64,000 nt of DNA, taken from Escherichia coli (lineage in GTDB: Bacteria > Pseudomonadota > Gammaproteobacteria > Enterobacterales > Enterobacteriaceae). Position numbers and translations under genes: made by a program. Shown one piece after another: positions 1-64,000 of the stretch. How positions within the stretch are numbered: the first letter of the stretch is position 1; each line of letters starts with the position of its first letter. Below the pieces are notes generated by a model that was not told the origin of the DNA, did not search any database, and saw nothing but the letters and a program-made list of their open reading frames with translations. The stretch lies in NCBI RefSeq assembly GCF_003334305.1, contig NZ_QOWS01000007.1. One strand, 5' to 3'.

Positions 1-76
1 GGGTGATTAGCTCAGCTGGGAGAGCACCTCCCTTACAAGGAGGGGGTCGGCGGTTCGATCCCGTCATCACCCACCA
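1..76 (+). tRNA. tRNA-Val, anticodon UAC
   Basis: 76-nt cloverleaf-compatible sequence ending CCA; anticodon loop cuUACaa. Matches the E. coli tRNA-Val(UAC) of the valU-valX-valY-lysV cluster; which copy cannot be told from the window. Confidence 0.93.
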
Positions 77-80
77 CTTC

Positions 81-156
81 GGGTCGTTAGCTCAGTTGGT
101 AGAGCAGTTGACTTTTAATCAATTGGTCGCAGGTTCGAATCCTGCACGACCCACCA
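81..156 (+). tRNA. lysV: tRNA-Lys, anticodon UUU
   Basis: 76-nt tRNA 4 nt after tRNA-Val, anticodon loop acuUUUaau, ends CCA; co-transcribed arrangement with tRNA-Val. Confidence 0.92.
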
Positions 157-160
157 ATGT

Positions 161-188
161 AAAAAAGCGCCCTAAAGGCGCTTTTTTG
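161..188 (+). terminator. Rho-independent terminator of the tRNA operon
   Basis: A-tract, 6-bp GC-rich stem agcgcc/ggcgct with 5-nt loop, then TTTTTT, directly after tRNA-Lys. Confidence 0.85.
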
Positions 189-275
189 CTATCTGCGATT
201 TGTAAGATTGATTTTTCTTCTCAAGTTCCTTGTTCTTCTACCGATATTACCTCGTACAGTGACGAGGACTGAACA

Positions 276-617
276 ATGGCCACTATCTCTTCAACTTCAA
301 TTCCTTCCATACAAACACAGAGTAGTAACAGGGCATCACAAGGTAGCGATGTTGCTTCACAAATCGCGCGGATAAGTCAGCAAATCATCAAACTCACTCA
401 ACAAATTAAAGAGATTGTAGACACTAGCGGCAGTGCTGAAGACAAGCAAAAACAGGCCGAATTGATTCAACAGCAAATCACCCTACTGGAAACACAACTG
501 GCGCAGTTGCAGAAACAGCAGGCAGAAAAGGCGCAGGAGAAAGAGCAGTGTTTGTCTCTGAATGTATCCCTTCTAAATCCTGTTGAAAAAACGACTCATA
601 TCGATATCTATATCTGA
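276..617 (+). CDS. FlxA-like small Gln-rich coiled-coil protein (113 aa)
   Basis: ORF with Q/K/E-rich heptad-like core ([13 protein letters not shown]...[22 protein letters not shown]) resembling the FlxA family as I recall it; 3' end overlaps the yfeR 3' end by 10 nt convergently. Family assignment is from memory. Confidence 0.55.
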
Positions 618-1534
618 TACAACGGATCCCCTTCCCGACCAGCCATTAGCGCATTGCCCTGGTCTCGTACCACGTCCCATAACGCTTCAGCGGCGGTGGA
701 AAGTGAACGGTTCTTCCTGCGCACCAGCATCAACTGGCGTTCAACAACCGGCGTAATGCGCTTTACCACCAGTGGGCTACCTTCAGGCAATGGTAGCGCC
801 AGTGCGGGAAGAATACTGATGCCGATGCCTGCGGCTACCATCGGGAACAGCGTCGCCGGATGTCCAATCTCCTGCACAATATTCGCCTGAATACCATTGC
901 GCGCCAGCGCTGCGTCAATCAGCGGTCGGCTGCCTGACGCGTAATCCTGCAACACCAATTTCGCTCCCTGTAATGCCTGCCAGGGTACATAATCTTCGAC
1001 GGCCAAAGCGCTATCGCGATGGCAAAGCAGAAAGAAAGGCTCGGAAAGAATCGCTTCACATTGCAGATCGCCCACTGGGCCTGGATCGATGACGATGCCA
1101 AAGTCGACATCTCCCTGGCGAATACTTTCCATCACCCACTGCTGCGGACGATCGTGCAGGACAAACTGAATATCTGGATAGCTGCGATGGCTTTCAGCAA
1201 TGCATTGCGGAATAAGATGCGCGGAAATGGTCTGGCTGGCAGCGACCCGAACTTTTCCGCTCAGTTGTTGCCCCATACGCCCGGTATCGCGCAACGTGCT
1301 GTTCAGTTCATCCAGCAGTCGCTCAAGACGCAAAGCCAGCTGCTGCCCTGCATCTGTAAGCACCACTTCACGCGTGGTTCTGTCCAGCAGGCGAACACCA
1401 GTATGATTTTCCAGTTCCTTCACACTGTGACTCACTGCCGACTGGCTCAGGCCGATACGCTCTCCTGCACGACTAAAACTTTTCTCCTGCGCTACTGTGA
1501 CGAAAACCTTTAATTGTTTTAAAGAATAATTCAT
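608..1534 (-). CDS. yfeR: LysR-family transcriptional regulator
   Basis: 308-aa ORF with N-terminal LysR HTH ([23 protein letters not shown]) and LysR substrate-binding region; divergent from yfeH as in E. coli. Confidence 0.9.
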
Positions 1535-1623
1535 CTGTTTTCTTCATGAATGGATGCAATAAATCAATTTTATTTCTCAAACTGGAAGAAGCACAATAGA
1601 ACCATCGATCATCTGGAGTCTTT

Positions 1624-2622
1624 ATGAAACTTTTTCGTATCCTCGATCCTTTCACCTTAACCCTGATCACGGTGGTGTTGCTGGCCTCTTTCTTTCCGGC
1701 CAGAGGCGATTTCGTCCCCTTCTTTGAAAATCTGACCACCGCAGCGATTGCCCTGCTGTTCTTTATGCACGGCGCGAAGTTGTCGCGTGAGGCGATTATT
1801 GCTGGCGGTGGTCACTGGCGACTGCATTTGTGGGTAATTTGCAGCACCTTCGTGCTGTTTCCGATTCTGGGTGTACTGTTTGCCTGGTGGAAACCGGTAA
1901 ATGTCGACCCGATGCTCTACTCCGGTTTTCTCTACTTGTGCATTCTCCCGGCTACCGTGCAGTCTGCAATCGCCTTCACGTCAATGGCGGGCGGTAACGT
2001 CGCGGCGGCGGTTTGTTCTGCGTCAGCATCCAGCCTGCTGGGGATTTTCCTTTCACCATTGCTGGTTGGTCTGGTGATGAATGTTCACGGTGCAGGGGGC
2101 AGCCTTGAGCAGGTCGGTAAAATTATGCTGCAACTGCTGCTGCCGTTTGTGTTGGGGCATCTTTCCCGGCCGTGGATTGGTGACTGGGTGTCGCGCAATA
2201 AAAAATGGATTGCGAAAACTGACCAGACGTCCATTCTGTTGGTGGTTTATACAGCGTTCAGCGAAGCCGTCGTTAATGGTATCTGGCATAAAGTTGGCTG
2301 GGGATCATTGCTGTTTATCGTGGTGGTCAGCTGCGTTCTTCTGGCTATCGTGATTGTAGTTAACGTCTTTATGGCACGCCGACTGGGCTTCAATAAGGCA
2401 GATGAAATTACTATCGTCTTTTGTGGTTCGAAAAAGAGTCTGGCAAATGGCATCCCGATGGCAAACATTCTGTTCCCCACATCGGTGATCGGTATGATGG
2501 TGCTGCCCCTAATGATTTTCCATCAGATCCAATTGATGGTCTGTGCGGTGCTGGCGCGTCGATACAAACGCCAGACCGAACAGTTACAGGCACAGCAGGA
2601 AAGCAGCGCCGATAAAGCTTAA
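1624..2622 (+). CDS. yfeH: Putative bile acid:Na+ symporter-family inner membrane transporter
   Basis: 332-aa polytopic membrane ORF; matches E. coli YfeH. Confidence 0.88.
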   Translation: MKLFRILDPFTLTLITVVLLASFFPARGDFVPFFENLTTAAIALLFFMHGAKLSREAIIAGGGHWRLHLWVICSTFVLFPILGVLFAWWKPVNVDPMLYSGFLYLCILPATVQSAIAFTSMAGGNVAAAVCSASASSLLGIFLSPLLVGLVMNVHGAGGSLEQVGKIMLQLLLPFVLGHLSRPWIGDWVSRNKKWIAKTDQTSILLVVYTAFSEAVVNGIWHKVGWGSLLFIVVVSCVLLAIVIVVNVFMARRLGFNKADEITIVFCGSKKSLANGIPMANILFPTSVIGMMVLPLMIFHQIQLMVCAVLARRYKRQTEQLQAQQESSADKA

Positions 2623-2837
2623 AGCGGACGCTTCAGGGGCTGGACCAGTTGCGTCAGCCCCTCGGTTTTAATCAGCAGCGTGATTTGCATTAGCTCACCG
2701 AGCTTCCCTGCCGGGAATTCATCTTTGCGGGCAAACCACAGCAGATACTCCTCCGGCAGGTCGATTAAGCGACGCCCTTTATATTTGCCAAACGGCATTA
2801 TCGTATTGGCTATTTCAATCAGCTGCTCTTTTTCCAT
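2619..2837 (-). CDS. ypeB: DUF3820-family small protein (72 aa)
   Basis: Matches E. coli YpeB starting MEKEQLIEIANTIMPFGKYKGRRL; start placed at the internal Met so it abuts ligA instead of overlapping it (the track's 105-aa extension overlaps ligA). Confidence 0.8.
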   Translation of the reverse strand: MEKEQLIEIANTIMPFGKYKGRRLIDLPEEYLLWFARKDEFPAGKLGELMQITLLIKTEGLTQLVQPLKRPL

Positions 2838-2838
2838 C

Positions 2839-4863
<2,025 letters not shown>

Positions 4864-4924
4864 TCAATGCTAAAAACCCCCGACAAGCGGGGGTTCGAAG
4901 AGGAGTTAATTTGCCTTAAGTGTA

Positions 4925-5911
4925 TCAGGCGTTGGCGTCTTTGACTTCGCGGATGATGTCCTGGTACTCGCGCAATTTCTGCGGAGTCATCATACGGCGC
5001 TGATCGTCAAGCACGACACCGCCCACTTCATCGGCAATATGCTGCGCAGATTGCAGCATCAGCTTGAAGTTCTGCAGCTCGTCACCGTAAGACGGTACCT
5101 GCATAAAGATGGTGACACCCGGAGTAGTGAAATCCTTCATTTCAGGATCAAAGGTTCCCGGTTTCACCATATTCGCCAGGCTGAATAACGCCGGGCCGCT
5201 GCCATCCGGGCTAAGATGACGATGGTAAATATTCATATCGCCAAAAATGAAGCCCGCTTGTTGAATGCTGTTAAGAAGCAGTTCACCGTTTAGCTCGCTA
5301 CCGTGATGCGCCGCGACGTTCATGATAATCACCGCTTCTTTGCGCTTCGGTTTATCCATAACTGGAGCCGGTTCCGCTACAGGCTCAGGCTGTGGTGCCG
5401 CTACGGGTTCTGCAGGCTGGAAAGCCTGTTGTGCCGGTTGCGGTGCTGAATGCACAGGCTGCGGCGCTGGCGCGACCTGTGGCGAAACTGGCTGCTGCAA
5501 CGGCTGTTCAGGCTGCGGCTGATAGGCAGGCTGCTGCACCGGCTGCGCTGGACGCGGAGCATGTTGCGGCGGTACCTGCGCTTCAGGCGGCTGCTGGACC
5601 GGTTGACGCGGCTGCGCAGACGCATAAGGCGGTTGGTACTGGTGTTGCGGCGACGGACGAGCAGCCTCATGCTCCTGAGCGTTAGCCGGGGCATGATTCA
5701 CGCGGTGAACACGAACCTCACCAACGCCCTCATCATCTTCGACATCCTCGTCATAAGAATCGTCGTCACGTTTTGACTTCATTCGTTTTAATGGCCGATC
5801 GCGGAACATAGAAGATCGTTCTTTACGGCTGGTCCAGAAACCATGTACCAGTAAAGCGATTATGGCGATCGCGCCAACAATGATTAATATCAGACGCAAA
5901 TCCTGCATCAT
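4925..5911 (-). CDS. zipA: Cell division protein ZipA (FtsZ membrane anchor)
   Basis: N-terminal TM helix, long P/Q-rich linker, C-terminal FtsZ-binding domain; start placed at [11 protein letters not shown] (328 aa) rather than the track's 17-codon extension. Confidence 0.93.
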
Positions 5912-6140
5912 TATATTCTCTGTTGTTCTAACACCTTGCCACCACGGCAAACATTTACTCACTAAGAGTATTTGCCGATTACCTCAAGTGCAAGTGCACT
6001 ATTAACTTTCACAGCACAAAGATAGATGAAATCGTGCTTTTTGCTGTTTTTTCGAACATATCCTAACTGTCCATTGCGCAATTACCCGGTAAAATACGCA
6101 GAATTTTCCTGGGATTGGTCAAAAGGAGCTCATCCTGATT
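5912..6140. promoter_or_regulatory. Divergent zipA / cysZ promoter region
   Basis: 229-bp non-coding spacer between divergently oriented zipA and cysZ; no specific site resolved. Confidence 0.4.
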
Positions 6141-6902
6141 ATGGTTTCATCATTCACATCTGCCCCACGCAGCGGTTTTTACTATTTTGCGCAAGGCTGG
6201 AAGCTCGTCTCGCAACCTGGGATTCGGCGTTTCGTTATTTTACCGCTGCTGGTCAATATTTTGTTGATGGGGGGCGCATTCTGGTGGCTCTTTACACAGC
6301 TCGATGTCTGGATCCCGACTCTCATGAGTTACGTTCCGGACTGGCTACAATGGCTGAGTTATCTGTTGTGGCCTCTGGCTGTCATCTCTGTGCTGTTAGT
6401 GTTTGGCTATTTCTTCTCCACGATTGCTAACTGGATTGCCGCTCCGTTTAACGGTTTATTGGCTGAACAACTGGAAGCACGATTGACTGGCGCTACACCG
6501 CCAGATACCGGGATTTTCGGTATCATGAAAGATGTGCCGCGAATCATGAAACGCGAATGGCAAAAATTTGCCTGGTATCTGCCGCGCGCAATTGTATTGC
6601 TAATTCTTTACTTAATCCCTGGTATTGGGCAAACCGTCGCGCCGGTACTGTGGTTCCTGTTTAGCGCCTGGATGTTAGCCATCCAGTATTGCGATTACCC
6701 CTTCGATAACCACAAAGTGCCGTTTAAAGAGATGCGCACCGCCCTGCGCACACGCAAAATCACCAATATGCAGTTTGGTGCTTTAACCAGCCTGTTTACG
6801 ATGATCCCGCTGCTTAATCTGTTCATCATGCCCGTTGCCGTTTGTGGCGCGACGGCGATGTGGGTCGATTGCTATCGCGATAAACACGCGATGTGGCGGT
6901 AA
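6141..6902 (+). CDS. cysZ: Sulfate transporter CysZ
   Basis: 253-aa membrane ORF matching E. coli CysZ; sits upstream of cysK as expected. Confidence 0.93.
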
Positions 6903-7086
6903 CAATCTACCGGTTATTTTGTAAACCGTTTGTGTGAAACAGGGGTGGCTTATGCCGCCCCTTATTCCATCTTGCATGTCATTATTTCCCTTCTGTATAT
7001 AGATATGCTAAATCCTTACTTCCGCATATTCTCTGAGCGGGTATGCTACCTGTTGTATCCCAATTTCATACAGTTAAGGACAGGCC
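6903..7086 (+). promoter_or_regulatory. cysK promoter region (CysB-dependent in E. coli)
   Basis: 184-bp spacer upstream of cysK; regulation is from established knowledge, binding sites not mapped by eye. Confidence 0.45.
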
Positions 7087-8058
7087 ATGAGTAAGATTTT
7101 TGAAGATAACTCGCTGACTATCGGTCACACGCCGCTGGTTCGCCTGAATCGCATCGGTAACGGACGCATTCTGGCGAAGGTGGAATCTCGTAACCCCAGC
7201 TTCAGCGTTAAGTGCCGTATCGGTGCCAACATGATTTGGGATGCCGAAAAGCGCGGCGTGCTGAAACCAGGCGTTGAACTGGTTGAACCGACCAGCGGTA
7301 ATACCGGGATTGCACTGGCCTATGTAGCTGCCGCTCGCGGTTACAAACTCACCCTGACCATGCCAGAAACCATGAGTATTGAACGCCGCAAGCTGCTGAA
7401 AGCGTTAGGTGCAAACCTGGTGCTGACGGAAGGTGCTAAAGGCATGAAAGGCGCAATCCAAAAAGCAGAAGAAATTGTCGCCAGCAATCCAGAGAAATAC
7501 CTGCTGCTGCAACAATTCAGCAATCCGGCAAACCCTGAAATTCACGAAAAAACCACCGGTCCGGAGATCTGGGAAGATACCGACGGTCAGGTTGATGTAT
7601 TTATTGCTGGCGTTGGGACTGGCGGTACGCTGACTGGCGTCAGCCGCTACATTAAAGGCACCAAAGGCAAGACCGATCTTATCTCTGTCGCCGTTGAGCC
7701 AACCGATTCTCCAGTTATCGCCCAGGCACTGGCTGGTGAAGAGATTAAACCTGGCCCGCATAAAATTCAGGGTATTGGCGCTGGTTTTATCCCAGCTAAC
7801 CTCGATCTCAAGCTGGTCGATAAAGTCATTGGCATCACCAATGAAGAAGCGATTTCTACCGCACGTCGTCTGATGGAAGAAGAAGGTATTCTTGCAGGTA
7901 TCTCTTCTGGAGCAGCTGTTGCTGCGGCGTTGAAACTACAAGAAGATGAAAGCTTTACCAACAAGAATATTGTGGTTATTCTACCGTCATCGGGTGAGCG
8001 TTATTTAAGCACCGCATTGTTTGCCGATCTCTTCACTGAGAAAGAACTGCAACAGTAA
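7087..8058 (+). CDS. cysK: Cysteine synthase A (O-acetylserine sulfhydrylase A)
   Basis: 323-aa PLP-dependent enzyme with [14 protein letters not shown] lysine motif and GNTG loop; matches E. coli CysK. Confidence 0.97.
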
Positions 8059-8080
8059 TGCCAGCTTGTTAAAAATGCGT

Positions 8081-8110
8081 AAAAAAGCACCTTTTTAGGT
8101 GCTTTTTTGT
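8081..8110 (+). terminator. Rho-independent terminator after cysK
   Basis: AAAAAA, 7-bp stem agcacct/aggtgct with tttt loop, then TTTTTT, about 25 nt after the cysK stop. Confidence 0.85.
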
Positions 8111-8441
8111 GGCCTGCTTCAAACTTTCGCCCCTCCTGGCATTGATTCAGCCTGTCGGAACTGGTATTTAACCAGACTAATTATTTTGATGCGCGAAATT
8201 AATCGTTACAGGAAAAGCCAAAGCTGAATCGATTTTATGATTTGGTTCAATTCTTCCTTTAGCGGCATAATGTTTAATGACGTACGAAACGTCAGCGGTC
8301 AACACCCGCCAGCAATGGACTGTATTGCGCTCTTCGTGCGTCGCGTCTGTTAAAAACTGGCGCTAACAATACAGGCTAAAGTCGAACCGCCAGGCTAGAC
8401 TTTAGTTCCACAACACTAAACCTATAAGTTGGGGAAATACA
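8111..8441 (+). promoter_or_regulatory. ptsHI-crr promoter region
   Basis: 331-bp spacer upstream of ptsH; CRP/Mlc control is known in E. coli, individual sites not resolved here. Confidence 0.45.
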
Positions 8442-8699
8442 ATGTTCCAGCAAGAAGTTACCATTACCGCTCCGAACGGTCTGCACACCCGCCCTGCTGC
8501 CCAGTTTGTAAAAGAAGCTAAGGGCTTCACTTCTGAAATTACTGTGACTTCCAACGGCAAAAGCGCCAGCGCGAAAAGCCTGTTTAAACTGCAGACTCTG
8601 GGCCTGACTCAAGGTACCGTTGTGACTATCTCCGCAGAAGGCGAAGACGAGCAGAAAGCGGTTGAACATCTGGTTAAACTGATGGCGGAACTCGAGTAA
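8442..8699 (+). CDS. ptsH: Phosphocarrier protein HPr
   Basis: 85-aa [26 protein letters not shown] with active-site His15; matches E. coli HPr. Confidence 0.98.
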
Positions 8700-8743
8700 T
8701 TTCCCGGGTTCTTTTAAAAATCAGTCACAAGTAAGGTAGGGTT

Positions 8744-10471
8744 ATGATTTCAGGCATTTTAGCATCCCCGGGTATCGCTTTCGGTAAAGCTCTGCTTCTG
8801 AAAGAAGACGAAATTGTCATTGACCGGAAAAAAATTTCTGCCGACCAGGTTGATCAGGAAGTTGAACGTTTTCTGAGCGGTCGTGCCAAGGCATCAGCCC
8901 AGCTGGAAACGATCAAAACGAAAGCTGGTGAAACGTTCGGTGAAGAAAAAGAAGCCATCTTTGAAGGGCATATTATGCTGCTCGAAGATGAGGAGCTGGA
9001 GCAGGAAATCATAGCCCTGATTAAAGATAAGCACATGACAGCTGACGCAGCTGCTCATGAAGTTATCGAAGGTCAGGCTTCTGCCCTGGAAGAGCTGGAT
9101 GATGAATACCTGAAAGAACGTGCGGCTGACGTACGTGATATCGGTAAGCGCCTGCTGCGCAACATCCTGGGCCTGAAGATTATCGACCTGAGCGCCATTC
9201 AGGATGAAGTCATTCTGGTTGCCGCTGACCTGACGCCGTCCGAAACCGCACAGCTGAACCTGAAGAAGGTGCTGGGTTTCATCACCGACGCGGGTGGCCG
9301 TACTTCCCACACCTCTATCATGGCGCGTTCTCTGGAACTGCCTGCTATCGTGGGTACCGGTAGCGTCACCTCTCAGGTGAAAAATGACGACTATCTGATT
9401 CTGGATGCCGTAAATAATCAGGTTTACGTCAATCCAACCAACGAAGTTATTGATAAAATGCGCGCTGTTCAGGAGCAAGTGGCTTCTGAAAAAGCAGAGC
9501 TTGCTAAACTGAAAGATCTGCCAGCTATTACGCTGGACGGTCACCAGGTAGAAGTGTGCGCTAACATTGGTACGGTTCGTGACGTTGAAGGTGCAGAGCG
9601 TAACGGCGCTGAAGGCGTTGGTCTGTATCGTACTGAGTTCCTGTTCATGGACCGCGACGCGCTGCCCACTGAAGAAGAACAGTTTGCTGCTTACAAAGCA
9701 GTGGCTGAAGCGTGTGGCTCGCAAGCGGTTATCGTTCGTACCATGGACATCGGCGGCGACAAAGAGCTGCCATACATGAACTTCCCGAAAGAAGAGAACC
9801 CGTTCCTCGGCTGGCGCGCTATCCGTATCGCGATGGATCGTAAAGAGATCCTGCGCGATCAGCTCCGCGCTATCCTGCGTGCCTCGGCTTTCGGTAAATT
9901 GCGCATTATGTTCCCGATGATCATCTCTGTTGAAGAAGTGCGTGCACTGCGCAAAGAGATCGAAATCTACAAACAGGAACTGCGCGACGAAGGTAAAGCG
10001 TTTGACGAGTCAATTGAAATCGGCGTAATGGTGGAAACACCGGCTGCCGCAACAATTGCACGTCATTTAGCCAAAGAAGTTGATTTCTTTAGTATCGGCA
10101 CCAATGATTTAACGCAGTACACTCTGGCAGTTGACCGTGGTAATGATATGATTTCACACCTTTACCAACCAATGTCACCGTCCGTGCTGAACTTGATCAA
10201 GCAAGTTATTGATGCTTCTCATGCTGAAGGCAAATGGACTGGCATGTGTGGTGAGCTTGCTGGCGATGAACGTGCTACACTTCTGTTGCTGGGGATGGGT
10301 CTGGACGAATTCTCTATGAGCGCCATTTCTATCCCGCGCATTAAGAAGATTATCCGTAACACGAACTTCGAAGATGCGAAGGTGTTAGCAGAGCAGGCTC
10401 TTGCTCAACCGACAACGGACGAGTTAATGACGCTGGTTAACAAGTTCATTGAAGAAAAAACAATCTGCTAA
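8744..10471 (+). CDS. ptsI: PTS enzyme I (phosphoenolpyruvate-protein phosphotransferase)
   Basis: 575-aa ORF matching E. coli EI, including the phospho-histidine region ([13 protein letters not shown]). Confidence 0.98.
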
Positions 10472-10511
10472 TCCACGAGATGCGGCCCAATTTACTGCTT
10501 AGGAGAAGATC

Positions 10512-11021
10512 ATGGGTTTGTTCGATAAACTGAAATCTCTGGTTTCCGACGACAAGAAGGATACCGGAACTATTGAGATCATTGCTCCGCTCTCTGGCGA
10601 GATCGTCAATATCGAAGACGTGCCGGATGTCGTTTTTGCGGAAAAAATCGTTGGTGATGGTATTGCTATCAAACCAACGGGTAACAAAATGGTCGCGCCT
10701 GTAGACGGTACCATTGGTAAAATCTTTGAAACCAATCACGCGTTCTCTATCGAATCTGATAGCGGCGTTGAACTGTTCGTCCACTTCGGTATCGACACCG
10801 TTGAACTGAAAGGCGAAGGCTTCAAGCGTATTGCTGAAGAAGGTCAGCGCGTGAAAGTTGGCGATACTGTCATTGAATTTGATCTGCCGCTACTGGAAGA
10901 GAAAGCCAAGTCTACCCTGACTCCGGTTGTTATCTCCAACATGGACGAAATCAAAGAACTGATCAAACTGTCCGGTAGCGTAACCGTGGGTGAAACCCCG
11001 GTTATCCGCATCAAGAAGTAA
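10512..11021 (+). CDS. crr: Glucose-specific PTS EIIA (EIIA-Glc)
   Basis: 169-aa ORF matching E. coli Crr; third gene of the ptsHI-crr operon. Confidence 0.98.
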
Positions 11022-11035
11022 TTCTTGCCGCAGTG

Positions 11036-11065
11036 AAAAATGGCGCCCATCGGCGCCATTTTTTA
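11036..11065. terminator. Bidirectional rho-independent terminator between crr and pdxK
   Basis: A-tract, 8-bp stem atggcgcc/ggcgccat with catc loop, T-tract; lies between the convergent crr and pdxK 3' ends. Confidence 0.85.
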
Positions 11066-11914
11066 TGCTTCCGCCAGCGGCGGCAAAATCAATTCATCGC
11101 TCTCATGCTGCTGGGTGTAGCGCATCACTTCCAGTACGCGCAACCCCGCACGGTGCACCGCATCGTTTAACGCCTTCCCTTTCAGCAAACCACTGATAAG
11201 CTGAGCACAAAACAGGTCGCCAGTCCCTTTCAGGTCGGTTTTTACCCGTGAATGGGAAATGACATTCACGCTGTCGGCACTGACCACCACCACCTGCATC
11301 TCCTGATTTTCTTCATTACCGGAGGCGCTGGTAATCACCACCCATTTTAATGTGTCTGAAAGCAGACTTTTTGCGGCAGCAATGGCACTGTCGAGATCGC
11401 GGCAATTTTTACCGGTCAGGATTTCCAGCTCAAAGATATTGGGGGTAATTCCCTGCGCCAGCGGCAGTAAATATTGTCGATACGCCTCGGGAAGGTCAGG
11501 TTTGACATAAATTCCGCTATCAATATCGCCAATCACCGGATCGACCATGATCAATAGGTCAGGATGGTCTTTGCGTAGCGCAGTCAGCCACTCGGCAAGG
11601 ATTTTGATTTGCGATGCCGTTCCCATATAGCCCGTGGTTACAGCGCGCAGCTGGCGCAGCGCATCACGCTCATGAAGCGCACGCAAATAACCGCTAAACC
11701 ATTCATCCGGAATCGCACCACCGTAGAAAGTGTCATAATGCGGCGTATTGCTCAGCAATACCGTCGGCACGGCAAAAACATTCAGACCGTTCTGTTTGAT
11801 AGCAGGCACGGCAATGCTGTTGCCCACGCTGCCGTAAACCACCTGCGACTGCACGGCGACGATATCCGCCTGCAGCGCCCTGCTCTTATCGTTAAACAAC
11901 AACAAACTACTCAT
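11063..11914 (-). CDS. pdxK: Pyridoxal/pyridoxine/pyridoxamine kinase
   Basis: 283-aa ribokinase-fold ORF matching E. coli PdxK. Confidence 0.95.
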
Positions 11915-11927
11915 TTAATTTTTTCTC

Positions 11928-11993
<66 letters not shown>

Positions 11994-12018
11994 CACAAAA
12001 CAAGGATAAGGTAATTCA

Positions 12019-12387
12019 ATGAAGAAAATCATTTGTCTGGTCATTACACTACTAATGACACTCCCCGCTTACGCGAAGTTAACTGCCCATGAAGAAGCCC
12101 GCATCAACGCCATGCTGGAGGGATTAGCACAGAAAAAGGATTTGATATTTGTGCGCAACGGTGATGAACATACCTGCGATGAAGCGGTTTCTCATCTGCG
12201 TCTGAAGCTGGGCAATACCCGTAACCGCATTGACACTGCCGAGCAGTTTATTGATAAGGTTGCTTCGTCGTCATCGATTACCGGGAAGCCGTATATTGTG
12301 AAGATCCCCGGTAAGAGCGATGAGAACGCACAGCCTTTTTTACATGCGCTAATTGCGCAGACGGATAAAACGGTGCCTGCGCAATAA
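12019..12387 (+). CDS. yfeK: Uncharacterised secreted protein with signal peptide
   Basis: 122-aa ORF with N-terminal signal peptide ([19 protein letters not shown]); matches E. coli YfeK. Confidence 0.85.
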
Positions 12388-12389
12388 TC

Positions 12390-13301
12390 TTAAATCCCCG
12401 CCCCCTGGCTAAAATGCTCTTCCCCAAACACCCCGGTGGAAAGGTAGCGATCGCCACGATCGCAGATGATCGCTACCACCACCGCACCAGGGTTAGCTTT
12501 TGCCACCCGCAGTGCTCCGGCAACCGCGCCGCCGGAGCTGACGCCACAGAATATTCCTTCCCGCACTGCCAGTTCGCGCATGGTGTTTTCTGCATCGCGC
12601 TGATGAATATCCAGCACCTCATCCACCAGAGAAGCGTTGAAAATCCCCGGCAGATATTCCGCAGGCCAGCGGCGAATGCCGGGAATACTGCTGCCTTCTT
12701 CCGGCTGCAGGCCAACAATCGTTACTGGTTTGGATTGTTCGCGCATAAAGCGTGAAACGCCGGTGATAGTGCCGGTTGTTCCCATGCTGGAGACAAAATG
12801 GGTAATGCGCCCGCCGGTTTGCTGCCAGATTTCCGGCCCGGTAGTGGTGTAATGGGCGTAAGGGTTATCGGGATTATTAAACTGATCGAGCAGCTTTCCT
12901 TCGCCACGATTCGCCATCTCCAGCGCCAGATCGCGCGCACCTTCCATGCCCTGCTCTTTGGTGACAAGAATCAGTTCCGCACCATAAGCACGCATCGCCG
13001 CACGGCGTTCCTGGCTCATGTTGTCGGGCATCAGCAATTTCATGCGATAGCCTTTCAGCGCGGCAATCATTGCCAGCGCAATGCCGGTGTTACCACTGGT
13101 GGCTTCGATTAAGACATCACCCGGTTTAATTTCCCCGCGCTTTTCCGCCTCGACGATCATCGAAAGTGCCGCACGATCTTTCACCGAACCTGCCGGGTTA
13201 TTGCCTTCCAGTTTTAACCACACTTCACTGCCGTTATCCGGCCCCATTCGCTGCAACTTCACCAGAGGCGTATTGCCTATTGTTTGTTCTAATGTACTCA
13301 C
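12390..13301 (-). CDS. cysM: Cysteine synthase B (O-acetylserine sulfhydrylase B)
   Basis: Matches E. coli CysM from VSTLEQTIGNTPLVKLQRMG; GTG start at 13299-13301 with upstream GGATAGAG RBS, preferred over the track's 26-codon extension. Confidence 0.93.
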   Translation of the reverse strand: MSTLEQTIGNTPLVKLQRMGPDNGSEVWLKLEGNNPAGSVKDRAALSMIVEAEKRGEIKPGDVLIEATSGNTGIALAMIAALKGYRMKLLMPDNMSQERRAAMRAYGAELILVTKEQGMEGARDLALEMANRGEGKLLDQFNNPDNPYAHYTTTGPEIWQQTGGRITHFVSSMGTTGTITGVSRFMREQSKPVTIVGLQPEEGSSIPGIRRWPAEYLPGIFNASLVDEVLDIHQRDAENTMRELAVREGIFCGVSSGGAVAGALRVAKANPGAVVVAIICDRGDRYLSTGVFGEEHFSQGAGI

Positions 13302-13324
13302 GATCTCTATCCATACGTGGTGTT

Positions 13325-13364
13325 GCCTGATGCGACGCTTGCGCGTCTTATCAGGTCTACAGGT
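13325..13364. repeat. REP (repetitive extragenic palindromic) element
   Basis: gcctgatgcgacgc...gcgtcttatcaggtctac imperfect palindrome typical of E. coli REP, between cysA and cysM inside the cysPUWAM operon. Confidence 0.75.
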
Positions 13365-13434
13365 TACAAACCTTGCCATTAAAAAGCCCGGATCGCGGGA
13401 AGCGCCTCCGGGCGTTTAACATTCACTCAACCTA

Positions 13435-14532
13435 TCAGGCGCTTTGTGCGAGAGCAAGTTCCTCATCTCGGGTTTCGATACGCTCGTCGCCGTTATACAG
13501 CCGCGCATGTTGCAGACCAACGAATAAACGCTCGCCACGCTGCGGGGCATCGTCGCCATGCATCACGACCGTCAGCGGTTCGTTGTACCACCCCAGCGGC
13601 TGCACCACTAATTGGGTGTAGTGACCTTTCGGGCTGGCTTCCAGTACCTGTACCGGCAGCGGCGAATCGAGACTGGTACGGCGGCTGATATCCACTTCCC
13701 ACGGGCGCAGGAAGAGATCCACCGGACCCTGATACGCAGGTGTGTAGCCCAGCGGCCAGCGATGCGCGCCAACATGGAACTGCCCGCCGCGAATGGTTCC
13801 CTGCAGGCGGTTCACTTCGCCCATAAATTCGAGTACAAAACGGGTCGCTGGTTCGCGCCATACCTGATTCGGCGCATCAGCCTGTTCAATATTCCCCTGA
13901 CTCATCACCACTACACGATCGGCTACTTCGGTCGCCTCTTCCTGGTCGTGGGTCACGAACACGCTGGTGAATTTCAGCTCTTCATGCAGTTGACGCAGCC
14001 AGCGACGCAGCTCTTTACGCACCTGCGCATCCAGCGCGCCAAACGGTTCATCAAGCAGCAGAATTTGCGGTTCTACAGCCAGCGCGCGCGCCAGCGCCAC
14101 GCGCTGTTTCTGGCCGCCGGAAAGCTGTGCCGGATAACGATCTGCCAGATGAGCAAGCTGCACCATCTCCAGCAATTTTGTCACTTTCGCTTTGATGGCT
14201 GCGGCATTCGGGCGCTCGCGACGTGGCAGCACCGTCAGGCCAAAAGCGATATTGTCGAACACCGTCATATGACGGAACAGCGCGTAATGCTGGAACACGA
14301 AACCGACCTTGCGATCGCGCGCGTGCAGTCGGCTGACGTCGGTGCCGTGGAAGCGAATATGCCCGCTGGTTTGATGCTCCAGCCCGGCGATAATGCGCAG
14401 CAGCGTGGTTTTCCCGGAACCGGACGGCCCCAGCAACGCGACCATCTGACCTGAAGGAATATCCAGTGAGATATCGTTCAGCACCTGGGTGCGACCAAAC
14501 GACTTCTTAATATTGGCAATCTCAATGCTCAT
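13435..14532 (-). CDS. cysA: Sulfate/thiosulfate ABC transporter ATP-binding subunit
   Basis: 365-aa ORF with Walker A (GPSGSGKTT), ABC signature (LSGGQKQR) and Walker B; matches E. coli CysA. Confidence 0.97.
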
Positions 14533-15397
14533 GATGTTCCTCCTGCTGTGCGCGTTTATCCTGATTCTCCAGGCGCCACTGCAACATACTTTTTAAAAAC
14601 AGGGTGATAATCGCCATCAGCGTTAACAGTGCCGCAGCGGTAAAGGAGCCGACGGTGTTGTAGTCCTGCTCCAGCAATTCAATCTGTAACGGCAGCGACA
14701 GGGTTTCGCCGCGAATCGAGCCGGAAACCACCGACACCGCGCCAAACTCGCCAATTGCGCGGGCGTTGGTCAACACCACGCCATAAAGCAGCGCCCAGCG
14801 AATGTTCGGCAATGTGACGCGGCGAAACATCTGCCAGCCAGACGCGCCAAGCAAAATCGCCGCTTCGTCTTCCTGGCTGCCCTGGCTTAACATCACCGGC
14901 ACCAGCTCGCGCACCACAAACGGACACGTCACAAAGATGGTGACCAGCACCATTCCGGGCCAGGAGAACATAATTTGCAGATTATGTTCATCCAGCCAGC
15001 CGCCCAGCGGGCCGTTAGAGCCGTAGAACAGCAGATACACCAGACCGGCAACCACCGGCGATACGGCAAACGGAATGTCCAGTAGCGTCAGCAGTAACTG
15101 GCGTCCAGGGAAGTTAAAGCGCGTCACCAGCCAGGCCAGCAGAATGCCGAACACCAGGTTTACCGGTACGGCAATCAGCGCGATCATCACCGTCAGCCAG
15201 ATGGCGTGCAGCATGTCCGGATCGGCCAGATTCTGTAAAACCGGCATCAGCCCCTTGCTGAATGCCTGCACGAAGATGTAAATCATCGGCACCAGCAGGA
15301 TGAACGCTGAAACCAGCATCCCGATGCCAATTAGAAACCATTTGCCCCAGTTAATCGGGCGCGCGTCATAACGCTTCAATTGGGTAACTTCCGCCAT
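14522..15397 (-). CDS. cysW: Sulfate/thiosulfate ABC transporter permease
   Basis: 291-aa polytopic permease; 11-nt overlap with cysA; matches E. coli CysW. Confidence 0.96.
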
Positions 15398-16230
15398 TAA
15401 TGACCTACCACACGCCGACCAAAGCGACTTTGCAGAGTGTTAATTGAGAACAGCAGCAGCAGGGATGCCGCGAGGATCACCGAAGCAATCGCGCTCGCCG
15501 CCGGGTAATCAAACTCCTGCAAGCGCACAAAAATCATCAGCGACGTCACTTCCGTCTTCCAGGCGATGTTCCCGGCGATAAATATCACCGCGCCAAACTC
15601 ACCAAGACTACGGGTAAACGACAACGCCACGCCCGCCACCAGCGCTGGAGAAAGTTCCGGCAGCACCACTTTGCAGAAACTCTGCCAGCGCGTTGCACCA
15701 AGCGTTTCCGCCGCTTCTTCATATTCCGGGCCTAACTCTTCCAGCACCGGCTGCACGGTACGCACCACAAACGGAATGCTGGTAAAGGCCATCGCCACCG
15801 CAATACCAAGCCAGGTATAGGTGACTTTGATATCAAACTTCGCCAGCCATTCACCGTAAAAACCGTTTACGGAAAAGAGCGAGGCCAGCGTTAAACCGGC
15901 GACTGCCGTTGGCAGCGCAAAGGGTAAATCCATCAGCGCATCAAGCAGCGTGCGGCCCGGAAAGCGATAACGTGTTAAAATCCACGCCATCAGCAGACCG
16001 AAAACGCCGTTAAAAATCGATGCCACAAACGCCGACAGCAGCGTCACTTTGTAGGCCGCGACCACTTGTGGGTTGGTGATCACCTCCCAGTACTGCGCCC
16101 AGCTCATCTGAGCCAACTGCATCACCAGCGCGGAGAGCGGCAGCAGCAAAATCAGGCACACAAACAGCAGACTGGTGCCGAGGCTTAAGGTAAAGCCCGG
16201 CAGCACGCGTCTTGATGAAACTGCAAACAT
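15397..16230 (-). CDS. cysU: Sulfate/thiosulfate ABC transporter permease
   Basis: 277-aa permease, translationally coupled to cysW by a 1-nt overlap; matches E. coli CysU (CysT). Confidence 0.96.
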   Translation of the reverse strand: MFAVSSRRVLPGFTLSLGTSLLFVCLILLLPLSALVMQLAQMSWAQYWEVITNPQVVAAYKVTLLSAFVASIFNGVFGLLMAWILTRYRFPGRTLLDALMDLPFALPTAVAGLTLASLFSVNGFYGEWLAKFDIKVTYTWLGIAVAMAFTSIPFVVRTVQPVLEELGPEYEEAAETLGATRWQSFCKVVLPELSPALVAGVALSFTRSLGEFGAVIFIAGNIAWKTEVTSLMIFVRLQEFDYPAASAIASVILAASLLLLFSINTLQSRFGRRVVGH

Positions 16231-17246
16231 CAGTTACGCCCCGCCGCTAACAGCTTGTCTAACTCGCCGCCGCTGGTGAAGTGGGTTTTCATCACTTCCG
16301 GCCAGGAGCCAAATTTGTCTTCCACGCGGAACAGCTCGGTCTGCGGGAATTTATCTTTCAGTTTGTCCATGACTTCCGGGTTATTTACGCGGTAGTAATA
16401 GTCGGTGATGATGGTCTGCGCCTGCGGGCTGTAGAGCCAGTTCAGGTAGGCTTTTGCTGCTTTTTCCGTACCGTTGGCCTGCACGTTTTTATCGACCCAC
16501 GCCACCGGGAATTCCGCCAGAATATTGGTTTTCGGGATCACCACTTCAAAGCCCTGTGCTTCATACTGTTTACGGATGTTGTTCACTTCCGATTCAAAGC
16601 TAATCAGCACATCGCCCAGGCCACGCTCGGCAAAAGTGGTGGTTGCGCCACGACCGCCGGTATCGAACACTTCAACATTTTTCAGGAACTGGGTCATAAA
16701 CTGTTCGGTTTTGGCTTTATCGCCACCGTCAGCTTTATCCGCTGCGCCCCATGCCGCCAGATAGGTATAACGCGCGTTACCCGACGTTTTCGGGTTCGGG
16801 AAAATCAGCTTCACGTCGGAGCGCACCAGGTCGTTCCAGTCGTGGATATTCTTCGGGTTGCCCTTACGCACCAGGAAGCCCATGGTGGAGTAGAACGGCG
16901 AGCTATTATTCGGCAGGCGCGACTGCCAGTCAGCCGGGATCAGCTTGCCTTTGTCGTGCAGAATTTGTACGTCGGTCACCTGGTTATAAGTGACAACGTC
17001 GGCTTTTAAGCCCTGCAAAATTGCCAGCGCCTGTTTTGATGACCCGGCATGAGATTGTTTTATCGTCAGTTTGTCGCCGCCGTTATCTTTGGCCCATTGC
17101 TGTTCAAACGGCGGGTTCAGGGCGGCAAACAGCTCGCGGGAGACGTCATAAGAACTGTTCAGCAGTTCCGTTGCCTGTACATGGCCCGCCAGCAGCAGAG
17201 AAGCGACCAGCGCGAGTGAGTTCTTTTTCAGTAAGTTAACGGCCAT
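16230..17246 (-). CDS. cysP: Periplasmic thiosulfate-binding protein
   Basis: 338-aa ORF with signal peptide; first gene of cysPUWAM; matches E. coli CysP. Confidence 0.96.
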
Positions 17247-17416
17247 TGCGCACCCTTATAAATTTAATGACTTTCTAATAGCCATCATATTTATAACGGA
17301 CGTGAAAGGAGTAACGGTTTTATATACCGTTTGGTGATTTGGAAGTTGAAAAGGGAATAAGAACCGGGTTTAAAACGAAATCCTCCCCACAAATGCAGGG
17401 AGGAAACAGAGGTGAA
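17247..17416 (-). promoter_or_regulatory. cysPUWAM promoter region (CysB-dependent in E. coli)
   Basis: 170-bp spacer upstream of cysP; assignment from operon position and established knowledge. Confidence 0.45.
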
Positions 17417-18208
17417 TCAGATACCGACGCTAACCGTCTCCGGCAGTGTGCTGCCGCCATCAATCACATTCTGTGTACCGGTTAAATAGCTGGATTCATC
17501 CGATGCGAGGAAGGCCGCCAGTTCGCCGACTTCCAGCGGATCGGCGAGGCGACGCATCGGGATTGCTTTCGCCATTTCAGTCAGCACCGACTCTGGATCT
17601 TCCGGGTTCGACTGGCGGGCAATGCTTTCCGCCATTGGTGTGCGCACGTATCCCGGGCAAATGGCGTTAACGCGAATACCAGACTGCGCGTACTCCACCG
17701 CCAGCGATTTTGTCAGGCCAACAATCGCCGCTTTCGTTAAGGCGTACGCCGTTTCGCCAGGATCGGCCACCATATCACCAGTGACTGAAGACATCATCAC
17801 AATGCGACCATCTTTGCGCGCAATCATCTCCGGCAGCACCGCCTTCGTGACGTTCCATACGCCTTTAATATTGATATCAATATGGAAATCGCGATCGTCA
17901 TCGCTCATATCGAGGAAACTGCCCAGACGACAAACGCCTGCGTTATTCACCAGGATATCAATGCGCCCTTCTTTTTCCTTCGCGCGTTTGATAGCTGCGG
18001 CTACCGACGCCGGGTCACGCACATCGGCGACAACCGCCGTACAGCGATGACCACGACCACACAGTTCGTCCGCCAGCTTTTCGATCTCAGGGGAGATATC
18101 CAGCAAGATTAGGTTTGCGCCATGACGCGCAAAAGTTCTGGCAATTCCTTCGCCAATTCCCTGCAATGCGCCCGTAATCAGTGCTGTCTTGCCCGTGAGT
18201 TTACCCAT
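17417..18208 (-). CDS. ucpA: Short-chain dehydrogenase/reductase (SDR) family oxidoreductase
   Basis: 263-aa ORF from MGKLTGKTALITGALQGIG (Rossmann TGxxxGIG) with AAGGAG RBS upstream; the track's 22-codon extension is rejected. Confidence 0.92.
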   Translation of the reverse strand: MGKLTGKTALITGALQGIGEGIARTFARHGANLILLDISPEIEKLADELCGRGHRCTAVVADVRDPASVAAAIKRAKEKEGRIDILVNNAGVCRLGSFLDMSDDDRDFHIDINIKGVWNVTKAVLPEMIARKDGRIVMMSSVTGDMVADPGETAYALTKAAIVGLTKSLAVEYAQSGIRVNAICPGYVRTPMAESIARQSNPEDPESVLTEMAKAIPMRRLADPLEVGELAAFLASDESSYLTGTQNVIDGGSTLPETVSVGI

Positions 18209-18336
18209 TTTAATGCTCTCCTTGTTAATACAGAGCGTTACACTCCATTCCCTCTGAAAATACAGGATAAACAAAATATTGCTGCGGATCAGCTCACTAA
18301 TTCAGGAAAATCTCAATCCAGTCGCTGCTTTATGCA

Positions 18337-19194
18337 TCATTTCAGGCGTTGTGTTAGCTCACTGCTGCGCTGAATCATTTTCAATGACTCCACATCATTG
18401 AGTTGCACAAGACCAACAAACAGTAAATCGGTAACAGAATTTTGCGCCGTGCGGGTAGACATCGACGAGCTACGCCATTCGGTTTCACCGGAAACGGTAT
18501 CGAGGGTGAAATGCGCCAGCCGCCGCAGCGGAGAGTCAGTCAGTGAAGTAATGGCAATCACCGTTGCCCCCTGCTTTCGCGCTGCCTCGGCGCACAGCAC
18601 AATCTCTTTTTTACTGCCGCTGTAAGAGATAGCGATTTGTACATCGCCTTTTTTCAGCGCCTGGGAAACGGTGGCCTGTACGTGCGTGTCGGCTTCACAG
18701 GCCACGCGATAGCCAATTTTCATCAGTTTGAACGACAGATCGCGCCCCACCAGCGCCGACCCGCCCAGGCCTGTTATCTGGATAAACGGTGCTTTACTGA
18801 TGACCTCAATGATTTTTTGCAGCCGCGCAAAGTCAAACAACGCGCAGGTCTGTTCCAGCGCCAGCTCTTTTTCGCGATTCAGTTTGCGGGCAATCACTTC
18901 CAGCGAATCATCACTGGTAATCGAACTGTGCAGGTGCAGCGCCGTGGCATTCGTTTTCTCCCGGCTGGCACTGTATTCGCCAATTAACGCCATACGCAAT
19001 TCAGTAAATCCTTGCGCGCCGAGTTTTTGGGCAAATTTCACTATGCTCGACTGGCTAATGCCGAGCTGTTTCGCCATCTGCCGTGAAGAAACGGATTGCA
19101 GCTCACTCACGTTGGCCTGCAGAAAGTCAGCGATTTTTTGCTCGTTTTCGGTGAATTCACTCCCCGCATTGCTTATTTTCGTCAGGTACAACAT
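18337..19194 (-). CDS. murR: RpiR/SIS-family repressor of MurNAc catabolism
   Basis: 285-aa ORF from [11 protein letters not shown] with HTH and SIS domain; matches E. coli MurR (YfeT). The track's 370-aa extension would overlap the murQ start and is rejected. Confidence 0.92.
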
Positions 19195-19357
19195 CTTCCA
19201 CTCTCCTGGGCTGGCAGCATAAATTCCGCTTAAGTTCTTATGACGCTCTTCACACTCTGCGAGTGTAGACTCAATGATTCCTTTAAGTCTGTCAATTCGG
19301 GATATATGATTCCATACATCTGCAATTATTTGATCGTAAATAGTAAGGTCACCACCG
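19195..19357. promoter_or_regulatory. Divergent murR / murQP promoter-operator region
   Basis: 163-bp spacer between divergent murR and murQ; MurR and CRP control is known in E. coli, sites not resolved here. Confidence 0.5.
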
Positions 19358-20254
19358 ATGCAACTAGAAAAGATGATTACTGAATGCTCGAACACCGCCT
19401 CGGCTGAAATTGACCGCGTATCGACGCTGGAAATGTGCCGGATTATCAACGATGAAGATAAAACCGTACCGCTTGCCGTTGAGCGCGTCCTGCCGGATAT
19501 CGCCGCGGCGATCGATGTTATCCACGCCCAGGTCAGCGGCGGCGGTCGTCTGATTTATCTCGGTGCGGGAACATCCGGTCGTCTGGGGATTCTGGATGCC
19601 AGCGAATGTCCGCCCACCTACGGCGTGAAACCGGGTCTGGTGGTTGGTTTGATTGCTGGAGGCGAATATGCCATTCAGCACGCGGTGGAAGGCGCTGAAG
19701 ATAGCCGGGAAGGTGGTGTTAACGATCTGAAAAATATTAATTTAACGGCACAGGATGTGGTGGTTGGCATTGCTGCCAGCGGTCGCACGCCGTATGTGAT
19801 TGCCGGACTGGAATACGCACGCCAGCTCGGCTGCCGCACAGTGGGAATTTCCTGTAATCCGGGGAGTGCCGTTTCCACCACCGCCGAGTTTGCCATTACA
19901 CCGATTGTAGGTGCCGAAGTGGTCACTGGTTCTTCGCGAATGAAAGCAGGCACAGCGCAGAAACTGGTGCTCAATATGCTTTCCACCGGGCTGATGATTA
20001 AATCTGGCAAAGTGTTCGGCAACCTGATGGTCGATGTGGTCGCCACCAACGAAAAACTGCATGTGCGCCAGGTCAATATCGTTAAAAACGCCACCGGATG
20101 TAATGCCGAACAAGCGGAAGCGGCGTTAATTGCCTGCGAGCGCAACTGTAAAACGGCCATTGTGATGGTGCTGAAAAATCTCGATGCCGCAGAAGCTAAA
20201 AAACGCCTGGATCAACACGGCGGCTTTATTCGTCAGGTTTTAGACAAGGAATAA
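19358..20254 (+). CDS. murQ: N-acetylmuramic acid 6-phosphate etherase
   Basis: 298-aa SIS-domain ORF matching E. coli MurQ. Confidence 0.96.
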
Positions 20255-20257
20255 CCC

Positions 20258-21682
<1,425 letters not shown>

Positions 21683-21686
21683 TATC

Positions 21687-22991
21687 ATGAAACGGACAAT
21701 GCTCTATCTTTCTCTGCTGGCTGTTAGTTGTAGCGTCAGCGCCGCAAAATACCCTGTTCTGACAGAAAGTTCGCCAGAGAAAGCAGGGTTCAACGTCGAA
21801 CGGCTTAACCAGATGGATCGCTGGATTAGCCAGCAAGTGGACGCCGGTTATCCCGGCGTAAACCTGCTGATCATTAAAGATAATCAGATTGTGTATCGCA
21901 AAGCCTGGGGAGCGGCGAAAAAGTACGATGGCAGCGTGTTGATGGAACAGCCTGTCAAAGCCACCACCGGGACGCTGTATGACCTGGCCTCAAACACCAA
22001 AATGTACGCCACGAACTTCGCCCTGCAAAAGCTGATGAGCGAAGGCAAACTGCATCCTGACGATCGGATTGCGAAATATATTCCGGGGTTTGCCGATAGT
22101 CCAAATGACACCATCAAAGGCAAAAACACGCTGCGGATTTCTGACCTGCTGCATCACAGCGGCGGTTTCCCGGCGGACCCACAATATCCGAATAAAGCGG
22201 TCGCGGGCGCGTTATATTCCCAGGATAAAGGCCAGACGCTGGAGATGATCAAGCGCACGCCGCTGGAGTATCAGCCCGGCAGCAAGCATATTTACAGTGA
22301 TGTCGATTATATGCTGCTTGGATTTATCGTCGAGTCGGTCACCGGTCAGCCGCTTGACCGCTATGTTGAAGAGTCGATTTATCGCCCGCTCGGCCTGACA
22401 CATACGGTATTTAACCCGCTGCTGAAAGGCTTTAAACCGCAGCAAATTGCCGCCACGGAATTGAACGGCAATACCCGCGATGGCGTGATCCATTTCCCGA
22501 ATATCCGCACCTCCACTCTCTGGGGTCAGGTGCACGATGAAAAAGCCTTTTATTCGATGGGCGGCGTTTCCGGGCACGCAGGTTTGTTTTCCAATACCGG
22601 CGATATTGCGGTGTTAATGCAAACGATGCTGAACGGCGGGGGCTATGGCGATGTGCAGCTGTTCAGTGCGGAAACGGTGAAGATGTTCACCACCAGCTCT
22701 AAGGAAGATGCCACTTTTGGCCTCAGCTGGCGCGTGAATGGTAATGCCACCATGACGCCGACGTTTGGCACGCTGGCAAGCCCGCAAACCTACGGTCACA
22801 CTGGCTGGACCGGAACGGTGACCGTTATCGATCCGGTGAATCATATGGCGATTGTGATGTTAAGCAACAAGCCACATTCGCCGGTTGCCGATCCGCAAAA
22901 GAATCCCAATATGTTCGAAAGCGGTCAGCTGCCGATTGCAACGTATGGTTGGGTAGTTGATCAGGTGTATGCGGCGTTAAAGCAAAAGTAA
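21687..22991 (+). CDS. yfeW: Penicillin-binding protein 4B (serine beta-lactamase-fold DD-peptidase)
   Basis: Signal peptide plus SxxK motif (SNTK); start placed at MKRTMLYLSLLAVS 5 nt after the murP stop rather than the track's overlapping extension. Confidence 0.9.
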   Translation: MKRTMLYLSLLAVSCSVSAAKYPVLTESSPEKAGFNVERLNQMDRWISQQVDAGYPGVNLLIIKDNQIVYRKAWGAAKKYDGSVLMEQPVKATTGTLYDLASNTKMYATNFALQKLMSEGKLHPDDRIAKYIPGFADSPNDTIKGKNTLRISDLLHHSGGFPADPQYPNKAVAGALYSQDKGQTLEMIKRTPLEYQPGSKHIYSDVDYMLLGFIVESVTGQPLDRYVEESIYRPLGLTHTVFNPLLKGFKPQQIAATELNGNTRDGVIHFPNIRTSTLWGQVHDEKAFYSMGGVSGHAGLFSNTGDIAVLMQTMLNGGGYGDVQLFSAETVKMFTTSSKEDATFGLSWRVNGNATMTPTFGTLASPQTYGHTGWTGTVTVIDPVNHMAIVMLSNKPHSPVADPQKNPNMFESGQLPIATYGWVVDQVYAALKQK

Positions 22992-22992
22992 T

Positions 22993-23030
22993 AAAAAGGC
23001 CAGTCAGTAATGTTACTGCCTGGCCTTTAA
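22993..23030. terminator. Bidirectional rho-independent terminator between yfeW and yfeX
   Basis: A-tract, long interrupted stem aggccag-cagtaa / ttactg-ctggcct, T-tract; between convergent 3' ends. Confidence 0.8.
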
Positions 23031-23048
23031 TCAATGAATCAGAAACGC

Positions 23049-24032
<984 letters not shown>

Positions 24033-24043
24033 TCAGACGCAAA

Positions 24044-24619
24044 TTAACGCCGCCAGATAATTTTACTGACTTTCCAGTTTTTCAGGGTATCGTCCGAAGG
24101 CATTAACCCTTCAGGACCACTCCATTCCCCGCTGAACTGGTAGCTAATATGTTGACTGCCTTCGGCTTTACATTCGACGGCACGATTATCATCACCATCA
24201 GCTTTTTGGCAATTGCCAAATGCTTTGCTGTAAAGGTCGCTAAACGGTGTACCGATTTTAACACCGGTGTCAGCAGGAATATCGCTATCCAGCACGTCAA
24301 TGCGACTGATCGTGCCTTGATCGCCGTTAATCACCATCGCCACGTTGTCGCCCTTCATCACTTCAAAAAAGCGCACCACGTTGCCGTTCGCGGTTTTCAT
24401 TCCGCTGCGCAGGCGATAATCGCCATCAAGCGCATCGGCAATGGCTTGTTCTTGCAGTGGTGTGGACGCCGTTAATTCACCAACGCCCTGCTCGCTCACT
24501 TTGGTGGACGACCCAAACCAGTTCCACGGGTTAGCGGCCGACCAGTTAACTGACGACATCGTGGAACAGCCGGTCAGCATCAACGGCATAGCGCATAACA
24601 TTAAACGCAGCGATTTCAT
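24044..24619 (-). CDS. yfeY: Lipoprotein
   Basis: 191-aa ORF with lipobox (MLTGCS) after a signal peptide; matches E. coli YfeY. Confidence 0.9.
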   Translation of the reverse strand: MKSLRLMLCAMPLMLTGCSTMSSVNWSAANPWNWFGSSTKVSEQGVGELTASTPLQEQAIADALDGDYRLRSGMKTANGNVVRFFEVMKGDNVAMVINGDQGTISRIDVLDSDIPADTGVKIGTPFSDLYSKAFGNCQKADGDDNRAVECKAEGSQHISYQFSGEWSGPEGLMPSDDTLKNWKVSKIIWRR

Positions 24620-24679
24620 GTCACTTCCTTTGGTTATTCAATAACGTTGCTTGGAGTGCAAATTCACCAAAAAGTGCCG

Positions 24680-25129
24680 TTATTCTTTTTCTTCATTAAA
24701 ACAAGCGCGTAAACGTCGATTGGTCAGCAGCCAGATTAACGCCACAATATCCGCCACTACCAGCGCCAGACCGATACCGCTAACGGATTCACCGTTCAGC
24801 CACAGCCACGGTTGCCAGCAAAGTAAAACCACCTGCGCCAACAGCAACAGAAAATAGAGTACACGCCAGGTGCGAGGAAACGTAGCCCGCCGACCGCTCA
24901 ACAAAAACGCCAGCACCGCCGGAATGCCAGGAATCAGCCCCAGCCAGAAATTATCGTGATCGGGATAAAACAGATTTAGCAGCGCAGTACCCTGCTCGCG
25001 CGACGCACCGGCAATGACAAACAGCACCCAGGTTCGCGCCTGAAGCAATAGCACAAGCCAGAAGAGCAAGGGTAAACGCAGGCGACCGTGCGCATCATAA
25101 TGGACAGGATGAAACTCAGTACTCTTCAT
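24680..25129 (-). CDS. yfeZ: Inner membrane protein
   Basis: Hydrophobic ORF of about 149 aa matching E. coli YfeZ; start could be 2 codons upstream at 25135. Confidence 0.82.
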
Positions 25130-25541
25130 CTTCAATCAAACGCTTACCCAGACTCAGCACGTCGGCGTGTTCATATCCCAGGCGTTCATACATTCCGAGC
25201 ACCATGTCGTTATCTTCCGGCACGTTGATCTGAATTTTCGGGCAGCCACGAGCAATCAGCTTTTTCTCCAGCCGATTAAGCAACGCATTGGCAATCCCAC
25301 GCCCACGAAACTCTGGATGCACGCCAAGATAATAAGCAGACCCGCGATGCCCGTCATAACCGCCCATCACCGTTCCGACCACTTCACCGTTTACCTCAGC
25401 GACCAAAAACAAACTGACGTCATGGTTCATCTTACGCTCGATGTCCATTTCCGGATCGTTCCACGGACGCAGCAAGTCGCAACGCTCCCAAAGGGTGATG
25501 ACCTCTTCGAAATCTTCCTGGCGAAATACGCGTATCTCCAT
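25116..25541 (-). CDS. ypeA: GNAT-family acetyltransferase
   Basis: 141-aa ORF from [14 protein letters not shown] with acetyl-CoA binding motif (VGTVMGG...[10 protein letters not shown]); the track's 37-codon extension is rejected. Confidence 0.9.
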
Positions 25542-25754
25542 GGTATTCGTTACCTTTTTGCGGGTTAAAAGGCTGATTATGGCGTGAACGGTCGAATTAG
25601 CCAATATCTGACGAAAATCGGTTGAAAAAGTGGCATAATGGGGAGTTGTCAACTATTGAAATGAAAAGTAAAACAATTCTCAACATCAAACCGTCGTAAC
25701 GGATTACGCGATACGATATAACATCTGGAACTTTATTATTACAACTCAGGCCGT
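25542..25754. promoter_or_regulatory. Divergent ypeA / amiA-hemF promoter region
   Basis: 213-bp spacer between divergent genes; contains a -10-like cataat. Confidence 0.4.
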
Positions 25755-26624
25755 ATGAGCACTTTTAAACCACTAAAAACACTCACTTCGCGCCGCCAGG
25801 TGCTGAAAGCCGGTTTGGCTGCCCTGACGTTGTCAGGAATGTCGCAAGCCATCGCCAAAGACGAACTTTTAAAAACCAGCAACGGACACAGCAAGCCGAA
25901 AGCCAAAAAATCTGGCGGCAAACGTGTCGTTGTTCTCGATCCAGGTCACGGCGGAATTGATACCGGAGCGATCGGACGCAACGGTTCGAAAGAAAAACAT
26001 GTGGTGCTGGCGATTGCTAAAAACGTCCGTTCCATTTTGCGTAATCATGGGATTGATGCGCGTTTAACGCGTTCTGGCGATACGTTTATCCCACTTTACG
26101 ATCGCGTTGAAATCGCCCATAAACATGGCGCAGATCTGTTTATGTCAATTCATGCCGATGGCTTTACCAACCCGAAAGCTGCCGGTGCTTCGGTATTTGC
26201 CCTCTCTAACCGTGGGGCAAGTAGCGCAATGGCGAAATACCTGTCTGAACGCGAAAACCGCGCCGATGAAGTTGCCGGTAAAAAGGCGACTGACAAGGAT
26301 CACCTATTGCAACAAGTGCTGTTTGATCTGGTGCAAACAGATACCATTAAAAATAGTCTGACGCTCGGCTCGCATATTCTGAAGAAGATTAAGCCGGTGC
26401 ATAAACTGCACAGCCGCAACACCGAACAAGCCGCGTTTGTGGTGTTGAAATCGCCGTCGGTTCCTTCGGTGCTGGTGGAAACCTCGTTTATCACCAACCC
26501 GGAAGAAGAGCGGCTGTTAGGCACGGCGGCGTTTCGTCAGAAAATCGCCACAGCGATTGCTGAAGGCGTGATCAGTTATTTCCACTGGTTCGACAACCAG
26601 AAAGCACATTCGAAAAAGCGATAA
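25755..26624 (+). CDS. amiA: N-acetylmuramoyl-L-alanine amidase AmiA
   Basis: 289-aa ORF with twin-arginine signal (SRRQVLKAGLAAL) and Amidase_3 domain; matches E. coli AmiA. Confidence 0.96.
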   Translation: MSTFKPLKTLTSRRQVLKAGLAALTLSGMSQAIAKDELLKTSNGHSKPKAKKSGGKRVVVLDPGHGGIDTGAIGRNGSKEKHVVLAIAKNVRSILRNHGIDARLTRSGDTFIPLYDRVEIAHKHGADLFMSIHADGFTNPKAAGASVFALSNRGASSAMAKYLSERENRADEVAGKKATDKDHLLQQVLFDLVQTDTIKNSLTLGSHILKKIKPVHKLHSRNTEQAAFVVLKSPSVPSVLVETSFITNPEEERLLGTAAFRQKIATAIAEGVISYFHWFDNQKAHSKKR

Positions 26625-27527
<903 letters not shown>

Positions 27528-27532
27528 CTCCC

Positions 27533-28585
27533 TCACCCCCATTCCCGCATCCGCTGATGCAACGTCAACGACGGCTTCTCGGCAAACAGCTGCTGGTAAT
27601 CCGTGGCAAATTGCCCCAGATGCCAGAATCCCCACTGCATGGCGGCGTCTTTTACCGTTGTGCTTTGCGACCACGGGCTTATCAGTTCGCGGCGTACGGC
27701 GTTCAGGCGAATGCGTTTCAGCCACGCGTTTGGGCCAATGCCTAAAATAGCGTGAAACGCGTTTTGTAGCGTGCGGCGACTGACATGCAGTTGATTACAC
27801 AAGTCCAGCACCGTCACCGGCTCAGACATATTTTCCAGCACATATTCACGGGCGCGGGAAAGTAATCTACGGTAACTCTGATGACTGATGCTTTCCGCCG
27901 TCACCATTGGTTGCGCGTCTTCCAGCATCGCCCCCATCGCCATTAGCAAATTATCCCCCAGCACTTTTCGCACTGCAGGCTGATGGAGATTTTCCGGGTT
28001 CTCGCAAAACGTCGCCAGCGCCTGTTGGACAAAGCCCCACAGCGCGGCTTTATGCTGCTCTTTCACTTCCAGCGCCGACTGGCTACGCAGCATATGTAAT
28101 ACCCGATCCGGGTTATGCAAAAAGTTAGCCTGCCGGGTGATGACATCTTCAGAAAGCACCACGCCCAGGATCGTGTAATCATCCGGCGTGCTCAGTTCAA
28201 ATTCAGTGCCACCAGGGCGGGTGGCGATTTCCGCGCTTCCCAGACATTGCGAACCGATAAATCCCTGCTCACCGCGCGTCGCCGGAATGCCAAACCAGAA
28301 CGAGTTCGGCCAGACCAGGCACGACTGACGCAGCGCCAGACCGGTGTATTCACGAAAAACCTGAATATCATCGAGTAGAATTTCCGTAAATTCACCATGA
28401 AACTTGCCCGGATGCAACTGATCGTAAATCTGCTGCCAGGCGGTAATCGTTAAAGCATGTTCATAGACATCCGTTGTCTGTCGTTGATGAACATTATCCA
28501 CTTCGACCTTCGGCGTGAGCTTCAGGTTTTCGGGTAAGGGTTCATGATAAAGATGGTGCAAATTGGCTGTACGGGTCTTTTTCAT
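27533..28585 (-). CDS. eutR: AraC-family activator of the eut operon
   Basis: 350-aa ORF with C-terminal AraC-type HTH; last gene of the eut cluster; matches E. coli EutR. Confidence 0.95.
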
Positions 28586-28630
28586 GATGTTAATGCCGGG
28601 TGTTGTAGGACACCCGGCACCTCCGACAGG

Positions 28631-29131
28631 TTAATGGGGCTTGAGACGATAACGACTACTGCGTTTACGTAACGTCCCGGCAGAAAAGAGCTGTTCGAGC
28701 GCATTTCTGGCTTTTTCCAGCGGCCAGCCAAAGTGGGCAGCCACTTCTCCTGCCGTCATTCCCTGACGTACTGATGTTAACAGCGCCAACAACTCGTCAG
28801 CAGATTCCGCGACGATAACTGGCGCGTCGGGTTCCCTTACGGGTTGATTCGGCTGGCGGTTAAAGCCAGTAACCAGCCACTGGGTGTCATCGTCTGGCCG
28901 ACCGATCTCCTTGCGGCTGATGACACGCCCGGTACGCATCGCGGCAGCACAACCTGCGTCCAGCGCCGCACGACACGCCGCCAGATCGCCTTCCACCACC
29001 AGCGTTAAGCGACCAGGGTCAAGCACTTCGTGACTGAGCAGACGAACGTTAGCTGCTTTGAGCATGGCATCCGCTGCATCTATCGCGGCGACCATGCCGT
29101 CCACTTCCAGCAATCCCAGTGCATTGATCAT
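28631..29131 (-). CDS. eutK: Eut microcompartment shell protein with C-terminal nucleic-acid-binding-like domain
   Basis: BMC-domain N-terminus (MINALGLLEVDGMVAAIDAADAMLKAANV); ATG start at 29129-29131 with GGAGG RBS preferred over the track's TTG extension. Confidence 0.9.
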   Translation of the reverse strand: MINALGLLEVDGMVAAIDAADAMLKAANVRLLSHEVLDPGRLTLVVEGDLAACRAALDAGCAAAMRTGRVISRKEIGRPDDDTQWLVTGFNRQPNQPVREPDAPVIVAESADELLALLTSVRQGMTAGEVAAHFGWPLEKARNALEQLFSAGTLRKRSSRYRLKPH

Positions 29132-29143
29132 CGGCAACCTCCG

Positions 29144-29803
29144 TTACGCACGCTGGATTGGATTACGCGCGATTTCCAGCACTGCATCGGTAAAGGCGTT
29201 ACAGGCTGCTTTACACGCGGCCTGGCTACCGGTTAAAAATGCTGCCGAGTAGTTGGTTTCAGACGGTGGCGGGACATAGGTCACCAGCTGTACGTCGGCA
29301 GATTTCAACGCTGCATCAATGCCATAGGTCGCTTCCAGCGGCGGTGCCACCAGATACGCCATCGGATCGCCAAGCGTGATCCCGGCGGTTGATGAGAGAT
29401 AAGAACCGGTACGCGAAACCACATGCGCCAGGAAGGCGGTGTTTTCTGCGTCATTGGCCCACTGGAATGCTGCACCATTTTCAATATGTGCAACCATCGC
29501 ATCCAGACCGGCACGCACTTCCGCCGGGTTTGGCCCACCAAGCATAATCAGCACTTCACCGGCAGTCGGTGACGGGCCGTGTGCAGCGCCCGCATACAGC
29601 GAGCGACCATATACCACTTCCACCATCGCCTGCTTGGTCGCTTCATCAGCGGCAATGTAGGTGACGTCATCGGAATCAGCAGAAATCAGCCCGAGGCTAC
29701 GAATATGCGGCGGCAATTTTAGTTCACGCGCAAATTCAGCGTTAACGGAGGCAATCACCCGCATGGCGGTTACCGACGGTCGAATCAAATCTAAAGCTGG
29801 CAT
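29144..29803 (-). CDS. eutL: Eut microcompartment shell protein, tandem-BMC type
   Basis: 219-aa ORF matching E. coli EutL. Confidence 0.95.
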
Positions 29804-29812
29804 GATGCCTCC

Positions 29813-30700
29813 TTATCGGGTCATGTTGATGCCGGATGCTTTCTGCTCCAGCATACGTTTCGCCAAATCCACAATGACGGCTGCGGCTTCAACCGGCGGC
29901 GTGCCGCCCTGGTGAATGTTAGAGATACAGGTGCGATCGGCCTCAACGGTGGTCGCCATACGCGGCGAGTAAACGGCGTAGCAGGAGAGGCTTTCTGACT
30001 GCCCTAACCCCGGACGTTCCCCCACCAGCAGGATCACCACTTTCGCGCCGAGGATCTCACCGATCTGATCTTCAATCTTCACGCGACCATAACGAACAAA
30101 GAATGGCGTGCCGACTTTCAGCCCGGCCTGTTTCAGGCCCGCCATCAGCGGCGGCAGGATCTCTTCGTAGTTCACGGTGATGGCATCAGTTGACAGGCCA
30201 TCAGAAATAACGACCTGTACGTCCGGATTAGCAACACACTGTGCTTTCAGCGCTTCAACAGCTTCTGCACACAGGCGGCGGCCCATATCCGGGCGAGTCA
30301 GGTAGAGATTTTTGTCGCTAATTTCGGAGCGTACTTCCAGCAAGCCCTGCGCTTTCACCCACTCTTCCGGCACTTCTTTCAGTACGGTATCTTTCGAACG
30401 AGAGTGATCGGCCAGGAAACGCAGCAACGCCTGCGTACGCGGACGCGGACCGGCACGACCGGTACAAACGCGGGCCACGGTGCTGCGACGCAGTTCTGTT
30501 AATACGTCTGCGCGATGCGGGTTTTCAACACCAATCCACGCTTTTGCTTCCGCAGAACCTAAATCCAGCGCGCAGCTTTCCGAGGTCACCGGTGCCGCAC
30601 AGGTGGTGGTGGCGCACTTTGCTTCTGACGGCGCGGGGGCCGTTTGTCCCATTGACGCCATCACGCTGCGTACAATTTCTTCAATCTGTTTTTGATCCAT
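29813..30700 (-). CDS. eutC: Ethanolamine ammonia-lyase small subunit
   Basis: 295-aa ORF matching E. coli EutC. Confidence 0.96.
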
Positions 30701-30720
30701 GATGTGTTATCTCCGCGTCA

Positions 30721-32082
30721 TCAGAAGAACAGTGACGGATCGCCCGCCCGTTTGGTCAGGCGACCGTTTGCCATAATGCCCATGCTTTCCAGCCAGCGTT
30801 CAAACTCTGGTGACGGGCGCAGGTTGAGTAACTGACGCACAGTGGCGGTATCGTGGAATGCGGTGGTCTGGTAGTTGAGCATGATGTCATCACCCAGCGG
30901 CATCCCCATGATGTAGTTGCAGCCTGCGGTGGCGAGCAGGATCATCAGGTTTTCGTTGAGGTTCTGGTCAGCGTCAGCGTGGTTGGTGTAGCAGCAGTCA
31001 CAGCCCATAGAGATGCCGCTCAGCTTGCCCATAAAGTGATCTTCTAAGCCAGCACGGATAATCTGGCGGTCGTTGTAGAGATACTCCGGCCCAATAAAGC
31101 CGACCACGGTGTTGACGATAAACGGATCGTAATGACGCGCCAGCCCATAGTTACGTGCTTCCATCGTCACCTGGTCAGCGCCGAAGTTAGCGCCAGCGGA
31201 TAGCGCAGAGCCTTGTCCGGTTTCGAAGTAGAGGCAGTTTTCCCCGGCGATACGGTTGAACTCTGCACCCACTGCGCGCGCTTCGTCGAGCATCGCCAGT
31301 TCCACGCCAAACTCTTTCAGCCCTTTTTCGCTGCCACAGATACTCTGGAAAATCAGTCCGCCAGGCGCGCCGCGACGAATCGCTTCGATCTGGGTGGTGA
31401 CGTGCGCCAGTACGCAGCCCTGAGTTGGGATGTTGAATTTGTCGATCACGCCGTAAATGGTGTCCAACACGCGGCTTAAGTTTTCCACGTCGTCAGTCAC
31501 CGGGTTAACGCCGATCACCGCATCGCCCACCCCGAAGGAAAGCCCTTCGTAGATTTGCGCGGCGATACTTTGCACGTCGTCACGGGTGTCATTTGGCTGC
31601 AAACGGGCGCTGAAGGTGCCCGGAATACCAATGGTGGTATTGGCCTTTTTGATTACCGGCATTTTCTTCGCGCCGTAGATCAGGTCCGCGTTGGAGCAAA
31701 TCTTCGCTACCGCCGCGACCACTTCCGAGGTCAGCCCTTTGCGGGTAAAGGCAATGTCGTCCACGCTGGTTTCATCGCTCAGCACATACTCACGCAGTTC
31801 GCTGATGCTCCAGTTTTTAATCTGGTTGTAGGCCGTTTCGTTAACATCGTCCTGAATCAGCCGCGTCACGCAGTCATCTTCATAGGCAATCACCGGATTA
31901 TTGCGGATGTCCGCTACGGTCATTTCCGACAACACCTGCTTTGCCGCCACGCGCTCCTGTGAGCTTGCCGCTGCAACGCCCGCCAGCACATCCCCCGAAC
32001 GCAGTTCGTTGGCTTTAGCCAGCACCTCTTTTACATCCTTAAACTGATATACATTGCCGAACAATGTGGTCTTTAGTTTCAT
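30721..32082 (-). CDS. eutB: Ethanolamine ammonia-lyase large subunit
   Basis: 453-aa ORF matching E. coli EutB. Confidence 0.97.
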   Translation of the reverse strand: MKLKTTLFGNVYQFKDVKEVLAKANELRSGDVLAGVAAASSQERVAAKQVLSEMTVADIRNNPVIAYEDDCVTRLIQDDVNETAYNQIKNWSISELREYVLSDETSVDDIAFTRKGLTSEVVAAVAKICSNADLIYGAKKMPVIKKANTTIGIPGTFSARLQPNDTRDDVQSIAAQIYEGLSFGVGDAVIGVNPVTDDVENLSRVLDTIYGVIDKFNIPTQGCVLAHVTTQIEAIRRGAPGGLIFQSICGSEKGLKEFGVELAMLDEARAVGAEFNRIAGENCLYFETGQGSALSAGANFGADQVTMEARNYGLARHYDPFIVNTVVGFIGPEYLYNDRQIIRAGLEDHFMGKLSGISMGCDCCYTNHADADQNLNENLMILLATAGCNYIMGMPLGDDIMLNYQTTAFHDTATVRQLLNLRPSPEFERWLESMGIMANGRLTKRAGDPSLFF

Positions 32083-32093
32083 AAGTCGTTCCC

Positions 32094-33497
32094 TCAGGAA
32101 GGAAATGCGAGTGATTTCACCGTCACCGGCACAACCGATCCGCCAAAAAGAGGCGTACCAATGTCGATATAGTCCCCCGCGCGGACAATCACTTCGTCAA
32201 TGACTGCCAACGGGAGTTGTTGTAGCTGTGGGCGCAACAACATGCCCAGAGCTTTACCAAAGTCCTGCCCGGCCACCACCAGCAGGGGATGCGGATTCGG
32301 AAAACGCGCGACGAAATCGACCAGCGCGTTGATGACCGTCAGTACCGCGGCGTAACGCACAGGCAGCGAGGCGGGAAGCGCCAGCACGTACGCGTCAGTT
32401 TTGGGATCAAGATCCAGCTGAAGCAGCGCCTGTTGCCAGGCACTCACCAGATCCGTTTCATCAATCGGGATCGCCACCGGCAAATTGCGCAGCGGCAGTT
32501 GTACGCCCTCCAGCCAGATTGTGCTGCCAGAGAGCGAAAGGGTATGTGCACCCGCGCCAATCACCGTGGCGCGTACGGTTTGCGCCGGAAACTGCACATT
32601 CATCTCACGCAGGCGCGGATGGTCATGCAGCGCCGTTGCCAGAAGTGGGCCAATATCGGCAAAACAGAACGGGTCGGCGGGCTGGTGGCGATAACATTCG
32701 CCCACGCCTCCAGAAAGCGTAATGATTTCGGGCGTAACACCTGCGGGCAGCAAACCGGTTTGCATCAATGCCTGCGCGAGCGGCGAAAGCGTTCCGTCAA
32801 TCACTTCGACAATCAGCGCCGCCATCCGCCGGGTAACCTGCACCAGCTGCGCGCCGGTCAGCGAACGGGCGTCAGTGCCTGCACCGAAGCACTCATCCAC
32901 AATCATCTGCCCCGGTTTATGAGCGTAAACCACGCGCCCCTGGCTGTCGGTTTCCAGCAGGCGACCACCGACGTTGAGACAGGCAGTGCCGCTGATTTTT
33001 CCGGCATCGAACAGGGCGTAGTTCGCGGTGCCACCGCCGATGTCGATATTCAGTACCCGACACAGCCGTTGTTCAGAAAGGGTTTGCGCCCCAGCTCCGT
33101 GACCGGCGATCACGGATTCGAGGTGCGGCCCGGCGCTGGCAACGACAAAATCCCCCAGCGATTGAGAGAGCGCCATCACCGCCGGGCGAGCATTGCGGGT
33201 TTTCGCGCTTTCACCGGTGATGATGATGGCACCAGAATCAACGCTTTCCGGCGCAATACCCGCAGCCTGATATTGCTCGAGTATTAAGGTTTTCAGTTCC
33301 GCTTCTTTTAAACCGCCCTGTTTATCGACAGGGGTAAAGAACACCGGACTTTGCCAGCTAATTTCGCGTTTAATGAATTCGTAGCGCGGCACCTGCGACA
33401 CCGCCGCACGGTTAACCAGCTCCAGGTGGGAGAAAATCACCTGGGTGGTGGTGGTGCCGATATCGATACCGACGCTCAATAGCTGGCGAGTGTTCAC
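32094..33497 (-). CDS. eutA: Ethanolamine ammonia-lyase reactivating factor
   Basis: 467-aa ORF matching E. coli EutA; only 11 bp separate it from eutB. Confidence 0.96.
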   Translation of the reverse strand: MNTRQLLSVGIDIGTTTTQVIFSHLELVNRAAVSQVPRYEFIKREISWQSPVFFTPVDKQGGLKEAELKTLILEQYQAAGIAPESVDSGAIIITGESAKTRNARPAVMALSQSLGDFVVASAGPHLESVIAGHGAGAQTLSEQRLCRVLNIDIGGGTANYALFDAGKISGTACLNVGGRLLETDSQGRVVYAHKPGQMIVDECFGAGTDARSLTGAQLVQVTRRMAALIVEVIDGTLSPLAQALMQTGLLPAGVTPEIITLSGGVGECYRHQPADPFCFADIGPLLATALHDHPRLREMNVQFPAQTVRATVIGAGAHTLSLSGSTIWLEGVQLPLRNLPVAIPIDETDLVSAWQQALLQLDLDPKTDAYVLALPASLPVRYAAVLTVINALVDFVARFPNPHPLLVVAGQDFGKALGMLLRPQLQQLPLAVIDEVIVRAGDYIDIGTPLFGGSVVPVTVKSLAFPS

Positions 33498-34720
33498 GAT
33501 TGTGCCTCCGCTTCGGTTTTAGTCGCGGTCGCGTCTTCTTTTGGCACCAGCATCATCGCCACGCCAATCGCCGTTACGCCGCCGATCAACTTGCCGACAA
33601 TCATCGGGAAGATCATGGCGTTCATGTTGGCAGCGGCGAAGCCTAAGTGGTCGCCCAGGGCGAAAGCAGCGGAAACGGCGAAGGCGCAGTTGATGACTTT
33701 GCCGCGGGTATCCATCTGCTTCATCATGCCGAACATCGGGATGTTGTTGGCAAGCGTTGCCACCATGCCGGCTGCCGCGATGTTGTTCATATTCAGTACT
33801 TTACCGACGCTCATCAGCGGTTTTTCAAACCAGCGAGTCAGCAGCAGCACCATTGGATACGCCCCTAACAGCACGCAGGAGATAGAACCGATAACTTCAA
33901 TGGCGCGCATCACTTCACCGGGTTTATCGCCAGGGGCCATAAAGATAGGATCCAGACCGGGGATCAGTTCCCAGCCAAGCAGGAATTTCACTACCGCAGC
34001 GGCAAGACCGAGGGTGATCAATGCAACGAGGAATTTGGCGAAGATCTGGAAGCCGTTGATCATTTTTTCCGGGATGAATTTCAGCCCCAGCGCCACCAGA
34101 ATCGCAACAATGATCACCGGGATCATGTTCATCAGGATCAGGGCGAAAGTGAATTCCACCGGCTGACCGTTGATCTGCACACCGGAGTACATAGCAACCA
34201 GACCACCAGCAATACAGCCAATCGGAATGGTCACAATGCCCGCCAGCACGCCGAGCGCCAGATAACGACGATCAGAAGGTTCGATAATGCCGAGCGCCAC
34301 CGGAATGGAAAACACAATCGTTGGCCCCATCATCGACCCGAGAATTAACCCAGAGTATAGCCACGCTGCTACGTCGCCGCCCGCCAGCTCTTTGGCGAGG
34401 AAGAAGCCGCCCATATCGCACGCCAGCAGCGTTCCGGCGAACATTGACGGGTTTGCGCCGAGCATTTCGTAAACCGGGATAATTACCGGCCCGAGTACGT
34501 GAGCCAGTACCGGTGCCAGCGCGGTCATACCGACCATCGCCAGACCCAGAGCGCCCATTGCCATAAAGCCTTCTTCGAACTGACCGCCAGATCCTTCGAT
34601 ACTTTTACCGAACTTACCGAGGAAACGAGCAGAACCGCCGAACTGCGACAGGATCCTGTCTACGGCAGCTATCAGCATAAAGAACATCATGATGTACATG
34701 ATGATTTCGTTAATTCCCAT
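33494..34720 (-). CDS. eutH: Ethanolamine permease / facilitator
   Basis: 408-aa polytopic membrane ORF matching E. coli EutH; 4-nt overlap with eutA. Confidence 0.95.
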   Translation of the reverse strand: MGINEIIMYIMMFFMLIAAVDRILSQFGGSARFLGKFGKSIEGSGGQFEEGFMAMGALGLAMVGMTALAPVLAHVLGPVIIPVYEMLGANPSMFAGTLLACDMGGFFLAKELAGGDVAAWLYSGLILGSMMGPTIVFSIPVALGIIEPSDRRYLALGVLAGIVTIPIGCIAGGLVAMYSGVQINGQPVEFTFALILMNMIPVIIVAILVALGLKFIPEKMINGFQIFAKFLVALITLGLAAAVVKFLLGWELIPGLDPIFMAPGDKPGEVMRAIEVIGSISCVLLGAYPMVLLLTRWFEKPLMSVGKVLNMNNIAAAGMVATLANNIPMFGMMKQMDTRGKVINCAFAVSAAFALGDHLGFAAANMNAMIFPMIVGKLIGGVTAIGVAMMLVPKEDATATKTEAEAQS

Positions 34721-34750
34721 CGCCTTTACTCCCTGTTAGTTGTTATTTAT

Positions 34751-34836
<86 letters not shown>

Positions 34837-36024
34837 TTATTGCGCCGCTGCGTACAAGCCGACAATCTGCTCCAGGCTGGCGGTACGCGGGTTGCTGCGC
34901 AGACAAATATCTTCCTGCGCGGCCTGCGCCCATGCACCGTAATGCGCAGATGTCGCGCCAACATCGCCCAGTCGTTTACCAATCCCAACTTCCGCAATCA
35001 GCTCACTTACCGCGTTAATAGCGTCATGATCGTCGGATTTTTTAGTTCGCAGTGCCCGACCAATCTGACTAAAGCGTTCACGACAAACCATCCGGTTAAA
35101 TTCCATCACTGTTGGCAGCAACATGGCGTTCGCCAGACCGTGCGGAATATGCAGCGCCGCGCCCGGCTGATGCGCCATCGCGTGGCACAACCCAAGACCC
35201 GCACTGGAAAACGCCATTCCCGCCATACATGAAGCCAGCAACATGCTCTCGCGCGCGGCAAGGTCGTGACCGTAGCCCACCGCTTTCGGCAGCGATTTGC
35301 CAATCATCGCAATGGCACCAATCGCCAGACTGTCGGTAAACGGTGTAGCGTTCAGGGCGCTGTATGCTTCAATGGCATGGGTTAACGCATCAATGCCGGT
35401 CATCGCCGTGACATGCGACGGCACACCTTCGGTCAATGCGGCGTCGAGGATCGCCACATCCGGCATCAGCGAGGCATGGGCTAACACCTGCTTGCGCCCG
35501 CTCACCGCGTCGATAATCACCGTTACATTGGTGGTTTCAGAGCCGGTTCCGGCGGTAGTTGGAATGGCAATCAGCGGCAAGCGCGGTTGCAGAACGCTGG
35601 TTTCTGACATCTCTGCCAGCGTGCTATCCGGGTTCGTCACCAGCAACGCCACGGCTTTCGCCGCATCCAGCACCGAGCCGCCGCCAAATGCGATCACCCC
35701 GTCACAACCTGACTCACGCAACTGCGCCACGGCTGCACACACGTCGGTAATGCACGGTTCGCCCACCGGACATAGCCAGAGCGTCATGGCGATACCTTTA
35801 ACGGCCAGGCTACGCGTCAGCCCGGCGGTCATCCCTGCCTGATGCAAAAAGCTGTCTGCCATCACGAACAGATGTTTCAGCCCACGCGTTTGCGCTTGCT
35901 GTCCGCAACTGCTCACCGAGCCCGGACCGCAAAGCGTCACCGGTGGAACGCTAAATGTTTTTACCCGTTGCAGATTCAGGGTATCGAACGCCTGAAAGAG
36001 CGCGGTCTGCAATTCATTTTGCAT
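34837..36024 (-). CDS. eutG: Iron-containing alcohol dehydrogenase of the eut pathway
   Basis: 395-aa ORF from MQNELQTALFQAF matching E. coli EutG; the track's 9-codon extension is rejected. Confidence 0.93.
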   Translation of the reverse strand: MQNELQTALFQAFDTLNLQRVKTFSVPPVTLCGPGSVSSCGQQAQTRGLKHLFVMADSFLHQAGMTAGLTRSLAVKGIAMTLWLCPVGEPCITDVCAAVAQLRESGCDGVIAFGGGSVLDAAKAVALLVTNPDSTLAEMSETSVLQPRLPLIAIPTTAGTGSETTNVTVIIDAVSGRKQVLAHASLMPDVAILDAALTEGVPSHVTAMTGIDALTHAIEAYSALNATPFTDSLAIGAIAMIGKSLPKAVGYGHDLAARESMLLASCMAGMAFSSAGLGLCHAMAHQPGAALHIPHGLANAMLLPTVMEFNRMVCRERFSQIGRALRTKKSDDHDAINAVSELIAEVGIGKRLGDVGATSAHYGAWAQAAQEDICLRSNPRTASLEQIVGLYAAAQ

Positions 36025-36850
36025 ATAGCCCCTCCGCTTTCTCTCGCCCACTACTGGCGATCGCCAGCGGGGTCATAAACAAACTGTGCTGCGGTAAATG
36101 CACCTGTAACGCCGGGAATTGTTTGCGAAACAGTTCCGCCACGCCCGGTTGCATACAAGAGCCGCCCGCCAGCCATAAATCAGTAATGCCCTGCCCTTCA
36201 ATATGCCGGGCGACAATGTCCGCCATTTTTTCGTACACCGGTTTCACCGCGGGCCAAATCTCGTCACCATGACCGCGCTTGTACTGCTCTGCCTCTTCCA
36301 GCGAAATACGACGATTTCCGGCGAGAGTCAGAGAGATGTGATGTCCGCCGGTGGCTTCATCCGCCGAGTACGTCACCTTGCCCTTTTTCACGATGGCAAT
36401 GCCGGTAGTGCCGCCGCCGATATCCACTACACCGGCGTTGTCCAGTTGCAGCAGATCCGCGACTGCGGTTGGCTCATCCAGCACATGGCTCACTTCCAGC
36501 CCGGCAGATTCCAGCACGTTGATGGAAATACGCGGGTCCGTACCTGGAGGAAATGAAGTCGCCGCATGGCTAAAACGAAGACCGAATTGCTGCTCAAGAG
36601 TGTCGAGATGGCGACGAACAATGGTGACCGCACCGAAGAAATCCCAGACGATGCCGTCGCGGACCACATCGGCCCAGTCGAGGCATACCGCCACCGGCTG
36701 ACCGTCGCGGTCAACAACCATCGACACCACATCGCAGGTGCCCAGATCCACCCCCAGCCACAGCGGAGATTCCGTCGCGGCAGGCGTCTGGTTACACAGC
36801 GTTGCCGCCGTTTGCAGACGTGGGGTGAGCCATTGTTCGTCGTGCGCCAT
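36014..36850 (-). CDS. eutJ: Eut chaperonin-like protein (actin/Hsp70-fold)
   Basis: 278-aa ORF matching E. coli EutJ; 11-nt overlap with eutG. Confidence 0.94.
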   Translation of the reverse strand: MAHDEQWLTPRLQTAATLCNQTPAATESPLWLGVDLGTCDVVSMVVDRDGQPVAVCLDWADVVRDGIVWDFFGAVTIVRRHLDTLEQQFGLRFSHAATSFPPGTDPRISINVLESAGLEVSHVLDEPTAVADLLQLDNAGVVDIGGGTTGIAIVKKGKVTYSADEATGGHHISLTLAGNRRISLEEAEQYKRGHGDEIWPAVKPVYEKMADIVARHIEGQGITDLWLAGGSCMQPGVAELFRKQFPALQVHLPQHSLFMTPLAIASSGREKAEGLYAK

Positions 36851-36860
36851 CGGTTACTCC

Positions 36861-38264
36861 TTAAACAATGCGAAACGCATCGACTAATACACAGCGACGC
36901 AGACGGACAAACGTCCGCGCGCTGGTTACCCCTTCACCGGTTGGCGTGGTGATGGTCATGGTGGTCCAGCCTTCCCCGCCCAGCCCCAGCCCGGCAATGC
37001 ACGGTCCGTTCTTAACGAAAATGCTGGTATCAATGGCGTTCGCCATCTGGTTCATGTTTTCGATATTGCGCGAGTGCATTGCCGCCGTGTGGTGGCAACC
37101 GCCCTCCAGTTTCACCGCCAGCGCAATGGCATCCGCCACGTTGGCGACGCGCACGACGGGCAGCACCGGCATCATCAGTTCGGTCACGGCAAACGGATGT
37201 TCTGCAGTGGTTTCCACAAACAGCAAACGCGTTTCTTGCGGCACGTTCAGGCCGATTGCCGCCGCGATTTTCGCCGCATCGCGACCAACCCAGTCACGGC
37301 TGACGGTGCCTTTTCCGCGCTCGTCGATATTTTTCAGCAACACCGGTTGCAGCTGCTGCGCCTGTTCTGCGGTCAGTTTCACCGCGTGCTGGCCTTCCAT
37401 CAGACGCATCAGTTCATCGGCTACGCTATCAACAACAATCAGTACCTTTTCGTCGGCACAAATGATGTTGTTATCGAAAGAAGCGCCTTTGACGATGGAC
37501 TGAGCGGCACGGGCGAGGTCGGCGGTTTCATCCACCACTACCGGCGGGTTGCCAGCGCCTGCGGCAATCAGACGTTTATTGGTGTGTTTACGCGCCGCTT
37601 CTACTACCGCTTCGCCGCCGGTTACCACCAGCAGGCCGATACCCGGAAACTTGAACAAGCGTTGCGCGGTTTCGATATCCGGATTTGCCACAGTAACCAG
37701 TAAGTTTTCCGGCCCACCTGCGGCAACAATCGCCTGGTTGAGCAGCGTAATCGCCCGCTGGGAGACTTTTTTCGCCGCCGGATGCGGGGCAAAAATGACG
37801 CTGTTGCCCGCGGCAATCAGGCTGATGGCGTTATTAATTACGGTTGCCGCCGGGTTAGTGGACGGAGTTACCGAAGCCACCACGCCCCAGGGTGCGTTTT
37901 CAATTAGGGTCAGGCCGTTGTCGCCAGTCAGCACTTGCGGAGAGAGGCACTCAACGCCTGGTGTGCCGCGCGCCTGAGCGACGTTTTTTGCAAATTTATC
38001 TTCAACGCGCCCCATGCCGGTTTCACTGACGGCAAGTTCCGCTAAATCTCTGGCGTGTTTTTCGCCTGCTTCACGAATGGCAGCAATGGCTAACTGGCGC
38101 ATTGCCACGCTTTTTAACCCTTGCTGGGCGACTTTGGCTGCCGCAACGGCGTCATCCAGGGACGCGAAAACGCCCATCTCATGAACGGCGGCGGACGGCG
38201 TGTCACTGCTTTGCATTTTCAGCAGTACCGCTTTCACCACCTGTTCAATATCCTGTTGATTCAT
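36861..38264 (-). CDS. eutE: CoA-acylating acetaldehyde dehydrogenase
   Basis: 467-aa aldehyde dehydrogenase-family ORF matching E. coli EutE. Confidence 0.96.
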   Translation of the reverse strand: MNQQDIEQVVKAVLLKMQSSDTPSAAVHEMGVFASLDDAVAAAKVAQQGLKSVAMRQLAIAAIREAGEKHARDLAELAVSETGMGRVEDKFAKNVAQARGTPGVECLSPQVLTGDNGLTLIENAPWGVVASVTPSTNPAATVINNAISLIAAGNSVIFAPHPAAKKVSQRAITLLNQAIVAAGGPENLLVTVANPDIETAQRLFKFPGIGLLVVTGGEAVVEAARKHTNKRLIAAGAGNPPVVVDETADLARAAQSIVKGASFDNNIICADEKVLIVVDSVADELMRLMEGQHAVKLTAEQAQQLQPVLLKNIDERGKGTVSRDWVGRDAAKIAAAIGLNVPQETRLLFVETTAEHPFAVTELMMPVLPVVRVANVADAIALAVKLEGGCHHTAAMHSRNIENMNQMANAIDTSIFVKNGPCIAGLGLGGEGWTTMTITTPTGEGVTSARTFVRLRRCVLVDAFRIV

Positions 38265-38275
38265 GATGTTCTGCC

Positions 38276-38563
38276 TTATTTGTGGAAAATTACCTGACCG
38301 CCAGACACCACCTCATCGACAATGCCAATCACGCACAGATCGACCGGTGACGTTTCGCTTTTATGCGCCTGGCGGGCGGAACTGCCACTCACCAGTAACA
38401 CCCACTCCCCGGTTCCCGCGCCAATATTGTCGATGGCGACGGCGCATTGCCCGTCAGGATTACCTTGTGGATCAATCATTTCCACCATCAGCAATTTGTC
38501 ATGCGCCAGTCCGTGATGGCGTACGGTACAAACAATTTGTCCAGTGACGACTGCCAGTTTCAT
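38276..38563 (-). CDS. eutN: Eut microcompartment vertex (pentameric) protein
   Basis: 95-aa EutN/CcmL-family ORF with GGAGG RBS; matches E. coli EutN. Confidence 0.95.
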   Translation of the reverse strand: MKLAVVTGQIVCTVRHHGLAHDKLLMVEMIDPQGNPDGQCAVAIDNIGAGTGEWVLLVSGSSARQAHKSETSPVDLCVIGIVDEVVSGGQVIFHK

Positions 38564-38669
38564 ACCCGCCTCCGTGGCGTATTTCAGGTAAAAGCTCCCC
38601 CTACCCTCCGCAGAAGGTAAAATGAAAAAGGAGAGAGCGTGACGCCCGAATCGACGTCACACAGGGTGA

Positions 38670-38963
38670 TTACAGGTTGCTGCTATCGCCTTTCAGGCCG
38701 ATCGGGAAGACTTCTTCCAGGTCGCCGTGCGGACGCGGGATAACGTGTACAGATACCAGCTCGCCGATACGCTGTGCCGCTGCGGCACCTGCATCGGTCG
38801 CGGCTTTACAGGCTGCAACATCACCACGAACCATGGCAGTACACAGGCCGCCGCCAATCTGCTTAACACCAACCAGCTTGACGCGCGCAGCTTTCACCAT
38901 CGCGTCAGAAGCCTCAATCAGTGCAACCAGGCCCCGGGTTTCGATCATTCCTAATGCTTCCAT
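38670..38963 (-). CDS. eutM: Eut microcompartment major shell protein (hexameric BMC)
   Basis: 97-aa ORF from [28 protein letters not shown]; the track's 14-codon extension is rejected. Confidence 0.95.
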
Positions 38964-50059: not shown

Positions 50060-52039
50060 TCAGTGAGATTTGACTGATTTTACCCCCAGCCAGTCAATAA
50101 TCCCCTGTGCCGCATGACGTCCTTCTGCCATTGCGGTAACCACCAGATCCGCACCACGCACGGCGTCGCCACCGGCGAAGATTTTCGGATTGGTGGTCTG
50201 GTAACGGTACTGGCTTTCCACATCCGCGATGATGCGGCCCCATTTGTCTACCGTTACACCGTGCGACTCCAGCCACGGCATCCCGTGTGGATTGAAGCCA
50301 AACGCCATAATCACCGCATCGGCTGGCATGACAAATTCACTGCCCTCAATCGGTACAGGTCGCCGACGCCCCTGGGCATCCGGCTCGCCAAGACGCGTGC
50401 GCAGGAAACGAATCCCGCAGACGTGACCTTGTTCATTCAGCTCAAGCGCCACCGGCTGGACGTTAAATTCGAAGTTGGCCCCCTCTTCGCGGGCGTTCCT
50501 CACCTCTTTCTTCGAGCCTGGCATGTTAGCTTCATCACGACGATAAGCGCAGGTGACGTTACTCGCGCCGTGGCGCAGCGCAGTACGCACACAGTCCATC
50601 GCGGTGTCGCCGCCGCCCAGTACCACGACGTTAAGTCCGGCGGTATTGATAAACGGCTCTTCCGGTAGCTCTTCGAGCCCCATCACCTGTTTAGTGTTGG
50701 CAATGAGGAACGGCAGCGCGTCATAAACGCCCGGCGCATCTTCATTGGGTAAACCCGCTTTCATGGAACGGTAAGTGCCTACGCCAACGAAGACCGCGTC
50801 GTATTGTTCCAAAAGCGAATCCAAAGAGACATCTTTACCCACTTCACAATTGAGTTCGAAGTGAATCCCCATCGCGCTGAAGATTTCCCGACGGCGTGCC
50901 AGCAGGGATTTATCCAGTTTGAAAGAAGGAATGCCGAAAGTGAGCAAGCCACCGATTTCTGGATGGCGATCGTACACCATCACCCCCACGCCATTGCGGG
51001 TCAGAACATCCGCACAGGCCAGCCCTGCCGGACCTGCACCGATAATCGCCACCCGCTTGTCCACTTTGGTGACATGGCTTAAGTCAGGACGCCAACCTTT
51101 CGCCAACGCCTGATCTGAAATGTAGCGTTCAATGTTGCCGATAGTTACCGCGCCGTGCTCATCGCGAATAGTACAGGCACCTTCACACAAACGGTCTTGC
51201 GGACAAACGCGTCCGGTAATTTCCGGCAGGGTGTTGGTCTGGTGAGAAAGCTCGACGGCGGCGTCGATGTTTCCGGCTTTCACCAGTTCAATCCACTGCG
51301 GTATATGGTTATGCAGCGGGCAGGTCCATTCACAAACGCTGTGCTCGCCGCACTTAAGGCAGCGCGAGGCTTCCCGTTGTGCCTGGTCGGCGCGAAATGG
51401 CAGATAAATTTCATCAAAACCGGTTTTGCGCGCTTCAATCGCCAGTTTATCCGGCTCGCCACGCGCGGGCGTTGCCTGCATTTGTTCGACTTTACTCATT
51501 ACCGGCATTTCTTGCGCCGCGGTACTGGCATGCCACGGTTGATGTTCCTGACGCGCGGTGCGCAAGCGGCGGGATTTCGCCATGCCGGAGAGTGCGACGT
51601 CAGTGACCAGTTGCAGCGCGTCCGCCGGGCAATTCTCAACACAGGCAGGACCGTTTTCGCGCCCCGCACAAAGGTCGCATTTATGCGCCGTGGCTTTTAC
51701 TTTTCCTGCCGCGACGGGTGTCAGGACGATTTGCATCGTACCAAAAGGACAGGCCACCACGCAGGATTTACAGCCAATACACTTTTGCTGATTGACCTGA
51801 ATGCTGTCATCAACGTGGCTGATTGCGCCATTAGGGCAGCTACGGGCGCAGGGCGCATCTTCACAATGGTGACAGGTCACTGCACTACGTTGCTGTTGAT
51901 GTTTGATAACCGTAATTCGGGGATGAAAATGGTGTTGGCTCAGGACATGTTGCTCATCATTGTGAGCCATGACACAGGCGATTTCACAAGCATGACAACC
52001 CAGACATTGCTGACTGTTGGCCATAATAAAACGATTCAT
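50060..52039 (-). CDS. aegA: Putative Fe-S / FAD-NAD(P) oxidoreductase (GltD-like)
   Basis: 659-aa ORF with multiple CxxCxxCxxxCP ferredoxin motifs and a pyridine-nucleotide-disulfide oxidoreductase domain; matches E. coli AegA. Confidence 0.94.
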   Translation of the reverse strand: MNRFIMANSQQCLGCHACEIACVMAHNDEQHVLSQHHFHPRITVIKHQQQRSAVTCHHCEDAPCARSCPNGAISHVDDSIQVNQQKCIGCKSCVVACPFGTMQIVLTPVAAGKVKATAHKCDLCAGRENGPACVENCPADALQLVTDVALSGMAKSRRLRTARQEHQPWHASTAAQEMPVMSKVEQMQATPARGEPDKLAIEARKTGFDEIYLPFRADQAQREASRCLKCGEHSVCEWTCPLHNHIPQWIELVKAGNIDAAVELSHQTNTLPEITGRVCPQDRLCEGACTIRDEHGAVTIGNIERYISDQALAKGWRPDLSHVTKVDKRVAIIGAGPAGLACADVLTRNGVGVMVYDRHPEIGGLLTFGIPSFKLDKSLLARRREIFSAMGIHFELNCEVGKDVSLDSLLEQYDAVFVGVGTYRSMKAGLPNEDAPGVYDALPFLIANTKQVMGLEELPEEPFINTAGLNVVVLGGGDTAMDCVRTALRHGASNVTCAYRRDEANMPGSKKEVRNAREEGANFEFNVQPVALELNEQGHVCGIRFLRTRLGEPDAQGRRRPVPIEGSEFVMPADAVIMAFGFNPHGMPWLESHGVTVDKWGRIIADVESQYRYQTTNPKIFAGGDAVRGADLVVTAMAEGRHAAQGIIDWLGVKSVKSH

Positions 52040-52244
52040 AACGACCTTCTTTTTTGGTTGTAAAAACCTTATTCTTTATATGAGTGTTGTTATTACCCGA
52101 CTTACAGGGGAATCGGCAATGTTCATGTGCCCAGAATAAGTAACTATTTCGCTATAAACTGTGGCAGATCAAATAATCCCATCACTGACTAAATTGTGTT
52201 TCAGCGAACTGGAACATTAATGATTTTTTGTGGAGAAGACGCGT
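52040..52244. promoter_or_regulatory. Divergent aegA / narQ promoter region
   Basis: 205-bp spacer between divergent genes. Confidence 0.4.
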
Positions 52245-53945
52245 GTGATTGTTAAACGACCCGTCTCGGCCAGTCTGGCCCGGGCCTTTTTTTACATTGT
52301 GCTGCTGTCGATTCTTTCCACGGGTATCGCTCTGCTAACTCTGGCGAGCAGTTTGCGCGACGCTGAGGCTATCAATATTGCCGGATCGCTGCGTATGCAG
52401 AGTTACCGCCTGGGCTACGACTTGCAAAGTGGCAGTCCACAACTCAATGCACATCGCCAGTTGTTTCAGCAGGCACTGCATTCACCGGTATTAACCAATC
52501 TCAACGTCTGGTATGTGCCAGAAGCAGTAAAAACTCGCTATGCGCATCTGAATGCCAACTGGCTGGAGATGAATAATCGGCTCAGCAAGGGCGATTTGCC
52601 GTGGTATCAGGCCAATATTAATAATTATGTTAATCAGATAGACCTGTTCGTGCTGGCTTTACAGCACTACGCTGAACGCAAAATGCTGCTGGTGGTGGCG
52701 ATTTCCCTGGCTGGCGGTATCGGTATTTTCACGCTGGTCTTTTTTACTTTGCGCCGCATACGCCATCAGGTGGTTGCCCCGCTGAATCAGCTGGTTACCG
52801 CCAGTCAGCGTATTGAACACGGACAGTTCGACTCGCCGCCGCTGGATACCAGTCTGCCGAATGAGCTTGGTCTGCTTGCAAAAACCTTTAACCAGATGTC
52901 GAGCGAGCTGCATAAATTGTACCTTTCGCTGGAGGCGTCAGTAGAAGAAAAGACCCGCGATCTCCACGAGGCCAAGCGTCGTCTGGAGGTGTTGTATCAA
53001 TGTTCCCAGGCGCTGAACACCAGCCAGATTGATGTGCATTGTTTCCGCCATATTTTGCAGATTGTTCGCGACAATGAAGCGGCTGAATATCTGGAGTTAA
53101 ATGTCGGTGAAAACTGGCGGATTAGCGAAGGGCAACCAAACCCGGAATTGCCGATGCAGATTTTACCGGTGACAATGCAAGAGACGGTTTACGGCGAACT
53201 GCACTGGCAAAATAGTCACGTTTCATCATCAGAACCGCTGCTTAACAGCGTTTCGTCGATGCTGGGACGCGGTTTGTACTTTAATCAGGCGCAGAAGCAT
53301 TTTCAGCAGTTATTGTTGATGGAAGAACGTGCAACCATCGCCCGCGAATTGCACGACTCGCTGGCTCAGGTACTTTCTTACTTACGTATCCAGTTGACGT
53401 TACTGAAGCGTTCGATACCGGAAGATAACGCCACCGCACAAAGTATCATGGCCGATTTTTCCCAGGCGTTGAATGATGCTTATCGGCAGTTACGCGAGCT
53501 GTTGACTACTTTCCGCCTGACGCTGCAGCAGGCGGATCTCCCCTCCGCGTTGAGGGAAATGCTGGATACGTTACAAAATCAAACCAGCGCCAAACTGACC
53601 CTCGACTGCCGTCTGCCAACCCTGGCGCTGGATGCGCAAATGCAGGTGCATTTGTTGCAAATTATTCGCGAAGCGGTGCTGAATGCGATGAAGCACGCCA
53701 ACGCCAGCGAAATCGCCGTCAGTTGCGTCACCGCGCCGGACGGCAATCACACGGTTTATATCCGTGATAACGGGATTGGCATCGGTGAACCGAAAGAGCC
53801 CGAAGGTCATTATGGTCTGAATATCATGCGCGAACGCGCGGAACGGCTGGGTGGGACGCTGACTTTTTCACAACCTTCCGGCGGCGGCACGTTAGTGAGT
53901 ATTAGCTTTCGCTCCGCGGAGGGTGAGGAAAGTCAGCTGATGTAA
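52245..53945 (+). CDS. narQ: Nitrate/nitrite sensor histidine kinase
   Basis: Two N-terminal TM helices, periplasmic P-box, HAMP, and H-box (ERATIARELHDSLAQ); GTG start at 52245 chosen to give the 566-aa MIVKRPVSASL product; a start 5 codons upstream is possible. Confidence 0.92.
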   Translation: MIVKRPVSASLARAFFYIVLLSILSTGIALLTLASSLRDAEAINIAGSLRMQSYRLGYDLQSGSPQLNAHRQLFQQALHSPVLTNLNVWYVPEAVKTRYAHLNANWLEMNNRLSKGDLPWYQANINNYVNQIDLFVLALQHYAERKMLLVVAISLAGGIGIFTLVFFTLRRIRHQVVAPLNQLVTASQRIEHGQFDSPPLDTSLPNELGLLAKTFNQMSSELHKLYLSLEASVEEKTRDLHEAKRRLEVLYQCSQALNTSQIDVHCFRHILQIVRDNEAAEYLELNVGENWRISEGQPNPELPMQILPVTMQETVYGELHWQNSHVSSSEPLLNSVSSMLGRGLYFNQAQKHFQQLLLMEERATIARELHDSLAQVLSYLRIQLTLLKRSIPEDNATAQSIMADFSQALNDAYRQLRELLTTFRLTLQQADLPSALREMLDTLQNQTSAKLTLDCRLPTLALDAQMQVHLLQIIREAVLNAMKHANASEIAVSCVTAPDGNHTVYIRDNGIGIGEPKEPEGHYGLNIMRERAERLGGTLTFSQPSGGGTLVSISFRSAEGEESQLM

Positions 53946-54108
53946 TGCCTCCTACTGACCAAAGAATACTTGCACTTAAGGTTCAGTATAAAAGGGCATG
54001 ATAATTTACATTAACTCCTTTTTTTCTCCACGATTGGCTCGTACCTTGCCGCTACAGTGAAGCAAGTCAAGCCTACAACGATACGCAGAAACACGAGGTC
54101 CTCTTTTA
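53946..54108 (+). promoter_or_regulatory. acrD promoter region (BaeR/CpxR-regulated in E. coli)
   Basis: 163-bp spacer upstream of acrD; regulation is from established knowledge, sites not resolved. Confidence 0.4.
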
Positions 54109-57100
54109 ATGGCGAATTTCTTTATTGATCGCCCCATTTTTGCCTGGGTGCTGGCAATCCTGTTGTGTCTGACAGGTACCCTGGCGATTTTCTCATTGCC
54201 CGTTGAACAATACCCCGATCTCGCGCCACCGAATGTGCGAGTGACCGCTAACTATCCCGGCGCATCGGCCCAGACGCTGGAAAACACCGTGACCCAGGTT
54301 ATCGAGCAAAATATGACCGGCCTCGATAATCTCATGTATATGTCATCTCAGAGCAGTGGCACCGGTCAGGCATCTGTCACTTTAAGTTTTAAAGCAGGCA
54401 CCGATCCGGACGAAGCCGTGCAGCAAGTACAAAACCAGCTGCAATCAGCCATGCGAAAGTTACCGCAGGCGGTGCAAAATCAGGGCGTGACGGTGCGTAA
54501 AACCGGCGATACCAATATTCTGACCATTGCTTTCGTCTCTACCGATGGTTCGATGGATAAACAGGATATTGCCGATTATGTTGCCAGTAATATTCAGGAC
54601 CCGTTAAGCCGCGTGAATGGCGTCGGGGATATCGATGCCTATGGTTCGCAATATTCCATGCGTATCTGGCTGGACCCGGCGAAACTCAACAGTTTCCAGA
54701 TGACGGCTAAAGATGTCACTGATGCCATTGAGTCACAGAACGCGCAGATTGCGGTTGGGCAACTTGGTGGTACACCTTCCGTCGATAAGCAGGCGCTCAA
54801 CGCCACCATTAACGCCCAGTCACTGCTGCAAACACCAGAACAGTTCCGCGATATCACCTTGCGGGTGAATCAAGACGGCTCAGAGGTAAGGCTGGGCGAT
54901 GTCGCCACCGTCGAAATGGGGGCGGAGAAATACGATTATCTTAGCCGCTTCAATGGTAAGCCAGCCTCCGGGCTGGGGGTAAAACTGGCCTCCGGCGCAA
55001 ACGAAATGGCGACAGCGGAGCTGGTGCTCAATCGTCTCGACGAGCTGGCGCAGTACTTCCCGCACGGACTGGAATACAAGGTGGCGTATGAAACCACCTC
55101 GTTTGTTAAAGCCTCCATTGAAGACGTGGTGAAAACGCTGCTGGAAGCTATCGCTCTGGTTTTCCTCGTTATGTATCTGTTCCTGCAAAACTTCCGCGCC
55201 ACGCTGATACCCACTATCGCCGTGCCGGTGGTGTTGATGGGAACCTTCTCCGTACTTTACGCCTTTGGTTACAGCGTCAACACCTTAACCATGTTCGCGA
55301 TGGTGCTGGCGATCGGTCTGCTGGTGGATGACGCCATCGTGGTGGTGGAAAACGTCGAACGTATTATGAGTGAGGAAGGACTCACTCCTCGCGAAGCCAC
55401 ACGTAAATCGATGGGGCAGATCCAGGGGGCACTGGTCGGGATTGCGATGGTTCTTTCGGCGGTATTTGTACCAATGGCCTTCTTCGGCGGCACCACCGGT
55501 GCCATCTATCGCCAGTTCTCTATTACCATTGTTGCGGCGATGGTGCTGTCAGTACTGGTAGCGATGATCCTCACTCCGGCTCTGTGTGCCACACTACTTA
55601 AGCCACTGAAAAAAGGTGAGCATCACGGGCAAAAAGGCTTTTTTGCCTGGTTTAACCAGATGTTTAACCGCAACGCCGAACGCTACGAAAAAGGGGTGGC
55701 GAAAATTCTCCACCGTAGCCTGCGCTGGATTGTGATTTATGTCCTGCTGCTTGGCGGCATGGTGTTCCTGTTCCTGCGTTTGCCGACGTCGTTCTTACCG
55801 CTGGAAGACCGTGGCATGTTTACTACCTCGGTACAATTGCCCAGCGGTTCAACCCAACAACAGACCCTGAAAGTCGTTGAGCAAATCGAGAAATATTACT
55901 TCACCCATGAAAAAGACAACATCATGTCGGTGTTTGCCACTGTTGGTTCTGGCCCCGGGGGTAACGGGCAAAACGTGGCGCGAATGTTTATCCGCCTGAA
56001 AGACTGGAGCGAACGCGACAGTAAGACCGGCACCTCGTTTGCCATTATCGAGCGTGCAACAAAGGCGTTTAACAAGATTAAAGAAGCTCGCGTTATCGCC
56101 AGCAGCCCGCCAGCAATTAGCGGTCTTGGTAGTTCTGCGGGTTTTGATATGGAGTTGCAGGACCACGCTGGAGCAGGTCACGATGCGCTGATGGCAGCAC
56201 GTAACCAGTTGCTGGCGCTGGCGGCGGAAAACCCGGAGCTAACCCGTGTGCGCCATAACGGCCTCGACGACAGTCCGCAGTTGCAGATTGATATCGACCA
56301 GCGTAAAGCTCAGGCGCTGGGCGTTGATATCGACGATATTAACGACACACTGCAAACCGCCTGGGGTTCGAGCTATGTTAATGACTTTATGGATCGCGGT
56401 CGCGTGAAGAAAGTCTATGTGCAGGCAGCTGCGCCGTATCGCATGCTGCCAGATGACATTAATCTCTGGTATGTCCGAAATAAAGATGGCGGCATGGTGC
56501 CCTTCTCTGCTTTCGCGACCTCACGCTGGGAGACAGGCTCGCCGCGTCTGGAACGCTATAACGGTTATTCTGCGGTTGAGATTGTTGGGGAAGCCGCACC
56601 GGGGGTCAGTACCGGTACGGCGATGGATATTATGGAATCGTTAGTGAAGCAGTTGCCAAACGGCTTTGGTCTGGAGTGGACGGCGATGTCGTATCAGGAG
56701 CGGCTTTCCGGCGCGCAGGCTCCGGCGCTGTACGCCATTTCCTTGCTGGTAGTATTCCTGTGTCTGGCGGCATTGTATGAAAGCTGGTCGGTACCGTTCT
56801 CGGTAATGCTGGTCGTGCCGCTGGGGGTTATCGGCGCGCTGCTGGCAACCTGGATGCGCGGGCTGGAAAACGACGTTTACTTCCAGGTGGGCCTGTTAAC
56901 GGTCATTGGTTTATCGGCGAAAAACGCCATCCTGATCGTCGAGTTTGCTAACGAGATGAACCAAAAAGGCCACGACCTGTTTGAAGCGACGCTCCACGCC
57001 TGCCGTCAGCGTTTACGCCCGATTCTGATGACCTCGCTGGCATTTATCTTCGGCGTATTGCCAATGGCAACCAGCACGGGTGCCGGTTCCGGTGGTCAGC

Positions 57101-57222
57101 ATGCGGTGGGTACTGGCGTAATGGGCGGGATGATTTCAGCTACTATTCTGGCTATTTACTTCGTGCCGCTGTTCTTTGTGCTGGTGCGCCGCCGCTTCCC
57201 GCTGAAGCCGCGCCCGGAATAA
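54109..57222 (+). CDS. acrD: RND-family aminoglycoside/multidrug efflux pump
   Basis: 1037-aa 12-TM RND transporter matching E. coli AcrD. Confidence 0.97.
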
Positions 57223-57227
57223 GCAAT

Positions 57228-57261
57228 AAAAAAGGCGACATGCCAATGTGTCGCCTTTTTC
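57228..57261. terminator. Rho-independent terminator after acrD (bidirectional potential)
   Basis: A-tract, 7-bp stem ggcgaca/tgtcgcc with 8-nt loop, TTTTT, 6 nt after the acrD stop. Confidence 0.85.
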
Positions 57262-57320
57262 AACTTTCCGATTAAGAACCTGCTCAGCGGGTTCTTGCTG
57301 TTTATACTTTGTCTCGGGAA

Positions 57321-57380
57321 TTACTTACGAAGCATAACTTCGATAAAGTCTTTCCAGTTCCCCAGTTCACGTTCAATCAT
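57321..57380 (-). CDS. ypfM: Small protein YpfM (19 aa)
   Basis: My own translation of the minus strand gives MIERELGNWKDFIEVMLRK with GAGAGG RBS; matches the known E. coli small protein; not in the ORF track because of its size. Confidence 0.8.
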   Translation of the reverse strand: MIERELGNWKDFIEVMLRK

Positions 57381-57742
57381 AACAACCTCTCTTATAATTA
57401 TGGGTATTCTACGGAAACAATATACCGTGGTGAAGCTAATTTACTCGATTGCTGCGATGACTACCTCCGGGGGACAAACCTTATGTAAATACTATGGTCC
57501 TGCGGTGATAATTTGTATGTGATACACAGCAACATTTCGAGATATTCATACGGCATCTAATACTGATTTAATTCTGGTTAAAATACAGACAGATAACAAG
57601 ATGAATATTCTTAATGTTTACGTTAAAAATGTTTAATATTATTTAATAGTTGTTAATTTGAATACTTCGATAATGTTATATTTCCTGATAATCATTTGCA
57701 GGCAAAATGTTTTCACCCTTAAATGAGTATTTATTCTCATAA

Positions 57743-58117
<375 letters not shown>

Positions 58118-58120
58118 TCT

Positions 58121-59248
58121 ATGTCGTGCCCGGTTATTGAGCTGACACAACAGCTTATTCGCCGCCCTTCCCTGAGTCCTGATGACGCAGGATGCCAGGC
58201 TTTGTTGATTGAACGTTTGCAGGCGATCGGTTTTACCGTTGAACGCATGGACTTTGCCGATACGCAGAATTTTTGGGCATGGCGTGGGCAGGGTGAAACG
58301 TTAGCCTTTGCCGGGCATACCGACGTGGTGCCGCCTGGCGACGCCGATCGTTGGATCAATCCGCCGTTTGAACCAACCATTCGTGACGGCATGTTATTCG
58401 GGCGCGGTGCGGCAGATATGAAAGGCTCGCTGGCGGCGATGGTGGTAGCGGCAGAACGTTTTGTCGCACAACATCCCAACCATACGGGGCGACTGGCATT
58501 TCTGATCACTTCTGATGAAGAAGCTAGTGCCCACAACGGTACGGTAAAAGTCGTCGAAGCGTTAATGTCGCGTAATGAGCGTCTCGATTACTGCCTGGTC
58601 GGCGAACCGTCGAGTATCGAAGTGGTTGGTGATGTGGTGAAAAATGGTCGTCGCGGATCGTTAACCTGCAACCTTACCATTCATGGCGTTCAGGGGCATG
58701 TGGCCTACCCGCATCTGGCTGACAATCCAGTACATCGCGCAGCACCTTTCCTTAATGAATTAGTGGCTATTGAGTGGGATCAGGGCAATGAATTTTTCCC
58801 GGCGACCAGTATGCAGATTGCTAATATTCAGGCGGGAACGGGCAGTAACAACGTTATTCCGGGTGAACTGTTTGTGCAGTTTAACTTCCGCTTCAGCACC
58901 GAACTGACTGATGAGATGATCAAAGCGCAGGTGCTTGCCCTGCTTGAAAAACATCAACTGCGTTATACGGTGGACTGGTGGCTTTCCGGGCAGCCATTTT
59001 TGACCGCGCGCGGTAAACTGGTGGATGCGGTCGTTAACGCGGTTGAGCACTATAATGAAATTAAACCGCAGCTACTGACCACAGGCGGAACGTCCGACGG
59101 GCGCTTTATTGCCCGCATGGGGGCGCAGGTGGTGGAACTCGGGCCGGTCAATGCCACTATTCATAAAATTAATGAATGTGTGAACGCTGCCGACCTGCAG
59201 CTACTTGCCCGTATGTATCAACGTATCATGGAACAGCTCGTCGCGTGA
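58121..59248 (+). CDS. dapE: Succinyl-diaminopimelate desuccinylase
   Basis: 375-aa M20 metallopeptidase-family ORF matching E. coli DapE. Confidence 0.97.
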
Positions 59249-59275
59249 TGAGTGGTTCTGCAAGAGGAAATAAGC

Positions 59276-59476
59276 ATGGACTGGCTGGCTAAATATTGGT
59301 GGATTCTGGTGATTGTCTTTTTGGTAGGCGTCCTGCTGAACGTGATTAAAGATCTCAAGCGCGTCGACCATAAGAAATTTCTCGCCAACAAGCCGGAGCT
59401 TCCCCCGCATCGTGATTTCAACGATAAGTGGGACGATGACGACGACTGGCCGAAAAAGGATCAACCGAAGAAGTAA
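59276..59476 (+). CDS. ypfN: Small membrane protein (UPF0370)
   Basis: 66-aa ORF from [21 protein letters not shown] with one TM helix and an acidic tail; matches E. coli YpfN. Confidence 0.85.
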
Positions 59477-59482
59477 GCTGAG

Positions 59483-59548
59483 TGGCCGGATAAGGCGTTC
59501 ACGCCACATCCGGCCATGATGCCTGATACAGTCTTATCAGGCCTACCC
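59483..59548. repeat. REP element pair
   Basis: ggccggataaggcgttcacgccacatccggcc and gcctgatacagtcttatcaggcctac palindromic units between ypfN and ypfH. Confidence 0.8.
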
Positions 59549-59556
59549 GGCTATTA

Positions 59557-60255
59557 TTACATCATTTCAATCACATCATCATCGCCAGGCTTACCGCCAC
59601 TTAGCGCTTCGTCGAAATAATGTTTCGGAATGGTATAACGCAAGTGATCCAGGGCAAATTGCATACTGCGATTGTCGATCGCATGGCCTAAATCCTCCAC
59701 GATATCCAGCGTCACGTCACCACCGGCACTGATTAACGCTTCCTGCGCCGCAACCGCATGCGCCAGATCGATAACCGGATCTTCACCGCCATGAATCAGG
59801 TGAATTGTCGTGGCTGTAGACGCAGTTTCCGGCAGGCTCGCATAGCGTCCGTTAAAAGCAATGACGCGTGAAGCAAGGCCCGGTTCGGCTTTAATGCTCT
59901 CCAGCGCCATAATCGCGCCTTGAGAGAAACCGATTAACGCCGTGGCGTTAGCCCCTACTCCGCTCTGTTTCTGCCAGTAGCGCACCGTCTCAATAAACGT
60001 CGGCATGATGGCATCCACACGCGCCTGGCGATTATCTTCCGTAATACCCTGCACTGAAAACCACTGACGCCCCGCCGGATTACCGCTCGGCTCCGCGCCA
60101 CCGACACTCACCACCAGCGCATCAGGAAACAGCGGTGCAAACCAGCTACCTATTTCCCCCATTGCCACCGGGTTATCCCCGACACCGTGGAAAAGCAGTA
60201 ACAACTGTTGCGCAGGTTTATCCGGGCTTTGAACAACAAAATGGTCATGTTTCAT
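59557..60255 (-). CDS. ypfH: Esterase (alpha/beta hydrolase, phospholipase/carboxylesterase family)
   Basis: 232-aa ORF from MKHDHFVVQSP with GFSQG nucleophile elbow; the track's 8-codon extension is rejected. Confidence 0.92.
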   Translation of the reverse strand: MKHDHFVVQSPDKPAQQLLLLFHGVGDNPVAMGEIGSWFAPLFPDALVVSVGGAEPSGNPAGRQWFSVQGITEDNRQARVDAIMPTFIETVRYWQKQSGVGANATALIGFSQGAIMALESIKAEPGLASRVIAFNGRYASLPETASTATTIHLIHGGEDPVIDLAHAVAAQEALISAGGDVTLDIVEDLGHAIDNRSMQFALDHLRYTIPKHYFDEALSGGKPGDDDVIEMM

Positions 60256-60328
60256 GGCGAACTCCTTAACTGATGTCATTAATTTTACGCCGCTGACTCA
60301 CAATGACCATGGGAGAAAATTGAAGGAG

Positions 60329-62344
60329 TCAGTGAAAAAATTGCCATTGCGTTATGCGATCGCGCAGACGCTCAGTGCGAACATCATTAAGTGCGAACAG
60401 CGCCTGCGCGGCCTCTTCCCGCTGACGGACCAGTAACATCTTGCGGCCTGAAAGTTTAAGTGTGGTACATAACTGCGCGTCGCTGACGTTTTTCTGTAAA
60501 CGCCCACGCAGCGCCGGTAATGCCAGTTCACTGGTTTGTAGCAGACGCAATAAGCAACCTAACGATGTTAATAGCGGACGATGAGCGAAAGCAAAACCGG
60601 CCAGTTCAAGCCAGTCGTCGTCAGAAAGGACGGCATCGTTTAGTGGATCAACAGGAAGCGTTTCGCCATTCCACTTTGCGAGAGCTTGCGCATCGCGACG
60701 TAAACGGTAATGCTCACGTTCAGCCAGTTGTTTACCCGCATTACTCATCGGTAACAGCGCCATCGCCGTATAGCAACCGCTGCTGGCTTCACGATGATTA
60801 CCCATCCGCACCAGCACAAAACCGCAGCGGTGCCAGAAACGCCATAACTCCCCGGTGTAACCAAAACTCACCGAAAGATAGTCGAGGTCACGCGTATATT
60901 GCAAAGCACCAGCAATAAGTTGCTGCCCTGTGCCTTCCCGCTGACGCGCCGGATGAACTGCTATCCGGCTGACCCGCCGTCCACGCAATGTCGCTGCCAG
61001 TGGATTGCTACCGTGCGCCGCCAGCGACTGGGCCACCAGATTACCCCGCGGGCGACGAAAACCTGCCCATACCGCCTGACTGAGTTGTTGAGATAATCCC
61101 CCCTCATCCACCAGCCACAGCGCTCCGGCAATCTCGTTTTCGCCAGCCGCCTGTAAAAAATGTTGCCCTGGTGCATCCATCATCCGGCGTAAATCCAGCG
61201 GCGAAGTCCGGTAGTGCGCACCAGACAATAACTGATAAACCTTTAACGGCGTTTCTGGCTCGCTTCGCCATAACGTTTGTTCAAATGCGGAAATGACGAT
61301 ATTGCCTTGTGGTGTATGGGTGAAGTTTTCATCGTCAAAAACCAGTGCCTCACTAACCATTTTTTCCAGCGGGCATCCCTGTGCCCAGCGGATCGGCTGT
61401 TGCAGTTCAAAACGGTGTAAATGCGGAAAGCGAGCGCAAAATTTCAGCAAAAAACCACGTCCGGTGCCTTCGTAGCCCTGCACCGTAGTGGTTAACAACG
61501 TTCGAGGAAAACGCGATACCAGTTGATGCAACAACGGCGCAGGTATGGCTGCGGCTTCGTCGACCACCAGCCAGTCGGCTTGCTCATCGCTGGCTAACAA
61601 GGCATCCGGTGCAATAAAGCGAAACTTCTCGCCCGCAAATTGTGCCAGTACATCCGTTGCCGCTTTTGCGGGCGCGGTGACAATCGCACTGCCCGCAATA
61701 CGAGAAATGAGTTGCCCTGCCAACGCCGACTTACCGCGCCCACGCGCAGCCGTTACCGCTGCCACGCCCGGAGGCATGGTCAGTAGCTGCTGTAAGAGTT
61801 GCTGTTGTTCTGGTTGTGGTGCGCCGGTCGCGGGGTGCCAGTCAGTACGGGGAGTAAAATGCGCCAACGAGAACGGCTGGTTTTGCCGCCAGAGGATAGC
61901 GTCGTTATCCGCCGTAAGTACGCGTTTGAGATGCTGGACAAAATGCGGCGTCGCAATAGGGTCAGGGCAATCACTCCAGCGCAGCGAATCGGCATCAGGT
62001 TGGTTTTCCCACTCTTCCCATACAGGGAGTAACAAAACCAGCCAGCTTCCCGCTTTCAACGTTCCGCTAAGTGCTGCAAAGGCAGCGGCATCAAAGCCGT
62101 GGCGGGCGTCGAATACCGCATGCCGGAACTCGCGCCCAAGTAAAGTTTGTAGCGCCGAGGGTGAACAGTGGTTTTCAGCATCTGGCTGCGGCGAAATCCA
62201 CAGCCAGTCGCCAGGTAAGGCATCACGCAACTTAAGCGCATGATCAAAACACCAACCCTCTTCCCCGCTCAACACCAGCAAGCGGCGGATCCCTTCACGT
62301 TTCATTTGCGCTGTTAATGTGTGAAGCGCAGTCAGTTCAGCCAT
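60329..62344 (-). CDS. tmcA: tRNA(Met) cytidine acetyltransferase
   Basis: 671-aa ORF with helicase-like Walker A (ARGRGKSAL) and C-terminal GNAT domain; matches E. coli TmcA (YpfI). Confidence 0.95.
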   Translation of the reverse strand: MAELTALHTLTAQMKREGIRRLLVLSGEEGWCFDHALKLRDALPGDWLWISPQPDAENHCSPSALQTLLGREFRHAVFDARHGFDAAAFAALSGTLKAGSWLVLLLPVWEEWENQPDADSLRWSDCPDPIATPHFVQHLKRVLTADNDAILWRQNQPFSLAHFTPRTDWHPATGAPQPEQQQLLQQLLTMPPGVAAVTAARGRGKSALAGQLISRIAGSAIVTAPAKAATDVLAQFAGEKFRFIAPDALLASDEQADWLVVDEAAAIPAPLLHQLVSRFPRTLLTTTVQGYEGTGRGFLLKFCARFPHLHRFELQQPIRWAQGCPLEKMVSEALVFDDENFTHTPQGNIVISAFEQTLWRSEPETPLKVYQLLSGAHYRTSPLDLRRMMDAPGQHFLQAAGENEIAGALWLVDEGGLSQQLSQAVWAGFRRPRGNLVAQSLAAHGSNPLAATLRGRRVSRIAVHPARQREGTGQQLIAGALQYTRDLDYLSVSFGYTGELWRFWHRCGFVLVRMGNHREASSGCYTAMALLPMSNAGKQLAEREHYRLRRDAQALAKWNGETLPVDPLNDAVLSDDDWLELAGFAFAHRPLLTSLGCLLRLLQTSELALPALRGRLQKNVSDAQLCTTLKLSGRKMLLVRQREEAAQALFALNDVRTERLRDRITQWQFFH

Positions 62345-62358
62345 CCCTGCCCCGGAAG

Positions 62359-64000: not shown

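Follow-up and report, generated by a model that had tools for sequence, protein, structure and literature searches.

The window, which is the whole 64,000-nucleotide stretch of Escherichia coli DNA analyzed here, begins within the valU tRNA operon, which is followed by a single small open reading frame (ORF) and the convergently oriented regulator gene yfeR (Table 1). The locus is identical to that of strain A7, which has a RefSeq annotation. As described in the original prediction, about 450 bp separate tRNA-Lys from yfeR and hold one small ORF, the 3′ end of which runs convergently into the end of yfeR: the interval measures 451 bp (157–607), the ORF spans 276–617 and the two coding ends share 10 bp (608–617).

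Table 1. Genes and sequence features at the tRNA-Lys–yfeR locus (positions in the window).
Feature	Position	Strand	Remarks	Evidence
tRNA-Val, anticodon TAC	1–76	+	Third Val tRNA in the valU operon	ARAGORN; Rfam tRNA, 65.9 bits; RefSeq
tRNA-Lys (lysV), anticodon TTT/UUU	81–156	+	Final gene of the tRNA operon	ARAGORN; Rfam, 79.2 bits
Stem-loop AAAAAAGCGCC-CUAAA-GGCGCUUUUUU	159–189	+	Likely intrinsic terminator of the tRNA operon	RNA folding
Left edge of variable segment	204–208		Window compared with K-12 arrangement	MAFFT alignment
Predicted FliA (sigma-28) class-3 promoter	221–248	+		ChIP-seq-derived PWM; orthologous loci
Shine-Dalgarno sequence GAGGA	264–268	+	7 nt 5′ of the ATG	Sequence inspection
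flxA-like CDS	276–617	+	113 aa, ATG start	ORF list; Pfam PF14282; RefSeq WP_000201411.1
Right edge of variable segment (606/607) and 10-bp convergent overlap (608–617)	607–617			Megablast; K-12 alignment
yfeR	608–1534	-	LysR-type regulator, convergent neighbor	ORF list; RefSeq annotation

The stem-loop immediately downstream of tRNA-Lys has a folding energy of -20.2 kcal/mol (z = -4.66), a stability reached by none of 200 shuffled sequences, and is identical in K-12 and HS. It is likely the intrinsic terminator of the tRNA operon, and the flxA-like gene located behind it therefore needs a promoter of its own. Scans of positions 1–1700 for sigma-70 promoters and simple terminators returned nothing; the terminator scan overlooked the fold-supported stem-loop at 159–189, probably because its A/U tracts pair and lengthen the stem. 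The Shine-Dalgarno sequence of the flxA-like gene, which lies within the 3′ arm (ACGAGG, 262–267) of a small inverted repeat whose 5′ arm is CCTCGT (250–255), is kept in HS, EC6868 and Pseudocitrobacter.

The ORF product corresponds to a RefSeq entry named "FlxA-like family protein" (100% identity), and its top Pfam match is FlxA (i-E = 2.6e-13, 50.4 bits, residues 15–91, model positions 4–81 of 101), nine orders of magnitude above the runner-up. Database homologues carry precomputed PF14282 assignments, and BLASTP aligned the product with K-12 FlxA at 42% identity and 66% positives over 74 aa (E = 1e-11); these protein searches bear out the FlxA-like character that had been proposed from the letters alone. 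Low-complexity proteins rich in Gln, Lys and Glu are known to draw weak matches: 29 Pfam domains match the product at E ≤ 10, and NCBIfam gave sub-threshold coiled-coil matches only, all well under the cut-offs, and no dedicated family. It might be supposed, then, that the ORF is a chance open frame and that the Pfam match reflects only coiled-coil composition. Such a reading has next to no probability and is already refuted by the comparative data. Apart from the lead of FlxA over the other domains, the family has in common features outside the coiled coil, namely N-terminal M-T-T-I, C-terminal IDIY[IV] and overall length; dN/dS between orthologues is far below 1, and the conserved promoter and Shine-Dalgarno sequence recur at a constant distance. 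By sequence comparison, ORF 276–617 is a genuine protein-coding gene of the FlxA family, and it is already annotated as such.

The product (12.5 kDa, pI 5.3) comprises a Ser/Thr-rich N-terminus (residues 1–23), a Gln-rich helical hairpin (24–49 and 54–96) and a tail ending in IDIYI. This architecture is common to 71 aligned family members and agrees with the family pattern of about 100–120 aa, in which a low-complexity N-terminus precedes a Gln-rich coiled coil and the C-terminus carries the conserved IDIY[IV]. The AlphaFold2 model (mean pLDDT 64) has helices at 24–49 and 54–96 and disordered ends, with pLDDT below 50 for residues 1–23. Across the 71 members, the N-terminal 24 residues contain 46% Ser+Thr and about 5% charged residues, which would suit an export signal without being specific to one. 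D110 and Y112 of the C-terminal motif are nearly invariant. A PDB sequence search and a Foldseek search of the model against the PDB returned designed or generic coiled coils only. The FliJ-family match CdsO in these searches (E = 0.9) was not significant and was discarded.

Two alternative arrangements of the lysV–yfeR interval occur in E. coli, and the variability suspected earlier is thus evident from the pan-genome comparison. The flxA-like gene without the xap genes is present in 1318 of 5426 complete genomes (about 24%), with the tRNA-flxA-yfeR stretch contiguous in 1317 genomes; xapR-xapB-xapA-yfeN takes its place in 4061 (about 75%). Besides the window, the carriers include HS, BL21(DE3) and O157:H7. 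K-12 belongs to the genomes with the xap block, which replaces window positions ~205–606 and which the original prediction had correctly placed at this site; the order observed in genomes of this type is lysV-RtT-xapR-DUF1427-xapB-xapA-yfeN-yfeR. In the MAFFT alignment, identity between the window, HS and K-12 runs through 'gctatctgcgatttg' and is lost from ~204–208. On the other side, the megablast match of genomes with the K-12 arrangement begins exactly at 607, in agreement with the K-12 alignment, so that the right breakpoint coincides with the yfeR stop codon. In each of the five loci of which the annotation was read (A7, HS, EC6868, BL21(DE3) and O157:H7 EC4115), the uninterrupted ORF is listed as a CDS. 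A 1.1-kb stretch of strain HH45 with three weak copies of the gene, called a pseudogene, was rejected as a biological variant, as it comes from a noisy, indel-ridden assembly.

The distribution of the gene in other enterobacteria indicates which of the two arrangements is derived. For the genome scan, a 9-sequence alignment replaced the first alignment (A1), which was too diverse; the lists of YfeR homologues and of cluster names include neither Salmonella nor Klebsiella. Sixty loci were fetched, covering more than 20 genera of enterobacteria. The flxA-like gene adjoins yfeR-yfeH-ligA in the same position and orientation in 54 of them, and in four others, where yfeR is missing, it adjoins yfeH and/or ligA. 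Wherever the upstream flank is present, tRNA-Lys is found 115–650 bp upstream. The tight convergence with yfeR, from an overlap to a gap of ~18 bp, is retained in most genera, and the overlap in Pseudocitrobacter is the same 10 bp as in the window. The neighboring modules vary in their placement: xapRBA lies between lysV and the flxA-like gene in Citrobacter amalonaticus and several Enterobacter species and between the flxA-like gene and yfeR in Silvania, and a yfeN homologue is located upstream of the flxA-like gene in Buttiauxella massiliensis. The small ORF is thus a conserved, long-standing resident around which the xapRBA and yfeN modules come and go, and the K-12 state with xapRBA-yfeN is derived.

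These data bear on the proposal that a mobile element integrated at tRNA-Lys and left the ORF there as cargo or remnant, in which case the ORF would be the alternative to a xap island and K-12 would represent the original state. The interval does vary within E. coli next to a tRNA gene, the GC content of the ORF is low (0.43 vs 0.53 for the window), K-12 FlxA is itself prophage-borne, and the product matches the phage protein group phrog_11044 (E = 1.6e-7). In a Pseudocitrobacter metagenome-assembled genome, moreover, the flxA-like segment is 93% identical to that of E. coli against a background of 80–83%, which indicates movement between genera. This last observation, however, looks like homologous replacement between conserved flanks rather than site-specific integration. 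Genomic islands associated with tRNA genes resemble the locus in the presence/absence polymorphism just downstream of the tRNA gene, but they have an integrase and an att repeat, whereas the 451-bp interval contains no integrase, recombinase or other mobility gene and, besides the 113-aa ORF, has just short overlapping frames. A search for an attachment-like repeat found no second copy of the 25-nt tRNA-Lys 3′ end in the 64-kb window with up to three mismatches allowed, and a general repeat search gave only a 14-nt match of 86% at chance level. The repeats of the tRNA 3′ end in K-12 and HS belong to a tandem RtT-like 156-bp unit and, unlike the repeats flanking islands, are not att sites; the right breakpoint, at the yfeR stop codon, is not an att site either. 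The "inserted" gene is, instead of being absent from the site in relatives, constant in position and orientation beside yfeR over more than 20 genera. The mobile-element origin is therefore very unlikely and already largely refuted.

A promoter for the gene was sought among FliA (sigma-28) sites. A search for the consensus TAAAGTTT-N11-GCCGATAA with up to three mismatches gave one chance-level match elsewhere and did not recover the site at 221–248, because its -35 (TCAAGTTC, 221–228) and -10 (ACCGATAT, 240–247) elements, separated by an 11-nt spacer, differ from the consensus at four positions. This search was superseded by a position weight matrix (PWM) for which 49 FliA motifs from ChIP-seq (PMC4183435, Table 2) served as training sites. 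With this matrix, the predicted promoter scores 16.3 bits, which ranks second among ~128,000 window positions and exceeds 61% of the leave-one-out training sites. The top match, at 22073 inside pbp4b, does not correspond to any of the K-12 FliA ChIP-seq peaks listed in PMC4183435, the comparison being with the peak list rather than the K-12 sequence; a lone PWM match can thus be a false positive. The site at 221–248 is not alone: in 56 of 59 orthologous loci a FliA-type site of at least 14 bits ends 24–33 nt before the ATG, while the background frequency of such sites is 1.3e-5 per position. Conservation across the orthologous promoters is confined to TCAAGnT and GCCGATA and does not extend to the spacer. 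In the window the predicted promoter ends 27 nt before the ATG; K-12 flxA shares the geometry, with a site that ends 21 nt before its ATG. The first -10 position of the window allele is A instead of G, a change present also in HS, while the EC6868 allele and Pseudocitrobacter have the stronger GCCGATAT; A at this position occurs in the real FliA promoters of ycgR and fliD (PMC4183435). Upstream of yfeN in K-12, no leftover FliA promoter was found (best score 7.6 bits). The conserved sigma-28-type site upstream of the orthologues predicts that the flxA-like gene is a member of the class-3 flagellar regulon; the FliA promoter match at this locus is new here.

A FliA-driven transcript entering yfeR in antisense could itself be the main output of the locus, as a regulatory RNA coupling the yfeR/yfeH regulon to flagellar status. 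The 10-bp coding overlap, the scan of 1–1700 that returned no terminator-like site, and the tight convergence conserved in most genera are in line with this idea. In other genera, however, the protein is under strong purifying selection, which shows that its coding role is important; Siccibacter and Trabulsiella retain the flxA-like gene in the absence of yfeR, and in Silvania the two genes are separated by xapRBA. We regard a regulatory RNA as the main output as quite improbable, and an antisense effect on yfeR as a side effect at most.

Orthologues from Pseudocitrobacter, Kluyvera, Enterobacter, Citrobacter, Buttiauxella, Cedecea, Yokenella and other genera share with the E. coli gene its locus, promoter geometry and architecture. 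The selective constraint on them differs: dN/dS is 0.02–0.18 between orthologues in Kluyvera, Enterobacter, Citrobacter, Buttiauxella and Cedecea, and ~0.55–0.6 when E. coli alleles are compared with one another or with the closest Pseudocitrobacter allele. The E. coli/Pseudocitrobacter clade is further distinguished from the other orthologues by a degenerate EGVNxPS..HQ family motif, and GC3 of the E. coli copy is 0.43 vs ~0.60 in other genera. Four E. coli alleles segregate at 12 nonsynonymous and four synonymous sites, near the neutral expectation in this small sample of 16 sites; the changes include D110G within the conserved IDIYI motif of the O157:H7 allele and R92C in the window allele. 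The E. coli alleles thus look relaxed in constraint, and E. coli may be able to do without the gene; the near-neutral polymorphism, D110G and low GC3 suggest that the E. coli copy may be decaying. Taken further, the gene in E. coli would be a decaying relic, useless in the Escherichia/Pseudocitrobacter lineage and for that reason lost from 75% of genomes and drifting in the remaining alleles, with the G-to-A change in the -10 element of the window and HS alleles and the 159-aa frameshift variants at the A-run 587–592 found in public assemblies as additional signs. On the other hand, the ORF is intact in all five annotated loci, the sole pseudogene being that of the noisy assembly, and the promoter, the Shine-Dalgarno sequence and the coiled-coil core are kept between E. 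coli and P. faecalis, with dN/dS of 0.18. Given also the tiny polymorphism sample, we consider the relic explanation rather doubtful.

Overall, the locus is probably best explained by a syntenic chromosomal FlxA gene, driven by FliA as a class-3 gene and resident at this site while xapRBA and yfeN were gained and lost around it. The tRNA operon would stop at the terminator, and the flxA-like gene would be read from its own sigma-28-type promoter as a late class-3 gene, after FlgM export frees FliA, like K-12 FlxA. Its predicted product would be an acidic 12.5-kDa protein with a disordered N-terminus, a Gln-rich two-helix hairpin and a tail ending in IDIY(I/V), and E. coli would exist in two alternative states, either keeping the flxA-like gene or having xapR-xapB-xapA-yfeN in its place.

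The closest characterized relative is K-12 FlxA (b1566, PF14282), described by Ide and Kutsukake (1997, as cited in PMC4183435 and PMC6551532). The two proteins are similar in size (110 and 113 aa) and alike in the Ser/Thr-rich N-terminus, the Gln-rich coiled coil, C-terminal IDIY[VI] and the FliA-type promoter. They are, however, distant paralogues (a K-12-FlxA-like representative had only E = 4e-4 in the library-wide search), and K-12 FlxA sits in the Qin cryptic prophage, whereas the flxA-like gene occupies the conserved chromosomal site beside yfeR in many genera. To our knowledge, neither protein has a known function. FliA dependence is predicted for the flxA-like gene and experimental for K-12 flxA, which is bound by FliA (FAT score 16) and the expression of which falls from 280 to 2 in a fliA deletion (PMC4183435).

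Two observations on the Qin-prophage paralogue, not on the flxA-like protein, concern flagellar export. "Protein FlxA" was quantified in the exoproteome of an E. coli-containing culture together with the late class-3 export substrates FlgK, FliD, FliC, FlgL and FlgM; CheY and other cytoplasmic proteins were likewise present in that exoproteome. The protein and mRNA of flxA changed in opposite directions at 42°C, a temperature at which the export of flagellar proteins is impaired; the text does not say which way each went (PMC6551532). The flxA-like product resembles the late substrates in its predicted sigma-28 promoter and, in the model, in having helical coiled-coil segments after a disordered N-terminus, but has no sequence or fold homology to FlgM, FlgK, FlgL, FliD or FliC. 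We know of no cognate chaperone for FlxA-type proteins. The flxA-like protein may be exported by the flagellar apparatus. Our preferred reading, a tentative one of limited likelihood, is that the flagellar type III export apparatus has in FlxA-type proteins non-essential late substrates or accessories.

A broader proposal, to which we give a rather low probability, would make FlxA-type proteins a conserved part of the enterobacterial flagellar system that has been overlooked, late and sigma-28-driven and either exported by the type III apparatus or acting at it, with the ancestral chromosomal copy between lysV and yfeR. They would have escaped study because K-12 swapped this copy for xapRBA-yfeN and kept the prophage paralogue. 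A full-text literature search for the term "FlxA-like" returned no paper, so we know of no published description of the orthologous group.

The gene itself is ordinary, being small and already annotated, and its site was known to vary. What changes is the order of events, with xapRBA-yfeN of K-12 being derived and the small ORF the conserved resident. In addition, phylogenetic footprinting makes a whole uncharacterized orthologous group of more than 20 genera predicted members of the FliA class-3 flagellar regulon. The carriers HS, O157:H7 and BL21(DE3) offer easy experimental systems. BL21(DE3) presumably lacks the fli region that includes fliA; if so, it would be a natural fliA-null control. 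Should FlxA proteins turn out to be flagellar export substrates or accessories, this would give a function to one of the few strongly FliA-dependent E. coli genes that still lack an explanation.

The small ORF originally predicted between tRNA-Lys and yfeR is confirmed in position and character by the ORF list and the tRNA calls. From their coordinates, flxA-like and yfeR are convergent genes with 10 bp in common; yfeH, ypeB and ligA are located downstream. The stem-loop behind tRNA-Lys, identical in the aligned window, K-12 and HS sequences, is likely the terminator of the valU tRNA operon. A small inverted repeat in the predicted 5' leader, which may or may not be transcribed according to where the start site lies, overlaps the Shine-Dalgarno sequence GAGGA and is retained in Pseudocitrobacter with a wobble change.

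Features of the lysV-yfeR region and related loci
Feature	Sequence	Position	Strand	Remarks
tRNA-Val(TAC)	window	1-76		valU tRNA operon; window begins within the operon
tRNA-Lys(UUU)	window	81-156		valU tRNA operon
Counterpart region of RtT-like unit	window	139-200
Strong stem-loop flanked by A and U tracts	window	159-189		fold -20.2 kcal/mol, z=-4.66
Variable segment relative to K-12	window	~204-208 to 606/607		right end 1 base past yfeR stop codon
Predicted FliA site	window	221-247		TCAAGTTC-N11-ACCGATAT
Inverted repeat CCTCGT/ACGAGG	window	250-267
flxA-like ORF	window	276-617	+	113 aa
A-run	window	587-592		codons 104-106
yfeR	window	608-1534	-	LysR-type regulator gene
Top FliA matrix match	window	22073-22100	+	GAAATATATTCCGGGGTTTGCCGATAGT; 18.2 bits
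RtT-like unit	K-12 (L002)	2401-2556
RtT-like units	HS (L064)	1393-1674
Intergenic region and flxA-like	Pseudocitrobacter MAG (L004)	637-1097		corresponds to window 157-617
Region with unannotated stretch	E. coli HH45 (L065)	3347-4735		stretch of 1.1 kb

The proposed assignment of the product to the FlxA family also holds. FlxA (PF14282) is its top Pfam match by a wide margin (i-E=2.6e-13), and BLASTP aligns it over 74 aa at 42% identity (E=1e-11) with K-12 FlxA, encoded by b1566 in the Qin prophage. By every property testable in its sequence, the protein is a member of this family. The RefSeq record (WP_000201411.1, strain A7, DNA 100% identical to the window) is already named "FlxA-like family protein"; no dedicated NCBIfam model was found. 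Searched in full with HMMER, a set of 1.84 billion representative proteins yielded 74 relatives, whose alignments reveal a single common architecture: an M-T-T-I start followed by about 20 Ser/Thr/Gly-rich residues, a Gln-rich coiled-coil core (consensus LQAQLAQLQRQQAE), a variable linker after which EGVNxPS..HQ often occurs, and an invariant-like C-terminal IDIY[IV]. The AlphaFold2 model (71-sequence alignment, mean pLDDT 64) comprises helices 24-49 and 54-96, with residues 1-23 and the tail disordered. Sequence and fold searches of the PDB gave only generic or designed coiled coils and no solved relative.

The site upstream of the ORF may be compared with the FliA consensus TAAAGTTT-N11-GCCGATAA. 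Scored with a matrix made from 49 of the ChIP-seq motifs in Fitzgerald et al. (PMC4183435, Table 2), it reaches 16.3 bits, ranking second of ~128,000 window positions and exceeding 61% of leave-one-out training sites. Of 59 orthologous loci, 56 have a site scoring 14 bits or more whose end lies 24-33 nt ahead of the ATG; the background in those loci is 1.3e-5 per position, which over the 10 permitted positions amounts to ~1.3e-4 per locus. Per-column information indicates that only TCAAGnT and GCCGATA are conserved, the spacer being free. This comparative test gives decisive support to the predicted promoter, and flxA-like is newly predicted here, at the sequence level, to belong to the FliA regulon. 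The layout is that of K-12 flxA, where the motif ends 21 nt before the ATG; K-12 flxA is bound by FliA, and deletion of fliA lowers its expression from 280 to 2 (PMC4183435). The first -10 base is A in the window and HS alleles and G in EC6868 and Pseudocitrobacter; natural FliA promoters with A at this position include those of ycgR and fliD (PMC4183435). The top match in the window, which fits well at -10 and poorly at -35, is intragenic (ORF 21600-22991, pbp4b/yfeW), and the FliA ChIP-seq peaks listed for K-12, which may differ in sequence at this point, include none there (PMC4183435); matrix matches alone are thus fallible.

Within E. coli, the lysV-yfeR interval is variable and holds the xap genes in K-12, as had been predicted. 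Among 5426 complete genomes, 1318 carry the flxA-like segment, including HS, BL21(DE3) and O157:H7 EC4115, always as a single copy (96.4-100% identical) and contiguous with the tRNA and yfeR in all but one (1317/1318). The K-12 block xapR-DUF1427-xapB-xapA-yfeN is present in 4061. Together these make up 5379 of the 5426 genomes, so the two are essentially mutually exclusive alternatives. The xap block appears to form two deep haplotypes, ~99-100% and ~93% identical to K-12 among the listed matches (H71-H92), and both alternatives therefore look old within the species. In strain HH45 an unannotated stretch separates lysV from a FlxA-like pseudogene; its many homopolymer runs and duplicated locus fragments look like a noisy long-read assembly, and it was rejected as a biological variant.

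A cross-genus scan with one genome per species recovered 60 loci, from Pseudocitrobacter, Kluyvera, Pluralibacter, Enterobacter, Lelliottia, Leclercia, Citrobacter, Buttiauxella, Kosakonia, Siccibacter, Trabulsiella, Silvania, Cedecea, Phytobacter, Winslowiella and others. The FlxA-like gene sits immediately beside a convergent yfeR, with yfeH and ligA next in line, at 54 of these loci; the 10-bp overlap of the window recurs in P. faecalis. Four more lack yfeR and retain yfeH and/or ligA after flxA-like: in Siccibacter (L023, L056) the gene is close to ligA and yfeH was not detected, and in Trabulsiella (L027, L032) it adjoins yfeH. Wherever upstream sequence exists, tRNA-Lys lies 115-650 bp upstream. 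The order is lysV-xapR-xapB-xapA-flxA-like-yfeR in Citrobacter amalonaticus and several Enterobacter species, and flxA-like-xapR-xapB-xapA-yfeR in Silvania confinis; S. hatchlandensis has an xapA remnant, and Buttiauxella massiliensis a yfeN homologue upstream of flxA-like. This differing placement indicates that flxA-like stays constant at the locus and that xapRBA and yfeN vary. Judged from these gene orders, the K-12 state of the locus appears to be derived.

The idea that the ORF is cargo or a remnant of integration at the tRNA gene is contradicted by this synteny across genera and by the lack of an integrase in the lysV-yfeR interval of the window and of an attachment-like repeat: the tRNA-Lys 3' end occurs once in the 64 kb. 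The sole tRNA-end repeat at the locus is a 156-bp RtT-like tandem unit, which begins within tRNA-Lys, taking in its final 18 nt, and contains the terminator hairpin. It has no copies in the window, BL21 and O157, one in K-12 and two in HS, whichever of flxA-like and xap comes next. By these tests flxA-like does not qualify as a tRNA-integrated island.

Between species of other genera, dN/dS of flxA-like is 0.02-0.18, which marks a protein under constraint. Four distinct E. coli alleles (window, HS=BL21, O157, EC6868) segregate at 12 nonsynonymous and 4 synonymous sites, a near-neutral ratio; among the changes are R92C (window) and, in the IDIYI motif, D110G (O157:H7). In the Escherichia/Pseudocitrobacter clade GC3 is ~0.43, versus ~0.60 elsewhere, and EGVNxPS is degenerate. 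Together, these features point to relaxed constraint in this lineage, which would fit the loss of flxA-like from most E. coli. An alternative for E. coli in particular is that the gene is a decaying relic, which seems rather unlikely. Two 159-aa variants in public assemblies, P0001 (23 member sequences) and P0002 (11), shift frame at the A-run and read on in +1 across the end of yfeR; either true frameshift alleles or errors of assembly could explain them. The intergenic and flxA-like segment of the Pseudocitrobacter MAG is 93% identical to E. coli and 84% to P. faecalis; for yfeH and ligA of the same MAG the figures are 91-92% against P. faecalis and 80-83% against E. coli. Such a pattern is evidence of a probable cross-genus recombination tract. 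yfeR is ~87% identical between Escherichia and Pseudocitrobacter and 70-76% in other genera.

The predicted sigma-28 promoter would drive flxA-like late in flagellar assembly, and on the preferred reading, itself of less than even probability, its product would be a non-essential protein, either a late export substrate of the flagellar apparatus or an accessory of it. The N-terminus of 71 members, disordered in the model, has 46% Ser+Thr and almost no charged residues, which is compatible with, though not specific to, a type III export signal. FlgK, FliD, FliC, FlgL and FlgM are late flagellar export substrates. The paralogue FlxA was quantified alongside them in a culture exoproteome that also contained cytoplasmic CheY. 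At 42 C, where flagellar export is impaired and FlgM retained, protein and mRNA of the paralogue changed in opposite senses, the text giving no direction (PMC6551532). Both observations concern the paralogue and may bear on flxA-like circumstantially. As an alternative role, the flxA-like product may be a coiled-coil protein that partners flagellar proteins in the cytoplasm. Since the terminator scan found none between flxA-like and yfeR, antisense read-through into yfeR is a further alternative, as a side effect.

A full-text literature search found no paper with the term "FlxA-like". Overall, flxA-like is a chromosomal, syntenic representative of a family that is known but whose function is unexplained. 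The finding is real but mostly ordinary: the gene was already annotated and the site already known to be polymorphic. What modest interest there is comes from the conserved predicted flagellar promoter and from a reversed view of the ancestral state, with a gene that the K-12 reference conceals.

Follow-up and report, generated by a model that had tools for sequence, protein, structure and literature searches.

The direct, tail-to-tail junction between yfeK and cysM that is found in the 64-kb stretch of Escherichia coli DNA analysed here (the window) is the ordinary majority allele of the species, and it is annotated in this form in thousands of RefSeq genomes. At this one chromosomal site E. 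coli carries either a yfeS cassette or an empty junction, a presence/absence polymorphism in which K-12 has the first state and the window the second. The window carries no yfeS deletion; yfeS is a K-12-type accessory cassette. For the locus as a whole, we have good confidence in an explanation that combines a common yfeS-less allele, a cassette that was gained and then shuffled among lineages, and an ordinary convergent gene pair whose transcripts would overlap at their 3' ends.

The yfeK/cysM junction in the window and in K-12

In the window, yfeK occupies 12019-12387 on the + strand and encodes a signal-peptide protein of 122 aa that belongs to the DUF5329/PRK10318 family, with a score of 279.6 bits against the NCBIfam profile NF007646 (cutoff 171); its TAA stop lies at 12385-12387. 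cysM, the last gene of cysPUWAM, runs on the - strand at 12390-13301 and encodes cysteine synthase B (303 aa, 99.3% identical to K-12 CysM), with a GTG start at 13301 and a stop whose complement is the TTA at 12390-12392. The complete spacer between the two stop codons consists of two nucleotides, TC, at 12388-12389. The letters across the junction are ...CCT GCG CAA TAA tc TTA AAT CCC..., the stretch at 12376-12398 being GCCTGCGCAA TAA TC TTA AATCCC, and the yfeS-less, or window-type, junction can be written as GCGCAATAATCTTA. An earlier note on this DNA had described the two stops as 2 bp apart on opposite strands, and three sources agree with it: the sequence itself, the list of open reading frames (yfeK at 12019-12387 on the + strand, a cysM frame ending at 12390 on the - strand) and the RefSeq annotation of E. 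coli E2865, which is 100% identical over a 1-kb query spanning the junction and has yfeK and cysM at identical coordinates, 12019-12387 and 12390-13301. The absence of yfeS, also claimed there, is confirmed by a tblastn search of the 64-kb window with K-12 YfeS, which was negative (best E-value 1.4).

K-12 does have yfeS between yfeK and cysM, as the same note had stated. In MG1655 the order is yfeK (124 aa), 32 bp, yfeS (735 bp), a 188-bp spacer and cysM, which in the wider arrangement gives pdxK - yfeK - yfeS - REP pair - cysM (b2418-b2421), so that in K-12 the yfeS-REP cassette keeps yfeK and cysM apart. The flanking genes, the sigmaE promoter region and the cysM 3' end from TTAAATCCCC onward are common to K-12 and the window. 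When aligned, both alleles are alike up to …CCTGCG and again from TTAAATCCCC…; the part in between is 8 nt long in the window, CAATAATC (12382-12389, + strand), and is the counterpart of the 967-bp yfeS + REP cassette of K-12 (3705-4671 of locus L001). The difference reaches into the C-terminus of YfeK, which is ...TVPAQ* in the window (122 aa), a form specific to the yfeS-less allele, and ...TVPAEGN* in K-12 (124 aa). The 188-bp spacer between yfeS and cysM in K-12 contains two REP palindromes (fold z ~ -5), and against Rfam it matches ES036 with 40.9 bits, above the gathering score, and naRNA4 in part. At the window junction, with its 2-nt spacer, there is no REP/BIME and no REP-derived match in Rfam. 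When 11000-13600 was searched at a permissive threshold, Rfam identified no RNA family at the junction; its only results in that interval were a partial match to a REP, between cysA and cysM, and others at chance level.

Two alleles at one site

Of 5426 complete E. coli genomes, 4038 (74%) show the direct junction, scored by a contiguous match of a 120-bp probe centred on the window junction, and yfeS is present in 1387 (26%). The two counts together cover 5425 of the 5426 genomes, and there are thus essentially just two alleles. The gap is 2 nt in every yfeS-less E. coli locus inspected, and the cassette boundaries are identical in all loci inspected. Since many K-12 laboratory derivatives are among the yfeS-positive complete genomes, the natural frequency of yfeS is probably below 26%. 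The wording of a strain-specific absence, which the earlier note had chosen, is thus wrong, given that the yfeS-less state is the majority state and that K-12 is in the minority with an extra cassette; the identical junction is also found in an Escherichia genome outside E. coli (L002). The note had named a direct junction shared by K-12 and most E. coli as the finding that would overturn its reading: K-12 lacks such a junction, and most E. coli have it.

An alternative is that this strain or its lineage lost yfeS recently by deletion. K-12 carries yfeS, and its cassette has an 8-bp direct repeat, ATTAATCC, at the two ends, a pattern typical of repeat-mediated deletions. We consider this highly improbable. 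If the cassette had been lost between the 8-bp repeats, GCG GAAGGAAATTAATCC TTA would be left, whereas the window has GCG CAATAATC TTA, and the expected product occurs in no complete E. coli genome; the closest full-length matches to it fall short of its length by 6-7 bp, have an identity of 93% or less and represent the window-type junction. This mismatch between the junction and the predicted product, combined with the absence of the product, leads us to reject a recent deletion. Furthermore, the same junction is shared by 74% of complete E. coli genomes and, base for base (GCGCAATAATCTTAAAT), by the Escherichia genome L002, whose identity to E. coli is ~91% at all points of the region and which thus belongs to a species ~9% diverged from it. 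The repeat itself carries little weight, as 8-bp repeats are common by chance and the one at the K-12 cassette ends is one of 14 chance-level families in 1081 bp. Finally, yfeS looks foreign in its GC content and is patchy in its distribution, which also counts against a recent loss.

Origin of the yfeS cassette

The state of the site in other enterobacteria was read from a sample of 22 loci, obtained by scanning for YfeK with exact peptide words at one genome per species, a sample that excludes Salmonella, E. fergusonii, Klebsiella and others; pdxK, yfeK, yfeS and cysM were placed in each locus. Apart from the identical junction in L002, yfeK and cysM overlap in Escherichia sp. E1V33, are separated by a 1-nt gap in the enterobacterium UBA5654, and have spacers of ~30-85 nt in Superficieibacter sp., C. 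amalonaticus and Entomohabitans (29, 28 and 57 nt, respectively, from stop to stop); yfeS is present in none of these loci. In other species the site holds unrelated inserts: 1.8 kb with two ORFs in E. albertii, 3.8 kb with two large ORFs in C. sedlakii, and 0.5 kb in S. electus, where an ORF that NCBIfam names as SgcJ/EcaC-like has a stop overlapping the cysM stop. Gene order differs in yet other genera (L009, L013). The sole non-E. coli locus with yfeS among the 22 is that of a Pseudocitrobacter MAG (L006). P. faecalis has the yfeS-less junction too, but the 3' half of its yfeK is 92-96% identical to E. coli, and for this reason it was dropped as an independent outgroup; judging from this similarity, it may have acquired the empty allele by exchange.

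The cassette, of ~0.96 kb, stands out from its surroundings. The GC content of yfeS is 39%, against 46-57% in the neighbouring genes. Its product has a WGR domain as the only Pfam match (residues 9-71), and NCBIfam likewise reports a WGR N-terminus. Beyond the enterobacterial cluster, the next YfeS homologues are at most 65% identical, the named ones coming from Paenibacillus, Dysgonomonas, Clostridium and Lysinibacillus, and the nearest of them fall in Firmicutes and Bacteroidota. Between K-12 and the Pseudocitrobacter MAG, on the other hand, yfeS is 95.9% identical at the nucleotide level, compared with 80% for yfeK and 89.5% for cysM. The composition and distribution of yfeS are in conflict with those of its flanks, as would be the case for an acquired cassette.

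Several more specific descriptions of the cassette were considered. It consists of yfeS plus two REPs, and with no recombinase and no terminal inverted repeats we rejected it as a mobile element. Plasmid or phage cargo was likewise rejected, as plasmids yielded one homologue (70% identical, on a single E. coli plasmid) and phages yielded none. As for a defence system, PADLOC gave no match for YfeK, YfeS or the ORFs of the inserts that other species have here. The NCBIfam profiles, applied to the same set of proteins, gave names only to YfeK (PRK10318), to the WGR N-terminus of YfeS and to the SgcJ/EcaC-like protein of S. electus.

The low GC content, the remote homologues and the outgroups without yfeS thus speak for a compact ancestral junction to which the yfeS-REP cassette was added later. 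On the basis of parsimony, GC content and distribution, it is most likely that the compact junction is the older state and that the yfeS cassette is a horizontally acquired insertion. An ancient deletion of yfeS that was afterwards spread by recombination is a less likely source of the present pattern: the 8-bp direct repeat that flanks the K-12 cassette is compatible with a repeat-mediated deletion, and the diversity of the cassette within E. coli, up to 5-7%, makes yfeS old in the species as well. Composition, homologues and outgroups nevertheless lead us to prefer the acquisition of the cassette at a compact junction.

Movement of the two alleles

Whatever its first source, the cassette appears to have travelled together with the DNA on both sides of it. 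In a sliding comparison of K-12 with the Pseudocitrobacter MAG, a tract of 93-100% identity begins in the 3' half of yfeK, continues through the cassette and fades within the 3' end of cysM. The tract thus reaches into both flanks, which points to import by homologous recombination and not to site-specific insertion. A similar picture is obtained within E. coli. PE15, which is without yfeS, groups with K-12, which has it, and does not differ from it in pdxK or within the first 356 nt of yfeK (100% identity). AR_0114 (without yfeS) pairs with KK19-02 (with yfeS) on the flank trees. NZRM3614 (without yfeS) pairs with VL40 (with yfeS) on the cysM tree only, and on the yfeK tree it is found with the window. 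The states with and without yfeS are thus interleaved on the E. coli flank trees, which indicates that the alleles were moved by recombination, and the cassette diversity of up to 5-7% within E. coli indicates that the polymorphism is old. Most likely, therefore, the alleles have been shuffled among E. coli lineages, and also across the boundary from Escherichia to Pseudocitrobacter, through homologous recombination in their conserved flanks.

Transcription across the junction

With two nucleotides between the stop codons there is no room for a terminator at the junction, as the earlier note had argued, and the terminator scan predicts no intrinsic terminator at 12300-12450. Over the larger interval 11000-13600, a simple scan for terminators and promoters reports no terminator anywhere on the - strand; on the + strand the vicinity of the junction is free of them as well, and no promoter is reported at the junction. 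Given the 2-nt gap and the lack of a terminator, any 3' end would have to fall inside the opposite gene, and the 3' ends of the yfeK and cysPUWAM transcripts probably overlap.

On the + strand, transcription of yfeK would start from a promoter-like motif of the sigmaE type, GAAACTT-N16-TCAAA, which is located upstream of the gene at 11958-11985 and which we take to fit the sigmaE consensus. The pdxK-yfeK spacer (107 bp) differs from that of K-12 by one base, which lies outside this motif. Both yfeK and yfeS have been treated as genes of the sigmaE regulon (PMC2685091, PMC3326320, PMC6850105). Past the yfeK stop, C exceeds G for ~230 nt, and a C-rich, G-poor stretch of rut-like composition extends over 12388-12620 on the + strand; in the first 80 nt after the stop C/G is 1.8, a ratio that reaches or exceeds the 95th percentile for windows of this size across the 64 kb. 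Untranslated RNA that is rich in C and poor in G has the composition typical of Rho entry sites. This composition makes Rho-dependent termination the most likely fate of sigmaE-driven yfeK transcripts, which would stop on untranslated C-rich RNA antisense to the 3' end of cysM.

In the other direction, CysB-driven cysPUWAM transcripts would end inside antisense yfeK or continue into pdxK (11063-11914, - strand), which is on the same strand as cysM and is the next sense gene for cysM read-through after antisense yfeK. Read-through of cysPUWAM that is not stopped by Rho would halt at the bidirectional intrinsic terminator in the crr/pdxK gap (11033-11066, AAAAAUGGCGCC-loop-GGCGCCAUUUUUU, z -4.8 and -4.6), the first convincing one downstream of cysM on the - strand.

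The end of yfeK also contains an inverted repeat, ATTGCGCAG / CTGCGCAAT, at 12352-12385, with arms of 9 bp at 12352-12360 and 12377-12385 and a 16-nt loop, and it is conceivable that this hairpin serves as a compact bidirectional stop, as a pause site or as a protector of 3' ends, in which case the overlap would be limited to ~40 nt, without any long antisense RNA. Such a role looks doubtful to us. It would draw on a perfect 9-bp stem, which is extended to 11 pairs on - strand RNA and which, as an isolated 48-mer, folds with z -3.15 on that strand (-16.4 kcal/mol, a value as good as this in 1 of 200 shuffles); on the + strand, however, z is only -1.65, and when the 91 nt around the junction are folded, z falls to -0.3 and -0.2 for the two strands, the same as for shuffles. 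Collision-type bidirectional terminators, of which E. coli has hundreds, need just a pausing hairpin between convergent genes (10.1101/2022.10.23.513370). The hairpin of yfeK has no U-tract next to it on either strand, and its loop measures 12-16 nt, hence the silence of the terminator scan. The 3' arm is made of allele-specific bases, the stem being weakened in the K-12 allele, and the hairpin is kept in P. faecalis; on the other hand, the stem is mismatched in L002 and deleted in E1V33, and both arms are coding (LIAQ / PAQ*), which could account for their conservation. Rho-dependent termination of yfeK transcripts within the antisense of cysM is the reading that we retain for the + strand.

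Is the arrangement under selection?

The tight junction could have been selected as an excludon, in which the responses to envelope stress (sigmaE-driven yfeK) and to sulfur limitation (CysB-driven cysPUWAM) would antagonize each other by antisense RNA and polymerase collision, with the cassette acting as an insulator in strains of the K-12 type. We regard this as unlikely. The adjacency of yfeK and cysM at 0-85 nt is retained in several genera and the sigmaE promoter motif is conserved, as selection would predict, yet gene order differs in other genera (L009, L013), and in E. albertii, C. sedlakii and S. electus the site tolerates unrelated inserts (0.5-3.8 kb). Convergent excludons, of which there are 165 in MG1655, are enriched for short spacers (ExcludonFinder, PMC12288877), and REPs, which are found in ~30% of 704 convergent spacers, are associated with higher expression of the two genes (bioRxiv 10.64898/2026.03.23.713779), both of which would speak for such a scheme. 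Both alleles persist in E. coli, however, and yfeK is a frameshifted pseudogene in the two O157-like genomes inspected (NZRM3614, ERL05-1306; 2/2). The tolerated inserts, the coexistence of the two alleles, the yfeK pseudogenes and the altered gene order together argue against strong selection on the arrangement.

The further step of regarding the yfeS-REP cassette as a naturally segregating insulator, without which sigmaE-yfeK and CysB-cysPUWAM transcription would collide and form dsRNA over the 3' ends of cysM and yfeK, strikes us as quite improbable. Were it to hold, envelope stress would be coupled to cysteine synthesis in the 74% of genomes without the cassette, with K-12-type strains being uncoupled, and the coupling would extend through read-through to pdxK, which supplies PLP, the cofactor of CysM. 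Regulatory differences between strains would then arise from a 1-kb indel that recombination carries from lineage to lineage and even from genus to genus. An ordinary convergent pair, with a cassette present in some genomes and absent from most, is the reading that we prefer.

Implications and comparison with other convergent gene pairs

The practical message is that K-12 does not represent the reference state at this site: most E. coli are without the accessory yfeS, so what is missing relative to K-12 is not by that fact a deletion. The pair of natural alleles, with and without a REP spacer between the same convergent genes, offers a possible test case for the effects of REPs and short spacers on convergent transcription. 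A mildly interesting by-product is that both alleles have moved by recombination, among E. coli lineages as well as between them and Pseudocitrobacter.

In its geometry the junction has close counterparts nearby. The first 50 kb of the window hold seven convergent pairs, in which the genes are 38 bp (yfeN/yfeR), 41 bp (crr/pdxK), 2 bp (yfeK/cysM), 57 bp (pbp4b/yfeX), 5 bp (hemF/eutR) and 95 bp (tkt/ypfG) apart or overlap by 4 bp (yfeH/ypeB). Three of the seven pairs are thus at most 5 nt apart or overlapping, and tight tail-to-tail geometry is routine; yfeH/ypeB and hemF/eutR have the same geometry as yfeK/cysM, and the hemF/eutR gap is 5 bp in K-12 as well. The crr/pdxK pair differs, as its 41-bp gap accommodates a GC-rich hairpin between an A-tract and a U-tract, whereas yfeK/cysM has 2 bp and a weak hairpin in coding sequence without U-tracts.

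There is no sign of a new mechanism here, and overlapping convergent 3' ends are already well described in E. coli. Measured against the excludon concept (PMC7154746), yfeK/cysM resembles the convergent excludons in that the two genes lie on opposite strands, the spacer is very short and the terminator of each would necessarily fall in the transcription unit of the other. No embedded intrinsic terminator was found at yfeK/cysM, where a rut-like composition downstream of yfeK and a weak hairpin are present. With an overlap that the gap and the lack of a terminator would imply, yfeK/cysM can thus be described as an ordinary convergent pair of excludon-like geometry.

The yfeK/cysM junction in other genomes

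Comparison with Pseudocitrobacter suggests that recombination between genera has occurred around the yfeK/cysM junction, in yfeS-plus and yfeS-minus alleles alike, because the 3′ half of yfeK (nt ~200–369) is far closer to its E. coli counterpart than are the 5′ part of the gene and PdxK. In both Pseudocitrobacter genomes compared (loci L005 and L006), this 3′ half is 92–98% identical to E. coli, against 67–77% for the 5′ part and an amino-acid identity of only 66% for PdxK.

The same site seems tolerant of insertions. Unrelated inserts occupy it in three other species: two uncharacterised ORFs of 280 and 175 aa in E. albertii (locus L004, 4415–5794), two large, secreted-looking ORFs of 628 and 654 aa in C. 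sedlakii (L010, 4431–8142) and one SgcJ/EcaC-like ORF of 140 aa in S. electus (L011, 4473–4895), whose stop overlaps that of cysM by 4 bp. PADLOC gave no match for any of these junction-insert ORFs. As for YfeS itself, the only close plasmid-borne relative found is an unannotated homologue (hit H113) at 3366–4067 of NZ_CP098226.1, a dog-derived E. coli plasmid of 50 kb; it shows 70% identity across 96% of the protein.

The annotations of two O157-like strains, NZRM3614 (L032, 1620–1987) and ERL05-1306 (L024, 292–659), treat yfeK as a frameshifted pseudogene. Its T6 run, equivalent to window 12337–12342, has lost one T, which cuts the protein short past about residue 107; in addition, GTG replaces ATG as the start codon. 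Elsewhere the gene order itself differs. In Enterobacter sp. ENT03 (L009, 2–1239) and Atlantibacter sp. (L013, 4405–6204), cysM is followed immediately by a same-strand pdxK, with spacers of ~18 bp and ~66 bp, respectively, and yfeK is located elsewhere. Since a PLP kinase gene thus adjoins that of a PLP-dependent cysteine synthase, this arrangement suggests that the two might be co-transcribed in these genomes.

Other features of the window

Besides yfeK/cysM, the window holds two further very tight convergent pairs, yfeH (+) and ypeB (−), which overlap by 4 bp (2619–2622), and hemF (+) and eutR (−), separated by 5 bp (27527–27533), the same gap as in K-12. The 41-bp convergent gap between crr and pdxK contains a bidirectional intrinsic terminator (11033–11066) of textbook architecture, with an A-tract, a GC-rich 12-bp stem and a U-tract, and its folding gives z values of −4.8 and −4.6, one per strand. 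In the cysA–cysM spacer (13324–13356), a partial match to naRNA4, a REP-derived Rfam family, scores 34 bits, below the gathering score, and is probably a single REP.

Finally, eutB adjoins eutA in the window with a gap of 11 bp (30721–33497), which is a second site where the extra DNA is that of K-12: in MG1655, the 6.8-kb cryptic prophage CPZ-55, absent from the window, lies between these genes and splits the eut operon.

Follow-up and report, generated by a model that had tools for sequence, protein, structure and literature searches.

The REPs between malE and malF form a barrier that protects the upstream mRNA. In yjdMN, REP325 acts both as an exonuclease barrier that stabilizes RNA and as a partial terminator (Harris et al. 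2026, bioRxiv 10.64898/2026.03.23.713779). The same study describes 146 REP-containing tandem gene pairs in K-12, with expression biased toward the upstream gene (Harris et al. 2026). Published work has shown that REPs in tandem pairs can attenuate as well as stabilize, with large context dependence. Read-through at E. coli terminators is pervasive (PMC6131387). The junction between cysA and cysM has a REP as well as a hairpin followed by a run of U residues, and it is a clean natural case in which the part played by a leaky intrinsic terminator could be told apart from what a neighboring REP adds.

The window, which is the whole 64,000-nt stretch of DNA analyzed here, is a segment of the E. 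coli chromosome collinear with strain E2865 at ~99.3-99.5% identity. Its minus strand carries cysP-cysU-cysW-cysA and then cysM. The literature is split on whether cysM belongs to this operon, with 'cysPUWAM' used by some and 'cysPUWA, cysM', as separate operons, by others. The RefSeq K-12 annotation has no feature between cysA and cysM. In mRNA sense, the TGA-TAG at the end of cysA is followed by a first hairpin (hairpin 1) that starts 21 nt after the stop, UUUUU, ~20 nt, the REP, 23 nt and the cysM GTG (Table 1). In the alignment, the segment ATGGA(C/T)AGAGATCGTG before cysM is kept in all Escherichia sequences and the GTG start is invariant across genera. At the other end of cysM, 2 nt lie between the end of yfeK (12019-12387, +) and the cysM stop (12390), and E2865 is arranged likewise.

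Table 1. Positions of the features at the cysA-cysM junction, in window coordinates
Feature	Position	Strand	Length, sequence or structure	Basis
cysA CDS	13435-14532	-	translation ends ...ELALAQSA, then stop	annotated cysA in near-identical E2865
cysA stop TGA, then TAG in frame	13435..13437	-		sequence
cysA-cysM spacer	13302-13434	-	133 nt	
Hairpin 1	13386..13413	-	GCCCGGA GGCGCUUCCCGCGA UCCGGGC; 7-bp GC-rich stem and 3-bp apical stem	folding, single-copy
U5 tract directly 3' of hairpin 1	13381..13385	-	UUUUUAAU	sequence; T-run invariant in alignment
65-nt insertion carrying the REP	13315..13379	-	ATGG...ATGG flanks	alignment with short Citrobacter and Lelliottia spacers
REP175, single palindromic unit	13325..13360	consensus orientation (GCC...CTAC) on +	36 nt	
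23-nt stretch with weak Shine-Dalgarno region, then cysM GTG (13301-13299)	13299..13324	-	Shine-Dalgarno region GGAUAGAG; cysM start region VSTLEQTIGNTPLV...	
cysM	12390-13301	-	GTG start	

The first-pass annotation had placed a REP element at 13325-13364, between cysA and cysM. The element is real, and the palindrome itself covers 13325-13360, with the remaining 4 bases belonging to the flank. It is extragenic, lying between the cysA stop at 13435 and the cysM start at 13301. Its plus-strand sequence is GCCTGATGCGACGCTTGCGCGTCTTATCAGGTCTAC, with the terminal CTAC tetranucleotide at 13357-13360, and in the cys mRNA, which corresponds to the minus strand, it reads GUAG-ACCUGAUAAGACGC-GCAA-GCGUCGCAUCAGGC with a GNRA-type loop. 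A REP consensus regex found 5 matches in the window compared to 0 in each of 30 dinucleotide-preserving shuffles. This regex was fuzzy and allowed a variable loop, and a fixed-loop consensus misses the element because its loop has 4 nt, not 5. In a local Rfam search, the naRNA4 model, which is derived from REP325, gave a partial match at 13324-13356 (34.1 bits, E = 9e-4). Going by the Y, Z1 and Z2 consensus sequences, the element would be of the Z2 type.

The REP folds well on both strands. In mRNA sense the fold has an energy of -18.2 kcal/mol (z = -5.7; none of 200 shuffles folded as well), and the antisense fold has -20.6 kcal/mol (z = -4.3). An internal loop in the predicted stem separates a 6-bp helix from a 5-bp helix. 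When a query containing the REP was run with megablast, it matched a median of 5 and a maximum of 18 places per E. coli genome, compared to 1 place for the neighboring non-REP spacer (70 nt). Presence at this site was counted with an 84-nt query made of the REP plus its unique flanks, which was found in 5408 of the 5426 complete E. coli genomes (~99.7%). The REP was also found in E. albertii. Variants among phylogroups keep the pairing, with a G-C to G-U change at the base of the stem and a loop change from GCAA to GUAA, both of which are GNRA loops; the sequences have diverged too little for a real covariation test.

In K-12, the element is catalogued as REP175, at 2539608-2539643, with the label 'Tandem' and the position cysA>cysM (Table S16, Harris et al. 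2026). These coordinates map to 13326-13361 of the window. Across the REP, the window matches K-12 base for base, and the two strains have the same spacer. As a catalogued single-unit REP, the element is already known and is an ordinary finding. A canonical BIME was ruled out because the spacer has one canonical unit; hairpin 1 is palindromic but single-copy. Unlike K-12, the window strain does not have yfeS and REP174, as ~960 bp of K-12 containing both (NC_000913.3 2537705-2538666) are missing between yfeK and cysM (window 12381-12390). The K-12 data also include an in-vitro Rho-binding peak on the plus strand (2539385/2539407-2539613, window ~13103-13331) that is antisense to the 5' part of cysM and abuts REP175, and a comparable antisense peak abuts REP174 at the 3' end of cysM (Table S16, Harris et al. 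2026).

Four REP clusters are present in the window according to the regex and Rfam, at 13325-13360, 34742-34860, 48154-48210 and 59481-59543. This number agrees with the first-pass annotation, which had further stated that three of them lie between convergent or unrelated genes and only the one at cysA-cysM between co-transcribed genes. The actual split is two and two. The clusters at 48154-48210 (tkt/ypfG) and 59481-59543 (ypfN/ypfH) are between convergent genes. The cluster at 34752-34834 (Rfam envelope 34742-34860) is a BIME-like pair of REPs in opposite orientations within the 116-nt eutG-eutH spacer of the eut operon, and in K-12 this interval has REP178, likewise labeled 'Tandem' (Table S16, Harris et al. 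2026). Since this second cluster sits inside the eut operon, the cysA-cysM REP is not exceptional even within the window.

A few other features of the window were recorded. Two tRNA genes are found at its start (1-153, +), with Rfam tRNA scores of 65.9 and 79.2 bits. A sub-threshold Rfam match to the Hfq-binding sRNA STnc250 is at 57222-57341 (-), with 37.3 bits compared to a gathering score of 42, and it adjoins or overlaps the small gene ypfM (~57321-57380, mapped from E2865). A vapBC toxin-antitoxin pair is placed by collinearity with E2865 at the end of the window (~63398-64000), with ypfJ and purC on either side.

Upstream of the REP, hairpin 1 with its U5 tract has the predicted shape of a canonical intrinsic terminator, which the first-pass annotation had missed. 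The hairpin folds with -17.7 to -19.1 kcal/mol and occurs exactly once in each of the 5426 E. coli genomes, with at least 95% identity. The discriminant d was +14.6 for hairpin 1 with U5 when read in sense and -28.0 when read in antisense, using a formula of the d'Aubenton Carafa et al. 1990 type with modern energy parameters and an approximate threshold. A terminator scan restricted to loops of 3-8 nt made no call in the spacer; hairpin 1, with its 14-nt structured top, falls outside that limit. The REP was also considered as an intrinsic terminator and rejected, having the tail AACACCACG, a T-tail score of 0.01 and d = -61.7.

To compare this arrangement across Enterobacterales, CysM was used to scan a genome collection, which gave 80 species loci, 51 of them with adjacent cysA and cysM and both ends aligned. 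In a loose scan, a sense hairpin followed by a T-run was found in 47 of the 51 spacers, compared to 7 in antisense and 10.6 in shuffles. With the stricter discriminant, 38/51 spacers were positive in sense and 1/51 in antisense. Because the 51 species share ancestry, their spacers do not count as independent cases. Across genera, the stem sequences bear no relation to one another, with GCCCGG.. in Escherichia, Citrobacter and Enterobacter, GCGGCC in Cedecea, GGGCGGG in Pantoea, GGCAACCC in Serratia, TGCTCATC in Photorhabdus and CAGCCTGG in Tatumella. On this comparison, the structure and polarity of the terminator-like stem are conserved while its sequence turns over. The asymmetry between sense and antisense, together with the sequence turnover, argues for selection on a putative terminator or attenuator between cysA and cysM.

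By alignment, Escherichia, Citrobacter and Lelliottia have orthologous versions of hairpin 1, of the T-run and of the segment from ATGGACAGAG to the GTG. The seventh pair of the stem shows an A-U to U-A swap between E. coli hairpin 1 and the hairpins of Citrobacter and Lelliottia. The REP has a much narrower distribution: among the 51 species, it was detected in Escherichia and a single Pseudocitrobacter genome, whereas most Enterobacterales keep the hairpin and T-run without any REP 3' of the T-run. In species with short spacers (Citrobacter werkmanii, Lelliottia, Siccibacter and Cedecea), the T-run is followed by the cysM GTG after only 14-17 nt. This leaves no space for a promoter, so that cysM would have to be reached by read-through in these species. 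For E. coli, a promoter scan found no sigma-70-like promoter in window positions 12300-14600. CysB-dependent promoters match the consensus poorly and would be missed in this way, and one that serves cysM may lie within cysA.

The first-pass annotation had proposed that the REP hairpin could act as a 3'-exonuclease barrier or a partial terminator that lowers cysM relative to the transporter genes. This is a documented kind of REP behavior. As the main intercistronic device, the REP would stabilize cysPUWA by blocking exonucleases, terminate part of the transcripts, or both, and in this way would set the ratio of cysA to cysM. The same action in malE-malF and yjdMN, the upstream bias of REP tandem pairs, the stability of the hairpin in mRNA sense and the fixation of the element in E. 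coli are all in keeping with this role. However, hairpin 1 and U5 lie 5' of the REP, so transcripts ending there would never contain it. The REP has no U-tract and differs sharply in d from the upstream hairpin (-61.7 compared to +14.6). It is also limited to a few close lineages, while the hairpin and T-run are conserved across Enterobacterales, mostly with no REP 3' of them. In addition, short REP fragments of 2-4 hairpins had no detectable Rho dependence (Harris et al. 2026). For these reasons we consider it quite unlikely that the REP is the main device at this junction.

Our preferred reading, to which we assign a probability of about 60%, is that the main device lowering cysM would be the ancestral attenuator made of hairpin 1 and U5, with REP175, fixed in Escherichia within the 65-nt insertion, as a secondary element. 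From the sequence, the predicted structures, the copy numbers, the conservation across species and the identity of the REP in the catalogue, we infer the following course of termination, read-through and decay. RNA polymerase coming from the cysP promoter would terminate in part at hairpin 1 and U5. The terminated cysPUWA transcripts would end 5' of the REP, with hairpin 1 itself shielding their 3' end. Transcripts that read through would carry the REP hairpin and then cysM, with its GTG start and weak Shine-Dalgarno region, and as a consequence of partial termination the output of cysM would be below that of the transporter genes. On the read-through RNA, the REP stem-loop could be a further, mostly redundant barrier against 3'->5' exonucleases that come in from the cysM side, and it may add a pause or a Rho-assisted termination site of the kind described for REPs elsewhere. 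The split naming of the operon as cysPUWAM or as cysPUWA and cysM is what a leaky terminator would produce. Fixation of the REP, with variants that preserve the stem, could mean that selection maintains it for more than a 'redundant' role.

The REP lies within a 65-nt insertion between the T-run and the ribosome-binding region of cysM, present in Escherichia and one Pseudocitrobacter genome. In Pseudocitrobacter faecalis (L005, 1401-1568), the flanks of the insertion are like those in E. coli, AATGGCAAGGTTTGTA ... ACGTATGGACA, but there are two REPs inside, and the one that resembles REP175 is inverted relative to E. coli. P. faecalis CysM is 98% identical to E. coli CysM. Either the REP content at this site was replaced in place, or the locus was exchanged between lineages. 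The spacers of Enterobacter, Kluyvera-like genomes, Pluralibacter, Citrobacter youngae ATCC 29220 and related genomes contain an inverted pair of REP-family palindromes, GCCCGGTGGCGC..GCTTACCGGGC-CTAC ... GTAG-..., and the last palindrome arm abuts the T-run (L014, L016-L019, L048, L013 and L004; ~locus 2400-2485). In Citrobacter and Lelliottia, the terminator stem is a single REP-family palindrome. A related palindrome was also seen after the cysM stop in Citrobacter youngae (L008/L048, 3420-3445).

These arrangements suggest that the putative terminator stems are derived from REPs in the sister genera and that REPs turn over at a fixed slot. By its alignment, E. coli hairpin 1 is a diverged and now single-copy ortholog of the REP-family palindrome in Citrobacter and Lelliottia, and the cysA-cysM spacer is an apparent hotspot of REP turnover. 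In every spacer arrangement, a GC stem is directly before the T-run and the cysM start region is intact.

Another possible explanation is that the REP inserted as a selfish and neutral element, has no effect that could be measured at the RNA level and persists in the only slot where it is tolerated, after the T-run and before the ribosome-binding region of cysM. The confinement of the REP to Escherichia and a single Pseudocitrobacter genome among the sampled species is consistent with this explanation, and so are the different REP pair at the P. faecalis site and the REP-like inverted pairs in the spacers of other genera. The T-run and the segment from ATGGACAGAG to the GTG are both intact, as a tolerated insertion would leave them. 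In addition, Harris et al. (2026) describe terminal REPs as having no global effect on half-life. Fixation in 5408/5426 genomes and in E. albertii, with variants that preserve pairing, speaks weakly against neutrality. Overall, we find a neutral insertion rather doubtful.

The insertion also changes the distance from the putative terminator stem to the start of cysM. This stem is 14-17 nt from the GTG in Citrobacter and Lelliottia compared to ~80 nt in Escherichia, where the REP stem ends at -24. A structure 14-17 nt from the GTG is within reach of the initiating ribosome. The REP could therefore act on cysM, either by altering translation initiation or by stabilizing the 5' end after endonucleolytic cleavage of the spacer, and the insertion would also increase the distance between the terminator hairpin and the ribosome-binding site. 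This geometry is the point in its favor, but the Shine-Dalgarno region is weak in both spacer arrangements, and we regard such an action on cysM as highly improbable. An effect on the upstream gene was considered as well. A REP within ~15 nt of the upstream stop codon reportedly lowers translation of that gene. The first base of REP175 (13360) is 74 nt from the cysA stop (13435), and thus down-regulation by a stop-codon-proximal REP is ruled out here. A role of the REP at the DNA level or in antisense has a single hint, the plus-strand Rho-binding peak seen in vitro next to REP175.

Published data on transcript ends and read-through were searched for this junction. The supplementary tables of Adams 2021, TERMITe 2025 and SMRT-Cappable-seq 2018 (PMC6131387) have no cysA, cysM or coordinate entry for transcript 3' ends, and those of RepRanger 2025 have no such entry either. 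A literature search on cysA, cysM, REP and terminator found nothing specific to the cysA-cysM junction.

A broader view is that the spacer would be a conserved and possibly condition-responsive attenuator that, across Enterobacterales, uncouples CysM, a cysteine synthase specific to thiosulfate, from the sulfate/thiosulfate transporter. REP-family palindromes would have supplied its stem again and again, so that a hotspot of REP insertion would have been recruited for regulation, with REP175 as the latest layer modulating read-through or decay in Escherichia. We offer this only as a speculation that is unlikely to hold in full. The importance of the junction is small, as the REP was already catalogued and the proposed role is textbook or recently re-documented. 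Its value lies also in illustrating REP turnover at one intergenic slot, along with the apparently REP-derived terminator stems in sister genera.

Compared with the known systems, REP175 is like REP325 in yjdMN and the malE-malF REPs in lying between tandem co-transcribed genes, of which the upstream one is expected to be favored. As with a malE-malF-type stabilizer, it is 3' of a cistron, transcribed and folded in the sense direction. REP325 differs in having 12 palindromic units and no separate terminator, while REP175 is a single unit preceded by a canonical hairpin-U5. Hairpin 1 with U5 resembles the leaky intra-operon terminators of prs-dauA and dapA-bamC (SMRT-Cappable-seq, PMC6131387), as it lies between genes that are usually listed as one operon. 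Unlike those two, its termination is a prediction. REPs that double as Rho-independent terminators have been named 'REPt', and the stems that abut the T-run in Citrobacter, Enterobacter, Lelliottia and Kluyvera-like genomes, GCCCGGTGGCGC..GCTTACCGGGC and often an inverted pair, match this description. E. coli differs from 'REPt' in that hairpin 1 is single-copy and no longer a member of the repeat family, and REP175, the repeat that is present, has no T-run.

Follow-up and report, generated by a model that had tools for sequence, protein, structure and literature searches.

A conserved, structured intercistronic RNA between eutM and eutN in the Escherichia coli eut operon

The window analysed in this study is a 64,000-nt stretch of the Escherichia coli chromosome (contig NZ_QOWS01000007.1) that carries the eut operon on its minus strand. 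A 451-bp probe over the site is matched at a minimum of 95% identity in 5409 of 5426 complete E. coli genomes, with the genes on either side annotated as eutM and eutN. The operon comprises 17 genes and extends from eutS (about 42318) to eutR (27533). According to the ORF coordinates, the majority of its junctions are either overlaps (P-Q, Q-T, T-D, J-G and H-A) or gaps of 9-20 nt (S-P 12, N-E 11, E-J 10, A-B 11, B-C 20, C-L 9 and L-K about 12); the exceptions are eutD-eutM (38 nt), eutK-eutR (45 nt), eutM-eutN (106 nt) and eutG-eutH (116 nt). The initial annotation had drawn attention to a 106-bp gap between eutM and eutN (38564-38669) in an otherwise tightly coupled operon. The size and position of the spacer are borne out by the stop and start codons that delimit it, and tight coupling is indeed the rule for most eut junctions, but a second big gap, that between eutG and eutH, had been overlooked. 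The eutG-eutH gap (34721-34836) folds as two REP-like hairpins, GCCGGAUGCGACGC... and GGCGGAUAAGGCG...CGCCGCAUCCGCC. The features of the eutM-eutN region are collected in Table 1.

Table 1. Features of the eutM-eutN region, in window coordinates
Feature	Coordinates	Strand	Description and basis
eutM	38670..38963	-	major hexameric shell protein, 97 aa; ORF and translation, RefSeq annotation
eutM stop codon UAA	38670-38672	-	ORF and translation
eutM-eutN intercistronic spacer	38564..38669	-	106 nt; single-copy in E. coli, unannotated
Hairpin 1, GUGUGACGUC-GAUUCG-GGCGUCACGC	38637..38662	-	10 bp including 2 G.U pairs, 6-nt loop; folding
Pyrimidine/U-rich tract UCUCUCCUUUUUCAUUUU	38619..38636	-	directly 3' of hairpin 1
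Hairpin 2	38595..38635	-	outer helix CUCUCCU/GGGGGAG around inner hairpin UACCUUC-UGCG-GAGGGUA; folding
A/U-rich motif UUUUACCUGAAAUA	38580..38593	-	between hairpin 2 and eutN ribosome-binding site; predicted single-stranded
eutN translation initiation region CGCCACGGAGGCGGGU	38564..38579	-	followed by AUG; predicted base-paired
eutN Shine-Dalgarno GGAGG	38569-38573	-	strong; 5 nt before AUG
eutN start codon	38561-38563	-	ORF coordinates
eutN	38276..38563	-	pentameric vertex protein, 95 aa; ORF and translation, RefSeq annotation

The inverted repeat noted earlier in the spacer, gtgacg at 38639-38644 and cgtcac at 38655-38660 on the plus strand, is present at these positions, and folding of the RNA confirms that it gives rise to a stem-loop. 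The repeat is the core of hairpin 1, which starts 8 nt past the eutM UAA (7 nt between), has 6 G-C pairs among its 10 base pairs and, folded alone, reaches -16.2 kcal/mol (z = -4.4), a stability matched by none of 200 shuffled sequences. A bare 6-bp inverted repeat is within chance, with an estimated expectation of about 0.7 in 106 nt for any hexamer with a loop of 4-34 nt; chance does not account for the extended stem or for its conservation. The window holds one other GTGACG...CGTCAC match, at 49431-49475 with a 33-nt gap, which looks fortuitous. A single nucleotide separates hairpin 1 from hairpin 2, a structure of -16.8 kcal/mol when folded alone. Together the two hairpins reach -34.3 kcal/mol with z = -5.75, and the minimum free energy of the whole spacer is -43 kcal/mol with z = -3.2. 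The pyrimidine-rich tract that follows hairpin 1 is a poor U-tract, in which U alternates with C and 4 of the first 8 nt are U, and its CUCUCUCC portion supplies the 5' strand of the hairpin 2 outer helix. Beyond hairpin 2, the UUUUACCUGAAAUA segment is unpaired in both the minimum free energy and the centroid structures. We view this segment as a candidate entry or cleavage site for RNase E; the stretch G-C/G-UUUUA within it fits the loose preference of the enzyme, a match of a kind that is expected by chance.

Does the element belong to a known family? No annotated feature overlies the spacer in RefSeq E. coli genomes, and a cmscan search of 38200-39100 on both strands with permissive filters found no Rfam 15 match at E<=10. 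A sensitive blastn search with the 106 nt located the spacer in 5408 of 5426 E. coli genomes, at a median of one place per genome and a maximum of 2. A dispersed repeat family is rejected on this ground. REP/BIME elements are imperfect palindromes of about 35 bp with the core GCC(G/T)GATG...CATC(C/A)GGC or GCCGGATAAG, present in hundreds of dispersed copies per genome. A motif scan detected no such core in any spacer with a GTGACG-type hairpin, that of E. coli included, and identified cores in 14 other spacers; REP/BIME identity was rejected for the missing core and the single-copy nature of the sequence. An ANTAR-type eut terminator was likewise discarded, given that the loops of hairpin 1 vary in length from 4 to 29 nt and share no conserved sequence and that Rfam provided no match. 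A sigma-70 scan returned no internal promoter in the spacer, its one match (9/12) being located inside eutN. A GUG-initiated frame of 19 codons runs through hairpin 1, but as a small ORF it was dismissed, as it has no Shine-Dalgarno sequence and is broken in Citrobacter by loop lengths that are not multiples of three. A 34-aa plus-strand ORF (38639-38743) is antisense to eutM. A loosely constrained literature search, which does not amount to a rigorous negative, yielded no relevant match for a terminator or hairpin at eutM-eutN, and searches for mapped RNA 3' ends in eut-induced cells likewise came up empty. The element is a real, conserved and so far unannotated RNA structure.

The history of the spacer was traced in one scan of GTDB species genomes with EutN, which provided 48 loci, 42 of them with a eutM-like gene directly upstream. 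A spacer of 52-211 nt is present in all 42 of these proteobacterial loci. The 39 enterobacterial spacers fall into 24 with a GTGACG-type hairpin, 14 with REP elements and 1 other, and hairpin and REP are never found together. The hairpin type is found in Escherichia, the Citrobacter freundii group, Citrobacter sp. R56, NCU1 and Awk4, Klebsiella spallanzanii, four Buttiauxella, Entomohabitans and Yokenella. REP-type spacers, with 1-3 elements each, are those of Salmonella, K. pneumoniae, K. oxytoca, K. michiganensis, K. grimontii, C. amalonaticus, C. koseri, C. sedlakii, Pseudocitrobacter and Pluralibacter. The remaining enterobacterial spacer, from Intestinirhabdus, carries a different GC-rich hairpin, and the three non-enterobacterial spacers (Pseudomonas, Rhodocyclaceae and Pseudothauera) are GC-rich and strongly structured. 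In all hairpin-type species the distance from the eutM stop to the start of the conserved core is 6-9 nt, which leaves the core outside the translated region. Yokenella has kept hairpin 1 in a spacer of 52 nt that is devoid of hairpin 2.

As a neutral yardstick we used the four-fold degenerate sites of eutM and eutN, whose identity to E. coli is 0.56-0.66 in Citrobacter and K. spallanzanii and 0.44-0.53 in Buttiauxella and Entomohabitans. Across these same genera the arms of hairpin 1 are identical to E. coli at 15-16 of 16 positions, whereas the loop retains 0-3 identical positions and varies in length from 4 to 29 nt over all hairpin-type spacers; the 9 nt preceding the stem keep 1-7 of 9. 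As the arms are nearly unchanged where four-fold sites have dropped to 44-66% and the loop varies freely, the comparison indicates that hairpin 1 is under selection. The stem is nearly invariant in the eut operons of Escherichia, the C. freundii group, K. spallanzanii, Buttiauxella, Entomohabitans and Yokenella, so that the conservation on which the initial annotation had made its proposal depend is observed. The UUUUACCUGAAAUA segment is identical at 9-13 of 13 positions among hairpin-type spacers, Buttiauxella and Entomohabitans included, and is absent from REP-type spacers. The pyrimidine tract is kept as CUCUCUCCUUUU in Escherichia, Citrobacter and K. spallanzanii, is degenerate in Buttiauxella and is missing from Yokenella.

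RNAalifold recovered a consensus with hairpin 1, both helices of hairpin 2 and a small hairpin at the Shine-Dalgarno sequence. In this alignment of 21 sequences, which has a strong phylogenetic structure, 98% of the cells at consensus pairs are paired compared with 42-65% in slid controls, and 9 pairs display compensatory change compared with at most 2 in the controls. All 8 aligned pairs of hairpin 1 are kept in 21/21 sequences and 7 of the 8 never vary; the varying pair, 16-41, appears as C-G (9 sequences), U.G (7) or U-A (5). At the base of the stem Yokenella has A-U in place of the G-C found elsewhere. Most of the covariation resides in hairpin 2, where ACCUUC/GAGGGU becomes GCCCUC/GAGGGC in locus L042 and GUUCUC/GAGAGC in L007 and L009, and where 8 of 12 pairs have changed on both sides, a count that is in part alignment-dependent because the Buttiauxella rows are poorly alignable in this hairpin. 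The hairpins exist, they are conserved far above the neutral rate and hairpin 2 covaries. The variants sampled within Escherichia are U20C in the loop of hairpin 1, U58C in the tetraloop of hairpin 2, U48G in an internal loop, C40A in the terminal pair of the outer helix and the loss of one G from the G5 run, that is, three E. coli polymorphisms in loops and two at outer-helix positions of hairpin 2. Among these sampled variants none affects the stem of hairpin 1 or the inner stem of hairpin 2. In one strain IS911 is inserted after spacer nt 79.

These patterns bear on two alternative views of the repeat. One holds that the spacer has no function, being a relic boundary or a gap that tolerates insertions, and that the repeat is due to chance or is a decayed mobile element. 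A 6-bp repeat is indeed expected by chance in a spacer of this size, and REP elements and, in one strain, IS911 have inserted here. However, the arms are preserved next to a freely varying loop while neutral sites have diverged, hairpin 2 has undergone compensatory changes, the sequence is single-copy and so belongs to no repeat family, and the spacer is retained in 42/42 loci. We consider an absence of function highly improbable. The second view is that the GTGACGTC / GRCGTCAC arms are recognized in a sequence-specific manner by a protein, on either DNA or RNA, for instance as a pair of TGACGTCA-like palindromes to which a regulator binds. Over genera the stem sequence does not covary but stays invariant, which fits specific recognition as well as it fits structure alone, and the 5' arm is a perfect palindrome, GTGACGTCAC, in loci L007, L009, L012 and L042 and TGACGTCA in Buttiauxella and Entomohabitans. 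Nevertheless, the spacing between the half-sites ranges from 4 to 29 nt, the changes preserve arm-to-arm pairing and not the palindromy of each arm, as in the GACGCC/GGCGUC pair of C. freundii, and the U.G wobble seen in 7/21 sequences works only in RNA. The wobbles and the pairing-preserving change of C. freundii speak for a structure in RNA rather than in DNA, and we hold a protein site of this sort to be highly improbable.

What are the consequences of the spacer for the output of the operon? In E. coli K-12 proteomics on ethanolamine the relative amounts are EutQ 100, EutM 96, EutL 39, EutB 37, EutE 27 and EutC 24, followed by EutS 11, EutD 10, EutK 8, EutG 7, EutP 7 and EutN 1 (PMC11334477). 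EutM is the most abundant shell protein in this data set (PMC11334477). At the RNA level, a study of AIEC LF82 reported RPKM values in minimal medium and after induction with bile salts of 20/76 for eutS, 39/166 for eutP, 24/192 for eutQ, 13/83 for eutT, 108/357 for eutD, 55/177 for eutM, 5/62 for eutN, 14/149 for eutE, 13/147 for eutJ, 35/168 for eutG, 106/514 for eutH, 36/223 for eutA, 61/358 for eutB, 47/286 for eutC, 30/126 for eutL, 37/94 for eutK and 142/308 for eutR (PMC6379400). Transcript levels across eutM and eutN are unequal: they fall 2.9-fold in induced cells (177 to 62) and 11-fold in basal ones (55 to 5), figures that derive from one study designed for another question and from RPKM on a 287-bp gene, and in both conditions eutN has the lowest RNA of the 17 eut genes (PMC6379400). 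The eutD-eutM RNA stands above its neighbours on either side (PMC6379400), a pattern that the accumulation of RNA with its end at the hairpins would produce. Neither in RNA nor in protein do eutS, eutP and eutT exceed the downstream genes (PMC6379400, PMC11334477), so any stabilized segment would be short, spanning eutD-eutM and not the whole 5' half of the operon. RNA-seq of EHEC has been given as fold changes only, which contain no relative levels along the eut operon.

The step-down at eutN could be read as the mark of a partial intrinsic terminator, made of hairpin 1 and the U-rich tract, that lowers eutN and all later genes. The stem has the attributes of such a device, being a stable G+C-rich structure of 10 pairs, 6 of them G-C, with the tail UCUCUCCUUU in a consensus scan match, and UCUCUCCUUUUUCAUUUU passes a permissive scan. 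Escherichia, Citrobacter and Buttiauxella all have a pyrimidine/U tract after the hairpin, and in basal cells the low eutN value is followed by only 14 and 13 RPKM for eutE and eutJ (PMC6379400). Set against this, induced eutE, eutJ and eutG, at about 149-168 RPKM, match the 177 of eutM, and eutH, eutA and eutB are higher still, which is the opposite of a polar stop (PMC6379400). The recovery of eutE and the later genes on induction shows that the drop lacks polarity and makes a strong terminator improbable. The weakness of the U-tract adds to the case against it, and the tract is missing in Yokenella (CCCAGAUUCG) and in the REP-type replacements. Moreover, eutR lies at the far end of the operon and must be read through for autoinduction. 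Overall we judge a partial terminator with these polar effects to be unlikely.

Protein and RNA levels tell different stories for eutN. The EutM:EutN protein ratio of about 100 is far above the RNA ratio, and EutE, whose gene begins 11 nt after eutN, is 27-fold more abundant than EutN; what limits EutN must therefore be its translation or the stability of the protein. A hairpin located 3' of eutM affects all of the genes that lie downstream, and yet EutE stands at 27 and EutN at 1, so that the roughly 100-fold difference needs a component specific to eutN. Hairpin 1 cannot alone set the EutM:EutN ratio. It had been suggested that the stem-loop could set differential mRNA stability or translation and so bring about the high shell-to-vertex ratio; a role at the RNA level is plausible in view of the conserved stem and the drop in RNA, but the idea that the stem sets the ratio by itself does not hold, as shown by the EutE and EutN amounts and an induced eutE RNA of 149 RPKM (PMC6379400).

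A candidate for the eutN-specific component is found at the ribosome-binding site of the gene, which sits at the opposite end of the spacer from the gtgacg/cgtcac repeat. Folded in its -60..+60 context, the eutN Shine-Dalgarno sequence has a predicted unpaired probability of 0.06, below that of each of the other 16 eut genes (0.24-0.64), and its predicted opening energy of 14.3 kcal/mol is the third highest after eutR and eutJ. CGGAGG is invariant among 22 aligned hairpin-type sequences and GGAGG recurs in most REP-type spacers. The partner with which the Shine-Dalgarno sequence pairs varies among species between a local GCC/GGC hairpin and codons 13-17, and folds of the region -35..+75 in 16 species displayed no convincing covariation, so a conserved sequestering helix was rejected. 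Pairing of a hairpin arm with the CGUCAC of eutN codons 5-7 was also rejected, as the hexamer is found in REP-type loci as well and is absent from the hairpin-bearing Buttiauxella. On these predictions, occlusion of the eutN Shine-Dalgarno sequence appears a likelier cause of low EutN than hairpin 1. Poor translation would be expected to leave the eutN cistron with less protection against RNase E, and this may explain why eutN RNA lies below eutE RNA.

It might then be argued that the spacer serves chiefly to keep the translation of eutN low, possibly with CsrA bound to it, and that hairpin 1 is either a bystander or no more than a shield for eutN against ribosomes completing eutM. This proposition draws on the length of the spacer, which uncouples eutN from eutM translation, on the poor predicted accessibility of the eutN site, on the conservation of the Shine-Dalgarno sequence and its flank in both spacer types, and on an EutN level of about 1% of EutM and about 4% of EutE at RNA differences of only about 2-3-fold. 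GGA motifs in hairpin 2 and in the ACGGA loop of the Shine-Dalgarno hairpin are conceivable CsrA sites, but CsrA binding is a conjecture and such short motifs are present in any strong Shine-Dalgarno sequence. The argument leaves unexplained hairpin 1, the most conserved element, which is located about 60 nt upstream of the Shine-Dalgarno sequence, as well as its persistence in the 52-nt Yokenella spacer without hairpin 2; in addition, the occluding helices are not conserved in detail. A spacer devoted mainly to translation in this way seems to us quite unlikely.

Based on these observations, we propose that the spacer is a structured intercistronic RNA that combines exonuclease-blocking hairpins, perhaps acting also as a leaky terminator, with a structured eutN Shine-Dalgarno sequence, a reading to which we assign a probability of roughly 0.55. 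According to this model, hairpins 1 and 2 would form just behind the ribosome that terminates at the eutM stop, and hairpin 1 would stack on hairpin 2 to give a compact 3' structure. The transcript may then be cut, or its decay may start, in the conserved single-stranded A/U stretch after hairpin 2, upon which the hairpins would block the 3'-to-5' exonucleases PNPase and RNase II; some polymerases may terminate at the hairpins. The barrier that hairpins 1 and 2 are presumed to pose to exonucleases would allow the mRNA segment ending at eutM to outlast the RNA just downstream and provide extra eutM-proximal message. The 3' part of the spacer would uncouple eutN from eutM translation and keep its Shine-Dalgarno sequence in structure, so that very little EutN is made; in the folding predictions this occlusion is a probable cause of low EutN. 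The eutN cistron, being poorly translated, would become the least abundant RNA segment in the operon.

The model has precedents in known systems. REP hairpins are classic stabilizers of upstream mRNA, an effect reportedly described by Newbury et al. in 1987, with the intercistronic malE-malF region of E. coli as the example. The malE-malF REP/BIME and the eutM-eutN element share a stable stem-loop in the untranslated gap of a polycistronic operon, a few nucleotides 3' of the stop codon of a more highly expressed upstream gene, here eutM. REP elements occupy the very eutM-eutN position in Salmonella, most Klebsiella and other genera, and are found also in the eutG-eutH gap of the present operon. 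Unlike them, the E. coli element has no REP consensus, is single-copy and locus-specific, and is accompanied by a second, covarying hairpin and a conserved A/U motif. Segmental mRNA stability through an intercistronic hairpin has reportedly been described for the Rhodobacter puf operon (by Belasco et al. in 1985 and by Klug and Cohen in 1990) and is said to operate in E. coli papBA as well (Baga in 1988; Nilsson and Uhlin in 1991). All of these reports, that of Newbury et al. included, are listed in PMC7509114. In these operons, as here, the hairpins follow the gene for an abundant structural subunit, namely the antenna protein, the major pilin and, in eut, the major shell protein, and downstream genes of lower stoichiometry lie on less abundant RNA, with which the drop in eutN RNA agrees. 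Differential half-lives, processing sites and dependence on RNase E have been measured for puf and papBA, whereas the likeness of eut consists in position, structure and a suggestive RNA-seq profile. A further difference is that eut RNA recovers directly after eutN, at eutE (149 RPKM induced), so that the effect, if any, is local. Intrinsic terminators and internal attenuators resemble the element in their G+C-rich 10-bp stem, short loop, U-containing tract and consensus scan match, but differ from it in that its tract has C at every second position and is not found in Yokenella or the REP type, and that on induction the genes downstream are not persistently lower. The ANTAR (EutV) terminators of the Enterococcus, Clostridium and Listeria eut loci are also regulatory hairpins between eut genes; the eutM-eutN spacer, however, is without paired hexaloop stem-loops bearing the ANTAR loop signature. 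Control of eut in enterobacteria is through EutR, not EutVW.

The near-complete invariance of the hairpin 1 stem over enterobacterial genera whose neutral sites are close to saturation permits a bolder interpretation, which we think very unlikely: the stem (GUGACGYC/GRCGUCAC) might be more than a passive barrier, namely a sequence-specific recognition element that, bound as RNA or DNA by a dedicated factor, couples the expression of shell, vertex and enzymes to the assembly of the compartment. One candidate for the binder would be the C-terminal domain of the shell protein EutK, which binds nucleic acids; another would be a global RNA-binding protein. Should this be true, there would be an autoregulatory loop inside a microcompartment operon.

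A single microcompartment operon yields its shell hexamers, vertex pentamers and enzymes in very unequal quantities, and those who engineer Eut and Pdu compartments usually rebuild the ratios by trial and error. Intercistronic hairpins that shape segmental mRNA stability have been known since the 1980s, so confirmation of the model would add to an established mechanism and not uncover a new one. That REP elements stand in for the hairpin at the same site in other lineages is a natural experiment that suggests a requirement for some stable hairpin there, although the presence of REP in the spacer may reflect mere tolerance of insertions. The spacer thus offers a defined, conserved RNA element at the boundary between the genes for the major shell and vertex proteins, and with it a testable handle on the control of stoichiometry.

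Within the eutM–eutN spacer, the motif UUUUACCUGAA(A/U) is almost invariant in an alignment of hairpin-type spacers, those carrying the GTGACG-type hairpin, even in Buttiauxella and Entomohabitans, whose flanking sequence has diverged. Comparison of the spacers did not find the motif in REP-type spacers, which bear REP elements at the same position. We suggest that it is a candidate RNase E entry site or a candidate ribosome standby site. The coordinates of this and other features are collected in the table. Outside the spacer, the 64-kb window holds a single further GTGACG...CGTCAC match, and this second inverted repeat has probably arisen by chance.

Features of the window discussed in the text
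Feature	Coordinates	Strand	Description
eutB	30721-32082	minus	ORF coordinates
eutA	32094-33497	minus	ORF coordinates
eutG-eutH gap	34721-34836	minus	116 nt
Motif UUUUACCUGAA(A/U)	38580-38593	minus	conserved among hairpin-type spacers
eutM upstream extension	38964-39005	minus	open reading frame, 14 extra codons to ATG at 39005
GTGACG...CGTCAC inverted repeat	49431-49475	+	pattern match, arms 33 nt apart

Two E. coli strains carry natural alterations at this locus. In strain 90-1 (L051; NZ_CP050047.1 4386910-4387588) the spacer is split by an IS911 element of the IS3 family, which follows nt 79 (CUUU|UACC) and parts hairpins 1 and 2 of the spacer from the eutN ribosome-binding site. The strain is a natural mutant in which the hairpins are still joined to eutM. 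In NZRM4169 (L049; NZ_CP032789.1) the annotation gives eutN as a frameshifted pseudogene; eutM is intact, as is the spacer except for C40A and U58C.

Apart from the eutM–eutN spacer, the eutG–eutH gap is the only large gap of the eut operon. On folding it contains two REP-like hairpins, GCCGGAUGCGACGC...GCGUCUGAUCCGGC and GGCGGAUAAGGCG...CGCCGCAUCCGCC, with an MFE of -44.4 kcal/mol and a z of -2.7. As eutH, directly 3' of this gap, shows the top RPKM among the eut operon genes (514, bile-salt-induced) in published RNA-seq of AIEC LF82 (PMC6379400), there is a hint that a 5' end is stabilised here or that an internal promoter is present. The length of eutM depends on its start codon: the RefSeq start yields 97 aa, initiation at the upstream ATG yields 111 aa and an overlap with the end of eutD, and the AIEC study gives a length of 335 bp (PMC6379400). 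The choice of start sets whether the eutD–eutM gap is 38 nt. Further along, eutA and eutB are adjacent (30721-33497) with a gap of 11 nt, and the eut operon of the window is therefore uninterrupted, in contrast to that of E. coli K-12 MG1655, into which the CPZ-55 prophage is inserted.

Assemblies labelled Gemelliphila palaticanis, Prolixibacteraceae bacterium and Caballeronia mineralivorans (L018, L032 and L043) also contain enterobacterial-type EutN, 87-100% identical, on contigs of just 269-466 bp, most likely from contaminating enterobacterial reads. In Klebsiella spallanzanii (L042) the spacer has an Escherichia/Citrobacter-type hairpin and the C-terminus of EutM is like that of E. coli (97.9% identity, same final codons), whereas the related species K. 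oxytoca, K. michiganensis, K. grimontii and K. pneumoniae (L028-L030 and L035) have REP-type spacers and an EutM end of the 95-residue type. These differences suggest that this stretch of the operon has undergone recombination or horizontal exchange.
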